This document shows positions 1-64,000 of a DNA stretch of 64,000 nucleotides, piece by piece. Position 1 is the first letter of the stretch, and the number at the start of each line of letters is the position of its first letter. Origin of the DNA: a virus; the IMG/VR virus record IMGVR_UViG_3300032242_001844; one strand, given 5' to 3'. The translations under genes and the position numbers were made by a program. A model generated the notes under the pieces. The model saw only the letters and a list, made by a program, of their open reading frames with translations. It had not been told where the DNA came from and ran no database searches.

Positions 1-705
1 GTTATCTTGCTTCCAAGTTTCTAACTTGACATTATTTTCTTCTGCAATACGAACTGCGGTATCAAAATCCCAATGGTATGGGTCAATCCACTCATTATCT
101 GGACCAGTGCTAAATGGATTGGCGCGACAAAAAACTGTTCCGCCTGGAACCAATAATTCAAAAACTCTGCCAAATCTTTCTGCTACCCATTCGTAGCTAT
201 AGAAATTTATACTACCAAATACGATTATTGCATCAAAACTTTCTGGTTTCCATTTAAAATCCATAATTTCAACCATATAATCTGCGTTTGGATTATAACG
301 ATCAATACCAATTAAGTTTGGAATTTGTGCTTTAAATTGATTAAACCCACATCCAACATCTAATACAGCACGAGGTTTAAGATCATTTACATCTTTGACA
401 ATATTCCAACCTGTAAAACGATATACTTCTGTGCGAGGTTTCCACATCTCGCCGCCCCACACACGGCATTGATACTTGTAATCAACATGATTAGTAAATT
501 CTTGTAAGGTTCCTTTAAATTCTATATCAACTCCTTGAAAAGTATCGCTGATATCTTTTTTAAACTTTTCCCAACGCTTTAAAGTCCATGGAAATTCGTT
601 TATATTAGTATTTTCATTAATACTATTACGAATTTCTGTATATCTTTCTAATTTAAATGAATCATTTAAATTTTTTAGTAAGAAGGCATAAATTTTCTTG
701 TTCAT
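1..705 (-). CDS. Class I SAM-dependent methyltransferase (3' end runs off window)
   Basis: Manual translation from ATG at 705: MNKKIYAF...VLDVGCGFNQ...ESFDAIIVFGSINF...LLVPGG (motifs I, II, III). Not in the ORF track because it has no stop inside the window. Confidence 0.8.
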   Translation of the reverse strand, partial: MNKKIYAFLLKNLNDSFKLERYTEIRNSINENTNINEFPWTLKRWEKFKKDISDTFQGVDIEFKGTLQEFTNHVDYKYQCRVWGGEMWKPRTEVYRFTGWNIVKDVNDLKPRAVLDVGCGFNQFKAQIPNLIGIDRYNPNADYMVEIMDFKWKPESFDAIIVFGSINFYSYEWVAERFGRVFELLVPGGTVFCRANPFSTGPDNEWIDPYHWDFDTAVRIAEENNVKLETWKQDN

Positions 706-784
706 CTAATTTTTTCCCAACTTTGATAAATAATTTTAAGATATCTAATTTTTTTACTAAATATTTATGATTTAGGAAACATGT

Positions 785-1468
785 ATGAATTTTTCTGAGA
801 ATAATAAAAAAAATAAGATGTTGTTGATTTTTGGACCACAGGGCAGCGGAAATCATCTTTTTAGTAAAATTTTTACCCTGCATCCAGATGTTCATGGATG
901 GGAAGAATTATTAGATAACAGTAATGAAGACAATTACTTTGTTCCTCATTGGCGTGAACCAAATAATCAAATTTGGAATAATATTGATTCAATAACCTTA
1001 GACATTATGGGTGGAAAAAATTATGCAGTACTAAGCGCAAGCGTTCCATTTTGGAATAAAGATGAGTTACAAGTTCCGCCAATCAATAAATTAATGGCTA
1101 AATTACAAAGTTTAGATATAGAAGTTCAGCCAGTAATAATTGGGCGTGATAAAACTATCTTAACAAACCAACAAACTAGACTTCGTGGTGGACCAACTTG
1201 GGGAAATATGACTCAAGTAATAAGATGGCTTGATGTTACGCCTTTTTATGTTAGCACTGAATTAGCGTATTTGTATAAAAAAGTTTATATTCGTGATATT
1301 GGAAAGTGGTTATCTTTCCCTGTTGCGTATACTGATCCTGCAATAGACAGCATTCTAGATGAAGACTCAAATGAAAAATATATTAAAAATGCTGATAACC
1401 CTTGGTTAGATGATATTGTTCGTAGAACGGGATATCCTGTAGCAGTACAGAAGAAAACCCCGTTTTGA
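785..1468 (+). CDS. Sulfotransferase-like P-loop protein
   Basis: N-terminal IFGPQGSGNHLFSKIFTLHPDV resembles the 5'-PSB loop of sulfotransferases; APS kinase lies downstream. Confidence 0.55.
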   Translation: MNFSENNKKNKMLLIFGPQGSGNHLFSKIFTLHPDVHGWEELLDNSNEDNYFVPHWREPNNQIWNNIDSITLDIMGGKNYAVLSASVPFWNKDELQVPPINKLMAKLQSLDIEVQPVIIGRDKTILTNQQTRLRGGPTWGNMTQVIRWLDVTPFYVSTELAYLYKKVYIRDIGKWLSFPVAYTDPAIDSILDEDSNEKYIKNADNPWLDDIVRRTGYPVAVQKKTPF

Positions 1469-1473
1469 ACGGC

Positions 1474-1513
1474 GTGGTTGTCTAGTTTAATCCCACTAAC
1501 ACTAGACAACCAC
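1474..1513. repeat. 13-bp perfect inverted repeat (intergenic hairpin)
   Basis: GTGGTTGTCTAGT-N14-ACTAGACAACCAC, with no U-tract. Confidence 0.7.
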
Positions 1514-1584
1514 ACATATATTACTACACATACAAAAAGTTGTTGACGCTTGTGGGAAAAATATGATATTGTTATTATAAGGAA

Positions 1585-2292
1585 ATGAAAATGGAAGATT
1601 ATAAAACCGCAAAAAGTGCATGGGAATTTGGTAAAAATCGCAGTAGCTATCACTTTGATACAAAGATAACTGATATGCGATGGGATACCGTTCAGGGTCT
1701 TGGAAAATTTTCTGGAAATTGGGCAGAAGAATTAGAACAGCAAATTGCTGACGCCGTTCCAGTAAATATTGCTACCCGCAGAAATCAATGGCAGCGTGAT
1801 CGTGGAATTGAACACAATAAAGTAAAATTACATACTGCAGAAACTAACGACTTCATAAATGTTGGTGCTGATCCAGAAATGACTATCTTTAGGGTTCAGC
1901 ATGACCTATCTCCTACTTTTCAGAAAATGGTAGAAGCAATTGGTCTAGAACAAAATGAAAGTCGTCTTCATATACAGTACCCAGGAGAAGCATTCTTAGG
2001 ACATGTTGACAGATTTGATTTAAATTATCCTGGAGTAGATCAAGATGATCTTATGAGAATTGGAATAATGCTAAAAGATTACGAGCAAGGGCATTTTTTT
2101 CAATTTGGCAATCATCTTTACCAGCATTGGAGAGCAGGTGATATTCATACATTTGATTATCGTCATGTTCCACATTATACTGCTAATAGTGGGTTGTCAC
2201 CTCGTGTAACACTGTTTACTACTGGAATTATTACAGATAAAACTCGTGCCTTCTTGAAACAAGCAAGACACGCAACCGAAATTCAAATTTAA
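1585..2292 (+). CDS. 2OG-Fe(II)/Asp-Arg hydroxylase-like dioxygenase
   Basis: HVD...H...R facial-triad pattern (GHVDR, PHYTAN, RVTL). Confidence 0.65.
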   Translation: MKMEDYKTAKSAWEFGKNRSSYHFDTKITDMRWDTVQGLGKFSGNWAEELEQQIADAVPVNIATRRNQWQRDRGIEHNKVKLHTAETNDFINVGADPEMTIFRVQHDLSPTFQKMVEAIGLEQNESRLHIQYPGEAFLGHVDRFDLNYPGVDQDDLMRIGIMLKDYEQGHFFQFGNHLYQHWRAGDIHTFDYRHVPHYTANSGLSPRVTLFTTGIITDKTRAFLKQARHATEIQI

Positions 2293-2307
2293 AAAAAGGA
2301 AAATAAA

Positions 2308-3762
2308 ATGGATATTCAAAAATTATTTCCAATTTTTGATCCAACCACTGGATTGGCAATTATTGGAATTTATGCAGTTTTTGTTTTTTTCTTAACCAAT
2401 TTTTTTGCTAAAGGTTTTGATAAAAACAAGGAAAGTTTTCTAGTTGCTAATCGTGAGATTGGTTTTTGGCAAGGTTCGTTCTCAGCAGGTGCTGCGTGGA
2501 TTCACGCACCAGGACTGTTTGTAGCAGCGCAGCAGGGCTATAACAACGGTTGGCCAGGCGTTCTATGGTTTAGTTTCGGTAACTTTTTTAGTTACATTGT
2601 TTTTGCTTATTTTATTAATAAGTTTAGAAATGAAAACGGAAAGCTATTCACGCTAAGTGAGTATTTCAAAGGAAAATGGGGTGGATTTATCAGTCTGCTT
2701 ATTGTAGTTCAGATGTTATTATTAACACTGCAATCATTAACTATTGATTTATTTGCTGGATCGCAAAGTGTTGCCATTGTAACTGGATTAAGTCCAATTT
2801 TAGTTTCGGCACTACTGGTTGGCATTGCGCTTACATATTCACTTCGTGGTGGCATTAAAGCATCTATCATTACTGATGTTGTAAAGATTGTAATGATATT
2901 TGTAGGCGTTGCCGTAGTTGGATATTCTGTGTACAGCGTAACAGGTGTACAGCCAATTATAGACGGCATTGCAGGTAAAGCAGGTAAAGGAACATCTCTA
3001 TGGAGTGATAGTTTTGCGTTAGGTTTATTATTTGGATTTGGCGTACCAACTGTTATTGGGCACTTTGCAAGTGCATGGACAACCAATGAAGGATTCCAAA
3101 ATGCTTTTAGTATGAAACCTAATGTTGCATTAAAAGCTTATATCGCTGCGCCATTTTACTGGTTAGTTCTTCAACTTATTGGTGGACCACTTGGTATGAT
3201 TGCTGCTTCAATGCATATTGATGCTGGTACTAAATCTGGGTTTGTTAACTTAATGGTAATGGCAAGTGTAGTAGGACCATGGTTAACCCTTGTATTCTTG
3301 ATTACTGTATTTGCTGGTCTTATTAGTATCATTGATACAATGTTAATCAATAGTGCAAATATTTTTGGTAGTGATATTCACGATTATTTCAAAGGAAAAA
3401 ATCCTGTATTGTGGAGTCGTATTGCTATGATTGGATTTGCTGCAGTAGGAATTACATTAGCAAATATTCCAGGACTTGATTTAAATACTATTTTCTTGTT
3501 CGGCAAAACATTTCAATTGTGTTTCTTTATCCCAGTCGTAATGGGCATTCTTGCACCACACTTCCTTACAAAGTGGGGATTTATTAGTGGTGCCGCTGTA
3601 GGATCACTAATTGGTTCTCCGATATATGTTTGGGGATTGTTGCTTGGCGGTGGTCCTATTATTCAAGTAACTGGAACACTTATTCAAGTATTTGGTGCTG
3701 GTATTGTTTGTTATGTTGTTAGCAAAATAACTGCGCCACAACAAATTGCCGTTGCAGTATGA
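2308..3762 (+). CDS. Sodium:solute symporter (SSS family; PutP/DUR3-like)
   Basis: 484 aa with about 13 hydrophobic segments; ESFLVANR and YSLRGGIKASIITD SSS motifs. Confidence 0.85.
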   Translation: MDIQKLFPIFDPTTGLAIIGIYAVFVFFLTNFFAKGFDKNKESFLVANREIGFWQGSFSAGAAWIHAPGLFVAAQQGYNNGWPGVLWFSFGNFFSYIVFAYFINKFRNENGKLFTLSEYFKGKWGGFISLLIVVQMLLLTLQSLTIDLFAGSQSVAIVTGLSPILVSALLVGIALTYSLRGGIKASIITDVVKIVMIFVGVAVVGYSVYSVTGVQPIIDGIAGKAGKGTSLWSDSFALGLLFGFGVPTVIGHFASAWTTNEGFQNAFSMKPNVALKAYIAAPFYWLVLQLIGGPLGMIAASMHIDAGTKSGFVNLMVMASVVGPWLTLVFLITVFAGLISIIDTMLINSANIFGSDIHDYFKGKNPVLWSRIAMIGFAAVGITLANIPGLDLNTIFLFGKTFQLCFFIPVVMGILAPHFLTKWGFISGAAVGSLIGSPIYVWGLLLGGGPIIQVTGTLIQVFGAGIVCYVVSKITAPQQIAVAV

Positions 3763-4232
3763 ATAAAAAAATACTAATAATGGGCTTGCCAGGGTCGGGT
3801 AAAACTACTCTGGCGAAAGCCTTGGCACCAAAATTGAAAGCAGTTCACTGGAATGCAGACGCTGTTCGTGCTAATATCAACAGTCATCTTGGTTTCAGTG
3901 AAGCAGATCGTATAGAACAAGCTAGACGAATGGGTTGGCTATGCGATCAAGTTGTGGCAGCAGGTTCATGGGTGATAGCTGATTTTGTATGTCCTACACC
4001 AGCCACTCGTGCAGCCTTTGGACCTGCTACTGTTATTTGGGTTGATACGATTAAAGAAGGCAGATTTGAGGATACGAACAAGTTGTTTGTAAATCCAGAA
4101 CCAGGCAGTTATTACTTTCGTGTAGATACACAAGATGCGCTATTCTGGTCAAAGTATATCATGGAAGAACTTGACTTTGATACGCATCCAACTTGGATTA
4201 AAGCAATGATTAAAGGATTAAAATTATCATGA
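3759..4232 (+). CDS. cysC: Adenylyl-sulfate (APS) kinase-like
   Basis: GLPGSGKTT P-loop, NADAVR, LGFSEADRIEQARR, DFVCP. Confidence 0.75.
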   Translation: MNKKILIMGLPGSGKTTLAKALAPKLKAVHWNADAVRANINSHLGFSEADRIEQARRMGWLCDQVVAAGSWVIADFVCPTPATRAAFGPATVIWVDTIKEGRFEDTNKLFVNPEPGSYYFRVDTQDALFWSKYIMEELDFDTHPTWIKAMIKGLKLS

Positions 4233-4594
4233 CAAAATGGAATAATCAAGCACCGACTGTGCAGATGTTGGGGCGATGGCAACCATGGCACGATGGGCAT
4301 CTTGCACTCTTTAAACGAGCACATGCTAAAACAGGACAAGTTATGATTATGGTTCGTGATGTTGGCGGCAGTGAAAATAATCCATTTGATTATGGATTTG
4401 TTAAAGAACGCATTATCAAAGAACTAGAAGCACAAGGTTATAAATCAAATCGGGATTTCCTTGTAAATCTTGTTCCTAATATTGTTAATATTACATATGG
4501 GCGTGATGTTGGATACAAGATTGAGCAGGAAGTGTTTGATGATGAAACACATGCTATTAGCGCAACTAAGATTCGCAAAGAAATGGGTCTTTAA
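4229..4594 (+). CDS. HxGH nucleotidyltransferase (cytidylyltransferase-like)
   Basis: GRWQPWHDGH and ISATKIR motifs; start overlaps the cysC stop (ATGA). Confidence 0.75.
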   Translation: MTKWNNQAPTVQMLGRWQPWHDGHLALFKRAHAKTGQVMIMVRDVGGSENNPFDYGFVKERIIKELEAQGYKSNRDFLVNLVPNIVNITYGRDVGYKIEQEVFDDETHAISATKIRKEMGL

Positions 4595-4878
4595 TTCTTT
4601 TTAAATCGCATCATAAAGATATTAACATCTTCGCTGCTGCTAAAAAGCAGCGACCAGTATGGATCGCCGCTGTTAAATCTAAAATTTAATGAATAATCGT
4701 GAGAGAAACAATCATCACACCATTGCTTTAGTGGTTGCTGTATTGTTTCTTTTAAAAAATCAGTACCTAATGGGGGGAAATGTGGCAACCCTATATTGGG
4801 ATAAACTCTAACCAAGTATTTGTCTGGTGCAAGGGAGGTAATAGAACTTACTTCAATATTATCTATTGTTGGGTTCAT
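4591..4878 (-). CDS. Small hypothetical protein (paralog of 29346..29573)
   Basis: Shares RFNSG(D/E)PYW and a C-terminal FxMR(F/W) with 29346..29573. Confidence 0.65.
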   Translation of the reverse strand: MNPTIDNIEVSSITSLAPDKYLVRVYPNIGLPHFPPLGTDFLKETIQQPLKQWCDDCFSHDYSLNFRFNSGDPYWSLLFSSSEDVNIFMMRFKKN

Positions 4879-5036
4879 TTATGAACTTTGCGTATCTCAT
4901 CGATACGCTGTGTCATATACTCTATTATAGTAAGTCTCTTGTCATCGGGCATATCGTATGTCTTAGTTTTTAATTCGTTGTTGATTATATATGTAAAAGC
5001 AAACTCAATCATTTTTGCAATTGAATAATTTAACAT
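4875..5036 (-). CDS. Small hypothetical protein (53 aa)
   Basis: MLNYSIAKMIEF...; TAAATA-N5-ATG start; stop overlaps next ATG. Confidence 0.55.
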   Translation of the reverse strand: MLNYSIAKMIEFAFTYIINNELKTKTYDMPDDKRLTIIEYMTQRIDEIRKVHK

Positions 5037-5076
5037 AATAATATTTATTGCAATTTTATGACTGTAGAAAAAATAT

Positions 5077-5150
5077 TGGAGCGGAGTAGGAGAATCGAAC
5101 TCCTCGCATCAGATTGGAAATCTGAGGTATTGCCACTATACGAACTCCGC
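5077..5150 (-). tRNA. tRNA-Gly(UCC)
   Basis: Cloverleaf, loop TT-TCC-AA, TTCGA, encoded CCA. Confidence 0.95.
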
Positions 5151-5444
5151 TTATCTTTTATTATCAGGAGTATTTGCTACCCAATTTGCAATTCCTGATT
5201 TATTTACACCCCATGCAGTTCCCATAGAATGTCTCATTTCTGTTTTTTCAGAAGCTTTCCAAAATGTTTTGCCATATCCACTGCTTGATACATCTGTTTT
5301 TGGAAGTGGAATATTATTTTCTAGCATATAAATTTCTTGTTGTATTCTTTCATTGCGTCGTTGCCAAGTAAATTCATTTACTTTTCTTGGTTTGCATTCT
5401 TTTAATTGATTTTTTAATTTAGTAAGTTTATCTTGTTTTTTCAT
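5151..5444 (-). CDS. Hypothetical basic protein
   Basis: ORF track; TAAATA upstream. Confidence 0.55.
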   Translation of the reverse strand: MKKQDKLTKLKNQLKECKPRKVNEFTWQRRNERIQQEIYMLENNIPLPKTDVSSSGYGKTFWKASEKTEMRHSMGTAWGVNKSGIANWVANTPDNKR

Positions 5445-5586
5445 GTCTATATTATTTAATTAAACTGTGGATATCAAAATCAGTTAAAAGCCATTTGACC
5501 AATAGTACAAGCCAAAGGATTCTAACAGATTCGTCTACAAACCGTCTATAAAACTTATACATCTTAGTCTACTTTCTTTTCTGTGT

Positions 5587-5676
5587 TGGCGGAAGAGGTG
5601 AGATTCGAACTCACGGTAGGCTTTCACCTACGCTAGTTTTCAAGACTAGAGCCATAAACCACTCGGCCACCCTTCC
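5587..5676 (-). tRNA. tRNA-Ser(UGA)
   Basis: Class II cloverleaf with long variable arm, CT-TGA-AA, G73, CCA. Confidence 0.95.
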
Positions 5677-5681
5677 AATAA

Positions 5682-5756
5682 TGGTGCTGTTAGAGAGAAT
5701 CGAACTCCCGATCTATTGATTACTAATCAATTGCCTTACCACTCGGCTATAACAGC
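5682..5756 (-). tRNA. tRNA-Thr(AGU) (unusual A34)
   Basis: Stem ATTGA/TCAAT, loop TT-AGT-AA, CCA. Confidence 0.9.
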
Positions 5757-5758
5757 AT

Positions 5759-5836
5759 TGGTGCCCCGCCCCCGATTCGAACGGGGAACCTCTTGATTCT
5801 AAGTCAAGTACCTCTAACCAGTTGGGCTAGCGGGGC
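5759..5836 (-). tRNA. tRNA-Leu(UAG), short variable loop
   Basis: Loop CT-TAG-AA, 5-nt variable region, A73, CCA. Confidence 0.9.
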
Positions 5837-5928
5837 ATCATTTAATTATATTACAATAAATAGTTATGCTTGTCAACAACAAATTTGTCTTTTCAAAAAA
5901 TAAAATTATCTTTTATAAGGACATTTGC

Positions 5929-6429
5929 ATGGTTATGGACCCAAAAAGTGCTGCTAAATTAGGTGAAGCCTATGGCAAAGGCGTTACAGATGCTGTATTT
6001 GGCATCGTAGATGTTGTTAGAAATGCACCTACACAAAAAGCTGCTAACAATCAGCGTGTGATTAATCAAAATAAAATCACTGAAATAAACAACCAAGTTA
6101 TTAGGAATAACAATGCGCTGCGTGAACAAGCTATGCGTGAAATTGCTGCAGAGCAAGAAGCAGCGATGATATCAAGATTGTCTCCAGCACAACGCCAAGC
6201 GTTTTATCAGGCAAGAGCAGATGCAGCCAAAGAAGCACATAGGGCCAAAGTAGCTGCAGAAAGAAAAAAAGAAGAATTTTGGGAAATGTTCTGGGCTTTG
6301 TTCTTTATATTCGGTGTTCTTCCATTTCTTATATGGATAGGATTACTTATATGGGGTATTTCTGATGTGATGGCTTGCTATAGTATGAAATCAATAGTTC
6401 CGTTAATGAAAGCAATCTGTGGTCGCTAA
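5929..6429 (+). CDS. Hypothetical membrane protein (coiled coil plus C-terminal TM)
   Basis: Start refined to MVMDPK after AAGGA; hydrophobic FWALFFIFGVLPFLIWIG. Confidence 0.6.
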   Translation: MVMDPKSAAKLGEAYGKGVTDAVFGIVDVVRNAPTQKAANNQRVINQNKITEINNQVIRNNNALREQAMREIAAEQEAAMISRLSPAQRQAFYQARADAAKEAHRAKVAAERKKEEFWEMFWALFFIFGVLPFLIWIGLLIWGISDVMACYSMKSIVPLMKAICGR

Positions 6430-6704
6430 TGGTTGAACCAGTGAGCAGCGAGGATATAAGCAATCATCCTTGGTTAAGTGCATGGAATAAAATAGATGAA
6501 AGTGGAAAAATAGATATATTAAGAGCAAAAGTTACTGAACTAGAAGATTTATTAGGGACGGCATCGATAATCTTAATCATTCTTGTAAGTATTTTATTGT
6601 TCATTGCCATTGTATTTTTTTTAAATATGTTTGGAAGTGGCTCAATATCTATGAGTCAAGTAGGTCAAATTAGCGGAATGATCAAGCAATTTACAGGAAG
6701 GTAA
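6429..6704 (+). CDS. Hypothetical membrane protein
   Basis: Single TM segment; coupled to the upstream gene (TAATG). Confidence 0.6.
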   Translation: MVEPVSSEDISNHPWLSAWNKIDESGKIDILRAKVTELEDLLGTASIILIILVSILLFIAIVFFLNMFGSGSISMSQVGQISGMIKQFTGR

Positions 6705-6752
6705 TTATCAAAAGAGTTGGGTACACTACTAAAAACATTAGTAGGAAGATAA

Positions 6753-6827
6753 TGGCTGCGTTGGCAGGATTCGAACCTGCGACCAAGTGATTAACAGTCA
6801 CCTGCGCTACCGCTGCGCCACAACGCA
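6753..6827 (-). tRNA. tRNA-Asn(GUU)
   Basis: CT-GTT-AA, G73, CCA. Confidence 0.95.
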
Positions 6828-6866
6828 TCAGCCTTATTATTAATATACTTATATTTTCTTATTTTG

Positions 6867-7913
6867 TCAAGCAAAAAATTCAACTAAATTTAACTTTTCA
6901 TATGGCTTGTGATAAAATATATTTTGGTTATGTACTATTAGCTGCAAATTGTCATCCCAAAATTGTCGCCAATCTTCTAAAGAAATAGATAGTAATCTAT
7001 TGATTTCTTCTTTATATGCCAAGAACCTTGAATCATCGTCTTTTATATTATCATAACTATAATCTATGAAAGTTGGAAATATAAAACCTAAATTTTTCAA
7101 GTGTTGAATATAACCACAATTGCTGAATGGCAATATAAAATGACCTTTGATTAATGGTTCATATGTTTTTTCACTTGGGGTATATCCTTCGCCCCATTCA
7201 CAAATTTCACCAAAAATGCTTATAAAAGTATTTTCGTAATATAAGATATGCGGTGGACTATACCCAAATCCAGGATAATCACCCATGGTTTTAGATTCTA
7301 AAAAATTTATATCTTTGCATTTTGGTAATATTTTTTGTGGTATCAAGAAATTTTTATTATCGCCTTCTATATAACTAACATATCCTAATTTATTGTTATA
7401 TGGTTTTAAAAAATTTGAAATTTGAGGGCGGTATCTTAATGATTTTCTATAACTAAAAGTAGGCGAAAGAAATATTTTGTTTTTTGTTTTAGCATTTAGA
7501 TTATTAGTTAGTACATAAGAATTTTTGTACCACATCCATTTAATAGTATCATTTGAAAATTTAAAGTTAGTATAATATGCTTTTGTTCTGTTGAATAAAA
7601 AATCATGATATAAAACGCGACTATGTTGGCGATTTAGATCATATTGGTTTATAATATAATATAAACCATTATTTTTACATTCTTCTATTGTGTCTCTTGC
7701 TAAGTTTTCGTTTGAAAAAAATATACAAAGGTCAAGTTTTGTTTTAGATTTGACATTATCATTGAAATTGTATGAGTGCCACTGCGAACGAACATTTATG
7801 TCTACTATGTCATTTTCATTTGTCGTAATAGTATAATCATCGCCATTTAAATCAAAAAACATCCTAACATCATATAGCGTAGGATCACCATCAAAGTATA
7901 TTTTAAAACTCAT
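6867..7913 (-). CDS. GT-B/GT10-like putative glycosyltransferase ('SEKT.KP' family)
   Basis: SEKTYEPLIKGH...LKNLGF...IDYSYD..R shared with 19355, 30522 and 55036; start refined to MSFKIY because the longer ORF overlaps a tRNA. Confidence 0.55.
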   Translation of the reverse strand: MSFKIYFDGDPTLYDVRMFFDLNGDDYTITTNENDIVDINVRSQWHSYNFNDNVKSKTKLDLCIFFSNENLARDTIEECKNNGLYYIINQYDLNRQHSRVLYHDFLFNRTKAYYTNFKFSNDTIKWMWYKNSYVLTNNLNAKTKNKIFLSPTFSYRKSLRYRPQISNFLKPYNNKLGYVSYIEGDNKNFLIPQKILPKCKDINFLESKTMGDYPGFGYSPPHILYYENTFISIFGEICEWGEGYTPSEKTYEPLIKGHFILPFSNCGYIQHLKNLGFIFPTFIDYSYDNIKDDDSRFLAYKEEINRLLSISLEDWRQFWDDNLQLIVHNQNIFYHKPYEKLNLVEFFA

Positions 7914-7931
7914 GCTATATTTAAGAAGGTT

Positions 7932-8008
7932 TGGTGCCCACAGAGAGATTTGAACTCCCAACCTACGGTTTCGAAGACCGCCGCTCTATCCAGTTGAACT
8001 ATGTAGGC
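7932..8008 (-). tRNA. tRNA-Arg(UCG)
   Basis: CT-TCG-AA, CCA. Confidence 0.93.
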
Positions 8009-8744
8009 TATACTTTTTATAAAAATTTTCAGCAATTTCTTGAGATGTTTGACTACCAAAGTGAACCCCATCTCTTGCTAAATCACCAATTTTTTTTAAT
8101 TTTTCAAAATCATGATTGAAAAATCTGTCATAAGTTATTAATTCATTATAATATTCATCGCATTTATATAAATCATCAAAGTATGGATTTGCACTACATA
8201 ATACAGGAATTTTTTTAGAATCATATTGTTTAAATTTTTTTAATGCATAGTCAAATTGATCTTTTAGAAAACTTCTTTGAGAATGTTCTAATTTTGCAAC
8301 TTGTCTTCTCGGCCATTCATAAAAAACTTTGTCATCTTTAAAAGATGTGTCATAAAAATTAAACCCAAACATTGCAAAAATAGATTTAGGTTGGCACGAT
8401 ACAATATAATCTAAAACTTTTGTCATCCAAAAATTAGAAGCACCATCTGACGCAACAATATAAATTCTTTCTCCAATTAATTTTTCAAGATAGCAGGGCC
8501 ATCTTTCATCTTTTGGTTGACCAATCCCGTTAGAAAAACTAGAACCAATAACAACATTTTTATTTTTAAAATTTGGAAATTCTTCTTCTCTAAATCCATG
8601 AGAATTAAACTCATACGAAATGGGCGTAGTATAATTTAAAAAATAATCTTTGTCTTTTGCTTCTGATAAACTATCTTTTCCAAGAAACTCAAAAGTTTTA
8701 AATCTTCTATCTTGTTGTTCTATAGGTAAAAAATTAATTAACAT
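7986..8744 (-). CDS. SGNH/GDSL-like hydrolase or acyltransferase
   Basis: GSSFSNG, DGASN and DGVH motifs; start refined to MLINFL. Confidence 0.65.
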   Translation of the reverse strand: MLINFLPIEQQDRRFKTFEFLGKDSLSEAKDKDYFLNYTTPISYEFNSHGFREEEFPNFKNKNVVIGSSFSNGIGQPKDERWPCYLEKLIGERIYIVASDGASNFWMTKVLDYIVSCQPKSIFAMFGFNFYDTSFKDDKVFYEWPRRQVAKLEHSQRSFLKDQFDYALKKFKQYDSKKIPVLCSANPYFDDLYKCDEYYNELITYDRFFNHDFEKLKKIGDLARDGVHFGSQTSQEIAENFYKKYSLHSSTG

Positions 8745-8758
8745 AATAATATTTATTG

Positions 8759-8835
8759 TGGTAGACGCTCTGGGATTCGAACCCAGCACCTATGGTTTAA
8801 AAGACCATTGCTCTAACCAAATGAGCTAAGCGTCC
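8759..8835 (-). tRNA. tRNA-Lys(UUU)
   Basis: CT-TTT-AA, CCA. Confidence 0.95.
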
Positions 8836-8935
8836 AAAATTTCAAAGTCAGTGTGCAGCCCCCATCTATCGCCCACACCGTGACACATCCCATCGCCATT
8901 GCGGATTGTTTACTGTGCCTTACCGTCTCTTATAT

Positions 8936-9011
8936 TGGTCTCCGTGTCTGGCGCTGCCCCAGATTCCCCGCAGTCCAAGTGCGGTATTAATCTTACCCTA
9001 ACTCCACAGAG
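8936..9011 (-). tRNA. Atypical tRNA-Pro(UGG)
   Basis: C1-G72, A73, CCA, stem CCGCA/TGCGG with CT-TGG-AC; T-loop GGCAGCG and G8 are non-canonical. Confidence 0.7.
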
Positions 9012-9020
9012 ATAAACTAT

Positions 9021-9138
9021 GAAGGTTCCGATAGCCACCCATCGTCACCTACAACCGTTGGTAGTGATAGTTCTAGTTATTCCATCACCACATTTGTTCT
9101 TAAGAAGGTTCCCAGTCATATACAGGTCACCTACAACC
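9021..9138. repeat. Two copies of a bipartite motif GAAGGTTCC-N13/14-GTCACCTACAACC
   Basis: Copies at 9021-9056 and 9104-9138 with identical flanks and different middles. Confidence 0.75.
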
Positions 9139-9150
9139 CTCTTACCTAAT

Positions 9151-9226
9151 TGCCTGTCGTATGGGGATCGAACCCATCTCTCAACCGACTCCGCAGTTGT
9201 ATCCTATTCCCATAGACGAACGACCA
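9151..9226 (-). ncRNA. tRNA-like RNA with 8-nt anticodon loop (pseudo-tRNA)
   Basis: Intact T-arm ATGGG-TTCGATC-CCCAT and D-arm; loop GCGGAGTC lacks U33; imperfect acceptor; no full CCA. Confidence 0.6.
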
Positions 9227-9256
9227 GTAGGTTTGCAACCCTACTGTTGGCAAACT

Positions 9257-9329
9257 TGGTTGCGGTCGCTGGTGACGCTCCAGTTCTGTTGGTTATGAGC
9301 CAACCGTGGCACTTTTCCACTACCCCGCA
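9257..9329 (-). tRNA. Atypical tRNA-Met(CAU)
   Basis: GTTGG-CT-CAT-AA-CCAAC, CCA; T-loop AGCGTCA and mismatched lower acceptor stem. Confidence 0.65.
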
Positions 9330-9336
9330 ATAATTT

Positions 9337-9424
9337 TGGTGGGACGGGTTGGATTCGAACCAACTCCGTTTCTATGTAACGGGTTTACAGCCCGCCGCCC
9401 ATCCGCCGTCTGAGCAGCCGTCCC
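9337..9424 (-). tRNA. tRNA-Tyr(GUA)
   Basis: CT-GTA-AA, long variable region, CCA. Confidence 0.93.
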
Positions 9425-9469
9425 AATATCTTTACATTACCACATTTAAATTATTTGTCAAGCACTATT

Positions 9470-9784
9470 TTAGCTTGGATTTTCTGGTTTCTTTTCTTGG
9501 TATTTTTCAAATTTTTTCTGATCAGCAGGTTCAAACTTTGTACCGCTAGCAACACCACAGAATCTGCCATCACTTTGCTCTAGTAGAACTGTCCATGTGC
9601 TTGTTTTAGGACTTACCAACATTATCATATGGCGATTTTGAGGATCAAGAAATTCAGCAAAAGGTATTTCACCATATTGAGAATTTAAATATCCAAATAT
9701 TTTCTCACCAACTGCACAAAGTGGGCCGTTTTCTTGCGCCAAAGCCGTGGTTGAAATTAATAATAGCGGTAATAGATATTTCAT
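9470..9784 (-). CDS. Small secreted protein
   Basis: Signal peptide (ALA-Q), two Cys, YGEIP motif. Confidence 0.7.
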   Translation of the reverse strand: MKYLLPLLLISTTALAQENGPLCAVGEKIFGYLNSQYGEIPFAEFLDPQNRHMIMLVSPKTSTWTVLLEQSDGRFCGVASGTKFEPADQKKFEKYQEKKPENPS

Positions 9785-9814
9785 TTTTTTCCCTTTATTA
9801 GGTATTTAATAAAA

Positions 9815-9889
9815 TGGTACCGTCTACTGGTATCGATCCAGTTCTACGAGTGCCACAAACTCGTGTGCAACCTTTAACACTTAGACGGC
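9815..9889 (-). tRNA. tRNA-His(GUG), no G-1, A73
   Basis: TT-GTG-GC loop; acceptor GCCGTCT/AGACGGT followed by A-CCA; base at -1 is T. Confidence 0.9.
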
Positions 9890-9966
9890 ATTAAACTAAA
9901 AAGTCATGATCATTACTGACCATGACTTAATATACCATATTATTTTACACTGTCAAGCGTTTTTAA

Positions 9967-10614
9967 TTAAGCGTAGGTACCGAGACTAGGGTTAGCAATT
10001 ATAGGCGGTAGATACTTTTGATTATTTGCCTTTGCGTTAGATTGTGTATTTTTAACAATCGTGTTTAATGTTGCTTGATGTTTTATAAGATCACTTGAGG
10101 TTTGAAATTGGTTAGCAATTACTTTTTTAAATTTATTAGCGCCAAATGTTTTAAATTGCTGTTGAAACGCTTGATCAGTTGGAAGCATTCCATCATTAAC
10201 ATTATTAGTTGCACGAGGAACATACCAAGATTGGCCAGTTACTGTGTTAGTAAATTGTTCTACGATGTATTGTGGCGGAGGCATATAAGTTCCGCCAAAC
10301 TGTGGAGGAACAGCGCCAATATTTTGTAATGGAAGAGGACCAATATTTGGAGGACCAGCGTCACCGTTTCCAAAGTTTCCAATACCACCACCAAAACCTT
10401 GTGGAGGATTTGCTCCGCCTAATCCACCTATTGCACCTATTCCTAGTGCTCCTATAAAATTAGCAAAACCGCCACCAACTGGTGGAAGATAGTTAGAAAT
10501 TGACTGACCACCGCCACCTGCAAGACCTACTCCATTAACGGGAGTAGCTGGTGCTGCGGCAATACCGCCAATTGAACCAAGTCCACCATAGACGCTATTT
10601 ACAACTGCAACCAT
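9967..10614 (-). CDS. Gly/Pro/Asn-rich hypothetical protein
   Basis: GGAG RBS and TATAAATA upstream; low-complexity N-terminal half. Confidence 0.65.
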   Translation of the reverse strand: MVAVVNSVYGGLGSIGGIAAAPATPVNGVGLAGGGGQSISNYLPPVGGGFANFIGALGIGAIGGLGGANPPQGFGGGIGNFGNGDAGPPNIGPLPLQNIGAVPPQFGGTYMPPPQYIVEQFTNTVTGQSWYVPRATNNVNDGMLPTDQAFQQQFKTFGANKFKKVIANQFQTSSDLIKHQATLNTIVKNTQSNAKANNQKYLPPIIANPSLGTYA

Positions 10615-10670
10615 TTAAAAATCTCCATTTCTTTAATAGTATTTATAACAGTTAAAGAAAATAGCATCGC

Positions 10671-11150
10671 CTATGCTGAGTATTTTAAAGCTATTGTAAT
10701 TCTAGGTTGATTTCTATAGCTAGTAGCGCGATGTCTAATTTTTCCATCAAACATAACCAATCTAGCTGGGTAATTTAAAACACCAGTAATCTTGTCATCT
10801 ATTAAAAATTGTGTTTCGCCACCCATATCACTATCATATCCTTGTGTAATATAAAAAAGACAAGTTAGTACATTGCCGTCGCTATGAAAATATGGATTTT
10901 CAGATGGAAAAAACAAATTTATATATGCTCTTTTAATTTTCATATCTAATACCGATGGGTTTTTTGAAACTATAATATTATGTAAGGTTTTAAACAACGC
11001 TTCATCTGGCAACAACTCATCAATCATGCCAGTAGGCGGAGTAAGAGCAGTATCTGTTTCGCCATATCTAAACTTTCGGTCATTTAACACATGGTTGTAT
11101 ATGTTAATATTATCTTCATAGCTCATTACTTTGTCATAAATGTCTAACAT
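10671..11150 (-). CDS. 2OG-Fe(II) oxygenase (prolyl-4-hydroxylase-like)
   Basis: FHSD, GGET, HRA and RITIA motifs. Confidence 0.8.
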   Translation of the reverse strand: MLDIYDKVMSYEDNINIYNHVLNDRKFRYGETDTALTPPTGMIDELLPDEALFKTLHNIIVSKNPSVLDMKIKRAYINLFFPSENPYFHSDGNVLTCLFYITQGYDSDMGGETQFLIDDKITGVLNYPARLVMFDGKIRHRATSYRNQPRITIALKYSA

Positions 11151-11167
11151 GCTAATCTTTCTAACGG

Positions 11168-11764
11168 TTAACTAATTTTTAAATTAAATGCAATAGAAAT
11201 TCTTGTATCATCTGTTTTGTTTGGTTCAACTCTATGTGTTAACCAACTTGGAAAAAGAACAATTTTTCCTATTCTTGGTTTATAATAAATGCTTTTACTA
11301 AAACTATTAGATGGAAATCGTTGTAATTTAGTAGATACATTTGGATTTGAAAATACAATATTGCCATCGTTGGCATTTGTTTGATAGTAATATACGCCGC
11401 TTATATCGCCAGTATGTTCATGATCAAATTGATAATCATTTTTATTATAAAAATTAATCCAACTTTCTATCATTTTAATTTTATAATCAGTATTTCCAGT
11501 TCCATCATATTTTACATCATTGCAAAATTCTATTGCACATTTTTCAATTATTTTATACAAGTGTGTTAGTGCAAACTCACTGACAACATCGTTGATCATG
11601 CCATGTTTAAATGTTGTTTTTACTGTATCATTGAATGGATTTGATAAATCTTTTAAAGTCATTCTTTCAAGATTTTCAAATATTTCTTGTTGTATTGGTG
11701 AGTATTCATCAAATACAAGATCATTATAGTACACTGGAGTAGGAAACCAATTCTCAACAGTCAT
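11168..11764 (-). CDS. 2OG-Fe(II) oxygenase (TIGR02466-like)
   Basis: WFPTP, SWIN, HEH, ISGVYY, LFPSWLTHRV, RISIAFN; start refined to MTVENW. Confidence 0.85.
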   Translation of the reverse strand: MTVENWFPTPVYYNDLVFDEYSPIQQEIFENLERMTLKDLSNPFNDTVKTTFKHGMINDVVSEFALTHLYKIIEKCAIEFCNDVKYDGTGNTDYKIKMIESWINFYNKNDYQFDHEHTGDISGVYYYQTNANDGNIVFSNPNVSTKLQRFPSNSFSKSIYYKPRIGKIVLFPSWLTHRVEPNKTDDTRISIAFNLKIS

Positions 11765-11779
11765 AATAACCTTAAATGT

Positions 11780-11854
11780 TGGAGCGGACGAAGGGGGTCG
11801 AACCCTCGACATCGACCTTGGCAAGGTCGCGCTCTACCACTGAGCTACATCCGC
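11780..11854 (-). tRNA. tRNA-Gly(GCC)
   Basis: TT-GCC-AA, U73, CCA. Confidence 0.95.
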
Positions 11855-11864
11855 ATTTATACTA

Positions 11865-12521
11865 TTATATAGTATTTTCTATATATGTCCACATAATTAT
11901 TGCTTGTTTTTCATTTATACCATTTGCAATATAATTATCGCTGCTATGAAATTTTGCACGATTGCTAGCAAACAATGAACCAGCTTCCCATTTAAAAATT
12001 TCATCAAGTGTTAAGAATTTTAATAATATTTTTTCCTCATGCGAAAGATATTTTTGATGAAATACAGCATCTAATTCTTTCTTATCTGGTTTAATTTTGT
12101 TTTCTTTTGCCCATTGTTTAACTCTCTTAATATATGGGCTTATCTCATTAAACACTATTGTATGACTATTGTATGTTTCTAGAGGTATAATAAAAGTCCA
12201 AGCTGGTGTTCTATTATTAGGATATGCTCCGCCAGTGATATGATCAAATTCACCACTAAGAACATCGCTGTGTATGCCATATGGTATCATACTATGTAAC
12301 ATGTGTGCATGCTCAATCTTGACAGATTTGTCAAAATGTTCTTCAATTTTTTCACTAAAATAATCTATTGCATCATTGGTACATAACTTAGTTTTAGCAT
12401 CAATGTTTCCAGTATATGGATTTTTATATTCAACAAACGGTATATGTAAAATTTTGTTTTTAAATTCTTCGATTTCAGACAAAGATATAAAATTTGAAAT
12501 AGTTTTATTTTTTATTTCCAT
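11865..12521 (-). CDS. Putative 2OG-Fe(II) oxygenase-like protein
   Basis: IHSD...FHSS; start refined to MEIKNK (TAAATA-N5-ATG). Confidence 0.55.
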   Translation of the reverse strand: MEIKNKTISNFISLSEIEEFKNKILHIPFVEYKNPYTGNIDAKTKLCTNDAIDYFSEKIEEHFDKSVKIEHAHMLHSMIPYGIHSDVLSGEFDHITGGAYPNNRTPAWTFIIPLETYNSHTIVFNEISPYIKRVKQWAKENKIKPDKKELDAVFHQKYLSHEEKILLKFLTLDEIFKWEAGSLFASNRAKFHSSDNYIANGINEKQAIIMWTYIENTI

Positions 12522-12575
12522 GACAATATTTATTGGGTCTTTTTCAATAAATATTTTTTTAGGGAGATGGCAACT

Positions 12576-12737
12576 ATGGCTAAGGCAAAAGGTGGCGCTA
12601 ATGGCGCAGCAAAAGTTACCTTCAGTAAAAGCAGCGTTAAAAAACGCACTAGTATTGGTAATGGTAAAGCAAGTCGCCCTAAAAATAAAAGTGTTCGCCG
12701 TTCTACTAAAGCATATGTTGGTCAAGGTAAACCATAA
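12576..12737 (+). CDS. Small highly basic protein (53 aa)
   Basis: MAKAKGGANG...KKRTSIGNGK...KAYVGQGKP; GGAG RBS and TAAATA upstream; missed by the ORF track. Confidence 0.7.
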   Translation: MAKAKGGANGAAKVTFSKSSVKKRTSIGNGKASRPKNKSVRRSTKAYVGQGKP

Positions 12738-12740
12738 ATT

Positions 12741-12815
12741 TGGTGCTCTCCCCAAGATTCGAACTTGGAACTGAAGTTTCGTAGACTTCGGTGATATCCA
12801 TTTCACCAAGAGAGC
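12741..12815 (-). tRNA. tRNA-Arg(ACG)
   Basis: CT-ACG-AA, CCA. Confidence 0.93.
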
Positions 12816-12819
12816 ATAA

Positions 12820-12895
12820 TGGTAGACCGTGAGGGATTTGAACCCCCGACAAAGTGATTAAGAGTCACCTGCTCTACCAACTGAGCTAACGGTCC
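12820..12895 (-). tRNA. tRNA-Lys(CUU)
   Basis: CT-CTT-AA, CCA. Confidence 0.95.
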
Positions 12896-12902
12896 ACAAA
12901 TT

Positions 12903-12979
12903 TGGTGCTGCTGACTGTACTCGAAACAGTTTAAACCACCTTATGAGAGTGGTGCGATAGCCGCTACCGCCCCAGCAGC
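12903..12979 (-). tRNA. tRNA-Met/Ile2(CAU)
   Basis: CT-CAT-AA, CCA; Met versus Ile2 cannot be resolved by eye. Confidence 0.85.
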
Positions 12980-12985
12980 ATTGTT

Positions 12986-13060
12986 TGGTTGGCAAAGGCG
13001 GGATCGAACCGCCACTCTTTCCCTTATCAGGAGAATGCTTTACCATTAAGCTACTTGCCA
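12986..13060 (-). tRNA. tRNA-Ile(GAU)
   Basis: CT-GAT-AA, CCA. Confidence 0.93.
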
Positions 13061-13066
13061 GTAATT

Positions 13067-13140
13067 TGGTGCTCCCAACGGGAGTTGAACCCGTCTCTGC
13101 AGATTGAAAGTCTGTTATCCTTCCGATAGACGATGGGAGC
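13067..13140 (-). tRNA. tRNA-Glu(UUC)
   Basis: CT-TTC-AA, CCA. Confidence 0.93.
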
Positions 13141-13146
13141 ATAATT

Positions 13147-13208
13147 TGAGCGGCAGCGGGGAATCGAACCCCGTGGTTGTTAGTTAAAGCACCCATGCAA
13201 ACCACCGC
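13147..13208 (-). ncRNA. Anticodon-armless tRNA-like RNA (Gly-type acceptor)
   Basis: Acceptor GCGGTGG/CTGCCGC-T73, perfect T-arm CGGGG-TTCGATT-CCCCG, mini D-arm, no anticodon stem. Confidence 0.65.
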
Positions 13209-13220
13209 ATTAAATTGTGT

Positions 13221-13295
13221 TGGCGACTCCAGAGGGGATTGAACCCTCATCCCCTGATAGACAGTCAAGGATAATAGCCATTATAAGATGGAGCC
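13221..13295 (-). tRNA. tRNA-Asp(GUC)
   Basis: CT-GTC-TA, G73, CCA. Confidence 0.93.
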
Positions 13296-13515
13296 TTTTG
13301 TTTTTATCTCAATAAAGTAGTCTCGTTTATCATAGTATAGACCATCAGGTTCGTCTTTTACTTCTTTGAAGAACCGCCAGTTTTGTAAATTAAACATAAC
13401 GCCCCATTCCTCTTTTGAATATATGGTGTATGTCTTTGTTAAAGTATGCAGACCGCCTATTACATAAACAGTAATATCAATGCGTTCATCTTTTGTTTCT
13501 AAGTACAGTCCCGTT

Positions 13516-13767
13516 TCACTTGTTTTTTCCTTTTTTAATGTTATATTTTACACCAACCCATGTTCCTGCAAATGCACCTAAACACGCAGGAAGCAGTAAC
13601 CAGTGATTATCTACATATCCAATCGTTGCAATACTAGCAACAAAGAATACAAAAGTTGCCATAGATGATGCATGAAGTGCTTTGTTATTTTCAATGCTTT
13701 TAAGATAAATCGCATAGAAAATATCAACTACAAACATTGACGCAAATACTAATACAGCTTCTATCAT
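13516..13767 (-). CDS. Small membrane protein (about 3 TM)
   Basis: Start refined to MIEAVL after AAAGGA; hydrophobic throughout. Confidence 0.65.
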   Translation of the reverse strand: MIEAVLVFASMFVVDIFYAIYLKSIENNKALHASSMATFVFFVASIATIGYVDNHWLLLPACLGAFAGTWVGVKYNIKKGKNK

Positions 13768-13784
13768 AGTTAATCCTTTTATAA

Positions 13785-13861
13785 TGGTGCCCAAAGTCAG
13801 ACTCGAACTGACAACATTCCGATTTTGAGTCGGACGCCTCTACCAATTGGACTATTCGGGC
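13785..13861 (-). tRNA. tRNA-Leu(CAA), short variable loop
   Basis: CT-CAA-AA, 5-nt variable region, A73, CCA. Confidence 0.9.
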
Positions 13862-13866
13862 ATTAA

Positions 13867-13942
13867 TGGTGCAAAGTCTTGGGATCGAACCAAGTTGGCT
13901 GGATTTTCAGTCCAGTGCAATGACCACATTTGCTAACTTTGC
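13867..13942 (-). tRNA. tRNA-Phe(GAA)
   Basis: CT-GAA-AA, CCA. Confidence 0.95.
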
Positions 13943-13950
13943 ATTTAAGT

Positions 13951-14028
13951 TGGAGGGGAAGGTGGGACTTGAACCCACATTATCAGGTTTTGCAGACCTT
14001 GGCGTAACCGTTCCGCGCACACTTCCCC
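13951..14028 (-). tRNA. tRNA-Cys(GCA)
   Basis: CT-GCA-AA, U73, CCA. Confidence 0.92.
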
Positions 14029-14030
14029 AA

Positions 14031-14663
14031 TTATAGTTTATCTACGAACTCACGCAACATTGCATGATGACGACCACCATGCCAGTAATCTGGCATATAC
14101 TGCCATGCATCAAACCAATACTGTTGGCTCTCAGGATGACAACCAATGATACCTACATTGCCTTGCTTGATAGCCATAGCATCGCCGTTAGCATAGGTAG
14201 CAACCGTCTCAAACTTGCGTTTGTTACCTACCAATGCACACCCATCATAGAAGTACATAGAGTCGCGTTTGCCCTTCCATGTAACATCTGCGACCGTGCC
14301 ATATGAACGAGCAATGTCGGTATTAGGGCGTTTGATATACTGGACAGCATCTACGCTATCAAGCAAATCAAAATAGTGGCTACCCGCCCAATATGCGCCC
14401 ATACAGATACCAAGGTACTTGCCGCCATGCGCAACAAAATCTTGGATCATCTCTACTTTGTCGCCAAGCAAGTAATCAAATGATTGGCTATCACCGATAC
14501 CGCCAGGAAATGCTACAATATCAGCTTCACCTAAGACAGCGCCAAAGTCATCATCTACCCGAAAGGTCTCAACATCATAAGCACCACTTAAGGCGGCAAT
14601 CATGCCATTTACGCAGTCGCGTGAGCACACTGGATGATGAGAAAAAAGAGCAATTTTACGCAT
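14031..14663 (-). CDS. BPL-N / class I glutamine amidotransferase-like protein
   Basis: FPGG, YLGICMGAY nucleophile elbow, HPE triad. Confidence 0.8.
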   Translation of the reverse strand: MRKIALFSHHPVCSRDCVNGMIAALSGAYDVETFRVDDDFGAVLGEADIVAFPGGIGDSQSFDYLLGDKVEMIQDFVAHGGKYLGICMGAYWAGSHYFDLLDSVDAVQYIKRPNTDIARSYGTVADVTWKGKRDSMYFYDGCALVGNKRKFETVATYANGDAMAIKQGNVGIIGCHPESQQYWFDAWQYMPDYWHGGRHHAMLREFVDKL

Positions 14664-14722
14664 GGATTTCTCCTAAACTGTTTATATTTTTAATATATCA
14701 CAGATTTAAAACTTGTCAACTG

Positions 14723-14959
14723 TCAATTTTTTGACACTTTTTGGTACTGATCGTGCCAGAATTTAGAGGCTGTCCGCAACTTAAAGTTGCTTTCCCGTAC
14801 ATATTCTAGCAGTGCTCTGGCTAAGGTTTCCTGTTCGGATCGCCAAGCAGCGTCAGGCTCAGTAGCCATCTTATCAAGCAGTCCCTGAGCCATATCAATA
14901 TATGGACAAGTATCTTCGGGAATAACAGGTTTGTCAAGTGGTTTAGGAGTTCTAGCCAT
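14723..14959 (-). CDS. Hypothetical protein
   Basis: PEDTCPYID motif; sigma70 promoter directly upstream (leaderless). Confidence 0.6.
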   Translation of the reverse strand: MARTPKPLDKPVIPEDTCPYIDMAQGLLDKMATEPDAAWRSEQETLARALLEYVRESNFKLRTASKFWHDQYQKVSKN

Positions 14960-15003
14960 ATTACTAATATATCATGTTTTTTTAAGGTTGTCAAGAGAAA
15001 AAT

Positions 15004-15077
15004 TGGCACCACCGCTAGGATTTGAACCCAGACCAAAGGTTTTGGAGACCCTTACGCTACCATTACGCCACGGTGAT
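15004..15077 (-). tRNA. tRNA-Trp(CCA)
   Basis: CT-CCA-AA, G73, CCA; first tRNA of the array in transcription order. Confidence 0.95.
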
Positions 15078-15175
15078 GTATTAAATTTTGCCTTGCTGAA
15101 ACCACCTGCATCCATTTGGAGCCAGTACTAGTCAAGGGCTACTCTTATGCTTGGGGAGTAGCGTCCCGTAGATAT

Positions 15176-15206
15176 AAAAAAACCCCCGAAACTTTCGTTT
15201 CAGGGG
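15176..15206 (-). terminator. Intrinsic terminator of the putative attenuator
   Basis: CCCCTGAAAC-GAAA-GTTTCGGGGG followed by T7. Confidence 0.9.
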
Positions 15207-15250
15207 CAAGTGCATACTCTAATGTGCGATCACATTAGGCACACGCCCCC
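15202..15250 (-). promoter_or_regulatory. Antiterminator hairpin of the putative attenuator
   Basis: GGGGGCGTGTGC pairs with GCACTTGCCCCT around inner CTAATGTG-ATCG-CACATTAG, sequestering CCCCT of the terminator. Confidence 0.75.
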
Positions 15251-15315
15251 TCAATCCAGAAACCTTCTGGCATGCGGCAAATGTTATAATCATTATGTTT
15301 AGGCGTGTTAGTCAT
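15235..15315 (-). CDS. Leader peptide, 26 aa, MTNTPKHNDYNICRMPEGFWIEGACA
   Basis: GAGAG SD about 5 nt before ATG; the stop TAA lies inside the antiterminator. Confidence 0.75.
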   Translation of the reverse strand: MTNTPKHNDYNICRMPEGFWIEGACA

Positions 15316-15337
15316 GTTTGCTCTCAATTTGTAGTTC

Positions 15338-15367
15338 TATTTATACACGATAAAAAATATTTGTCAA
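15338..15367 (-). promoter_or_regulatory. Promoter of the leader/tRNA transcript (sigma70-like and T4 late-like overlap)
   Basis: TTGACA-N16-TATAAA; the -10 box is also a perfect TATAAATA. Confidence 0.7.
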
Positions 15368-15370
15368 GAA

Positions 15371-16300
15371 TTATTTTATGCTTGCCCAAACTTTTTTTAC
15401 ATCACTCTTTTGTGCAGTAGTTAGCGGAACATAATCTAGTTCTTCTGCCATCTTGTCATTAGCATAGCCAAATTCAAAAAACTTGATTGCAGCCTTTGAA
15501 GCATCACTATCGCTTGGTGCTTTATACATTACGATATAAGAAGTAGCAACCATTGGCCAAGTAGTTTGGAAAGCCTTTAGGCTTGGAGAAACTGCCTTGC
15601 CATCGCTACCAATCATATTAGCTGTAGTAAGATCATTCTGCTTTGCATATGCATATTCTACATAACCAATTGAACCATTGGTTTGTTGAACATTAGCTGC
15701 AACGCCAGCGTTACCATTAGCGCCAATAGCACCGCCTATCCATTCAATTGATTGTCCAAAGTTATATGTCTTCTTCCAATCGGCATTTGCTTCTGCAAGG
15801 AAGCGTGTGAAATTCCAAGTAGTACCGCTACCATCACTACGACGAATCTTAATGATTGGAAGATCAGGTAGTGCAACACCAGGATTGATTGCTGCAATTT
15901 CCTTGTCATTCCAACGCTTGATCTTTTCCATATAGATTTTAGCAAGGATATCGGTTGAAAGCGTTAGCTTGCCACTTGCAACTTCTTTGAGATTTACAAC
16001 TGGAACAATACCACCAACGATCATAGGGAACTGTACTTGACCTTTCTTTTCTAGGTCTTCTGGCTTTACTGGAATGTCAGTAGCACCAAATGTAACTGTT
16101 TTAGCTTCAATCTGCTTCATACCTGCGCCACTACCGATTGATTGATAGTTTAGTGTATTGCCTGAACTCTTCTTATAAGCATCTGCCCATTTTGCATAGA
16201 TTGGATATGGGAAGGTAGCACCTGCACCTGTAATTTCAGCAGCATAAGCTGCTGTACCAATAATCGTTGCTGCTGCAACTGCGAGTAGTCTGGTTAGCAT
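15371..16300 (-). CDS. pstS: Phosphate ABC transporter substrate-binding protein
   Basis: Signal peptide; GAGATFPYP, YQSIGSGAG, RRSDGSGTT, IGYVEYAYA. Confidence 0.95.
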   Translation of the reverse strand: MLTRLLAVAAATIIGTAAYAAEITGAGATFPYPIYAKWADAYKKSSGNTLNYQSIGSGAGMKQIEAKTVTFGATDIPVKPEDLEKKGQVQFPMIVGGIVPVVNLKEVASGKLTLSTDILAKIYMEKIKRWNDKEIAAINPGVALPDLPIIKIRRSDGSGTTWNFTRFLAEANADWKKTYNFGQSIEWIGGAIGANGNAGVAANVQQTNGSIGYVEYAYAKQNDLTTANMIGSDGKAVSPSLKAFQTTWPMVATSYIVMYKAPSDSDASKAAIKFFEFGYANDKMAEELDYVPLTTAQKSDVKKVWASIK

Positions 16301-16345
16301 ATGGTTTTCTCCTTTGAAATGCTAAACATAATTTATCATACTATT

Positions 16346-16363
16346 ATGACAGTATTATGACAC
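16346..16363 (-). promoter_or_regulatory. Pho box upstream of pstS
   Basis: GTGTCAT-AATA-CTGTCAT matches the PhoB consensus CTGTCAT-N4-CTGTCAY. Confidence 0.8.
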
Positions 16364-17215
16364 TAACTTCATTCCATAATTATTAATTTGATCTGGTATT
16401 ACTAGTCCTGTTTTTTTTATTAGTTTGTTATTTTTAAATGGACGATAATCAACATGGTGGTGCCAACGATTAAAACGCCATACTACTTTGGCAACATCTG
16501 GATGTAAATCAGCTAACATCTGAGATTTTGCCATCGTGCCTTCTTGTTTGTAAAAGTCAGCAGTATTGCCACCTGCCATCCGCTGTGTAGTAACTTTTCC
16601 AGCTAAGAAAGTATTAAATTGGATAGTACAAAACCCATCTTTTAATACTCGTAACGATAGATCGGTGTCTTCATTGTATCGTCCACGCCAACGATATGGT
16701 ATATCGTTTTGTATAAGAAGAATAGAATAAATTCTAGTATTCAGTACAAATGGCGGTACCGCATCCGTTGCTTTGCAGAAACTATAGTAATTAAATCCAC
16801 TTATTGGAACATTTTCATATCTGTCTACAAAATCTTCTGCAATTTTAAATATTGTTCCGCTTTTAACTTCTGCTTTAACATTGCGATTAAAACGATGAAA
16901 CGCATCAAAGTTATCATCCAATACCCAATGTTTAGTTGCGCCTTGGCTTATACTATGTTCCCATGCAAAGTTTCTAGCAGCGCCAGGCCCTTTGCTCTTA
17001 GTGCTTCCAAGATTGTCACATGTATCATATTCATCTAGATATTTTTGGTCAAGTACAAGAATTTTTTTAGGATCAATGACAGCGGCATATTTGTCATATT
17101 CACTTGCTTCGACTACAATATGATATGGCACATTAATTTCTTCTAGTGCTTTACTGGTTAGCCTAGATTCCCATCTGCCTTTAGATACTATATAAACTGG
17201 ATGATTAGGATTCAT
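16355..17215 (-). CDS. GREB1-like/TAGT glycosyltransferase (putative DNA-base glycosylation)
   Basis: VSKGR, WVLDDN, RIYSILLI, RWRGRYNEDTDLSLR, GGNT. Confidence 0.75.
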   Translation of the reverse strand: MNPNHPVYIVSKGRWESRLTSKALEEINVPYHIVVEASEYDKYAAVIDPKKILVLDQKYLDEYDTCDNLGSTKSKGPGAARNFAWEHSISQGATKHWVLDDNFDAFHRFNRNVKAEVKSGTIFKIAEDFVDRYENVPISGFNYYSFCKATDAVPPFVLNTRIYSILLIQNDIPYRWRGRYNEDTDLSLRVLKDGFCTIQFNTFLAGKVTTQRMAGGNTADFYKQEGTMAKSQMLADLHPDVAKVVWRFNRWHHHVDYRPFKNNKLIKKTGLVIPDQINNYGMKLVS

Positions 17216-17471
17216 CTACCCACCGCTTGCTTGCGTTAAGCCCACGAACTAATTGAGGATGCCAAATACTTTTTGTTTTTGGAGTAAGTTTTTGACCAAT
17301 TAATTTACTAAATTCTTCTAATGCTTCTGCGCTGTCAAATCTTACAATGATCTTAGCAAATGGTTCTTGCTTTTCCTGCACAAATTCAGGCATGTTTTTC
17401 CATTCATCGCGTGGATTAAATGTATGAGTTTCCTCTTCTTCAAACAAGTTGTTATCAAGCTGCTTGGTCAT
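17205..17471 (-). CDS. Small protein coupled between the MTase and TAGT genes
   Basis: EWKNMPEFVQ...TKSIWHP; overlaps both neighbours. Confidence 0.65.
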   Translation of the reverse strand: MTKQLDNNLFEEEETHTFNPRDEWKNMPEFVQEKQEPFAKIIVRFDSAEALEEFSKLIGQKLTPKTKSIWHPQLVRGLNASKRWVDES

Positions 17472-18694
17472 TATTCTTCCTCAAATAAATTATTAAACAC
17501 AGTATTAATTTTAGCTTCTTCTCTTTTTTCAACGATTGCAATACGAGCACGAGCAATATCAATATACTCTTGGCTCATCTCAATACCGATAAAGTTAAAT
17601 CCACCAAGCATTGCACCACGACCAGTAGAACCACTGCCCATAAATGGATCAAGAACAGTCCCGTTGGGTGGTGTCACCATCTTGCACAAGTAAATCATTA
17701 AATCAGTTGGTTTTACTGTTGGATGTGTATTTTTTCTAACAGTTGCGCCGCGCTGATAAGCGTTGTTAGCATCTACCTTGCGACCGTCATTTGTTTTTCC
17801 ACCTTCAAAATCATCTAATCCATCATTGCGATCTTGTGGACTTGCTTTTGCGCCATAGAAAAACTTTGACCATTCTGTTTCTATGCTGCCATCATGAATA
17901 AAGTTTGCTGGCCAACGACCAAGATCATTTGGTTTGTACTCTACGCCATTTTGATCTGTATAATATGCGTTAGGACGAAAACCATGCTCGGCGTTTTTCT
18001 TATCTTGTGCCGCCCATCCAGTTCCTATCATAGCTTTTGGTAGTTCGCCTTCAACACGAGTAGCATCAATATTCAGTGCACCTGTGCCATGTTTTAACAC
18101 ATTTTCTGCAACAGTTTTTTCACCCAACGGTTTTCTTGCTACGCAAATTGGTTCATGCGATGGTTTAAGTGCAGTTCCCCATCCGCTCCATTGTTGCGCT
18201 TCTGGCGTTGCGGGATTATCATTTGTAATTCCACCTTTGCGTTCATCGCTCATAACGCCATTATTTGGAAGAGTTGCTGTTTCTCTGCTTTCGCCAGGCC
18301 GCTGTTCAATTGCAGATTTAATATTTTTACTATGTGAACCGCCTGTTAATATCTTGGCATCAATTGCTTTACTAACATCATGATTCTTTGGAAACCCTGT
18401 GCCATACACCCACATAATTTGGTCACGAATTTCAAAACCAGCATCTTCAATGGCAACCGTCATACGATGATATGTGCGTGAACCGCTAAACGCAAGCATA
18501 TGTCCGCCTGGTTTTAACACACGCAGAACTTCACGCCACATATCCGTATTATACGCAATGCCACTGGCATCCCAACTTTTACCCATAAATCCAAGTTCAT
18601 ACGGTGGATCGGTTACAATGCTATCAACGCTATTGTCAGGTAGAGTTTTGAGTTGAACACGACAGTCGCCGTGCAGTAATGTTACATTTGCCAT
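17471..18694 (-). CDS. DNA amino-methyltransferase (N6A/N4C, beta class)
   Basis: TDPPY near the N-terminus, HPTVKP, DPFMGSGSTG near the C-terminus. Confidence 0.9.
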   Translation of the reverse strand: MANVTLLHGDCRVQLKTLPDNSVDSIVTDPPYELGFMGKSWDASGIAYNTDMWREVLRVLKPGGHMLAFSGSRTYHRMTVAIEDAGFEIRDQIMWVYGTGFPKNHDVSKAIDAKILTGGSHSKNIKSAIEQRPGESRETATLPNNGVMSDERKGGITNDNPATPEAQQWSGWGTALKPSHEPICVARKPLGEKTVAENVLKHGTGALNIDATRVEGELPKAMIGTGWAAQDKKNAEHGFRPNAYYTDQNGVEYKPNDLGRWPANFIHDGSIETEWSKFFYGAKASPQDRNDGLDDFEGGKTNDGRKVDANNAYQRGATVRKNTHPTVKPTDLMIYLCKMVTPPNGTVLDPFMGSGSTGRGAMLGGFNFIGIEMSQEYIDIARARIAIVEKREEAKINTVFNNLFEEE

Positions 18695-18762
18695 ACATAT
18701 AATTTACCATTTCGTATAACTACTGTCAAGATAAATATTCTTATAGATTCGGGGAATCATAA

Positions 18763-19062
18763 ATGTCAGTTCTTTTAAGAAAAGGTGCCTATGCAGTAGC
18801 AAATGCACAAACAATCACCACGGGCAGCAGTAGCAACTCAACGGCTGCATTTAGTAGCGTAGCAAGTATACTTCGTGTAACAACAAATGCAGACACATAT
18901 ATTGCTTGGGGTGCTAATCCTACTGCTTTCAATACTGGAAATTGTATGCTAATCGTAGGCGGTGGTGTTGAATTTATCGCTGTCAATGGCGGTGACAAAG
19001 TAGCAGCAATTCAAAGTACCACTAGCGGTCTTTGCAATGTTCTTGAATTAAAGAGCCAGTAA
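18763..19062 (+). CDS. Small beta-rich putative virion protein
   Basis: TAAATA and RBS upstream; Ser/Thr/Gly/Ala-rich. Confidence 0.6.
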   Translation: MSVLLRKGAYAVANAQTITTGSSSNSTAAFSSVASILRVTTNADTYIAWGANPTAFNTGNCMLIVGGGVEFIAVNGGDKVAAIQSTTSGLCNVLELKSQ

Positions 19063-19355
19063 TGCCTGGTTTACATAAGGGTTTGCTACGCCCACATAGC
19101 ACAAGTGCAACAACTACCGCTCAAACCAATGGCGTAATTGCTGTTGCTAATGGCAGTAGTTTGCGCAGTGCGACGGTAAAGAAAAGCGATTTTAAAAGCG
19201 GAATGCCAACCAACGGTATGAAGATCACCGTTGCTGGTGGAACTGGCACTATTAGCGGTGTTTCCACGAGTGGTGCTAATTATGTAATTACATATAGTGG
19301 CGGCAATGCTTTTACTGGTGGTCTAGGAAATCCATATACGGTTTATCGTGGATAA
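19062..19355 (+). CDS. Small Gly/Thr-rich putative virion protein
   Basis: Translationally coupled (TAATG). Confidence 0.6.
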   Translation: MPGLHKGLLRPHSTSATTTAQTNGVIAVANGSSLRSATVKKSDFKSGMPTNGMKITVAGGTGTISGVSTSGANYVITYSGGNAFTGGLGNPYTVYRG

Positions 19356-21310
19356 TGACGCATTATCAAGAATTAAAAAATTTTTTAGATAAATTACCTC
19401 CGCCTTGGCAAATTTACGATTATCTTGATCCTATCAATACTATAAAAAATAAATTCAACACTAATGAATATCCTATTGTTAATATAAGCAATGATTTAGA
19501 ATTTTCAACCACTCAAGATATAGTTAACGAAATTGAAAAAATTTATGACAAATTTTTAATTTTATCAGGAAATTTACAATATTGGTATAAACCAACAAAT
19601 AATATAGTTTATTTTCCTTGGTTCTTGTATACAACCTCATCTGACAACTTTGATACTAACTTAATTAAAAATTCACAAAGAAAATATCTAGTATCTTGTT
19701 TAAATGGTCGCAGTAGACCGCATCGTGTAGAAAATTTTGTTAAAATGTCTACTAAATCATGGTTTGATAAAACATATTATACTATCTTCAACAATTATAA
19801 TCATGCACATGAAAGCAATGAAACAGAAGTGCAATATGCCAATAAAAACATATTGCCTACATTTTTAAATTTAATAAAAGATAAACCTAGCACTTATCCA
19901 TCAGCGATGACTGTTAGTAATCCTGCTTGGAGAAACAGTTATATAAGTTTAATTACAGATGCTTCTGTTAGTAATTCATCGCATTTTATATCTGAAAAAA
20001 CATATAAACCATTAAAATGCGGCATGATTCCTCTTTATATAACAGGTGTAGAAATTGTAAAATTTTTACGAGAAATTGGATTTGATATGTTTGATGATAT
20101 CATAGATCATAGTTATGACACAGAATCAGATTGGCATAAACGAATCGATATGGTACACGACCAAATAGATAAAGTAAGTGGTTATGATTGGCCTAAAATT
20201 TATGAAGATACATTTGAGCGCAGACTTGCTAATAGTAAATTATTCTATAGCGAAGATTTGCTAAAGAAATTAACTAAACATATAACTTTAGATACATCGT
20301 TACCAAATATAAACATAAGTCAGCCAAAAATAGTTGAACATAAAAAATATTGGAATTTTATAGAAAATTCTATTTCATTTTGGAATTTGTTTGATTTTGA
20401 AAAAACTAAGAAATTTGATATGGACACAGATAAAATAAAATCTGGTATTAAAAATGATAAGTTAATCATAGATTTATCAAATTGTCCATATAATGATACC
20501 ACAGAAAAAATAGTTCCTGAACTATCAAAAACATTTGATGATTTTTTAATACTAACTGGTGATGTAAAATATCTTAATAACGCATTAGATAAAGCTGCGT
20601 ATTTTCCATATTGTTATCTTCAATCGCATGACCATAAATCATCTTCACTTTTAGTTACAAATTCTTATAGACACTATCCTATATCTTGTTTAAATGGTCG
20701 CAGTAGACCGCATAGAATAGAAAATTTTGTAAAGTTAGTAAAAAAACCATGGTTTAATAAGCTGCGTTTTTCAATGTATAATAACTTTGATGAGGCACAA
20801 GAAAAAACAGAAAGGCCTGGATTGCATTTTTGTGACGATACTATATTTCCAACTTATCTAAGTTTATGCGATAGACTTCCAGAAAAATATCCTATTGATT
20901 ATTCTGTTCAAGATGAAGCTTATCATAACTCATATATTAATCTTGTTACTGAGACAACCGTTAATACTATAGATTTATATGTCAGTGAAAAAAGTTGGAA
21001 GCCATTTCGTGCTGGACAGATGCCAATATTTCTTGGCAATCCAACGCTTGTTAATTTTTTTCGTGACCTTGGGTTTGATGTATTTGATGATATCATAGAT
21101 CATAGCTATGATCTTGAAAAAAATTGGCACAAGAGAATTGACATGATTCATGAACAACTTGATACAATTGTAGATTATAACTGGAAAAAGATATTTAAAG
21201 ATACAGAAGAACGCCGATTGGCAAACTATAACCTGTTTTACAGTCAAGAATTGTTAGATAAACTTACTGCACAATTAGATTATGATCATTGGATTGGCAA
21301 CAATAACTAA
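19355..21310 (+). CDS. Tandem-duplicated GT-B/GT10-like protein
   Basis: Two copies of SCLNGRSRPHR.ENFVK...SEK..KP...FDDIIDHSYD...WHKRIDM. Confidence 0.65.
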   Translation: MTHYQELKNFLDKLPPPWQIYDYLDPINTIKNKFNTNEYPIVNISNDLEFSTTQDIVNEIEKIYDKFLILSGNLQYWYKPTNNIVYFPWFLYTTSSDNFDTNLIKNSQRKYLVSCLNGRSRPHRVENFVKMSTKSWFDKTYYTIFNNYNHAHESNETEVQYANKNILPTFLNLIKDKPSTYPSAMTVSNPAWRNSYISLITDASVSNSSHFISEKTYKPLKCGMIPLYITGVEIVKFLREIGFDMFDDIIDHSYDTESDWHKRIDMVHDQIDKVSGYDWPKIYEDTFERRLANSKLFYSEDLLKKLTKHITLDTSLPNINISQPKIVEHKKYWNFIENSISFWNLFDFEKTKKFDMDTDKIKSGIKNDKLIIDLSNCPYNDTTEKIVPELSKTFDDFLILTGDVKYLNNALDKAAYFPYCYLQSHDHKSSSLLVTNSYRHYPISCLNGRSRPHRIENFVKLVKKPWFNKLRFSMYNNFDEAQEKTERPGLHFCDDTIFPTYLSLCDRLPEKYPIDYSVQDEAYHNSYINLVTETTVNTIDLYVSEKSWKPFRAGQMPIFLGNPTLVNFFRDLGFDVFDDIIDHSYDLEKNWHKRIDMIHEQLDTIVDYNWKKIFKDTEERRLANYNLFYSQELLDKLTAQLDYDHWIGNNN

Positions 21311-21311
21311 A

Positions 21312-21686
21312 TATCTAAAACAGGATTTACCTATGGAAGCCGCAGAACTCATCCGCAAACTAATAGATGTTTTAACACAAATTAACGAACCAGCACAGGC
21401 TGCTGCTCCGCAAGGTGCTAAACTTACAGCAGTTCTTGCTCCACAGCCTACTGGCGATTTCCCAGAAGATGAACATACCAACGATGAAACTGGCGGTGTA
21501 ATGGTGCCTCCACTGCAGCAGAAGATGGAATTACTTAAAAAAATAAGTGGTGTTGATAGCGTTTATGATCAAGGTGAATCTAGCGAAGAGTCACAAGAAG
21601 ATGAATTATCAATCATCAAGCGTAATGCTGGTATTCCAATGTTAACAATGGTAGCCAGTGAAGATAACGACGCATTGGAGAACTAA
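21312..21686 (+). CDS. Acidic hypothetical (likely head-associated) protein
   Basis: Start MEAAEL after TAAATA and AGGA; PPLQQKMELLKK motif. Confidence 0.6.
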   Translation, partial: YLKQDLPMEAAELIRKLIDVLTQINEPAQAAAPQGAKLTAVLAPQPTGDFPEDEHTNDETGGVMVPPLQQKMELLKKISGVDSVYDQGESSEESQEDELSIIKRNAGIPMLTMVASEDNDALEN

Positions 21687-23213
21687 TTGTCTATCCGCAA
21701 ACTACGAGCAGGTAGAGTTCCAAATGTTTATGCTAACAATTGGGTTGGTGAAACGGGAACACTATTCTATGATGAAACCACTGGACAATTTAAGATTGCT
21801 GATGGCGTGACGCCAGGTGGACACTTTGTAAATATCGTAGTTGCAAGTAATGTTCAAGTTGGTGGTATTAAAGCGGGTGCTGGTGCTAACATAGGAACAG
21901 ATGGTACACTTACAATTGACACAACTGGTCTGCCGCTAAGTGTTGCAGATTTCTCGTTTACAGGCGGAAATCTTTCAGTAGTAAATTCAAATGAAAATAT
22001 GAATTTGATTACCAATGGCAGAGGTAATGTTAATATTATTGGTAATTTACAGTTATTTTCTACAAATAATGGTTATGCTTATCCTAATACACCAATATTT
22101 ACTGTATTAAATAGCGGTAATGCTATAGTTAACGGTAATTTAATTACTAATGGTAATACTAATGCTATCGGAACTTTTACCTTTGTTGGACCAGCAATAC
22201 ATTATGGTAACTTAACAATAAATGGCAACACTATTAATAATGGTTCAACCATTAATAATGGCGCATTGATTCAAAATGGTAATTTAAGAGCAGTTGGACA
22301 ATCAACTCATATTGTGGCTAATATTGCTACAACTACAACTGCAGGATTTATTATAACTGGAAATGCGTTAGGTCTTTCACAGGCACCTATAAACACTGGC
22401 GTTGGTCTACATGTTAGCGGTTATGATGATGGTAATACACCTAGTAGAATTTATGTGGATAGTATTGGTCAATATGCTGTAATCGCAGGTCGTAGATTTA
22501 ATGGCAATATCGGCACACCCACGCAAGTTTTAGCAAATCAAGACATTGTTCGTTATGCTGGTACTCCCTATACATCTGGTGGTTGGCCAACTATTGGACC
22601 TGCTCGTATGACATTTACAGCAAGTGAAGATATTAGTAGCACTAACCAAGGTGGTCGCATTGAATTTTGGGCAACATCTAATGGCACAGTTGCATCAACA
22701 AATATTCAACGCATTGCAACTGTTGATGCTGGTGTTGGTATTACAAGTAATTTAAATGTTACCGCAGTTGGTAATATTATATCAGCAGGTGCAAATATTG
22801 GCAATATTACTGTCACTAATAATGCAACTGTTAATAATAACCTAACAACTACTAATGCTTTTGCACAAAATTATAACATTGCAAGTAATGGTATTCGCAA
22901 TCTTGGGCCAAATACTTCACCAACTATTAATTTTGCAACTGATAGTTTAGTGCTAATTTATAATCCTGGCGGAACTGTTACATTTAGTTTAACAAACTTT
23001 ATTGCGGGCAGTTATATTAAAGCACTTGTAGCACTTACTGCAAATAGAACTATCAATTTTGGCGTTGCTAATGCTATGCACAGCACAAGTGGCGCAACAA
23101 GTGTTACATTTGGTGGAGGAGGTAATCCAACCGCACCATCAACACTTTCATTAGAATATGTTTGCGTTGATGGCACATTGGCAAATACCTATGTTATTGT
23201 AAATTATATCTAA
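21687..23213 (+). CDS. Tail fibre-like protein
   Basis: N-terminal GETGTLFYD...KIADGVTPGG (Mtd-N-like); many GN repeats. Confidence 0.7.
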   Translation: MSIRKLRAGRVPNVYANNWVGETGTLFYDETTGQFKIADGVTPGGHFVNIVVASNVQVGGIKAGAGANIGTDGTLTIDTTGLPLSVADFSFTGGNLSVVNSNENMNLITNGRGNVNIIGNLQLFSTNNGYAYPNTPIFTVLNSGNAIVNGNLITNGNTNAIGTFTFVGPAIHYGNLTINGNTINNGSTINNGALIQNGNLRAVGQSTHIVANIATTTTAGFIITGNALGLSQAPINTGVGLHVSGYDDGNTPSRIYVDSIGQYAVIAGRRFNGNIGTPTQVLANQDIVRYAGTPYTSGGWPTIGPARMTFTASEDISSTNQGGRIEFWATSNGTVASTNIQRIATVDAGVGITSNLNVTAVGNIISAGANIGNITVTNNATVNNNLTTTNAFAQNYNIASNGIRNLGPNTSPTINFATDSLVLIYNPGGTVTFSLTNFIAGSYIKALVALTANRTINFGVANAMHSTSGATSVTFGGGGNPTAPSTLSLEYVCVDGTLANTYVIVNYI

Positions 23214-24037
23214 ACTTCCACTGTAAATTGTGGATTCCATCCTGAATATTCAGATGGATATCCACGAGGATTACAGACTACACGAGTTTTACCAATAGTG
23301 TAATCAAACACATTGTGCACATGACCTGCACACCACAGTTTTATCTGCGGATGATCTATAATAAAATCATCAAGGTTACTACAAAACGCTCCGTTCATAA
23401 TAATTTGCGTTTTATAATTTTCATGAACACTGCGGAAACTTGGCTGATGATGTGTAACCACCACCACCTTGCGGTCTTTTAGCAAAGATAGTTGAGTGCG
23501 CAACCAATCCAAGTCACTGTTATGTTTGGCAAAAGTGGTGACTGGACGCAACTTATGATATATTCCTTCCTTTGGATTTTCAGTAATGGCATGATAATCA
23601 CTCATTAAATCTTTTACTGACATCATAGTAAGAGGATCACCATTATTGAAATTAGTCCAGAGGCTTGCTCCGAGAAATGTTACATCACCAATATCAACAC
23701 GATCCTGATCACAGAATGAGATATTTGGATAGTGCTGCGTTTCTTCACGCATAATGCCAGTAACTTTTTCCCAATCACCGCTATAAAACTCGTGATTTCC
23801 CGCAACCATAATAACTTTTTCCCAATTATCGCTGCAATACTGTAAGAACTCACGATATAGCGCAGCCTTGTGACCGTTTTCGGCATTGTTGGGAAGAGAA
23901 CCACGAGGATGACGATATAGATGATGTGCTACACAAATATCGCCAGCAAGAACAAGAACATCACTGCCTATATTCTTGATAGGTGGGAGTTCTTTTCTAA
24001 ACTCCATATGTAAATCACTTACTATTTGAATTCTCAT
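23210..24037 (-). CDS. Calcineurin-like metallophosphoesterase
   Basis: SDLH, AGD, GNHE, THH, GHVH, NPRGY. Confidence 0.9.
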   Translation of the reverse strand: MRIQIVSDLHMEFRKELPPIKNIGSDVLVLAGDICVAHHLYRHPRGSLPNNAENGHKAALYREFLQYCSDNWEKVIMVAGNHEFYSGDWEKVTGIMREETQHYPNISFCDQDRVDIGDVTFLGASLWTNFNNGDPLTMMSVKDLMSDYHAITENPKEGIYHKLRPVTTFAKHNSDLDWLRTQLSLLKDRKVVVVTHHQPSFRSVHENYKTQIIMNGAFCSNLDDFIIDHPQIKLWCAGHVHNVFDYTIGKTRVVCNPRGYPSEYSGWNPQFTVEV

Positions 24038-24221
24038 GACATACTTTCACATCTTTGCCATTTTCACTCTTAAACCAGCATCCACTTTCAAGCCAATCAC
24101 GATGCGGCACAGTAAGCGGCTTGCGTTCTGCTGCAACAGGAGATTGCGGCAAAACATAATCAGTGGTCTTCATACAACTACATAATAGCATAGCAGCAAC
24201 GATTGTCAATGCGTATTTCAT
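24015..24221 (-). CDS. Putative lipoprotein
   Basis: Lipobox-like LLCSC after a hydrophobic leader. Confidence 0.55.
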   Translation of the reverse strand: MKYALTIVAAMLLCSCMKTTDYVLPQSPVAAERKPLTVPHRDWLESGCWFKSENGKDVKVCHENSNSK

Positions 24222-24946
24222 TTTAAATTTTCCTCGTAATAATCAATTATCCAAGTTGACATGATTTTTTTTAAATTTTCATCTACTACTGGATGACATA
24301 CATCTCTGGTTATAATTTTTAAATTTTCAGGGTCTGGTTCTACGCCATTATCAAACAACCAACGATTCATTTGAAAATTTTTTAAATCAACAAATCCTGC
24401 ATTTTTCTCAAATAATGCATTATAATTTGGATTTTGTTTTAAAAATTTTGGATATCCACCATCTGCAAAGTTAAAGATGATATGTTCATGGTTATTTTTC
24501 GCAAGCCACCCGCTGATATAACTTAAATCACGGAAATGTTTTTCTATATATTGATCAGTTATATAGGTTTTATGTTTAAACAACTGTTCTGGTAAAAATT
24601 TTAATTCATCATGATGAAATCCAAAGTCCCTTGCCATTGAATTTTGAATTATGCTACTAGGATTAAATTGGATATAATCAACCGTTCGACGATCTTTGAT
24701 ATCACGATAACCAAGTTCAAACCTATGCCAGAAACTCAATCCCCATATAATAAGTGCTTTTTCTGGTTTATCTATTAACATGCGATTGAAAAGGTTTCGT
24801 TCATGATAGTCAAACCCAGTGCCAGCTTTGGTTATGTCAACCAATTCTCCGCTAAAGTAATCTGTAATTTGTGTTAGTGGATTGGTTGCAGCATAACTGT
24901 TCATATAGCTGCAACCTACCAAATAGATATGACTAAACTTTTTCAA
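24218..24946 (-). CDS. SGNH-like protein
   Basis: VGCSY, AGTG and CHP motifs. Confidence 0.55.
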   Translation of the reverse strand: MKKFSHIYLVGCSYMNSYAATNPLTQITDYFSGELVDITKAGTGFDYHERNLFNRMLIDKPEKALIIWGLSFWHRFELGYRDIKDRRTVDYIQFNPSSIIQNSMARDFGFHHDELKFLPEQLFKHKTYITDQYIEKHFRDLSYISGWLAKNNHEHIIFNFADGGYPKFLKQNPNYNALFEKNAGFVDLKNFQMNRWLFDNGVEPDPENLKIITRDVCHPVVDENLKKIMSTWIIDYYEENLK

Positions 24947-25112
24947 TATCTTCTTTCTTTTTCAAAACAATTTTATTATCTACGGTAATTTCCCAACAGA
25001 TAACCGTGCCTTCTTCCCAATCCATAAGTTTTAACACATCCTCTGGAAAAGGCAGCAATAAGTCTTTTGTATCAGGGTCTTCTTGTAATTCAACTGTCCA
25101 AGTCTTCGGCAT
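24933..25112 (-). CDS. AbrB/MazE-like small DNA-binding protein (59 aa)
   Basis: MPKTWTVELQEDPDTKDLLLPFPEDVLKLMDWEEGTVICW...; manual translation. Confidence 0.6.
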   Translation of the reverse strand: MPKTWTVELQEDPDTKDLLLPFPEDVLKLMDWEEGTVICWEITVDNKIVLKKKEDIEKV

Positions 25113-26347
25113 TGGTTAACTCCATTAGTTGTGCAATTGTTATTTTAGCACTATGACGAATTGCTTCGGCTGGCACTGCTTCATTCATTTCACTTATAAT
25201 GGTAAATTCTCGCATTGCCAACTCAATGATGCGAGCGGCTTTCCATTCAACAGTGGTTTCTTTTGGCCAAGTAGAAATGCCACTCACTGGTGAACGCTCG
25301 CCCCACTCACAATTTTCTGCAATTTCATCAAGTTTCTCAACAATCTTCATGCTTCACCAATAATTGCTTCTGCATCACTTAGTGGCAGATAATAACCAAG
25401 CATAACCTTTATAGCTTCAAAGTACTGCTTGTTATTTTCAAGGTCTTCTTGTTCAAAAGGTTTCAATTCTCCCTTTTCAACTGCACGATTAGTCAAGTCA
25501 TAGATATCGTTACGAATACGGCGATAATCTTCAACAAGAATATCACGGAACATACTTTCTGCGGTTTCAGTACTAATTTCAATTTTGTACATCGTCTTCG
25601 CCTTCTTCTTCTTCGGTTGGAGTATAAACATATGGAACATATTCGCCTAAATTTTCTATGTCTAGCGGACCACTGAACACCAATATACTGTCATGTTGAT
25701 CCCAGCCTAAAACATCAACTAGTGCACCGTATGCACTGCCATCCTCTTCTACGGCTTCGTCAATGGCAGCAATAGCCTCATCATCAAGGTCACCATAATC
25801 CCAATCATCCCAACAGCCATCGTCCATTTCACGGTCATTGATATCATAACCAAGACCATCAATTTCAACTTCTTCGTTATTTTCTGCATCAAGTTCAGCA
25901 GCTAAATCAACGCCTTGCGGAACAAGTAGCGTCACATACCCCCAACGCCAACCTGTGCTATAAGAAATAGTTTTGCCATCTTTTACAAAGTATTCAATTT
26001 CTGTAACACTTTTTTTATGGCGAGTTGATACTTTGTGTTCAATTAACTTTGGGGTTGCTTCATCGTCAGTCATTTTGTTTTGCTCTTTCTAAGTAAGTTT
26101 GCATTCTACGGTCAATATATTCGTCAAGATGTTCTTTAAAAGTTTCTTTAACTTGTGGCAAAATATTATGGCGAATATTATCTGCACTTCGCCACTCGCC
26201 CTCGTCATTGTGGTGCCATTCATCATCTAGAGTATCAATAAGTTTCTCTAGCGAGTTAATAAAATCTTCAATAATTTCACTGCTTTTTCTGACCATTTTA
26301 TTCAGATTCTTCTTCGCTGTCGTTATCTTCGGCATCGTCCATGCCAA
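25090..26347 (-). CDS. Run of four small hypothetical proteins (25090-25350, 25347-ca.25592, 25579-26073, 26066-ca.26296)
   Basis: Overlapping start/stop chain in the ORF track. Confidence 0.6.
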
Positions 26348-26915
26348 ATTCGTCTTCTTCTTCTGCCATGTCTTCTAGGAACATAGAAATACTCCAGTGG
26401 TCATCGATGTCTAGCGGAATGTTTTCTCGCACCCAATCAGCATCTTTGTCGCTGTATTCGTAAAAATCATCATCGTCTTCTGATGTATACTTGCCACAGA
26501 ACGCCATACCTTCTTCATTATAATATGCTTCAACTTCAAAATCAAATTCATCGGTCATTGTGCGATACCATTCGATTGGTGGTGCCCACGCTGTGTCGAA
26601 TGATAGAGAAATTTCAGTAGCGCCATCAGTCAAGTCAGCGTCTTGATCCTCGGTATTGGCATCCCACTTGGTTCCCCAATTGTTAATATTCCATTGGTAC
26701 CAATCTTTGTAACCAAATTTTTCTTCGTTTTCTTTTTCACGAGCCGCATTACGCTCAACATAATTCTCGCCAACAGGCTCTCCTTCAAGCAATTCTGGCG
26801 GAGTTGGAGCAAACTCGCTAAACAATTTTCCTTCATTAAACCCCTTTGCAACTCGTGCAACCATTGCAGGGTCTTTATGCGTAAACTTTGCACTGTTATA
26901 GCACCAATTAGGCAT
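26298..26915 (-). CDS. YubB/Api92-like ferredoxin-fold protein (DUF1281-like)
   Basis: MPNWCYN, NWGTKW, FDTAWAPP. Confidence 0.75.
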   Translation of the reverse strand: MPNWCYNSAKFTHKDPAMVARVAKGFNEGKLFSEFAPTPPELLEGEPVGENYVERNAAREKENEEKFGYKDWYQWNINNWGTKWDANTEDQDADLTDGATEISLSFDTAWAPPIEWYRTMTDEFDFEVEAYYNEEGMAFCGKYTSEDDDDFYEYSDKDADWVRENIPLDIDDHWSISMFLEDMAEEEDEFGMDDAEDNDSEEESE

Positions 26916-27102
26916 GGAATTTCTCTTTCTTTTTTGCTAACTTTTCTCGAACTTCAATTAGAATTTGAACAAATGGCCGAAATTCGGACAGATGTCCGTG
27001 ACTTTTTAACAATTCATCTATCTGTTCTATTAGACTATCTTTCATATTAATAATAATACTATATTTTTAAAAAATGTCAAATACTTTTTTGTAAATATTG
27101 TC

Positions 27103-27831
27103 ATGCATATATTAATAAGCGGTGACAGATATGGTCTTGGTGAATGGGCAAATTCTAAAATTGACTCTGTTACAAAAAAAATAGTAAAAGAAAAAAACAT
27201 TTCTCATCGTGGATTAGAAGCGTACTTTCGTAACATTGGGTGCAGCGTAAACAATATATCATCATACTATGCAACAAATTTGGATAGTTATAATGCTATC
27301 AGAGCAGCTTTTCCAATACCTTTTGAGCGTGATCCAGATACGGGAGAAATTAGATATACCCAATGGCTTTATTTCAATGGAAGAAAAGTTCAAAGACATT
27401 TATTAGATGGTGGAACAAAACCAATATATTTTAAATATACTGATAAAGAAGAATTTATGAAAGACTGGCTCAATGAAGAGTTAGATGATCTTTTTTGGTG
27501 GAATAAATCAGTTCCTAGAATTGATACTATTGATTGGGATGCAGAACCTAGAATGACTATTTGGTTTCAATCAGAAACCAATGAACCACTAGATGAAATA
27601 TATAGCAAATTAAACAGCATTTATATGCCTATTCATTGTATAGGCGGTGGTGGTAAATTAGATTTAAATCTTATGAAAAATTACAAATATCTTATTCCAG
27701 TAGTTGAATCATTACACGATTTTTTATCAGATGACATAGTAAATAATTTTACAAAAAACAGTGAACCAAACAGGATTGGTTTTCGTAAACTATTTGATTA
27801 TATAGTTACTAACTTCATGCCTAAAAGTTAA
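27103..27831 (+). CDS. Degenerate SGNH-like hypothetical protein
   Basis: ILISGD, ATN, and C-terminal EPN in place of HPN. Confidence 0.45.
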   Translation: MHILISGDRYGLGEWANSKIDSVTKKIVKEKNISHRGLEAYFRNIGCSVNNISSYYATNLDSYNAIRAAFPIPFERDPDTGEIRYTQWLYFNGRKVQRHLLDGGTKPIYFKYTDKEEFMKDWLNEELDDLFWWNKSVPRIDTIDWDAEPRMTIWFQSETNEPLDEIYSKLNSIYMPIHCIGGGGKLDLNLMKNYKYLIPVVESLHDFLSDDIVNNFTKNSEPNRIGFRKLFDYIVTNFMPKS

Positions 27832-28954
27832 TAATATTACAATTTGGTATTGATAAATTTTTACGCCAAGGATCAATTATGATACTATTAGGAATAAAGT
27901 TATAATCCTTTAACCAATCATGATGATAACTTACAAGATATACAACTGGTTTGCTGCCGCTATATTTGATGTTATTGAGCGGATCATGATAGCTAACTCC
28001 ATCTATATAATGTCCAACAAGCAACGCATAACTTCCATCATTCTGCGCAATGTTTTCCTTAAATCCGCACCCTAATATAACAACTGGCAATCCATAACTA
28101 GATAGCTTATCAGCTAGGTTTTTAGCTTGAATTTCACGGATTTGGCTTAGATTGCCAAACAAATCATAGCCAAGATTAATACTTTGACTAAACCAATTCA
28201 TTGCAATAATATCACGAGGATGGCAAGGGCCACCAACACCCATGCCAGCAGTCATATAGGCTGGTGCGCTTATCTTACGAGTGCAATTAGCTAGACCATC
28301 CGTTACAATATCACTATTCCCATGACCAAGTTTTTGAACCATGTCATGAATTGTGTTAGCAAGTGTGATTTTATAAGTTAAAAATGTATTATAGAATATT
28401 TTTGTAAGTTCAGCATCTTCCCATTCGCCTTCAACAAGATGAACACCTTCACCATTAATACTGCGATAGAATTGCGCTAGTTTAGCACGGTTTGGATTGC
28501 TTGGCTCACCACCTACAATTACAATCTCAGGATTTTCAAAATCTTTGGCAACAGTGCCTTGCGCAATTACAGTTGGATTATATAAAATATTAGGAATGAT
28601 TGTTGCCAATTCACGGCGAGTTGTGCCTGGCATAACAGTGCAAATTACGCATACTTGTTGCACTGGTTCAAGGTATTTTGCAACTTCTGTTAAAACATTT
28701 TTTAATATAGTGTAGTCAAAATCTTTTGGTGGTAAGTGACTGGTAGGATTGCTTCCACTATACTCACTATGGTGTGATGTAGGAACCGCTACAAAAATAA
28801 ATTCACTATTTTTTATAGCATCTTTTATGGTATTGACCACTGGAAATGGTGCTACCACGGTATTAATATCATACCCTATAACCGAATAACTTTTATTAAT
28901 AACTTTGGCTGCTTCTAGTCCAAGTTTACCCAAACCAATCATTGATATTTTCAT
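27821..28954 (-). CDS. ugd: UDP-glucose/GDP-mannose dehydrogenase family
   Basis: GLGKLG, VAVPT, AELTKIFYN, GGPCHPRD, GFKEN. Confidence 0.85.
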   Translation of the reverse strand: MKISMIGLGKLGLEAAKVINKSYSVIGYDINTVVAPFPVVNTIKDAIKNSEFIFVAVPTSHHSEYSGSNPTSHLPPKDFDYTILKNVLTEVAKYLEPVQQVCVICTVMPGTTRRELATIIPNILYNPTVIAQGTVAKDFENPEIVIVGGEPSNPNRAKLAQFYRSINGEGVHLVEGEWEDAELTKIFYNTFLTYKITLANTIHDMVQKLGHGNSDIVTDGLANCTRKISAPAYMTAGMGVGGPCHPRDIIAMNWFSQSINLGYDLFGNLSQIREIQAKNLADKLSSYGLPVVILGCGFKENIAQNDGSYALLVGHYIDGVSYHDPLNNIKYSGSKPVVYLVSYHHDWLKDYNFIPNSIIIDPWRKNLSIPNCNIINF

Positions 28955-28962
28955 GGAAATAT

Positions 28963-29331
28963 TTATTTTACAACAATATCAGTAATTAAAACTTCTTTAA
29001 TGCCACCAAAGCGTACCTTGTTCATCAATGTTTTATTAATAATAGTACATATTTTTTCAGCAAGAATAAGACGATTCTGAACTTTAAATTCTGATTCTTG
29101 GCTTTCACTCAATGTTTCAACAACGGCATTGCGAATTACTAGGTTGTGTTTCTTTACATTGTCATATATGCGTGGCTCGTATTCACTGATTAATGTAAGA
29201 TTTATTTGAACTATTTTTGGTGAACCACTTATAGAAACTAAAAAAGGACTAGGAAATGAATAGTACGAGATATCTTCTGCGTAGGCAGCAGATGCAAACA
29301 ATAAAAATAATATTGTAAACAAAGTTCTCAT
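28963..29331 (-). CDS. fliL: FliL-like flagellar basal-body-associated protein
   Basis: N-terminal signal/TM; YYSFPSPFLVSI, IRNAVVETLS, LAEKI, IKEVLITDIVVK. Confidence 0.65.
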   Translation of the reverse strand: MRTLFTILFLLFASAAYAEDISYYSFPSPFLVSISGSPKIVQINLTLISEYEPRIYDNVKKHNLVIRNAVVETLSESQESEFKVQNRLILAEKICTIINKTLMNKVRFGGIKEVLITDIVVK

Positions 29332-29345
29332 AAGATTATTTACAA

Positions 29346-30507
29346 TCACTCGCCGCCCCAACGCATTGCAATAAATGCCTGATCCGCTTGATCGCCACCA
29401 CGCAGTTCCCAATATGGTTCGCCACTATTAAATCTGTGTATGCAAAGGCAATCTGGATAGTTGTCAGCCATCCACTTCTTAAACTCCCAATTTACGCTGC
29501 CATCTTTGTTATTAAACCACACACTCATATGCCAGCGAGTTGATCCTAATTCATGGACCCTCATTTTAGCCATTACGAAAATCTCATTATAAAAAAAGTA
29601 TAATCTTCTGGTGTATTAAAACGCACAAACCATTGGTCATCCTCACCATCTTCGTCATCGCCAGTATAACGCTGTGCTTTTGCATTAAACTCAGTCAGCA
29701 AAATAACTTCGTTAAAATCGCCTTTACTACGACAATACGCATTGAAATTTCTCCATATAGAATAGGATGTAGATTTTCTGTCTTGCCAATCTTGCGGAAT
29801 CCAAAAACCATTTTTAAAATTTAAATCAATCATGCCGACCATCGTGCTACAAATAATGCCGCTATTTCATCATTAGGAAATGTAATATAATATTTGTGTC
29901 CAGTAAAAGTATCTACTTTCCAATCCCTGCCATATACATAACCTTGCTCTTCCATCCAACGAATAATATCTGGAATTGGATGAAACTGTTCAAACCCAGT
30001 TTCATAATATAACCATTTATGAACCATATCTTTTGGCACTTCAAACATTTTTAATTACCCAATTTAGGTGCTCGTTTTCATCATGCCAACGATATTCAAT
30101 TAACTTACCTGTCCAACCGCTCATGCTGTGTTCCCCATGCATGCCATATTTTAACCAAATGATATTGCCTGATAATTTGCAACGGTGTGGCATAAAGGCA
30201 AACTTGCGTTTCCATATATAAGTTACTGCAATATCGTTTTTTATAGGTTTCATACCCACCTCAGTGCAAAATATAAAATAATACCTTCATCAACGGTGTC
30301 ATCAAACTCGCAAAAAAGCCCAGTGGCAACTCGTTGTCCTTTGGGTGTCATTGTTGAATGTTTAAGTCTCCAATGCACACCCTCTGGCATACGGTCTAGA
30401 CCTTCAGTTATGAGTCCGCCATTGGTGACTGGACCAACATTGCGTTCCAGCCATTCTATAACTTTGGTTAAATTGTGCGTTTGATCAATTACTATTACAC
30501 GACTCAT
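29346..30507 (-). CDS. Cluster of five small hypothetical proteins (29346-29573, 29573-29842, 29830-30048, 30041-30259, 30250-30507)
   Basis: Coupled ORFs; most end in F-x-x-R-W/F. Confidence 0.6.
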
Positions 30508-30521
30508 ATCATTATTATAAC

Positions 30522-31901
30522 TTAAAGGTCATAACTGTCAAGTGCTATTTTTAAATTGGTAAAATTTATATGTGGAATATATTTGTTATAAATGTATTCA
30601 GAAACTTCTCTATTTTTTATAAACCTATCAATATTTTTTTGCTTATATGCAACACAATCTTCTAAACTCCACTGACAAATTTTCTCTAATTGGTCTATAA
30701 CTAATTTTATTCTAGTCATTGGGTCGGATTCATTATCATAGCTATGATCTATAATATCATCAAACAAATCAAATCCTAATTCTCTTATTGCAGATAAACT
30801 TCCTTGCATAGTATTAAATATCGGAACTTGTCCCCATATAAAAGGTTTAGTACTTTTCTCTGTAATAAACGGAACATTCCATGTTCGTGGATTAATATCA
30901 TAATCAAAACTTGTTTCGTGCACAAGATTAACAAATGCGTGAGTCAAGCGTACATCTTCGCCCCTCCATTGCAAATGGTGTGTTCCATGTGCTATCGTTC
31001 CATCGATTATCAATGGCATACGATCTTTGTGCCGTTCTGGAACCATCCGCAAATCAAAATTTTCATTGCTATCATTATACCATCCGCTTCCTAAACTTAT
31101 ATGACCAAACTTATCTAATTTACGATCTAATATTTCAACTGTTGCATAAATTCTATGTGGTCTGGCAATTCTAGCTAAACTAACATAATGATATAACGGA
31201 TCATATGTTGCTAATGTTTTTCCAAATGAGAAATCGTGTATTGCGCAGATTAAATTGTTAACATGTTTTATTCTTTTATCGTTTTGATATTGTGCACCAC
31301 TATAAATCATAATATTTTCAAGTGGTATATCATACAATTCCGATATACAATCACAAAACCCATTTAGATTATATTTGTAAGTAGGTGCTTCATATATCGC
31401 GTTGATTAAGACTATAAATTTTTTTCCAGAATTATCACATTTATTTTTAAATTCTTTTATTTTTAATAATAACCCTTGGTGATTTTCTATTAATTGACTA
31501 TGAGATTTGTTACAAATATCAATAAAATTTGTAATAAAAACAAATTTGCCGTTCATATCGATTTGATTTAGTAAACTAAGTGTGACTCTAGTACTATTAG
31601 ATTCATCATATGCATAATATTTTTCAGTTTCGTTTTCTGTATAGTCTAGTATTTTTTGATAGGTAGCATATCCTGCAGCGGCTTTGTTTGGAGCAATGCC
31701 TATCTTTGCTGGAAAGATACTATTATTATTTTCTATGTTGATTATTATTGGCTTGTTAAATTTTTCAGGATCAACTAATTCTAAAGTTTCTTTTAATGTT
31801 TTGTTTTCTTTTATTATTTGTTGTATATATTCTATGCAGTCCCAATAAAAAGGGTCTTGTGTTTTTTTTGCAATAGCATTTATTTTTTCTAAAAAATCCA
31901 T
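30522..31901 (-). CDS. GT-B/GT10-like protein
   Basis: ARPHR, HETS, ITEKSTKP, FDDIIDHSYD; start refined to MDFLEK after a terminator and TAAATA-N5. Confidence 0.6.
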   Translation of the reverse strand: MDFLEKINAIAKKTQDPFYWDCIEYIQQIIKENKTLKETLELVDPEKFNKPIIINIENNNSIFPAKIGIAPNKAAAGYATYQKILDYTENETEKYYAYDESNSTRVTLSLLNQIDMNGKFVFITNFIDICNKSHSQLIENHQGLLLKIKEFKNKCDNSGKKFIVLINAIYEAPTYKYNLNGFCDCISELYDIPLENIMIYSGAQYQNDKRIKHVNNLICAIHDFSFGKTLATYDPLYHYVSLARIARPHRIYATVEILDRKLDKFGHISLGSGWYNDSNENFDLRMVPERHKDRMPLIIDGTIAHGTHHLQWRGEDVRLTHAFVNLVHETSFDYDINPRTWNVPFITEKSTKPFIWGQVPIFNTMQGSLSAIRELGFDLFDDIIDHSYDNESDPMTRIKLVIDQLEKICQWSLEDCVAYKQKNIDRFIKNREVSEYIYNKYIPHINFTNLKIALDSYDL

Positions 31902-31914
31902 GAAAGTATTTACA

Positions 31915-31938
31915 TAAAAATAAACCCCCTTTCGGGGG
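31915..31938 (-). terminator. Intrinsic terminator
   Basis: CCCCC-GAAA-GGGGG-TTTATTTTT. Confidence 0.75.
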
Positions 31939-31944
31939 ATTATT

Positions 31945-33308
31945 TTACCATTCTTGAACTGAGAGAATATCTTGCGGTCGAAAACCCATTTGGTTTTGTT
32001 CAAACCTGATACAAGCTACCTCAAAATTCCTAGCGATGCAATCAAATACACCGCCGCATTCCATCTTAAACACAAACCGCTTCATTTTATTAAACCTTTA
32101 CTTTTGAGAAAAAACTACCAAGAACGAGCGATGCAAGCCAAGTTTGAAAATTCATAGGAATATTCAAAGCAGGAAACATTGTATCTAACGCCCAAATCGT
32201 AATGAGTGGACCAGCGATAACAAGAATTACGACAAACACAATCCATCCAACTACGCCAACAGTTTCTTTAATAAGATTAGCCATTATTATACTCCCTTTA
32301 CCATCATTGCATCATCATACCGTTCAAGGGCATGACCAAGTTCTTCATACATGGCACGATCAAGATTATCTGCGTGGTCACGCAAGTCACGCTCCAACCC
32401 CTCAATGTCAAGCATCAAGGTATATTCACTGCCCTTGCGATTAACATGGTTTTTGAGAATATCGGAAATACGATCTGCGAGAGAAACTGCTTCATTGACA
32501 TTCATAGGAAATCTCCATTGCTTATGTTCTTACAATAGCATGTATTTTTAGATTGTCAAGCGATAATTTTGCTTTTTTTACCACTGTAATCGCTATAAAG
32601 TTTAACACCACGCTTACGAATAATATCCACGATTCCTTGTGGGTCATCATCAAAGCACTGACGCAGATCGTCTTCGCCTAAATCTTCACTACAATCCATC
32701 GCATAAATTTCATATACTCGCTGTGAATTAAACCGTGCTCGTAGTGCCATATAAGTTAATATATGATCTACTTTGCTAGGCACGATTGCGCCATGCATAA
32801 CAGCATCAATCAACTGTTGATCTTCGTACTGTGTAATGGGGACTAGGCTGTCAAGTCCCTCGTTACACCACATAAAAATGTAAGCATTTGTAGTCATTGG
32901 TTATCCAATCAGTTGATAAGGGCTGTTCCACTTGCCGATATTGACATCAACATACCATCCAATATCATAGTAATCCGATTGGACATCGCTACGGTCATGA
33001 TTGCCATCATTCATGGCAGTCAAGATTTCCGACAAAAACTTCTTGGCAACACCGCTGAAATGGTCTTGATACCAATAAGGGTTAATGTCAATATGATTGG
33101 TTGCTGGCGAACCAAGACGGAAACCGCCAGGTTGATTACCAACCGTGTCATTGTAGTTGGCGATGAAATCAATAGTACCGCTCTTGACATTCAGGACAAG
33201 GGTCATATGATTTGAGACCGCTAATGAGCCTTTTATGCCGTATTTGACGAGGATTTTCTTAACCGTAGGGGCAATCTTGGACTTCTTTTCCTGTGACATA
33301 TAAGCCAT
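31945..33308 (-). CDS. Early small hypothetical proteins (31945-32085, 32090-32284, 32287-32505, 32556-32897, 32901-33308)
   Basis: GGAG RBSs and sigma70 promoters upstream. Confidence 0.6.
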
Positions 33309-33337
33309 TACCGTTCTCCATCAGTTGACTATAATTT

Positions 33338-33365
33338 AATATAACACAGGTTTAGAGACTGTCAA
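33338..33365 (-). promoter_or_regulatory. Early sigma70-type promoter (representative of a repeated class)
   Basis: TTGACA-N16-TATATT with TG extension; similar sites near 9460, 9955, 14715, 14990, 18725, 32555, 33620, 37800, 38515, 38560 and 44070. Confidence 0.7.
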
Positions 33366-33373
33366 GCATTTTT

Positions 33374-33568
33374 TTAATCTTTTATTTCGGGAATTAAACT
33401 TTTTTTACGGGGTCTGCCCCACTGGGATTTTTGGTCGGCTGGTTCTGTGCGCTGACCAGTAGGAATTTTGGTAATGGTACCACCACGGGCAATAAATTCT
33501 GACACGGCATCCGCCGCTTGTTGATCTATAGTACGACCATTTTCGTCCGTGCGTTGGTTGCTTGCCAT
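33374..33568 (-). CDS. SutA-like RNAP-binding-domain small protein
   Basis: AVSEFIARGGTITKIPTG resembles the F(L/I)xxGGxI motif. Confidence 0.5.
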   Translation of the reverse strand: MASNQRTDENGRTIDQQAADAVSEFIARGGTITKIPTGQRTEPADQKSQWGRPRKKSLIPEIKD

Positions 33569-33626
33569 TATTTTTCCTGTCTTGTTGGTAGTTTATTACT
33601 ATAACATATGTATATTTAATGTCAAT

Positions 33627-34517
33627 TTATTTCTTGGCAATGTCATATTGTTGAAGATTTCGTCCTTTTATAATGCTAGCTAATTGAACTGGATATGCGC
33701 CCTTAGTATCGGCATATTTTTTCAATCCTCCGACCAACGCTAACCCAGTGATTGGTTTGCCTTTTTGACGCATCTGTGCACGATTGTTACGAAAATCTTC
33801 ATATGCATCGTGAGTATTAAGGTTATGCATATACTCGCTTATGCTATCTTCTGGTCTATCAAATGCACGATATCGTTCACCTTGTGGTCCTTCTACACCG
33901 CCAGTTTTAGCCCATGATTTTTGACCAAAAAACACATTGCCTTTCTGTGTTTTTTCATCTTGTCCCCATTGACTTTCTATAGCTGCTTGTGCTATTGCAA
34001 GACTTGTGGGAATTATATCAACTTTCTTTAAAAGATCAGGTATGTTATCTTCGTCATATTTGTCAGCCAACCCGTTTAACCATGCATTTTCTTCTTTATT
34101 AAGTTTCTTGCCGCTGCGAATAATTTTTACAAAATGAATTAAACGATTTCTTTCTGCTGTTATTTTTGCATTTTCACTTGTGATTAGCGGTGCCACTGTC
34201 TTTATAAATGTATGGACTCTTTGATCTACAGTCATTTTATCAATGTCAGTTAACCCTTTTGGAAAATTAGGATTAACTCGTTTCTCTGCTTTTTCAGGTT
34301 CGGTTTGCGGTGCAGTAGTTGCTTTGGTGTCGGTTTGTGTATCTTGTTGCTTTTGTGCAACACTTGTAGTTGGTTCGGGTAATTTTGGTGCATTTAGTGC
34401 AGAATACCCGCCTAAACCTAGTCCACCAGCAACTGCACCTGCTGCCGCAAGGCGTTTTAGTCTATCTGCAATCGGTCCTTCAACTAAATCTTCATCATAT
34501 AATTCATTTAAGCGCAT
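33627..34517 (-). CDS. GH73 glucosaminidase (Bax-like) peptidoglycan hydrolase
   Basis: LAIAQAAIESQWG, NVFFG, YMHNLNTH.AY..FR, YA motifs. Confidence 0.85.
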   Translation of the reverse strand: MRLNELYDEDLVEGPIADRLKRLAAAGAVAGGLGLGGYSALNAPKLPEPTTSVAQKQQDTQTDTKATTAPQTEPEKAEKRVNPNFPKGLTDIDKMTVDQRVHTFIKTVAPLITSENAKITAERNRLIHFVKIIRSGKKLNKEENAWLNGLADKYDEDNIPDLLKKVDIIPTSLAIAQAAIESQWGQDEKTQKGNVFFGQKSWAKTGGVEGPQGERYRAFDRPEDSISEYMHNLNTHDAYEDFRNNRAQMRQKGKPITGLALVGGLKKYADTKGAYPVQLASIIKGRNLQQYDIAKK

Positions 34518-34752
34518 AAAATATTTATTGATTTTTTAGCTATTTTATAATATAGTCAGTTTTGTAAGCTAAATATCTATGCTTCCAAATCAAGTGGGTA
34601 TTGGAGCATGGCGACGATACTGTCAAATTAAACCTGTGGAGTAAAAACCAAGCGTTGCCTCAACAAATATTTTTAGAAATATTGGTTGAAAAAATTAGAC
34701 AAAACTCGTTGTCTATGATATAACCATTCTTATTGAAAAAGGAAAATACAAA

Positions 34753-35391
34753 ATGAAGACTTTTATTACGACTACTATGGCACTATTAGCACTTACTGTT
34801 GCAGCAAGCGCAACTGATCTACCAAGCAAGAAGAGTGTTCCTACTCCTCCTGTAGCGGCTGCTGCTCCTGTTGCTGCAAGTGCTGACAGCTTGTCAGTCA
34901 GCTATGGTCAAGACCTTGGCAACAACTTTGGTGCAAAGGTTGACGATGCATACGGCGTAACCTACAAGCACAGTCTTGGCGGTGGTTTCTCTGTAGGCGG
35001 TGTTGCAAGCACTACTCAAGTTGCTAACACACTTCTCAAGCAGAACCTTGAAGTTCAGGCTGGCTATGCACTTCCTGCATTTTCTGGCGTAACTGTCAGT
35101 GGTAAGGTTGGTGTTGGTGAGCGTTTCACTACTACCAACTTCCCATACTATGCACTTTATGGTGCAGCAGACTATAAGCTAATGGACGGTCTAACCCTTA
35201 ATGCTATTAGCTATCGTTATCGTAATGCATTTGACACTACAAATTCTTACGAAAGCCATCGTCTTGGAACTGGTGTAACTTATGACATCACTTCAAACTA
35301 TTCAGTTGGTGTAAGTGTAACTCGTAGTTATGATAGCACTTGGAATGCAACTGGTGACGCTGTAACTGGTGCTCTTACAGTTAAGTTCTAA
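34753..35391 (+). CDS. Outer-membrane beta-barrel protein (Omp25/RopB-like leader)
   Basis: Signal peptide followed by ATDLPSKK..P, alternating beta strands, C-terminal Phe. Confidence 0.8.
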   Translation: MKTFITTTMALLALTVAASATDLPSKKSVPTPPVAAAAPVAASADSLSVSYGQDLGNNFGAKVDDAYGVTYKHSLGGGFSVGGVASTTQVANTLLKQNLEVQAGYALPAFSGVTVSGKVGVGERFTTTNFPYYALYGAADYKLMDGLTLNAISYRYRNAFDTTNSYESHRLGTGVTYDITSNYSVGVSVTRSYDSTWNATGDAVTGALTVKF

Positions 35392-35413
35392 TCTTTAGAA
35401 CATATATAAGATT

Positions 35414-35440
35414 AAGGCGGGAATTTTTCCCGCCTTTTTT
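35414..35440. terminator. Intrinsic terminator between convergent genes
   Basis: AAGGCGGGA-N5-TCCCGCCTT-TTTT. Confidence 0.85.
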
Positions 35441-36968
35441 ATTGTGGCGGTAATGCCATAAGTTTTTTTATATAATTTGTATCATACTCTTTAATCATTT
35501 TAAAAATATCATAGTCGTTCCAGATATCACCTGATGTTTTTGTTAACAGTGCTTCTTCTGGTATGCCTAAGTTGATATACTGTGAATATCCAAAACTGCC
35601 CATTCTTTGATTTTTTCTTTTTTGATTTTTATCACTTTCTTTCATAGAGTTATGTAAAGTTTCTATTTTCCTACACCATTTTTCATCTAAATCTTTGTCT
35701 TTCATCGACCAATATACTTTCCCATTCTGATCAACTTTAAATTCATAACCCCGCTGGTCAAATGTTATATCAAAATCGCTAAGATAAAATGCTCTAGATT
35801 TAAACTCTTTTGGACTTAATCTCAAATGATGTAATGCATTTTCATTAAACGGATTTTCATCGCTGTATATCCATTTGATAAATTTTAAAATACTTTGTTT
35901 TGTTTCGCTTGGAAATCCTATTATCCATCCGCTATGTGTAAGTATATCTTTCCACTTGTCTTCTTTTAAATTGTGCATAAAATCAACTAACAGTTGTGGA
36001 TTTGTTCCCTTGCCAATAAGCTTTGCTGCAACTGGATCAAGTGTTTCTACGCCACATACTGCAGATTTTAGTCCACTTTCACGCAATATGTCCACAGTTT
36101 CTGGAAAACGGTGTACTAAGTCTAGCCTGATATATGAAGTAAAAGTAATCTTAAACGGCAATCTGCTAAAAATTTTATTATGTAAATCTGTTATTTTTTG
36201 TACGCTATCGTTATAAGTATCATCACTGAACATATAATGTGTTACGCCAAATTTTTCATAATTATAAACAAATTCATCGTATAAAATACTATAATCTTTT
36301 ATAAAATCGCCTTTATTTTTTCCATTTAGTGGAAAACTACAAAATTTACATTTAAAAATACATCCTCGTGTTATCTCAATTGGTAACGCTTTTTCTCCAT
36401 TGAATACATCGCGTTCGGTATAATGTAATCTTGAGTTGCAAAAATTTTTAAATTCATAATTTTTAATAATGCTTGGTGGTTCAAAATTTTTATCTTGGGC
36501 AAGGCTATTTGTAAAGTCAACTATTTCTTTGTCTACATGTCCTTGAAAATGAGTAAATCCAAAATCAGAAAAGTCAAATAATCTAACGCCGCCAGTAATA
36601 AATTTTATGTTAGGATTTAATGTGCGACAAAAATTTATAAAATTTTTTATATTTTTATCATAATCTGGATTTTGTTTTTTATATACAAGATGTTCTATTT
36701 CCGTTTCAAAATAAGGATACCCCCATATTTCCCAAAAAAAATTTAAACTAAACCCAATCCATAAAGTTTCTTTGTCAATGAATTTTTTTAATATCTGTTT
36801 AACCATGCCATTGAAATCTTGCAGATGACTGATATCAATAACTTGAACGGTGTACCCTGCTTCGCGCAATTCAGTTGCTATACGATATGGGCCAGCGGTT
36901 TTAAATACTGGTACCAAAGTTTCTTTGCTATGCACTAATCCACTTAAAATTACACAGTTTGTAGACAT
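35439..36968 (-). CDS. B12-binding-type radical SAM protein
   Basis: TRGCIFKCKFC, DDT, GVET, IIGFP. Confidence 0.85.
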   Translation of the reverse strand: MSTNCVILSGLVHSKETLVPVFKTAGPYRIATELREAGYTVQVIDISHLQDFNGMVKQILKKFIDKETLWIGFSLNFFWEIWGYPYFETEIEHLVYKKQNPDYDKNIKNFINFCRTLNPNIKFITGGVRLFDFSDFGFTHFQGHVDKEIVDFTNSLAQDKNFEPPSIIKNYEFKNFCNSRLHYTERDVFNGEKALPIEITRGCIFKCKFCSFPLNGKNKGDFIKDYSILYDEFVYNYEKFGVTHYMFSDDTYNDSVQKITDLHNKIFSRLPFKITFTSYIRLDLVHRFPETVDILRESGLKSAVCGVETLDPVAAKLIGKGTNPQLLVDFMHNLKEDKWKDILTHSGWIIGFPSETKQSILKFIKWIYSDENPFNENALHHLRLSPKEFKSRAFYLSDFDITFDQRGYEFKVDQNGKVYWSMKDKDLDEKWCRKIETLHNSMKESDKNQKRKNQRMGSFGYSQYINLGIPEEALLTKTSGDIWNDYDIFKMIKEYDTNYIKKLMALPPQ

Positions 36969-36976
36969 ACTAATAC

Positions 36977-38487
36977 TTATTGATTATAAAACTTGTTCCA
37001 TGCTTTTTCAAAGTGTTCACTAGAGTATACTAATAATTCTTGTTTCATGATATTAGAAAAATGTGAGTTATCAGTTTTTATATCTATGACCTTGGCATTT
37101 CCAAACTCAACAGGGATTTTATTATAATAGTTGTCTAATTCAGAAATAAAATTTAAAGCAGTTTGGTATTTTTCATCATCACTGGTAAAATTTTGAGAAA
37201 CTTTAATAAGATATTTCCTGCACCAACTTGCCTTACGGTCAGCAATAATAAATGTAATATCCTGATCGTTTGGAAATTTTTGTCTAACCAAATTATAATT
37301 TAAACAATGCGTTAAAACTATTGGATACTGTTGATATGTTTTTTCAGGAACTAGATATTCTAATTCCTTATCTTTGTCATGATAGTAAGTTACGCCAAGT
37401 TTAGTATAATCTTTCTGTTCAACAAAATTACGGTAGCGGTGACCGCCGCTACCTGTGTAATATGCTATAATCATTAGAGTATTGAACCATCATGGTATAA
37501 ACGGTTAAACTCACGAATAGCATAATAATTAATACGCTTGCCAGTTTTGGTAGGAATTTTGCCGTCTGTGGCAATACCATATTGGCGACCACGCTCATAG
37601 CACCACTGCGCTGTGCCATGTGATGCAGTTTCCCACTTGTCATAATCAGGATCAAATGGACGACCAGCAAGTGCGTCTTGTACACCCTTGGTAAAAAAAC
37701 GATTGTGGATGATGGTGGAAATTTTGGTCTTGCGAGTGCTTACTTGCGCCATTTGATTTCTCCATTGCTTATATTACTAATATAACATGGATTTTATATC
37801 TGTCAAGGGTTATTTTTTAATAAAGACACAATTTTGTGCCATCACTTATATCCCAAGATCGCGTAGATGGCTTGCCTAATTTGTTATAGTTTTCACGACA
37901 TGCGCCGCTGCCTAGTTTTTGTCCACCGCTCCATAGGATATCTTCTAGTGTATAATCACGAATCCATGTGCGAGTATTGCTATAATATGTATAAACTAAT
38001 CTTCGCTTCTCTGCCTTGGTGCCATAAAAACGATAATACCAATCACGGTTGCCTATAAAAATATCAGTGTTGCCAAGGTTACTTTCTACTTTACATGAAT
38101 CATAATGTAAAACTTCGCCTACCCAATCGCAATCTTGTGCGTAGGCAATAGCAGTAGTTAATAAAATAACGAGTATTCCCAATACATAACGCACCCATTA
38201 TTTAATTAATTTCTGTTTTTTTTCATTAGACGAGTTATTTTTGCGTTGACATCTTCAGCAGATTTAGGAAAATTTTCTAAAGCAAGTGTCATTTTCTTGA
38301 CATCTTCTGCCGCTGGCTTGGGCAGTGTTATGAGCGGTTTAGCGGGTACATCGTTCTCATAATCATAGCCATCTTGGTCCCGTTGTTCGGCGGTAGCAAT
38401 CCAATGATCTAGTTCCCACATTGCTTCCGCAAGGTTCCATACCAACATGAACCCAAGCAGGGATAAAAGAAAGATTAACATCCACAT
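36977..38487 (-). CDS. Four hypothetical proteins (36977-37474, 37474-37752, 37817-38194 secreted, 38206-38487 membrane)
   Basis: ORF track; promoter and RBS context. Confidence 0.55.
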
Positions 38488-38648
38488 TCTTATATTTTAC
38501 CATAATTAGGCTATTTGTCAAGGGTTTTTTTAAACCAATATAATTAAAAATAATGCTTGACAAATCTCTAGGACATGGTATTTTAAGTCATGGGGCAATG
38601 TATGCCCCCTTTTGGGCAAGGTCTGCCCGCGACAACGAGGAGTTTACT

Positions 38649-39221
38649 ATGGAATATCGCAGTTATTATTTCGGATACGGAATGAACACCCACCCTGATC
38701 AAATGGCAAAGCGTTGCCCTGATGCTACCCTAGTAGGTGTTGCGTATCTGAACGACTATCGTCTTGTGTTTCGTAACCATGCCGATGTTGAGATTGATAC
38801 AGGCAGCATTGTCTGCGGCGTGTTATGGGAAGTCAGTGATAGCGATATGATTGCGCTTGACCGTCTTGAAGGTTTCCCAACTTATTACTTGCGTCAGCGT
38901 GTGTTGGTTCAAACTGAGACTGAAGCATATATTGCTTGGGTTTATAGCATGGCCGACCAAGACTATGAAATGACACCTAGCACATCGTACTATGATCTGT
39001 GCACCGAAGGCTACAAGCATCATGGTGTACCTACTGCACAGTTGGTAGAAGCTATGGAAGCAGCGCCTACGCAGAAATATGTTGACACAACCTATGATTA
39101 CAGGTATGACTACTTTAATGATCAATCATGGGAACGGTTTGATAATGGTCATATCGATGACAGGTATGATCGCTATGTGTCGCAACACTATGGTTTTTAT
39201 GACCGCAATTTGGAGAAGTAA
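38649..39221 (+). CDS. Gamma-glutamylcyclotransferase family protein
   Basis: YFGYGMN, GVLW, LDRLEG..YY; start refined after GAGGAG. Confidence 0.85.
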   Translation: MEYRSYYFGYGMNTHPDQMAKRCPDATLVGVAYLNDYRLVFRNHADVEIDTGSIVCGVLWEVSDSDMIALDRLEGFPTYYLRQRVLVQTETEAYIAWVYSMADQDYEMTPSTSYYDLCTEGYKHHGVPTAQLVEAMEAAPTQKYVDTTYDYRYDYFNDQSWERFDNGHIDDRYDRYVSQHYGFYDRNLEK

Positions 39222-39223
39222 GA

Positions 39224-40396
39224 ATGGCTAAGTCCGCACTCATGTTAAAGACAAAACCCAAGAAGACGGTTGTTCGTCAACCAAAGTTTATGGACGAAAA
39301 GTTTACTGGTCCTGAACCAGTGTGGATTAACGCCAGTAAGTGGACCCCTGCCCAATTGCGGCAGGAGATCACTCACGCATTGTACTTCTACAATTATTAT
39401 ATGAGTGCGGCTGATATGCGCAAGTATGTTGTAGACTTTGGTCAGCAACATCTTAATTGGGGCAAAGCAGAAATTGCTGCATTTGCTGAATGTGAAGATA
39501 GCCGTGTTGGTATCACTATTGGTAGTGTATCCAAGATGATCTTGCATGGTTGTCCAATGGCAATTGATGCTGAGTTCATCACTAACAAAATTTCTGAATT
39601 GTTGGCATATGGCAATGCTCGTCTTGCTGAAAAGAAGCAAGTAGTTGTTACTTCCGTTGTTAAACGCAATGTTCAAGATCACATGCGTGATAAGTTGGCC
39701 GATACTATTGGTGACTTAGAAGTTATGTTTGACGCAATGATGGAAGGTGCTGCTGATGTGCCTGACTTTATGGCTTACTTTCGTGAAGGAAATATGCCAC
39801 AGGCGTTTGTTGCTCGTATTCGTGAAAAGTATGCAGAGCAATATGCTGAGTTACTTGAAGGACAAGATAAGAAAGGCGATGCTTCATTGCGCGAAGCCTA
39901 CGCTTGGATGACCAAGCCAGTGTTCAAGCGTTATGATGCTTGGTATAAGGCTCTGTTTGATGCACTCACGACCTATGGCGTAGTCAAGGCTGCTGTTCGT
40001 AAGGTGCGCAAGGCTCGTCCACCAAGCAAGGAAAAGGTGGTCAAGAATGTCAAGTACATGAACGAGTTCAAGGAACTCAATCTTGTATCTGTCAATCCAA
40101 CCGATATCATTGGTGCTAGCGAATTGTGGGTATATAACACCAAGACACGCAAGATTGGCAAGTATGTGGCTGCTGTGAGCAGTGGTGTGTTGGGCATCAA
40201 AGGCAGCACTATTCTTGGCTTTGATGAAAAGTTGAGCGTGGCAAAGACACTGCGCAAGCCACAAGAACAGATGAAGGCATTTATGGGTGCGGGTAAAATC
40301 CAACTCCGTAAGTTCATGGATGGTATTCGTGCTACAGAAATTGCCTTGACAGGTCGGCTAAACGGTGATACAGTAATTCTTAAATCAATCAAGTAA
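39224..40396 (+). CDS. Conserved myophage hypothetical protein
   Basis: LWVYNTKTRK...KTLRKP...GRLNGDTVILK; strong RBS. Confidence 0.7.
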   Translation: MAKSALMLKTKPKKTVVRQPKFMDEKFTGPEPVWINASKWTPAQLRQEITHALYFYNYYMSAADMRKYVVDFGQQHLNWGKAEIAAFAECEDSRVGITIGSVSKMILHGCPMAIDAEFITNKISELLAYGNARLAEKKQVVVTSVVKRNVQDHMRDKLADTIGDLEVMFDAMMEGAADVPDFMAYFREGNMPQAFVARIREKYAEQYAELLEGQDKKGDASLREAYAWMTKPVFKRYDAWYKALFDALTTYGVVKAAVRKVRKARPPSKEKVVKNVKYMNEFKELNLVSVNPTDIIGASELWVYNTKTRKIGKYVAAVSSGVLGIKGSTILGFDEKLSVAKTLRKPQEQMKAFMGAGKIQLRKFMDGIRATEIALTGRLNGDTVILKSIK

Positions 40397-40404
40397 GGTG
40401 ATTT

Positions 40405-41364
40405 ATGAAATACAACGGCGGATATCTGCATAAGCATGTGCGTTGGGTAAAATTGGATAAGCGTAATAGATTATATTCACGATATAGTCATCGCATATCT
40501 GCTCGTGATATGGGACAGATTCATAAATTACACGGATACTTTACCAGCAATTATGATTCATATACTTCAAGTTGGTGGGGTGATAATGCGCCACAGATTT
40601 ATAGGCAGTGTGAAACAATGTTTCATCATAATTTTTACTTGAATGAAGAAGACTTGGTGAAACTTATCATAGGATATGTAGAATGACAAATTACAATCAC
40701 TTTCGTATTATCAACGATATGACAGGTCTTGCTAATAAAATTGGCTTTGAAATTAGACCAAATCGTGGTGCGTTCAGTTCTTATGCATATGAACAGAATA
40801 ACGGTACGGATTTTGCACTTGCTGTCCCAGCAGATGATGGCACTGCATTGCCAATCTATGCTCGTGGTGTAGAGATATACAGCGGCAGCGCAGAAGATTG
40901 CATCCACTTTATGCATGGTTGGATGAAGCATCGTGAGTATATGAATGTTCTTGGCTTCAAGGATAAGACCGTTGCTGACCGTGAAGAAAAATTGGTAAGC
41001 AAGCGTAAGATGGATCGCATGACAAAGGCTATTGTAGATGGAAAAGATCCAGGCGCAGACCACTGGCACGATGAAGTTGAACAGGATGTCCCCTTCTAAA
41101 CCTATCACCGTGTTTCGCACTGGTTTTCATCGTTCACATACACAAGACAGAAAACAAGAATTAGAAGATGTAAAAGGTGAAGCTAATTTACGATGGTACG
41201 ATCATGGTGAAAATTATCGTTGGGTATGGGAGAACGCTATTAAAGACAGTGTAATTTTCCATGCCCATTACGATATTGCATCACTTGAATATCGTGTTGC
41301 CGTAACCGCACAATTTGAACCAGAAGACTTGACATACTATCTTATGCGATTTGAAGCAGCATAA
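40405..41364 (+). CDS. Three small hypothetical proteins (40405-40686, 40683-41099, ca.41086-41364)
   Basis: Coupled ORFs. Confidence 0.6.
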
Positions 41365-41369
41365 ATTAA

Positions 41370-43259
41370 CTACCACTGACCGCTGCCTGTCCAATTATGT
41401 GTAAAACTGCAATCATGCCAATTTTTATCTAGCGTACTATCATGGTTAATGTGTCTAAAGTTATAATTGAAATTTCCAGACCAATTGCCGCTTTCATCAA
41501 TTGAAAAGTTGTGAGCGGCAGTATAGTCACATCCTAATCTATCGCCAAATTCTCTGATATCAACTTCTGGATCAAACTTAACTGATATCTTATATGCTCC
41601 TACCGCCTTCCACAACTGGCGTAACATTGGCCATATCTCGTTCATGAGACTGTTGGCAAAGTCTCCTAAATCAGTTTTAATAATATCATAGTCAAAAGTT
41701 TCACGGTCGATAGTATCAGTTATTTTTGTAGCATCATATTTTATTCTGTACGATTTTTTAAGGTTTGGTCTTTCAAATCCATAAATGTATGACTTGCTGT
41801 TCAACTGTTCTAAGAATATGTTAAAAGTTTTTTGTCGAATTAATCTGTGCACCTTGGTATTCTTTAAATCATTTGTTGTCCACATGTTTAAGAAATTTTT
41901 AGGAGCAATATCAAATTTAGCAGGATCAATGCTTATATCACTGCCTGGACTTAGCATCAAACTTAAGCCTGGACTTATTGCCAATATACCATAATTTCTT
42001 ATTCGCCATACTAGTGTTAGTGTATCAGCAAATGCTTGATGATCCTCATTTGGAAATCCAATAATCCAATTTGTGTGTGCTTGTATATCAACTTCCTTGC
42101 CGCTTTTAAGGTTCTGTTCAATTTCATCTAGCGTAATTTCTTTTTTCATGGCATCTAGCACTTTTTGACTGCCACTTTCAATGCCATAACTTAGCTGTTT
42201 ACATCCACTTGCCGCAAGGTCTTTATAATAGTCTAAATCCATTCTGCCATCGCAGCGAGCATAACCTTGCCACTTGATATCAAGGTTTCGTTCTTTAATT
42301 CCTAAACAAAATCCACGCAGTTCTTTTAAGTTACCATTGACTAGGCTATCGATAAACCAAACAAAGTTTCCACCATAGTGTTTGTTTTGGTATTCAATTT
42401 CATCAATTAAACTGCCAGACATTCTTCCACGATATTTCCAAAAATGAACTTCTGTACAGAACACACATTTTGCGATACATCCTCTGCTTATTTCTGCAGA
42501 TATGCCGCCTGGTGTATCGTATTCACTTAAATCATAATCACTATAATCTGGAAACGGCATACTGTCTAAATCTAGACGAAGTTTAGGGTCTTTTTTTAAA
42601 AATTTTTCTGTAATAGCAACACCAGATTCAACTTTTTCTAAAATGTCTAAAAGAACTTGTTCACCTTCGCCTTCAATAATATGGTCATATAGTGGTTTAC
42701 TATATGCTTGCATCGAAGATGCTTGTGGACCGCCTACTATTATCTTACAATTTGGCAACACCCATCGTATTTGGTTAGCCATCCAGTTGGTTGCTTGCTC
42801 ATTTGTATAGTACATACTAAACCCAACTACATCTGGGTTATCAGCAACAATAGATTTTAATTTTCTCTTATACAGTGATTCTAACTGAGGATGTAACTCT
42901 TTGATATACCATTTTCCTGTCCACATCCATTCACGGCTAGCATCCCATGGATCAAAATCTAATTTATTTTTTATACCATGATATGCTTTTATGTTTATAT
43001 CATATACCTTAGTAGCAAATCCTGCTGCTCTTGCCATTGCACTTAGTCTACTTAAGTTATATGGCGGAAAAAAAACTCCCCACTCTGGCATTAATACGAG
43101 TGCTAGTTTTGTATTCCTTGTTGCGCTGTTGATGATAACTGGTGTTAGGTTTTTTTGTGGAGTAGCACGAGCAAAGTTTGCCATGGTCTTTGCCATTGCC
43201 CAGTCTTTGCCTAATCCAAAAGGAACTGCGGCAGCATTTTCTTCATATTCATCAGTCAT
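41370..43259 (-). CDS. B12-binding radical SAM protein (class B methyltransferase-like)
   Basis: VGFS, IVGGP, GEGE, SRGCIAKCVFC, GIESGSQKVL. Confidence 0.9.
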   Translation of the reverse strand: MTDEYEENAAAVPFGLGKDWAMAKTMANFARATPQKNLTPVIINSATRNTKLALVLMPEWGVFFPPYNLSRLSAMARAAGFATKVYDINIKAYHGIKNKLDFDPWDASREWMWTGKWYIKELHPQLESLYKRKLKSIVADNPDVVGFSMYYTNEQATNWMANQIRWVLPNCKIIVGGPQASSMQAYSKPLYDHIIEGEGEQVLLDILEKVESGVAITEKFLKKDPKLRLDLDSMPFPDYSDYDLSEYDTPGGISAEISRGCIAKCVFCTEVHFWKYRGRMSGSLIDEIEYQNKHYGGNFVWFIDSLVNGNLKELRGFCLGIKERNLDIKWQGYARCDGRMDLDYYKDLAASGCKQLSYGIESGSQKVLDAMKKEITLDEIEQNLKSGKEVDIQAHTNWIIGFPNEDHQAFADTLTLVWRIRNYGILAISPGLSLMLSPGSDISIDPAKFDIAPKNFLNMWTTNDLKNTKVHRLIRQKTFNIFLEQLNSKSYIYGFERPNLKKSYRIKYDATKITDTIDRETFDYDIIKTDLGDFANSLMNEIWPMLRQLWKAVGAYKISVKFDPEVDIREFGDRLGCDYTAAHNFSIDESGNWSGNFNYNFRHINHDSTLDKNWHDCSFTHNWTGSGQW

Positions 43260-43312
43260 TTTAGATATTTACCGCAACAAAATTCAGCCTAGTTATTTTA
43301 ATAAATATTTCC

Positions 43313-44065
43313 ATGGCAACTTTACAAGAATTAAAATCAGAAGTATTTGACTATGTTCGTTTCAGCCTTGGTGATGGTATGGTTGATGTTGAACTTGATC
43401 CTATTCATTTTGAAACTGCAATCAAAAACTCTATCATTCGTTATCGTCAACGCAGTGCTAACAGCGTTGAAGAGAGTTATAGTTTTTTAAATCTAATTGA
43501 AGATACTAATACCTATACGCTTCCTAGTGAAGTTATAAGTGTGAGAAATGTATTCAAGCGTAATATTGGCGCTAATAGTGGTACAAGTTCACAGTATGAA
43601 CCATTTGAAGCAGGGTTTGTTAACTTCTATATGATTCAAAGTGGTCGTGTTGGTGGTTTATCAACATATTATATGTATAGTTCGTTTTTGAAAGAAGCTG
43701 CTAAACTTTTTGGCGGGTTTGTAAATTATAAATTTAATACTGTTACCAAAGAACTTACTATAATGCGTCGTCCTCGTGCACAATCAGAAACTATCTTGCT
43801 ATGGACAGAGAATTACAAACCAGATGTGACGCTGCTAACTGATATCTATAGTCAACCTTGGATAAGGGATTACACACTAGCTCGTTGTATGATGATGCTA
43901 GGTGAAGCCCGTAGCAAATTCTCAACACTGCCTGGTCCACAGGGCGGCGGTAGCCTAAACGGTACTGATCTTCTTACCCGTGGACAAGCATTGCAAGATA
44001 GGTTAGAACTTGAAATTACTAATTACATGACTGGTGAAATGCCTATGTGGTGGGTACAAGGATAA
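43313..44065 (+). CDS. Neck protein (T4 gp13-like)
   Basis: LGDGMVDVEL, WIRDY..A...LGEARSKF..LPGPQGG.SLNG. Confidence 0.8.
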   Translation: MATLQELKSEVFDYVRFSLGDGMVDVELDPIHFETAIKNSIIRYRQRSANSVEESYSFLNLIEDTNTYTLPSEVISVRNVFKRNIGANSGTSSQYEPFEAGFVNFYMIQSGRVGGLSTYYMYSSFLKEAAKLFGGFVNYKFNTVTKELTIMRRPRAQSETILLWTENYKPDVTLLTDIYSQPWIRDYTLARCMMMLGEARSKFSTLPGPQGGGSLNGTDLLTRGQALQDRLELEITNYMTGEMPMWWVQG

Positions 44066-44101
44066 TTTGACATCCACATAATTCTTTGATAAAGTAAAAC
44101 C

Positions 44102-44713
44102 ATGAAGATAATTGGTGTATGCGGTCTTATCGGTGGTGGCAAAGGAACCGTTGCGGATATCCTTGTAGGTAATCACAACTTTGAGAAAGTAAGTTTTGCT
44201 GATCCTCTCAAGGATATGATATCAAAAGTATTCAACTGGCCTCGTCATCTGCTTGAAGGCGATACTAAAGAATCTCGTGACTGGCGTGAACAGCGTGACG
44301 AATGGTGGTCAGAACGATTGAATATGCCTAACTTAACGCCTCGTTGGATTTTACAATATTGGGGAACTGATGTTTGCCGTATTAATTTTCATGAAGATAT
44401 TTGGATTGCAAGTTTAGAAAATAAACTTTCTAAAATTATCAACAGCGGTTCCGCTCATCTCACAAATAATATTGTTATACCAGATACTCGTTTTCCTAAT
44501 GAAATTAATATGATTCGTAAACTTGGTGGCGAAGTTTGGGCAGTTCGTCGTGGTGAAGACCCTGATTGGATGATAAATCTTATTCAACATGGTGAAGAAC
44601 CAAATGATATTCATCCCAGTGAGTGGTCATGGGTCACATCAAACATGGACCATCTTATTAGTAATGATGGCACAATTGAAGATTTAGAACAAAAAGTTAA
44701 AAATTTATTATAA
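44102..44713 (+). CDS. Deoxynucleoside monophosphate kinase (T4 gp1-like)
   Basis: GLIGGGKGT, SFADPLK, PR..LQ.WGT, DTRFPNE, HPSE. Confidence 0.9.
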   Translation: MKIIGVCGLIGGGKGTVADILVGNHNFEKVSFADPLKDMISKVFNWPRHLLEGDTKESRDWREQRDEWWSERLNMPNLTPRWILQYWGTDVCRINFHEDIWIASLENKLSKIINSGSAHLTNNIVIPDTRFPNEINMIRKLGGEVWAVRRGEDPDWMINLIQHGEEPNDIHPSEWSWVTSNMDHLISNDGTIEDLEQKVKNLL

Positions 44714-44794
44714 TATACGCATATAACTGTTTATAAGTGGTCTATTTCTAGTTGATTCGCTAAATATTATCAACACCTTAAAGGAATATACCAC

Positions 44795-47700
44795 ATGGCA
44801 ACTTTAGTATCACCCGGAGTATCAGTTACGGTTCTTGATGAAAGCAATTATGCTTCAGCAGGACCAGGAACAATACCATTTATCTTACTTGCAACCGCCG
44901 CGAACAAGAAAGGTTCTGCTGGTGGCATTGCATCCAATACGACTGCAGCAACTGCTGGTATTCCAAAATTAATGTCTAGTCAAAAAGATTTGCTAAACAC
45001 ATTTGGTACACCAATTTTCCCAACAGATGCAAGCGGTAATCGTCTATATGGCAGTGAAACTGCTGAATATGGACTAATGGCTGCTCATAGCGTCCTTGGT
45101 ATTTCTAACCAAGCATGGGTTCTTCGTGCAAATATTGATCTAGCGCAGCTTAATGGTAGCGCAACTCGTCCATACGGAAATCCTGTTAGCGGAACCCAGT
45201 GGCTTAATACTGCTTCTACAAGCTGGGGTATTTTTGAATGGGACGCAGTAAATCAACAGTTTGTTGCAATAACTCCTTATGTATTGACAGATACAACTAA
45301 TTTAACTTCAGGTGCTCCATCAAGTAGCTTTGGCGCAGTTGGACAATATGCGGTTGTTTCTTACTACTCAAACAATCCAATTTATGTAAAGGCATATGAT
45401 AATACTTGGAACCTTCTGGGTTCAAATGGCGTTGGATCAAATCTACAATGGCAGTCAAAAACTCCAACCCTTGTTGGAACAATTACTCCTACTACAATGT
45501 CAAGCGGCGACACTCTTTCTATTAATGGAACAACTATTACGCTAACTGGTACTACCGCTAGCAGTCTAGTGACACAGATTAACACGGCAGCCCTTCCTGG
45601 TGTTACTGCAGCAATTCTTCCAACTGGTTATTTTGCTATCTTTGTGACGAGTGCTGCAAAGAGCAATGGTTCAGTCATTGACGGCAAGATTGCTATTGCA
45701 AACGCTGGTGTAGGTACTCCTCTTTCAAATCTTGGTTTGACCGCAGGTACATATTATAGTGTTTCTCTTCAATATAACCCTCACTATAATGTTCCAACTT
45801 GGAAGTCAACTGATTCAACTCCTGCACAATCTGGCAGTGTATGGATCAAAACTACTAATGTAAATGGCGGAGCAAATACCTTTGTATATCGTTGGAATGG
45901 CACAACTAATCATTGGGATTTGATTCCAGCACCAGAATTTCAAAGTCGTAGATTGGCAATTTATGGAAATGATCCTATAACTGGCGGCTTAGGAATTGGT
46001 ACAAATACCCTATTCATGAAATATGATATTAGTGCAAACAATACTGCTACTAGCAAGTTATTACAGTGGCAAGGTTCTGGTCTCCCATTGACTGCAACTG
46101 GTTCAGTGACAAATCCAACTTTTGCTAGTGGTAATCAATTTACTATCCAAGTAACAGTTCCTGGTTCAAGTTCATTAAGTGCGGTGTTTACTGTAACATT
46201 ATCTGGCACAAGTGCTGCAAGTTTTGTTCAAAATGTTCAATCACTGAACATTCCATATCTATCTTGCTCACTAAATTCATCTGGCTATATTCAGTTTAGC
46301 CATCTTACTGCTGGCGATATTATTCTTGCTCCAGTATCTGGACAAGGAACACCACTTACTGCTGCTGGTTTCTCAATATCATTACCAAATGTTTTTGATG
46401 ATGCTGGCACTGGTACATTGACTGCAAGTTATTGGCAACCAGCAGTTCTTCTAGTACAACAGGCATCTGCTCCTGTAGTTGATCCCGCAGATGGCACTCT
46501 ATGGTACAATTCATCGGCACTTGAAGTTGATATTATGATCAGCAATGGAACTATCTGGAAAGGTTATAAGAATGTAACCAGCGATAGCCGTGGTTTTCCA
46601 CTTAATACAACTGATCCACTAGGACCAATGATTTCAGCATCTGCACCAACTGTTCATACAGATGGTACTGCTCTTGTAAAGGGCGATATTTGGTTAGATT
46701 CAGGCGATCTTGAACACTATCCTTCACTATATCGTTGGCAAGCGGTTGGTAGCAATAATATTCTTCAATGGGTAGCCATCGATAACACAGATAATACTTC
46801 TGAAAATGGTATTATTTTTGGTGACGCTCGTTGGGATACTAATGGGACAGTAGACCCTGCATTGGGCGCAAAACCAACTATTGTAAGTCTATTAACAAGT
46901 GATTATGTTGATTTAGATGCACCGAACCCACAACTATATCCTCGTGGTATGCTTCTATTCAATACTCGTCGTAGCAGCTACAATGTAAAGTCATTCTTGT
47001 CAGGTGCGTTCACTGGTGCAACTTATCCTATTGCAACTCTTCCCGCACAACCTGCAACTTGGGTATCTTATAGTGGAAAAGATGCAAACAATGTTCCTTA
47101 CTTTGGTCGTAAGGCACAGCGTAATGTTGTAGTAAGTGCACTGTCATCTGCTGTAGATAATAGCACTATACTTCGCGAAGATCAGGTAAACTTTAACATA
47201 CTAGTATGTCCTGGTTATCCTGAGCTTACAGACAATCTTGTTACCTTAAACAATGACCGTCGTAACACTGGATTTATTATTGCAGATTCACCAATGGGTC
47301 TACCGAGTGATTTAACTAGTGTTAACAATTATATTACTAATACTGCTGGCGCTGCAGTAGACGGCGAATCTGGACTGGTTACTGCTGATTCTTACACTGC
47401 TGTATTCTATCCAGGCGCTGCATTTACTAATTCACTAGATGGGATTGGTCAAGTAGTTGTTCCTATCACTCATGCAATTCTACGCATGATGGTTAAGAGT
47501 GATCAAAGTAGTGCTCCATGGTTTGCACCTGCTGGTTCACTTCGTGGTAAAATTGACAATGTTGCGAAGATTGGTTATGTTGATCGCACAACAGGAAAGT
47601 TCTATAGCATTGGCACAAACCAAGGCTTGCGTGACCTTCTGTATTCAAATAATGTTAACCCAGTGGCGGTATTCCCGAATGATGGCATCATCAACTACGG

Positions 47701-48106
47701 AAACCACACTCGCCAAGGAACTGCAACAGCATTAGATCGTATCAATGTTGCTCGTTTGATTAACTATGTTCGTGGTAGACTAGAAAGAATAGTAAAACCA
47801 CTTATATTCCAACCAAACGATACAGTTACTCGTAACCAAGCAACTCAGATTGTTAGTGGAATGTTGAATAATATCATGGCTCAGCGTGGTCTATACGACT
47901 ATCTGGTAGTTTGTGATACTACAAATAATACACCAACCACAATTGATCAAAATGAACTGCACATTGATATTGCAATTGAGCCTACAAAGGCAGTTGAATT
48001 TATCTATGTTCCAGTTCGTATCTTGAACACTGGTGCTATATCTGGCAGCAACGCTAACCAAGGCGGTATTTCTAATCCTACAAACGCAGTTAGGTTAACT
48101 GCTTAA
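44795..48106 (+). CDS. Tail sheath protein (T4 gp18-like)
   Basis: LVSPGVSV, PWFAPAG..RG, RINVARL, FQPND, PTKAVEFI. Confidence 0.95.
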   Translation: MATLVSPGVSVTVLDESNYASAGPGTIPFILLATAANKKGSAGGIASNTTAATAGIPKLMSSQKDLLNTFGTPIFPTDASGNRLYGSETAEYGLMAAHSVLGISNQAWVLRANIDLAQLNGSATRPYGNPVSGTQWLNTASTSWGIFEWDAVNQQFVAITPYVLTDTTNLTSGAPSSSFGAVGQYAVVSYYSNNPIYVKAYDNTWNLLGSNGVGSNLQWQSKTPTLVGTITPTTMSSGDTLSINGTTITLTGTTASSLVTQINTAALPGVTAAILPTGYFAIFVTSAAKSNGSVIDGKIAIANAGVGTPLSNLGLTAGTYYSVSLQYNPHYNVPTWKSTDSTPAQSGSVWIKTTNVNGGANTFVYRWNGTTNHWDLIPAPEFQSRRLAIYGNDPITGGLGIGTNTLFMKYDISANNTATSKLLQWQGSGLPLTATGSVTNPTFASGNQFTIQVTVPGSSSLSAVFTVTLSGTSAASFVQNVQSLNIPYLSCSLNSSGYIQFSHLTAGDIILAPVSGQGTPLTAAGFSISLPNVFDDAGTGTLTASYWQPAVLLVQQASAPVVDPADGTLWYNSSALEVDIMISNGTIWKGYKNVTSDSRGFPLNTTDPLGPMISASAPTVHTDGTALVKGDIWLDSGDLEHYPSLYRWQAVGSNNILQWVAIDNTDNTSENGIIFGDARWDTNGTVDPALGAKPTIVSLLTSDYVDLDAPNPQLYPRGMLLFNTRRSSYNVKSFLSGAFTGATYPIATLPAQPATWVSYSGKDANNVPYFGRKAQRNVVVSALSSAVDNSTILREDQVNFNILVCPGYPELTDNLVTLNNDRRNTGFIIADSPMGLPSDLTSVNNYITNTAGAAVDGESGLVTADSYTAVFYPGAAFTNSLDGIGQVVVPITHAILRMMVKSDQSSAPWFAPAGSLRGKIDNVAKIGYVDRTTGKFYSIGTNQGLRDLLYSNNVNPVAVFPNDGIINYGNHTRQGTATALDRINVARLINYVRGRLERIVKPLIFQPNDTVTRNQATQIVSGMLNNIMAQRGLYDYLVVCDTTNNTPTTIDQNELHIDIAIEPTKAVEFIYVPVRILNTGAISGSNANQGGISNPTNAVRLTA

Positions 48107-48125
48107 TAATACAATATACAATAAT

Positions 48126-48155
48126 AAAAAGCCGCTAGCAATAGCGGCTTTTTTT
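48126..48155 (+). terminator. Intrinsic terminator after the sheath gene
   Basis: GCCGCTA-GCAA-TAGCGGC-T7. Confidence 0.9.
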
Positions 48156-48210
48156 ATATGTGGTAAATTTTTTTTTACAAATGGTATAAATACTTTTATA
48201 GGAGAATCAG

Positions 48211-48834
48211 ATGGCAGTTGCATCATTACTCAACATGACAATACCCGTAGCCTCAAGTAGTGATCAGAGCACGGGAAGTCAGGGCTTGTTAATGCCCCTG
48301 TTGAAGTATCGTTTTAGAGTTACATTCCTAAATTTTGGAATTACTAACCCTACTACGGAACTTACTAAACAGGTTATGAATTTTACAAGACCTAATTTAA
48401 ATTTTAACCCGATCACTATTGATTTGTATAACAGCAAGATGTATCTACAGGGCAAACCAGAATGGCAAACAGTTACTGTCGAATTGCGCGATGATGCAAA
48501 CGGCAATGTTAGACTGCTTGTTGGCGAGCAAATTCAAAAGCAGTTTGACTTTGCTGAACAAAGCAGTGCAGTTAGCGGTATTGATTATAAGTTCATTACT
48601 CAGTTTGAAGCACTGGATGGAGGAAATGGTAACACAAATCCAACTACCCTTGAAACATGGCAGTTATATGGTTGCTTTATTCAAGAAGTTAATTACAATA
48701 ACTTTGATTATACAAGTAACGATCCAGCAACTATTAGTATGACACTGCGTTATGACAATGCATTAGAAATTCCAACATCTCGTGGTGTAGGAATTACTGT
48801 TCCTCGCACATTTGGACATAGCGTAACTGGCTAA
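48211..48834 (+). CDS. Tail tube protein (T4 gp19-like)
   Basis: YRFRV, GKPEW..V...D, W.LYGCF, LRYD; TATAAATA upstream. Confidence 0.85.
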   Translation: MAVASLLNMTIPVASSSDQSTGSQGLLMPLLKYRFRVTFLNFGITNPTTELTKQVMNFTRPNLNFNPITIDLYNSKMYLQGKPEWQTVTVELRDDANGNVRLLVGEQIQKQFDFAEQSSAVSGIDYKFITQFEALDGGNGNTNPTTLETWQLYGCFIQEVNYNNFDYTSNDPATISMTLRYDNALEIPTSRGVGITVPRTFGHSVTG

Positions 48835-48845
48835 AGGTATGAGCC

Positions 48846-50393
48846 GTGAGTTCACTATTAGGATCAATTTTAAATAGCTTATTGGGCGGCGGCGAAGTTC
48901 ATGATTATGGACACGCCGCCCAAGTTTTTCGTACAAACAATTTTGCTAGAAGCCCAAAATATAAATTTCTATTTCAAGTTAATTTTCTATTAGACCCAGA
49001 TGCTCCAGTGCAAATTGACCCTTCTGAATTAAGTTATCTGGTAAAGAGTGTTGATCTTCCAAAGTTTACAGTTGAATTAAAAGATTTAAATCAATACAAT
49101 CGCAAAACATTTGTACAAAGTCGTATAAAATACGAACCAATTACAATAAAATTTCATGATGATAATACGAACGGTTTGCGCCAACTTTGGCAAAATTATT
49201 ACAATTATTACTATGCTGATGGCGTATACACCTTAAATGATTATGTATACGATGATCGATATGGCAGAAACCAAGATCGCAGACATGCTGCATGGGGTTT
49301 AGATAATGGCAGCACTGTGCCGTTTTTTAGTGCAATCGAGATTTATAGTTTAGCTGGTGGGCAGAGTAATAAAATTACACTCATGAACCCAATAATCAGT
49401 AGCTTTAGTCATGATACACATGATTATAGTGAAAGCACTGGTATAATGGAGGCAACAATGCAAATTCATTATATGGGTGTTACATATGAAGATGGCTATG
49501 CAATGGGTGTTCCTGGAATTGGTGATCCTCAATACTATGATAATAACCCTAGTAATATTAGTGGTAACAATCTTGGATACTATGTTGACCCAGTTACAGG
49601 AGAACTGGTTAAACAAACAGATATTTTTACAAACCCATACCAACAAAGACAAGCACAGCGTGGAAGTTTTGGATTTGTTGATCAAACAAACAATTATGAT
49701 CCAACTTCGTCTAACAACTTGACTGACCAAGAATTACAAAACATTGCGGACAACAATAATCAACAAGACACTTCTACTTTGAATACTGTATTTCCTGTTG
49801 CAAATTCTATTTCTCCAACTTATTCTAATAATTTGTATGACTACACTACCAATAGTGGAGCAATCGCTAATAGTAACGGTGAAACTATACCTACACCTCA
49901 ACAATATGATAGCTTGTATCCAGCAGGTAGTTACCAAGATATATTGTTCAGCAGAGGATATACTATTCCTCAAATAACATCTGCTAGTGGGTTTATAGAT
50001 TCATTGTCACCTACTACGATCACTTCATATTTTAAAAATACACTTAATTTAGTTCCTGCACAAGCGTTGGTAGCACAAAAATATATCGATGACCCTGCAA
50101 GTGTTAGCAATTTAGGAGCAGTAAATTTTGGGCAACCTGCTAGTGTTCCAAGCCAACTTGATTTTACTAATCCAGCTAGTCCAGTAAATCCTGCATATAA
50201 TAGTCAAACTTGGCAAAGTACCTTGGCTGCTGAAGGATATAGTAACAGTGATATAAATTTAGCATCAAGTCAAATAAATCGTTTGAATGTTGCTCCAGGA
50301 ACAGATTTAGCATCTATTGCAAGAAACTATATTGCATATAGCAAAAACAACAATAAGAACAATAGGGTTATCGGTGCGGGGTTGCCGTTCTAA
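48846..50393 (+). CDS. Tail tube-like baseplate/tube initiator protein
   Basis: Tube-fold N-terminal half (VKSVDLPK, NQYNRK, YEPITIKFHDD). Confidence 0.65.
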   Translation: MSSLLGSILNSLLGGGEVHDYGHAAQVFRTNNFARSPKYKFLFQVNFLLDPDAPVQIDPSELSYLVKSVDLPKFTVELKDLNQYNRKTFVQSRIKYEPITIKFHDDNTNGLRQLWQNYYNYYYADGVYTLNDYVYDDRYGRNQDRRHAAWGLDNGSTVPFFSAIEIYSLAGGQSNKITLMNPIISSFSHDTHDYSESTGIMEATMQIHYMGVTYEDGYAMGVPGIGDPQYYDNNPSNISGNNLGYYVDPVTGELVKQTDIFTNPYQQRQAQRGSFGFVDQTNNYDPTSSNNLTDQELQNIADNNNQQDTSTLNTVFPVANSISPTYSNNLYDYTTNSGAIANSNGETIPTPQQYDSLYPAGSYQDILFSRGYTIPQITSASGFIDSLSPTTITSYFKNTLNLVPAQALVAQKYIDDPASVSNLGAVNFGQPASVPSQLDFTNPASPVNPAYNSQTWQSTLAAEGYSNSDINLASSQINRLNVAPGTDLASIARNYIAYSKNNNKNNRVIGAGLPF

Positions 50394-50405
50394 CTAAATA
50401 ATTTT

Positions 50406-50765
50406 ATGGCAAATATTCCTACAGTTACAAATTCATCTAGTAGTAAATCTTTTTTTAATGGATACTTTACGCAGCCTGTGCAAATCAGTGATGCGGTGTG
50501 GGAGCAAGTATATGGTTATTTCTTAGAACTCACAAATGATTCCAACGCTGCAAAAACACTTGCACAAAGTATTATTGCATTAACCTATAACAATAACTTA
50601 AATCCACTAACTGTCTTGCAACAGTTTCAAGCATCGCCCAACAATAGTAATATTAAAAATTTACTCATTAGTTTTTTTAACAATGTAAAAGGTTCTACTA
50701 GCAAGCTTGGCTATAAAAACAACATAACTACAAGTGTTAATATCGCTAGAAATATTATTCAATGA
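50406..50765 (+). CDS. Hypothetical virion-module protein
   Basis: TAAATA-N5-ATG start; structural context. Confidence 0.6.
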   Translation: MANIPTVTNSSSSKSFFNGYFTQPVQISDAVWEQVYGYFLELTNDSNAAKTLAQSIIALTYNNNLNPLTVLQQFQASPNNSNIKNLLISFFNNVKGSTSKLGYKNNITTSVNIARNIIQ

Positions 50766-51208
50766 GTATGAAGTTTTCTCAAGGTTTATTTGAACCTAAG
50801 AACCCAGAAAAATATGCTGGTAAAGGTAGTATTCGTTATCGCAGCAGTTGGGAACTTAAGTTTATGAATTTCTTAGACGAAAACCCTGCAATCAAACATT
50901 GGGCTAGCGAAAGTATTTCTATTCCATATATAAATCCAATAGTCAACAAAACAAAAAGTTACATACCAGATTTTTTTATTATTTACGAAGATGCGCAAGG
51001 TAATAAGAAAGCAGAAATAGTAGAAATTAAACCACACAAAGAAACTACATTAGAAAATGCTGGTCGCAGTCAAAGATCACAAATACAGGCAGTAGTAAAC
51101 CAAGCAAAGTGGAAGGCAGCAGTTGATTTTTGTGGTCGGCAAGGAATAGCATTTAGAGTCATTACCGAACATGACATGTTTGCTGGAACAAAGAAGAAAA
51201 AACGATAA
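50762..51208 (+). CDS. Head completion protein (T4 gp4-like PD-(D/E)xK nuclease)
   Basis: PKNPEKY, YRSSWE, WASE, YIPDF, EIKP, NQAKW.AA. Confidence 0.9.
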   Translation: MSMKFSQGLFEPKNPEKYAGKGSIRYRSSWELKFMNFLDENPAIKHWASESISIPYINPIVNKTKSYIPDFFIIYEDAQGNKKAEIVEIKPHKETTLENAGRSQRSQIQAVVNQAKWKAAVDFCGRQGIAFRVITEHDMFAGTKKKKR

Positions 51209-51216
51209 ATTAATAT

Positions 51217-51642
51217 ATGACAAAGAAACTTGAAGAATTATTTGACTTACCATCAGCGCCTAGCAAAGAGGTAGCAGAAGCCTTGGAAAATGCTCATCAG
51301 CTTGAGTCTTCTATTCCGCAACAACCAGATGATGCGCTTGATAAAGACCTTGATCAACTTGCCGACCAAGCAGTAGAAAGTTTTGAAAATTTGCAAAGTC
51401 TTGGTATGAATGTAGAAGCTCGTTTTGCAGCACCAATATTTGAAGCAAGTGCAAAGATGCTTGCTACTGCTGTTACTGCTAAGCTTGGAAAAGTTCAGAA
51501 GAAGTTAAAGCAAACTGAACTGTTATTAAAAATAGAAAAAATGCAATATGACCGTCGAGAAAATGATGGCACTGTTAATGTAGAGGCACAGGTTTTTGAC
51601 CGCAATGAATTGTTATCTACATTTAGAAATAAAGATAAATAA
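51217..51642 (+). CDS. Putative terminase small subunit
   Basis: Helical 141-aa protein with C-terminal DRNELL; call rests mainly on context. Confidence 0.4.
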
Positions 51643-51700
51643 TAGTGTAGGTCACGGGTTGCCGCCCCACCTACTCTATGTTATGAAGGAACACAGCGCA

Positions 51701-52333
51701 ATGGTATTTACCAGCACTAATCCGCCAATCGGATATTATGTATATGCTTATATAAGAGCAAGTGACTTAACACCTTATTATATTGGTAAGGGAACAGGAA
51801 AAAGAGTTTATGCTAGACATAATGGCATATCTGTTCCAAAAGATCAGTCTAAAATTATTATACTTGAACACAATTTAACTGAAATAGGTGCATTAGCAAT
51901 AGAACGCCGCTTAATTCGTTGGTACGGTAGAAAAGATATTGAAACTGGTATATTATTAAATAAAACTGATGGCGGAGAAGGCGCAAGCGGTGGAAAGTTT
52001 AATGTAGGAAGAAAACATTCAGCAGAAACAAAAGCAAAGATTAGTGCGGCACATAAAGGAAAACTATCGTGGCACAAAGATAGAAAAAAATCACAAGAGT
52101 TTTGTGAAAAATTAAAAAAAGCAAATATTGGTAAGAAACATTCACCTGAAACATTAGAAAAGTTATCTGCTGCAAAACAAGGTGAAAAACACAATATGTA
52201 TGGTACTAAACAATCTGCTGAAACAATTGCAAAAAAAGTAACGACTAGAAAACAAAACGCAAAACCTTTATCAGATGAATCAAGAGCAAGAATATCTGCG
52301 GCACAAAAAGCACGATTTAATAAAAACTTTTAG
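51701..52333 (+). mobile_element. Free-standing GIY-YIG-like/NUMOD3 homing endonuclease
   Basis: YYVYAY...[15 protein letters not shown], and repeated KHSxETxxK(I/L)S. Confidence 0.85.
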
Positions 52334-52366
52334 AAAGCAATAAATACTTAATAAAAGGCATAGCCG

Positions 52367-54114
52367 ATGAAACAATTTAAAACCTACCTCGCTGAAAGCG
52401 AAAAGAAATATGGATTTCGGGCAAAGATTGCTGTAGAAATCAGTAAAGAACAGATGGAAAGTCTGCAGACTTCCTTGTCTCGGTGGAATCTAGAAGCAAT
52501 CAGTGAACCAAAGCGTTTGCCTATTGCAGAGGATCATACTGGATTTGCGCATCTTAAGAGCGTCCCTATCTATATTGTAGATATGGTTGTTACATATCCT
52601 TGTACGCCACAAGAAATGCAAGCAGCAATTCATGAAGCAACTGAGATTCCAATGAGTCATATCATGGTTCTTACTCCTCAACAAGAAGTCCTTGCTTCAC
52701 CAATCGTACCAGAAAGCGATGAGCCTATTCTTACTAGTGAATATCCAACACAGAAGGCACCACAATTACTTGCTGACTTAGCAAATGCATTAAAGATTAA
52801 ATCAATTGATTATCCTTATGCAGTAAAACCAACCGTGGGGCAGACTACAAATGATATTCCACAGTACAATACAAGTCCAGTTGGCACAAATAAAAACAAA
52901 CTACCAGACCGTGGAAGAACGGGGAGATAATTAAGATGCAGATGATTGATGTATTAACAAAATTAAGAGAGATTCAAGATCGCAGCCCTGAAGATGCTGG
53001 TCGTGCAATTGATAACCTAACTAAGCTAAACCCATCTCCCGTTTCTGAAGCGGTAAATGTCAGCATGACTGGCGACGATGCGGTTCTTGCACAGATTATT
53101 AAGCTTGCTGGTATTATTGGTGCACAGACAGATATCAATATGGCAGGTGGACCAGAGGACATTCCTCATGACCATGCAATGGTTCCAAGTTCTCCTTCTA
53201 TGGGTTTACCAAGTGTTGGTGCTAACTTACCAAGCATTGATGGTGGTCCAGAAATGGATGTTGATATGAGCATGGATAGTGAGATTCCTCGTGGTCTAAA
53301 CAGTAGTCCAGCAGATATGTCAATGGGTGGTCCAAAAGCAGCAATTGAAGATGATGCAAATCGCCCATATACAAATAGTCCAAGTGAATATACTAAAGGA
53401 TTGAAAGCAGCAATTCCAGCAGGAAATGATTTAGCAAAAACTAAAGGAACTTATCCAAAGATTGCTGGTGGCGATAATCCTACTCATGTAGCAGTAAGTT
53501 TTGATTAAGGATTGACAATGCGTTTCATAGATTATGTAAATCAAGTAGATAGAGCCATGAAAGCACCAGTCACTGGTGATGTCGTAAACATTGAAATCGA
53601 CAGTGTTACAAGTGTTTTGGCAACAGTAGTTGAACATAGTGATAAGCATATAACAATTTCATTGGACAATCCTGCATGGAATCTATTAGATTGCAACAAA
53701 TTACTCAGTGAAGGTGTTCGTCAACAGATGGCTGAGTTTGTCCTTACATTTGAAAAAAACGGACAAAAAATTAATAAAAGATTTATGCATCAGCCACCAA
53801 TGGAAGCTGCTGGAATTACACAAGACTTTGTTCGTAATATTGCAAAGAGTAACAAAATTCACGAAACAATGAAAGAACAAGGTTATAAATTGCGTCATGC
53901 AGTTGCTAGTTTAGTTGAGACAGACCAACTTCCAGAAAGCGATGTGTCGGTAATTGCTCGTAACCCAAGTGCTACTGAAGCACGAGTTACTTTTGAATGT
54001 GTATTTGAAAAAACTGACGCAAATCGTAATAGAATGTTCTTAGAAACAGTAGATTGCAGCACCAAGACCGATACTGCACAATACTGGAGTCTCCCTGTAA
54101 AAACAAGAGGCTAA
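52367..54114 (+). CDS. Three putative head-associated proteins (52367-52930, 52936-53508, ca.53518-54114)
   Basis: MKQFKTYLAE-type N-termini; structural context. Confidence 0.6.
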
Positions 54115-54118
54115 GCAC

Positions 54119-54849
54119 ATGCGAGCCAGCGAGTTTATAAGTGAAGCAAAAAAATCAAAAGCACATCCAGATCATGTATCCACTATGCCAAGAAGTATGG
54201 TGTATCCTGATATGGACCCAGGCTATGACTATTATCGCTTTATGAATATCGTTGCCGCTCATCCGCATCACACTGCTTCACACGATCACCACCATTTTAG
54301 AGACCATCCGTTTGCAAGTGCGTATACTGACCAAGAAGTAGATATGCTGAATAACAGCATTAAAGGTCTTGGTCACAAAGTAAAATGGCTCACTAAAACA
54401 AAAGGAACAGAACCGCAATCTACAAACAAAGCAAGTCCCGTTCCACATAATAGCGGTGCAAGGAAGAAAAAATGAGAGCCAGTGAGTTTGTAAACGAAGC
54501 AGCAGATTATGCGGGAAGCAAGGGAATGTCACAACAGGCTCTTACAACTATTCCTAATGCGCATGTATATCCTGAATTAGATAATAGTAGCGGCTATATG
54601 GCTTATCGTTTTGGTGTTGCATTGGCTGGCATGCCAGATAAAAAAATGAATAAGGCAAGTCCCACTGGTCTTAAAATGGTAACTATTAGTTATACTCCAG
54701 CAGAAGAAGAAATTCTCAATGCTACTGCAGCATATTTTGGAACACCAAAATTGCAGCTAACTCCAGAAGAAAGCAGTGAACCTGATTATGTAAATCCAAA
54801 AAGTCCAGTTCCTCAAAATAGTGGTAAAGCAATAAAAAGAAATGGATAA
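54119..54849 (+). CDS. Two MRASEF-family paralogs (54119-54475, 54472-54849)
   Basis: MRASEF(I/V)xE, YxxYRF, C-terminal SPVP.NSG. Confidence 0.7.
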
Positions 54850-55039
54850 CTTAGAACAGATTAAACTTCTTGCTGGCGTTACTAAGCATAAGTTCAATGA
54901 GAACGAAGGCAGCAATATTAGTTTAACTGGTATGGAAAAGCGTAAGCTAGAAAAAGAACATAATATCCAACCTGGCACACCAGAGTGGTTTCAACTATGG
55001 TTTAGCCGTCCTTATTTGACGGGCGAAAAACCAGTTTGA
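54842..55039 (+). CDS. Small conserved hypothetical protein
   Basis: IQPGTPEWFQLWF motif. Confidence 0.65.
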   Translation: MDNLEQIKLLAGVTKHKFNENEGSNISLTGMEKRKLEKEHNIQPGTPEWFQLWFSRPYLTGEKPV

Positions 55040-56100
55040 CGACTCTTTATCGCGGCGATCAAATAATAAGATTATTTACAGACGATATAGATATGGCGCA
55101 TCGTTATGTTCCAGAAGAATACGAATTTATACCATATTGGGAAAAACCATATTATTCTAATCATTTTAAAGTTGGGATTATTGGCGGTGATAAATTAAGA
55201 AATCCACGAGAAGAAGCGCAGAGACTTATTGATTTAAAGAGGTACTTTGATATTATGTTCATAGAAACCTTTGAAGTACACAGTTACCATGAAAGGTTAT
55301 TCAAAATAATATGTGATGTCCCAAACATATATTATATGATGCCAGGAAAAACAAATTATAATATGGAATCTCGTTCTATTAATAATAATTGGTTTATTTC
55401 TACGGTTACAAAAATTTATAAACAATTGCCATTTAAATTAGATGAATTAACTCCATATATAGAAAAACCTTATTATTTTGATGCACTTCTTGGAATTCAG
55501 AAACATCATAGGAATTTTGTTTACAATAATATAATGAGTTATAATAAAAAAAATAAATTTATAGTATCATACCGTAGTGAAGTAGGCAGTAGTTCTTGGT
55601 TAGATGATAACGACCCTAATATTGATTATTGTGGAGATAATTTTGTCGTTTCTAAGGATAGTGGATTATATTCAAAATATTACGGCATAGATGTGTGGGC
55701 CTCACAAATTATACCAATAACTGTATTCAACAATTCTGCGTATTCAATCATAGCTGAAACAAATTATTTTAACAATTTCAATTTTATAACTGAAAAAACT
55801 GCTAAACCTTTATTGGCAAAAAGATTATTTGTTGTTATTGCTGGACAATATTTTCTTAGAACATTAAAAGAATTTGGGTTTAAAACTTTTGATGGAATTA
55901 TAGATGAAAGTTATGATTTAGAACCAACGAAAGGAAAAAGATGGCAAATGGCTTGGGATCAAATAGATTGGTTATGTGAGCAAAATCAATTAGAGATATA
56001 TGATAAAATAAAAGATATTACAGAACATAATTTTAACATAATGATGAGCACTAACTTTGAATCAAAAGTATTTGAAGAAATGTTAAAACTTATTTCATAA
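55036..56100 (+). CDS. GT-B/GT10-like protein
   Basis: IIAET, ITEKTAKP, GFKTFDGIIDESYD. Confidence 0.6.
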   Translation: MTTLYRGDQIIRLFTDDIDMAHRYVPEEYEFIPYWEKPYYSNHFKVGIIGGDKLRNPREEAQRLIDLKRYFDIMFIETFEVHSYHERLFKIICDVPNIYYMMPGKTNYNMESRSINNNWFISTVTKIYKQLPFKLDELTPYIEKPYYFDALLGIQKHHRNFVYNNIMSYNKKNKFIVSYRSEVGSSSWLDDNDPNIDYCGDNFVVSKDSGLYSKYYGIDVWASQIIPITVFNNSAYSIIAETNYFNNFNFITEKTAKPLLAKRLFVVIAGQYFLRTLKEFGFKTFDGIIDESYDLEPTKGKRWQMAWDQIDWLCEQNQLEIYDKIKDITEHNFNIMMSTNFESKVFEEMLKLIS

Positions 56101-56108
56101 ATAATAGC

Positions 56109-56507
56109 ATGAGAGCATCTGAATTTATTTCCGAACAAACAGAATTATATGACAGAGAGTATGCGGCAGACCATAAACATTGGGAGCCGCGAGAAATTCC
56201 TGGTGCATATACTATCCCTGATGCTAGCGAAAATTTCTATAAGATGTACCGTTATGGTATTCTAATGGCTCGCTCTCCTGAACCACAACCAGATGCATAT
56301 GATGACCAAACTGAGATGGGCGATAAACTAATTATTGTGCCATACGATCAAGAATCTGGTAATGCAATTATTGCTGGCGCAAGTGCAGCAAGCGGACACG
56401 CAGCAGTAAAATCACACAGTTATACTAATAAAGCCGAAGGTAAATTTGTAAATCCTGTTAGTCCAGTTGCTAAGTTTGTACCGACCAAGCGACCTTCGCA
56501 ATCTTAA
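56109..56507 (+). CDS. Third MRASEF-family paralog
   Basis: MRASEFISE, YKMYRYG, VSPV. Confidence 0.7.
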   Translation: MRASEFISEQTELYDREYAADHKHWEPREIPGAYTIPDASENFYKMYRYGILMARSPEPQPDAYDDQTEMGDKLIIVPYDQESGNAIIAGASAASGHAAVKSHSYTNKAEGKFVNPVSPVAKFVPTKRPSQS

Positions 56508-57013
56508 CCAACATAATCTAACCAACTCTTATGCTTAATGTTATAATCAAACTGTTTGCGACGAGCAGTTAGTGTCCAGTAATCTGGTCTAAATGGTTCA
56601 CGAATTGGCTTAATTAACTTATTGCCTTTGTTGTGATTGCACTTCTTACATGATGTAGCACAGTTTTCCCAATTAGTTTTGCCACCTTTACTCAATGGAA
56701 TAACATGGTCAATATTGAGATCGTGTGGTTCAAATGTTTCAGCACAGTACTGACACTGAAACAAATCACGAATATACAGATTTTGGCGACTAAAACGAAT
56801 ACCCTTGCTAAAACTATGATAATCTTTGGTTATAGCAAGCGCAGGTACAAACATAGTCACAGAAGGACTATGAATTTCCCAATCATCGTAGTATTCAAGA
56901 ATCTTAATACGATCCATGAAATGTAGTTTAACGCTTTGCTGCCATGGGATTACGCTCAGCGGAAGCCATGAAAGTGGTTGATAGTTAGCGTTTAGAATCA
57001 GTGTGTCTGACAT
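56504..57013 (-). CDS. HNH endonuclease (McrA-like)
   Basis: RDLFQCQYC, DHVIP.SKGG...WEN, CKKCN..K. Confidence 0.9.
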   Translation of the reverse strand: MSDTLILNANYQPLSWLPLSVIPWQQSVKLHFMDRIKILEYYDDWEIHSPSVTMFVPALAITKDYHSFSKGIRFSRQNLYIRDLFQCQYCAETFEPHDLNIDHVIPLSKGGKTNWENCATSCKKCNHNKGNKLIKPIREPFRPDYWTLTARRKQFDYNIKHKSWLDYVG

Positions 57014-57067
57014 ATAACTTATTTACTTCTGGTTTATGACAATTTAATAATACTACACATACAAATT

Positions 57068-57658
57068 ATGTCAATAAGTATTTCAATGAAAATTCTAATC
57101 ATTGGTGATAGCTTTGCTGCAGATTGGACTGTCAAATATCCCGACTTACAAGGCTGGCCAAATTTGTTATCTAAAAAATATGATGTAACGAATCTAGCAC
57201 AAGCTGGAGTAAGTGAATATAAGATATACAAACAGCTATGCAGTGTGAATGTAATAGATTATGATTTGGCAATAGTAGCGCATACTAGTCCATATCGGCT
57301 AGTTACTAGAAAACATCCTATACATAACGATGATATTTTGCATGGTAACTGCGATTTAATTTATAGCGATATTGAACATCATAATTTAAAGTTAAAAAAT
57401 AAATCAAATTTATCGCTTCAAACTGCTTATTGGTTTTTTGCATATCACTATGATGAAGAATATCAAGAAACTACATATAAGCTATTTCGTGAAAAAATAG
57501 AATATCTTTTAACAATACCAATTATTACTATTACTGATTTTGATGACTGGAGCGATATAATTGACCGCTATCGCGGGAAATGCAACCATTTATCAGATGC
57601 AGGAAATAATATAATATATGAAAGAATAGTAAGTAAGATAGGAAAACTGGGAATATAA
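57068..57658 (+). CDS. SGNH-like protein
   Basis: IGDSF, NLAQAGVS, NHLS. Confidence 0.65.
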   Translation: MSISISMKILIIGDSFAADWTVKYPDLQGWPNLLSKKYDVTNLAQAGVSEYKIYKQLCSVNVIDYDLAIVAHTSPYRLVTRKHPIHNDDILHGNCDLIYSDIEHHNLKLKNKSNLSLQTAYWFFAYHYDEEYQETTYKLFREKIEYLLTIPIITITDFDDWSDIIDRYRGKCNHLSDAGNNIIYERIVSKIGKLGI

Positions 57659-59224
57659 ATGGCAAAGCCAATAGAAAATAATCTTATACGCAAGCCGCAT
57701 ATAAGAATGCAAATTACGCAGCAAGAATTAATAGAATTTAGTTTATGCGCAGACCCTGACACGGGACCAGAATATTTTATTAAGAATTTCTTTTACATTC
57801 AGCATCCTACCCGTGGAAGATTAAAACTTAATCCATTTGATTATCAAGAAGAACTACTAAAAAACTATCACGAAAACCGATTTAGTATCAACATGTTAGG
57901 TCGCCAAATGGGTAAATCCACACTAGCGGCGGGTTATCTGTTATGGTACGCTATGTTTGTTCCTGATAGTACTATTCTTGTGGCAAGCAACAAATATACT
58001 GGCGCACAAGATATTATGCAGCGTATCAGATTTGCTTATGAAAATTGCCCAGACCATATTCGTGCTGGAGTAGTTGACTATAATAAGGGTTCGCTTGGAT
58101 TTGATAATGGTTCACGCATAGTAAGTGCAACAACAACAGAAACTACAGGTCGTGGTATGAGTATTTCACTACTATACTGTGACGAGTTAGCATTTGTTCG
58201 TCCTACTATTGCAAAAGAATTCTGGACATCTATTAGTCCTACTCTATCAACTGGTGGTAAAGCAATCATCACTTCTACACCAAATAGTGATGAAGACCAA
58301 TTTGCTGAGATTTGGAAAGAAGCAAATAAACGATTTGATTCATTTGGCAATGAAACAAAGCTTGGACGCAATGGATTTAGTGCTTTCTTAGCAACATGGG
58401 ACCGTCATCCAGAGCGTGATCGTGATTGGGCAGACCGTGAAACATCTAGTGTTGGCGTAGATAGATTTCGCCGTGAACATAATTGTGAGTTTGTTATCTA
58501 TGATGAAACTCTTATTGCGCCAGGCATACTGGTAGACCTAAGTGGTATAGACCCAATCGAAAAACAAGGACAAGTTCGTTGGTATGAAAAACCAAAGCGC
58601 GATCATGTGTATATTATATCACTTGATCCAAGTCTTGGTACAGGTGGAGACCCTGCTGCTATTCAGGTATTTGATGCTACCACAATGGAACAAGTTGCAG
58701 AATGGCAGCATAATCTTACTATCATACAAAAACAAGTGCTTATCATGGCAGAAATATGCAAATATATAAGAGATACTACAAATGACTCTGGTAATATCTA
58801 TTATAGCATAGAAAATAATACTATTGGCGAAGCTGCACTCAACGCAGTAGCAGACATAGGTGAAGAAAATATACCAGGAAGCTTTCTAACAGAACCTTCT
58901 GGTGCTAGCAGTGGTCGTAGATATCGTAAAGGATTTAACACCACGCCAAAGAGTAAAATTGCTGCTTGTAGTAAATTTAAACTTTGGTTAGAAACAGGAA
59001 AACTTAAACTTCGTAGCAAAAGTTTAATAAGTGAATTGAAAACATATGTAGCACATGGTGTTAGCTATCAAGCTAAAGTTGGAGAAACTGACGATTTGGT
59101 TTCTGCTACCTTATTGGCAATAAGAATGATACTGCATCTTCGTGTGTACGACTCTAGAATAAGCAGCGGATTGGCAATGGATGCAGCAGACATCATTCCT
59201 CCAATGCCATTTGTAATGCTATAA
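57659..59224 (+). CDS. Terminase large subunit (T4 gp17-like)
   Basis: GRQMGKS Walker A, LYCDE Walker B, TSTPN, SLDPS.G.GGD, ENN, TDD. Confidence 0.95.
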   Translation: MAKPIENNLIRKPHIRMQITQQELIEFSLCADPDTGPEYFIKNFFYIQHPTRGRLKLNPFDYQEELLKNYHENRFSINMLGRQMGKSTLAAGYLLWYAMFVPDSTILVASNKYTGAQDIMQRIRFAYENCPDHIRAGVVDYNKGSLGFDNGSRIVSATTTETTGRGMSISLLYCDELAFVRPTIAKEFWTSISPTLSTGGKAIITSTPNSDEDQFAEIWKEANKRFDSFGNETKLGRNGFSAFLATWDRHPERDRDWADRETSSVGVDRFRREHNCEFVIYDETLIAPGILVDLSGIDPIEKQGQVRWYEKPKRDHVYIISLDPSLGTGGDPAAIQVFDATTMEQVAEWQHNLTIIQKQVLIMAEICKYIRDTTNDSGNIYYSIENNTIGEAALNAVADIGEENIPGSFLTEPSGASSGRRYRKGFNTTPKSKIAACSKFKLWLETGKLKLRSKSLISELKTYVAHGVSYQAKVGETDDLVSATLLAIRMILHLRVYDSRISSGLAMDAADIIPPMPFVML

Positions 59225-59240
59225 TTGGATAAATAATTTC

Positions 59241-62200
59241 ATGAGCAATATAGATCAAGCCGCAGAAGACCTTTTCTTTAAATTAAGAAATCGTTTTCCT
59301 AAGATTAATATGGGTAATGATTCTGGGTCAGACACAGTTGATCCAGAAAAAGCTCGTTTTTTTAATTTTGAATATGTCGATAAAGAAAGTCAACGCCCTT
59401 ATGGTAGAATTACTTGCAGTCTAATTGATGGTAGCAGTCTTAAAGTGTTTTTTGATACTGCTATTACAGATAGAATGATACCCGCAGATAAGAATTATTG
59501 GTATAGATTTCTTAGAGAATTACGCCGCATGGCAAAAAGCCATATGCTTAATTTTGATGTACGAGATATTACAAAAGATACTCTTAGCAGACAAGATTTA
59601 CAATACATGACAAAACTTAACCCAGAGAAGAAAAAAATGAAAGAATCATTAGAAGAAAGCCGTGTATTATGGCAGCGCCGTGGAAAATTCAGTGAAGGAA
59701 CACTTAACAATGTTCGTATTAATGTTGTCCACAATGAAAAGATGTTGGAAAATACCAATAACCGTTTGCTTAAGGTAGATAGAATTTATCTAGTAAATGA
59801 AAATGGTGAAAAGTTCCTCCTTCCATTTAAGAGCGTTGGTGGTGCTAAGGCAATGGCAAACCATGTATCTCGTGGCGGCAATCCATACGATCCACAAGGA
59901 CAAATTATTTCTCGTGCGGTTAGTGAAATGAAGAACCTAAGCCGTTTCACTAGTGTTACTCGTACTCGTACATTTGAAGCAGCAGAAGCAACAGCAGTTA
60001 TTACTGCTGCGCAACAAATGAAAGAAAGTATTAAACGCCATTTAAGTCGCTTGACCAATAACAGTCGTTCTTTCAGCGAAAGTTTAGAAGCACTCAGTGA
60101 TCTTATTAGTGAAAACACAGAAGATTTAAGTGAAGTTAAGGGCTGGTTTACACAACAAACATATAATGAAAACCTAGACAATTATCTAGCAAGTGCTGCT
60201 GGTGCATATCGCAAATTAAAAGAAAATGCAACTATTGATGAAGCCGCTGGTGCCGTTGAAAAGAAAATTATGGACCCTAACTTTAAGTTAGTTCTTAAGA
60301 AAGATGAGGGTCTTGATAAGCTAATGAGCAGCCGCAAGTATACCGATACTACTGCGCTATTGACTACTATTCTAGGTGATATTGCAAATCGTCTTATTAC
60401 AAAAGATGGCGACGATGTTGCTAATTTTGCTGCACTAATGGGCGATCTTATTAGCAGTGAAGGCGAAGCATTTGGTCAAAAGCGTGAACCAGAATACATT
60501 AAAGACAAAAAACTTTCTATTGTACTCGCTCAAAAATATATGAAAGATTTAAACGCAATTCGTGATAACCCTGAATATGAAGCAGAAGTTCGCCAAGACC
60601 CAACTTCTCGCAAGACTATGAAAGGTCCAGTGAGTGATGAAGGCGATGATTTTGAAGAAAGCATTATGCGCATTGGCGAAGAAAATCATGGTGCAAGCGT
60701 AGAAGATATCACTGATGCTATTAGTCATCGTTTAATGCGCAGCGGTGCTGCAAATAAACTACTTAGTTCACATGGTCTTGATGCTGTTATTGATGCTATT
60801 AGTAATATTGCGCAGCAACATGCTGGTGCACCTGAACTTGGTAGCAGTGATATTAGTATTATGGTTAATCAAGTTATGCAAGACCTTGGTGTAAAAGAAG
60901 GCACAGTTAAAGAAAGTGGACTTCAATACTATACTGGTAAAAAGAAATACGGCAAAGATGGTATGGAAGCACTTGCAAAAGCAGGTCGTGAAGGCGCTAG
61001 TCAAGAACAACTTGGCAAGATTAAAGACAAATATATGAAGAAAGAAGATGCTGTCAGTGAAGGTCCAATGAGTGCTGAGCCAGATTATGAAGTTACTGTA
61101 AATGGCAAGCCAGTTGATATTCATTCACTAGAAGTTGAAAATCCATACCCAGAAGATTACCCAGATTTTAGTGATGCTTATTTTAGTGCTGGGCAATTTA
61201 CAGATGGTACTCCAATGAGCGATCAAGAACTTGAGCAATTGGGTAGTGAAAATGGTGACTTGCTTCATACAGCAGCGCATGATAATTTTAATGGTATGTA
61301 TGACGAAGGCATTGAAGAAGGAATTGGCAAGGCTGCATGGGAACTAGGCAAAGGCGCAGTAAAAGTTCCAGCAAAAGCAATTGGTAGACTTGCTGGTGGC
61401 GTAGGCACTGGTATCGCAAATGCCGCTGGTAAAGTAGTAACGGGTGCTCTTAAAGGCGCTGGTGATATTGCCAAAGGTACAGCTAAAGGAGCGTTCGCTG
61501 CATTAAAAGGCGCAGGTAAAGATATAGCTGCCACTGCTAAAAATGTAAAACAAGCTTACAAAGAAGATGAACTAAGCGAAGAGCCAAATGAAGGCAACGA
61601 GTTCAGTGGCAATCTTGCAAAGGCAAAAGCTGCTGGTAAGAAAGAATTTGAAGTAGATGGCAAAACTTACCCAGTTAAAGAAGAAGAAAAAGAAAAAACA
61701 AAGGAAACCCCAATGAAAAAAGATATTGAAGAAATGAGAAAGTTGGCAGGTTTGCCTTTGATGGAAAACTACATCTATGCTCAAGAAGAAGAAAGTGAAG
61801 AACACGAAGCTGGTGAAAGCCATGATGAAGAACATGCAGAGCACAAAGGCAATGCACCTAGTAGTGATGATAAGGCAGAATATGATCAAGAAGGTCGTAT
61901 GGCAAAGAGCGACTTGAAAACTGCAAAAGATGCCGCTGATGAACTTCGTTCAATCCTAGATGATGATGAAAACTTACCAGAATGGGTACAGGCTAAGATT
62001 ACAAAGGCTGTTGATTATCTAGACACTGCTCGTGATTATATGAAAGACAACGATGTAGAATATACTGCTGAAGCAGCAGCCAAAAAGAAGCCAGATGCAG
62101 ATGGTGATGGCGTTCCAGATTGGGCAGATAAGAAGCCAGGCAAAGATGACAATGCTGACAAGGACGATGATGACAAGTCAGAAAAGAAAGGCATGAGTGC

Positions 62201-62309
62201 TAAACAAGAAAAATATTTTGGCAAGAAAAATGAATCAGTTAGAGAAAGTCGTACAACTCCTGCTGATCTAAAGTGGTTACAAGCTGTGGCGGGAATTATA
62301 AACAAATGA
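59241..62309 (+). CDS. Large acidic modular head/prohead-core-like protein
   Basis: Follows the terminase; many (L/I/V)xE sites, a G/A/K amphipathic block and a DxDGDGVPD motif. Confidence 0.6.
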   Translation: MSNIDQAAEDLFFKLRNRFPKINMGNDSGSDTVDPEKARFFNFEYVDKESQRPYGRITCSLIDGSSLKVFFDTAITDRMIPADKNYWYRFLRELRRMAKSHMLNFDVRDITKDTLSRQDLQYMTKLNPEKKKMKESLEESRVLWQRRGKFSEGTLNNVRINVVHNEKMLENTNNRLLKVDRIYLVNENGEKFLLPFKSVGGAKAMANHVSRGGNPYDPQGQIISRAVSEMKNLSRFTSVTRTRTFEAAEATAVITAAQQMKESIKRHLSRLTNNSRSFSESLEALSDLISENTEDLSEVKGWFTQQTYNENLDNYLASAAGAYRKLKENATIDEAAGAVEKKIMDPNFKLVLKKDEGLDKLMSSRKYTDTTALLTTILGDIANRLITKDGDDVANFAALMGDLISSEGEAFGQKREPEYIKDKKLSIVLAQKYMKDLNAIRDNPEYEAEVRQDPTSRKTMKGPVSDEGDDFEESIMRIGEENHGASVEDITDAISHRLMRSGAANKLLSSHGLDAVIDAISNIAQQHAGAPELGSSDISIMVNQVMQDLGVKEGTVKESGLQYYTGKKKYGKDGMEALAKAGREGASQEQLGKIKDKYMKKEDAVSEGPMSAEPDYEVTVNGKPVDIHSLEVENPYPEDYPDFSDAYFSAGQFTDGTPMSDQELEQLGSENGDLLHTAAHDNFNGMYDEGIEEGIGKAAWELGKGAVKVPAKAIGRLAGGVGTGIANAAGKVVTGALKGAGDIAKGTAKGAFAALKGAGKDIAATAKNVKQAYKEDELSEEPNEGNEFSGNLAKAKAAGKKEFEVDGKTYPVKEEEKEKTKETPMKKDIEEMRKLAGLPLMENYIYAQEEESEEHEAGESHDEEHAEHKGNAPSSDDKAEYDQEGRMAKSDLKTAKDAADELRSILDDDENLPEWVQAKITKAVDYLDTARDYMKDNDVEYTAEAAAKKKPDADGDGVPDWADKKPGKDDNADKDDDDKSEKKGMSAKQEKYFGKKNESVRESRTTPADLKWLQAVAGIINK

Positions 62310-62539
62310 ACGACGCAATCGCAGATATCAAAAGACTCAGTGGTTTAGTTGAATCACAAACAATAAACGAAGCAAATGTTAATAGCATTGATGATGCCAT
62401 CAATACCCTTTCAAGTTTAAGAAAAATGGCAAAGAATCAGCAGTTATCACGCGAATATACTGCTGAACTTGCCAATGATGTTGTTGAGAACTTATATCCT
62501 GTTATTTTATTTTTAGATAACATTAGAAGAACTGCATAA
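62306..62539 (+). CDS. Small hypothetical protein
   Basis: IKRLSGLVE motif; start refined to MNDAIA. Confidence 0.55.
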   Translation: MNDAIADIKRLSGLVESQTINEANVNSIDDAINTLSSLRKMAKNQQLSREYTAELANDVVENLYPVILFLDNIRRTA

Positions 62540-62574
62540 TAATTATTTGAAAGCATTGCCTAATTAAATAGGTT

Positions 62575-63909
62575 ATGCTTTCAAATACATTCTGTTCAAG
62601 TCCGTGGATTCATTTAAGAGTTCTGCCCAATGGAAATTATAATACATGTCGATGGGCAGCTAATAAAAATGTTAGCCAAAATATAAATCAAATCAGTTTA
62701 CAAGAGTTCTATAATGGCACTGAGATGTCAGAACTTCGCAGTGAATTATTGGATGGAAAAACTCCTTCTATTTGTGCTAGTTGCCAATACGAAGACAAAC
62801 ATAACAAACTAAGTGGCAGACGCAAGCAATTATTAAAAAGTGCGGTTACCGAAGCAGATTTTGATTTAAAAATGCGAGCTAGTCCGCATTATAAACATTT
62901 CAAATATAGTTGGGAAAATGCAGGAAAATCTGATTATCATCCAGTAGATTTGCAAATAGATTTAGGAAACATTTGTAACAGTGCTTGCATTATGTGTTCT
63001 CCAATGTATAGCAGTCGTCTTGAAAAAGATTATATTAAACTAAACTCATTGGCCGATGATTTATTTGAATTTCCCTTCAATAGTCAAAGTTGGACCAAAA
63101 ATCCTGAATTGATTGATAAATTTGTTGAAGAGATTGGACAAATCCCCAAGTTAAATTATATACATTTTTTGGGTGGAGAGACGCTATATGATGCAGCTTT
63201 CTATGCAATATGCGATAAATTAATAGAAAAAAATTTAGCAAAGGATATTATTGTTGGAACAACTACAAATGCTACAATATACAACAAAAAGATAGAGACA
63301 TATATTAAAAGTTTTCGTCAATTTCATTTAGGAATTAGTATAGAAAGCGTAACTAATTTAAATGATTATATTAGATATCCAAGTAAAATAGAGTCTGTTC
63401 TTGAAATAATTAATAAATTTTCTGCATTGAGAAAAGATAATAGATTATTTTTAAGTTTACGAATAACGCCTAATATTTTTACAATTTCTGAATTTGATAA
63501 ACTTGCCAGATATATGATAGAATATAATATATCAGCAGAAAGTTGTAATATACTAAACAGACCTAGTGTTCTTCGAATGGAATTAATGCCAGATGATATT
63601 AGGCAAGAAACAGTAGAACGATTAAAAGCAGTCATAGATGAATATAATTTAATTAAAAATAGTAATTTAGTTAATACGAGAAGCAATAAAACGGTAGATC
63701 AAAACATAGCAAATACTATTATAGAATACTATGATTTTATTTTGAACTATAGTATACCAGATAATGCAGAACAAGAACGCAAGAATTTAATTAGATTTTT
63801 AAATTCTTTCGAACATTTGAGAAACAATAGGATTACTGATTATGCTCCGAGATACACAGAATTTCTCAGAAATTATGGTTATGGAGACAAGAAACAAACT
63901 GCGGATTGA
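62575..63909 (+). CDS. Twitch/SPASM-domain radical SAM protein
   Basis: N-terminal C..PW...C...C..C; CNSACIMC; GGE; TTN. Confidence 0.85.
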   Translation: MLSNTFCSSPWIHLRVLPNGNYNTCRWAANKNVSQNINQISLQEFYNGTEMSELRSELLDGKTPSICASCQYEDKHNKLSGRRKQLLKSAVTEADFDLKMRASPHYKHFKYSWENAGKSDYHPVDLQIDLGNICNSACIMCSPMYSSRLEKDYIKLNSLADDLFEFPFNSQSWTKNPELIDKFVEEIGQIPKLNYIHFLGGETLYDAAFYAICDKLIEKNLAKDIIVGTTTNATIYNKKIETYIKSFRQFHLGISIESVTNLNDYIRYPSKIESVLEIINKFSALRKDNRLFLSLRITPNIFTISEFDKLARYMIEYNISAESCNILNRPSVLRMELMPDDIRQETVERLKAVIDEYNLIKNSNLVNTRSNKTVDQNIANTIIEYYDFILNYSIPDNAEQERKNLIRFLNSFEHLRNNRITDYAPRYTEFLRNYGYGDKKQTAD

Positions 63910-64000
63910 CATAGAACTTACGCTGCATCGTGATCCTAGTTTTAAATTTTTTGTTAACAACATCCTATTAACTGAACCAGTAACAACTTTATATTTTGAT
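63881..64000 (+). CDS. Partial hypothetical protein
   Basis: METRNKLRIDIEL..., open to the window end. Confidence 0.45.
   Translation, partial: METRNKLRIDIELTLHRDPSFKFFVNNILLTEPVTTLYFD

Follow-up and report, generated by a model that had tools for sequence, protein, structure and literature searches.

Phage tRNA genes are usually viewed as a fixed supplement to codon usage or as replacements for tRNAs cut by defence systems, and the control of their expression is hardly known. The locus studied here, in which a short open reading frame and an intrinsic terminator stand ahead of a phage tRNA array, raises the question of whether transcription of such an array can be set by translation. It lies in a stretch of 64,000 nucleotides (the window; IMG/VR record IMGVR_UViG_3300032242_001844) from a large myovirus that has not been cultured. 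A tail sheath of 1103 residues and a large terminase are encoded in the window, one contig among its relatives is 338 kb long, and the related contigs appear to be mostly of lake-sample origin. The original prediction took positions 15176-15367 of the minus strand for a ribosome-dependent attenuator that would sense the depletion of almost any tRNA. We therefore consider in turn the anatomy of this element, its conservation in related phages, and the signal to which it might respond.

Anatomy and competing folds of the leader

The leader promoter follows directly on a pstS-like gene (PBP_like_2), which ends at 15371 on the minus strand; all features of the window described below are on this strand unless stated otherwise. 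Just upstream of pstS, an operon at 16355-18694 encodes a DNA N6/N4 methyltransferase, a small ORF, and a TET-associated glycosyltransferase. The promoter (15338-15367) is composed of a −35 element, TTGACA, at 15367-15362, a spacer of 16 nt, and TATAAATA at 15345-15338. This last motif occurs only three times in the window, at 10640-10647, at 15338-15345, and, on the plus strand, at 48185-48192, compared with about 10 expected occurrences, and one of the three copies is thus found in the spacer between pstS and the leader. It is possibly a late-promoter motif like that of T4. A Shine-Dalgarno-like GAGAG (15321-15325) is located 5 nt ahead of the ATG at 15315, and the upstream open reading frame (uORF; 15235-15315) runs from there through 26 sense codons to a TAA at 15237-15235.

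The RNA of this region can be divided into four segments. Segment 1, formed by codons 3-5 (15301-15308), pairs in the free RNA with segment 2, the last codons of the uORF (15239-15250), and is a candidate anti-antiterminator. Between the two, codons 16-20 form a small hairpin (15256-15270) that includes the Trp codon. Segment 2 is also the 5' strand of the antiterminator, the 3' strand of which, segment 3 (15202-15213), overlaps the first 6 nt of the 5' arm of the terminator; an inner hairpin of 20 nt (15219-15238), with the stop codon inside it, caps this helix. The terminator itself (15176-15207) has a stem-loop at 15207-15182 with a GAAA loop and is followed by U7, with a folding energy of −20.0 kcal/mol. 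Promoter, Shine-Dalgarno motif, 26-codon uORF, inner hairpin, terminator, and competing antiterminator are all located where they had been predicted, and the GAAA cap and the U7 tract were also correctly described, but the terminator stem, given earlier as 10 bp, comprises 11 pairs including a G-U pair. The helix between segments 1 and 2 (1:2 helix), in which codons 3-5 pair with the last codons, had not been part of the original prediction. Nor had a conserved structured RNA of about 85 nt (15086-15172), which lies between the terminator and the tRNA-Trp gene and has no promoter of its own in the window.

The 171-nt leader folds with −55.4 kcal/mol, compared with −38.9 ± 3.9 kcal/mol for shuffled sequences (z of −4.2; reached by 0 of 200 shuffles). 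In the free RNA, 15308-15301 pairs with 15250-15239 and the terminator is intact. We refolded the leader with a ribosome footprint masked from −12 to +13 around the P site, a comparison that had been proposed with the original prediction. With no ribosome present or with a ribosome at the stop codon, the window leader formed the terminator. With a ribosome at codon 8 and a transcript ending before the 3' arm of the terminator, the antiterminator was formed instead (15250-15239 with 15213-15202, capped by the inner hairpin). With the ribosome at the same codon but the full-length transcript at equilibrium, the terminator fold won. Since the terminator wins at equilibrium even with a stalled ribosome, the choice between the folds must therefore be kinetic, as it is in classical attenuators. 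In three relatives (L084, L097, and L105), the antiterminator formed in the masked folds when the P site was at any codon up to about 18 and was lost beyond it. This places the putative sensing window at about codons 1-18, in agreement with the codons 1-20 that had been suggested. Taken together, the folds and the pairing tests described below indicate that the antiterminator (2:3) and the terminator are mutually exclusive and that a ribosome on the last codons of the leader would prevent the antiterminator from forming.

Downstream of the structured RNA, ARAGORN detected 20 tRNA genes on the minus strand, from 15077 to 5077, for 16 amino acids. The first is tRNA-Trp (CCA) at 15004-15077, which was also found with Rfam. 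It is followed by a sigma-70-like promoter at 14966-14994 (TTGACA, 17 nt, and TATATT preceded by TG; 11 of 12 matches), and further promoters are located within the array. Such internal promoters had been pointed out as a caveat to the original prediction, and they do limit what the element can control: because a strong promoter lies directly after tRNA-Trp, the attenuator alone gates only the structured RNA and tRNA-Trp, and it adds to the expression of the rest of the array. In the relatives of type C (see below), a promoter-like site also lies between the terminator and the structured RNA. The attenuator is thus not the sole gate of these genes.

Conservation of the module in related phages

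The module was found at about 50 distinct metagenomic phage loci, where five leader types (A-E) with very different sequences could be distinguished. The leaders of type A, to which the window belongs, were collected from IMG/VR loci via PstS, a neighbouring protein, and a leader motif, which gave 14 distinct leaders; types B-E were found by searches anchored on the conserved downstream RNA. Fifteen hits of a metagenome pattern search were dropped as chance matches, as they had neither the RNA context nor an ORF of the kind described here. At all genuine loci, an ORF of 22-50 codons begins with ATG and ends 49-62 nt before the T-run, and the stop codon sits 24-36 nt ahead of the 5' arm of the terminator in all genuine relatives. 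The promoter-proximal position of the short ORF is likewise kept in all relatives, and in the leaders inspected by eye, purine-rich Shine-Dalgarno-like motifs lie about 7-12 nt ahead of the ATG. Leaders of types A, B, D, and E are preceded by a promoter with the same layout as that of the window. The module of type C follows a late structural gene, and its leader is headed by a bare TATAAATA without a −35 element. At every locus with enough sequence, a tRNA array lies downstream on the same strand, with tRNA-Trp as the first gene in nearly all type A relatives and tRNA-Ser, -Lys, -Ile, or -Glu in types B-E. Searches of cultured-phage genomes in GenBank with the leader and with the structured RNA of types A, B, and C gave no match.

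Two further arrangements were noticed among the relatives. In some of them (L004, at about 3930-4010, and L003, L001, and L072), pstS and the leader are separated by an additional unit of about 85 nt, made up of another promoter-like copy and a strong hairpin that acts as a putative terminator; the window has no such unit. The metagenome contig L196 has two copies of the structured-RNA motif on its plus strand (3742-3772 and 9217-9247), 5.5 kb apart, and may carry two modules.

All 14 leaders of type A retain the promoter, the ORF, and every helix, and the two codons after the Trp codon vary freely. The pairing of the 1:2 helix is preserved despite changes in L105 and L097, all of which are one-sided; an equivalent helix is built from other sequences in type C and is weak in type B. 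Type B leaders also have a hairpin of different sequence at the place equivalent to that of the small hairpin in the uORF of the window. Three relatives show a compensatory change from A-U to G-C at one pair of the inner hairpin, and in the same three the stop codon is shifted two codons downstream.

An element with nested helices ahead of a terminator could also be an untranslated riboswitch or protein-binding RNA, with the terminator as its expression platform and the ORF as an accident. The several nested helices, the folding z-score reported above, and the 1:2 helix, which could close an aptamer, would fit such an element. However, an ATG-started ORF behind a Shine-Dalgarno-like motif (judged by eye in the inspected leaders), with a stop codon fixed relative to segment 2, is found in all lineages, the would-be aptamer is not conserved between the types, and no Rfam family is matched. 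Rfam scans of 13 kb and of 321 nt gave matches only at chance level; the best among the leader and riboswitch families was His_leader with 13.1 bits against a threshold of 49 (E value of 9.8). We regard an untranslated RNA switch as extremely improbable.

In each type, the last codons of the leader are complementary to the 5' arm of the terminator and resemble its 3' arm, and the sequences involved differ between the types: types A, B, D, and E pair a G-rich segment with a C-rich one, and type C uses a segment of the GAGCGC type. The number of terminator-arm bases paired upstream was no higher in a distinguishable way for real than for shuffled sequences, and we used an energy-gain test instead, in which the 12-16 nt of 5' flank were swapped for random natural k-mers of the same locus. 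The real flanks gained −11 to −18 kcal/mol, compared with −2 to −7 kcal/mol for the replacements, and p was ≤0.05 in all 25 leaders tested. For the antiterminator pairing of the window itself onto the terminator arm, p was 0.003 against random natural flanks. As a control, ordinary terminators located after ORFs of at least 120 codons were analyzed, and only 3 of 33 reached p ≤ 0.05; the end of pstS in L195, a negative control, gave a p value of 0.91. In an alignment of type C, 93% of the cells of the antiterminator helix are paired, compared with 18-40% when the helix is slid, six of its nine pairs have changed on both sides, and its covariation score was reached by none of 500 shuffles. The terminator covaries too. 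The conservation of the uORF and of the alternative pairing in relatives, on which the original prediction had been made to depend, was thus observed.

The structured RNA is the invariant partner of the attenuator. It lies downstream of it in all genuine loci and is not a tRNA. Its stem 1 shows 6-10 two-sided changes at five pairs and carries an 11-nt conserved loop (alignment A3), a second, long helix covaries by eye, and GTAC, CCAAATGG, and GTGGTTTC are among its invariant single-stranded motifs. Rfam has no family that matches it. In the counter-defence reading considered below, it might contribute to the response in its own right, for example in processing, as a decoy, or in antitermination. 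In some loci of types A and B, a Lys-rich gene of 52 codons with a strong Shine-Dalgarno sequence stands between the terminator and the structured RNA (L087, 683-841 on the plus strand; also L084, L083, L120, L122, and L187), for which no PHROG match was found. As this gene begins right after the U-tract, with no promoter between them, it would be made only by read-through. In two other relatives (L004 and L073), the start of an ORF resembling GIY-YIG-type homing endonucleases, as far as the N-terminal motif can be read, follows the structured RNA, and tRNA-Trp lies about 0.7 kb beyond the latter.

It could also be argued that the locus simply encodes a small protein, transcribed from its own promoter up to an ordinary terminator, and that the competing fold is incidental or serves only to stabilize the mRNA. 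The ORF, the Shine-Dalgarno motif, and some residues are indeed conserved, the terminator is strong, and the downstream genes have promoters. This explanation is nevertheless very unlikely. All five types pair the last codons with the terminator arm, although by different sequences, and such pairing is seldom seen at ordinary terminators; a promoterless gene and a promoterless structured RNA follow the terminator, and type C has no third-position bias. The codon-position pattern is weak in type A as well (4, 6, and 10 variable columns at the three positions), so that selection on the peptide and selection on the RNA are inseparable by it. Because the arm pairing is kept in the different types and is rare at ordinary terminators, because the helices covary, and because some relatives have the promoterless 52-codon gene, the sequences argue that the element at 15176-15367 is very probably a functional ribosome-dependent attenuator. 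The logic proposed originally, that is, a uORF with a fixed stop position and an antiterminator overlapping the terminator at the head of a tRNA array, is kept in all five leader types.

The signal to which the leader may respond

Leader-peptide attenuators of the classical type have a run or cluster of codons for the amino acid that is sensed, and the leader of the window has none: its 26 codons hold 16 kinds of amino acids, with no amino acid repeated more than three times. The original prediction interpreted this as a broad sampling of amino acids that tracks the tRNAs of the array. For the window alone, the sampling is not significant over the whole 26 codons (p of 0.13 with a proteome null and 0.25 with a nucleotide-shuffle null); 15 or more kinds within 20 residues occur in 3.8% of proteome 20-mers (p of 0.038), which is one test among several. 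The family as a whole gives a different picture. The 16 representative leaders sum to 291 kinds, compared with 237 ± 6.5 for the proteome null and 248 ± 5.7 for the nucleotide-shuffle null (z of about 8), numbers in which independence is overstated, as the leaders are mutually related. In several of them, 25-50 codons cover 19-20 kinds. All 16 contain Trp (6.7 expected), and Cys (3.9 expected) and His (7.9 expected) are each present in 15. Even with this reservation the trend is strong; the broad sampling is supported for the family and is not significant for the window leader by itself, and the composition fits a selection of the family leaders to hold about one codon of nearly every amino acid.

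The match between the leader and the tRNA set was not significant. In the window, 18 of 20 leader residues have a tRNA in the array (p of 0.25), and 17 of 20 leader codons are decodable by it (p of 0.05-0.08). All 15 amino acids of the sensing part of the leader had been thought to have a tRNA in the array, but tRNA-Pro, -Ala, -Val, and -Gln are absent from the window according to ARAGORN and the Rfam tRNA model, and as Pro has no canonical tRNA, 14 of the 15 are covered. The absence of tRNA-Gln and tRNA-Val had been correctly noted. With the ARAGORN thresholds relaxed to 70%, a tRNA-Pro was still not found in the window. The leader contains two Ala codons among its 26, and neither its Pro nor its Ala codons have a canonical phage tRNA. 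The leader and the array share two of four missing amino acids, which is not significant (about 0.16 by a hypergeometric calculation made by hand), and codons for Ala, Val, and Gln also occur in leaders of the relatives, with no corresponding tRNA genes in the sequence available.

Two further sites in the array were noted. At about 8935-9010 lies a noncanonical Pro(UGG)-like sequence, located by synteny with L087, which ends in ACCA and has an aberrant T-loop; neither ARAGORN nor Rfam calls it, and a canonical tRNA-Pro stands at the syntenic place in relatives. A weak match to the tRNA-like family mascRNA-menRNA (23 bits, E value of 0.63) was obtained at 13150-13208, in the stretch of about 80 nt that separates tRNA-Asp from tRNA-Glu and in which ARAGORN finds nothing.

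The invariance of the single Trp codon suggests another reading, in which it is the control codon of a Trp-specific attenuator and tRNA-Trp is the regulated gene. Two observations speak for it: Trp occurs in every representative leader, and the tRNA gene nearest to the module is tRNA-Trp both in the window and in nearly all relatives of type A. In addition, a single Trp codon is enough in the leader of whiB7 from M. smegmatis. Yet Cys and His are enriched too, and the genes that come first in types B-E are those for Ser, Lys, Ile, or Glu. The Trp codon of type A lies only 5-6 nt before segment 2, and the antiterminator of the relatives is lost with the P site at about codon 19, so that a ribosome paused at Trp would largely block the antiterminator. 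A Trp-specific role is made less likely both by tRNA-Trp being first only in type A and by the closeness of the type A Trp codon to segment 2, and we consider it unlikely.

Another alternative is an arrest peptide of the TnaC or SecM kind, in which the conserved nascent peptide would respond to a small molecule or a factor by stalling the ribosome that makes it. Within each type, the motifs around the Trp codon and at the C-terminus are kept, with some synonymous changes, as would be expected of an arrest peptide. The motifs differ between the types, however, and in place of a fixed distance, that from Trp to the stop codon varies between types from 6 to about 25 residues, which makes an arrest peptide quite unlikely. 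Moreover, a stall at or near the stop codon would cover segment 2 and lead to termination, not to read-through.

As codon runs are missing from the family leaders, in which almost all amino acids are represented by about one codon each, we suggest that the speed of decoding in general is most likely sensed. The mechanism would then be as follows. Transcription would start from the conserved promoter, and the 26-codon leader, which we infer to be translated, would be read during its synthesis. A ribosome reaching the stop codon would cover segment 2, leaving segments 3 and 4 to pair; the terminator would form, and transcription would end at 15176. If the leader is not translated, segment 1 (codons 3-5) would hold segment 2, and the terminator would also form. 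With a ribosome held within the first 18 or so codons, segment 2 would be free and segment 1 could not reach it; the 2:3 pairing would then take the 5' arm of the terminator, and RNA polymerase would read on. Read-through would extend into the structured RNA and tRNA-Trp and from there into the rest of the array, adding to the activity of the array's own promoters. The quantity sensed would most likely be the general decoding speed, in the sense of the supply of charged tRNAs of many kinds, and as a result, translation would feed back on the transcription of phage tRNA genes. To this statement as a whole, that the element is a four-segment leader-peptide attenuator and a general sensor of decoding speed, we assign a probability of about 0.6.

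The same switch has been proposed to be an on-demand counter-defence. In that proposal, a checklist-like leader would read the host tRNA pool, anticodon nucleases that cut tRNAs, or starvation, would stall its translation, and the structured RNA and replacement tRNAs would be transcribed. Codons 6-11 of the window leader specify Lys, His, Asn, Asp, Tyr, and Asn, and the array has tRNAs for all of them. Lys, His, Asn, Asp, and Tyr are the amino acids of the tRNAs that are cut by PrrC and colicin E5. Phage tRNAs are also known to counter tRNA-cutting defences (PMC10264068, PMC11464382, PMC11555353). On the other hand, the stretch of codons 6-11 is not kept in L097 or in types B-E, no nuclease is linked to these phages or their hosts, and the array has its own promoters. 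A simple feedback of supply and demand explains the same anatomy. We therefore hold the counter-defence circuit to be a tentative and rather doubtful possibility and prefer the general sensing of decoding speed.

Comparison with known systems

If this interpretation is true, the phage would gauge translation directly and set the output of its tRNA genes accordingly, and a textbook bacterial mechanism would extend to RNA genes and to viruses. The switch takes up about 190 nt and is self-contained, and the family also brings an unclassified, strongly covarying small RNA. Phage T4 provides a point of comparison, as its tRNA cluster has two stable small RNAs (rnaC and rnaD) and interspersed homing-endonuclease genes; to our knowledge, a leader-peptide attenuator has not been described in T4. 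The family studied here likewise combines a tRNA cluster with a small RNA and, in L004 and L073, with a GIY-YIG-like ORF.

T-box riboswitches are likewise RNA switches with a terminator and an antiterminator, and they report on tRNA charging, as the element of the window may do. However, T-boxes bind tRNA directly and are untranslated, whereas the element of the window has a conserved ORF and no Rfam T-box match. The antibiotic-responsive, ribosome-mediated attenuators in the leaders of resistance genes of the ABCF and efflux kinds, such as vmlR, lmo0919, and bmrCD, also have a short leader without a codon run, and any stall on it frees the antiterminator. Their signal is a ribosome-bound drug, whereas nothing in the window points to drugs.

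A leader of similar composition is found in the uORF attenuator of whiB7 (wblC) in mycobacteria, which consists of a mixed-composition uORF, an antiterminator, and a terminator; the leaders of the phage family, taken as a whole, are likewise unusually diverse. Starvation for many amino acids and the knock-down of tRNA or synthetase genes cause read-through at the whiB7 attenuator, one codon in the mixed uORF suffices to sense its amino acid, and removal of the single Trp codon abolishes the sensing of Trp (PMC10274678). The original prediction knew of no described example. No account of the attenuator control of phage tRNA genes was found in the literature, and to that extent the statement stands, but sensing through a leader of mixed composition has a precedent in whiB7 (PMC10274678). 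The two systems differ in other respects: whiB7 controls the transcription factor of a stress regulon and has an Ala-enriched uORF, whereas the element of the window is of phage origin, heads RNA genes, and has no homology to it.

In its architecture, the element of the window is similar to the leaders of enterobacterial amino-acid operons, trpL, hisL, pheL, thrL, and leuL, and to pheM (pheST); the pheL version is described in PMC3082878. Like the element of the window, these have a promoter-proximal short ORF, segments that pair as 1:2, 2:3, and 3:4, an intrinsic terminator, and a stop codon placed so that the terminating ribosome covers segment 2. They differ from it in that the leader of the window has no codon run for a single amino acid and in their output, which is biosynthetic or synthetase genes in the enterobacteria but a phage structured RNA and tRNA genes in the window, and there is no sequence or Rfam relationship between them. 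The attenuation mechanism is thus of a known kind, and what is new is its phage origin, the RNA genes as its output, and the checklist-like leader.
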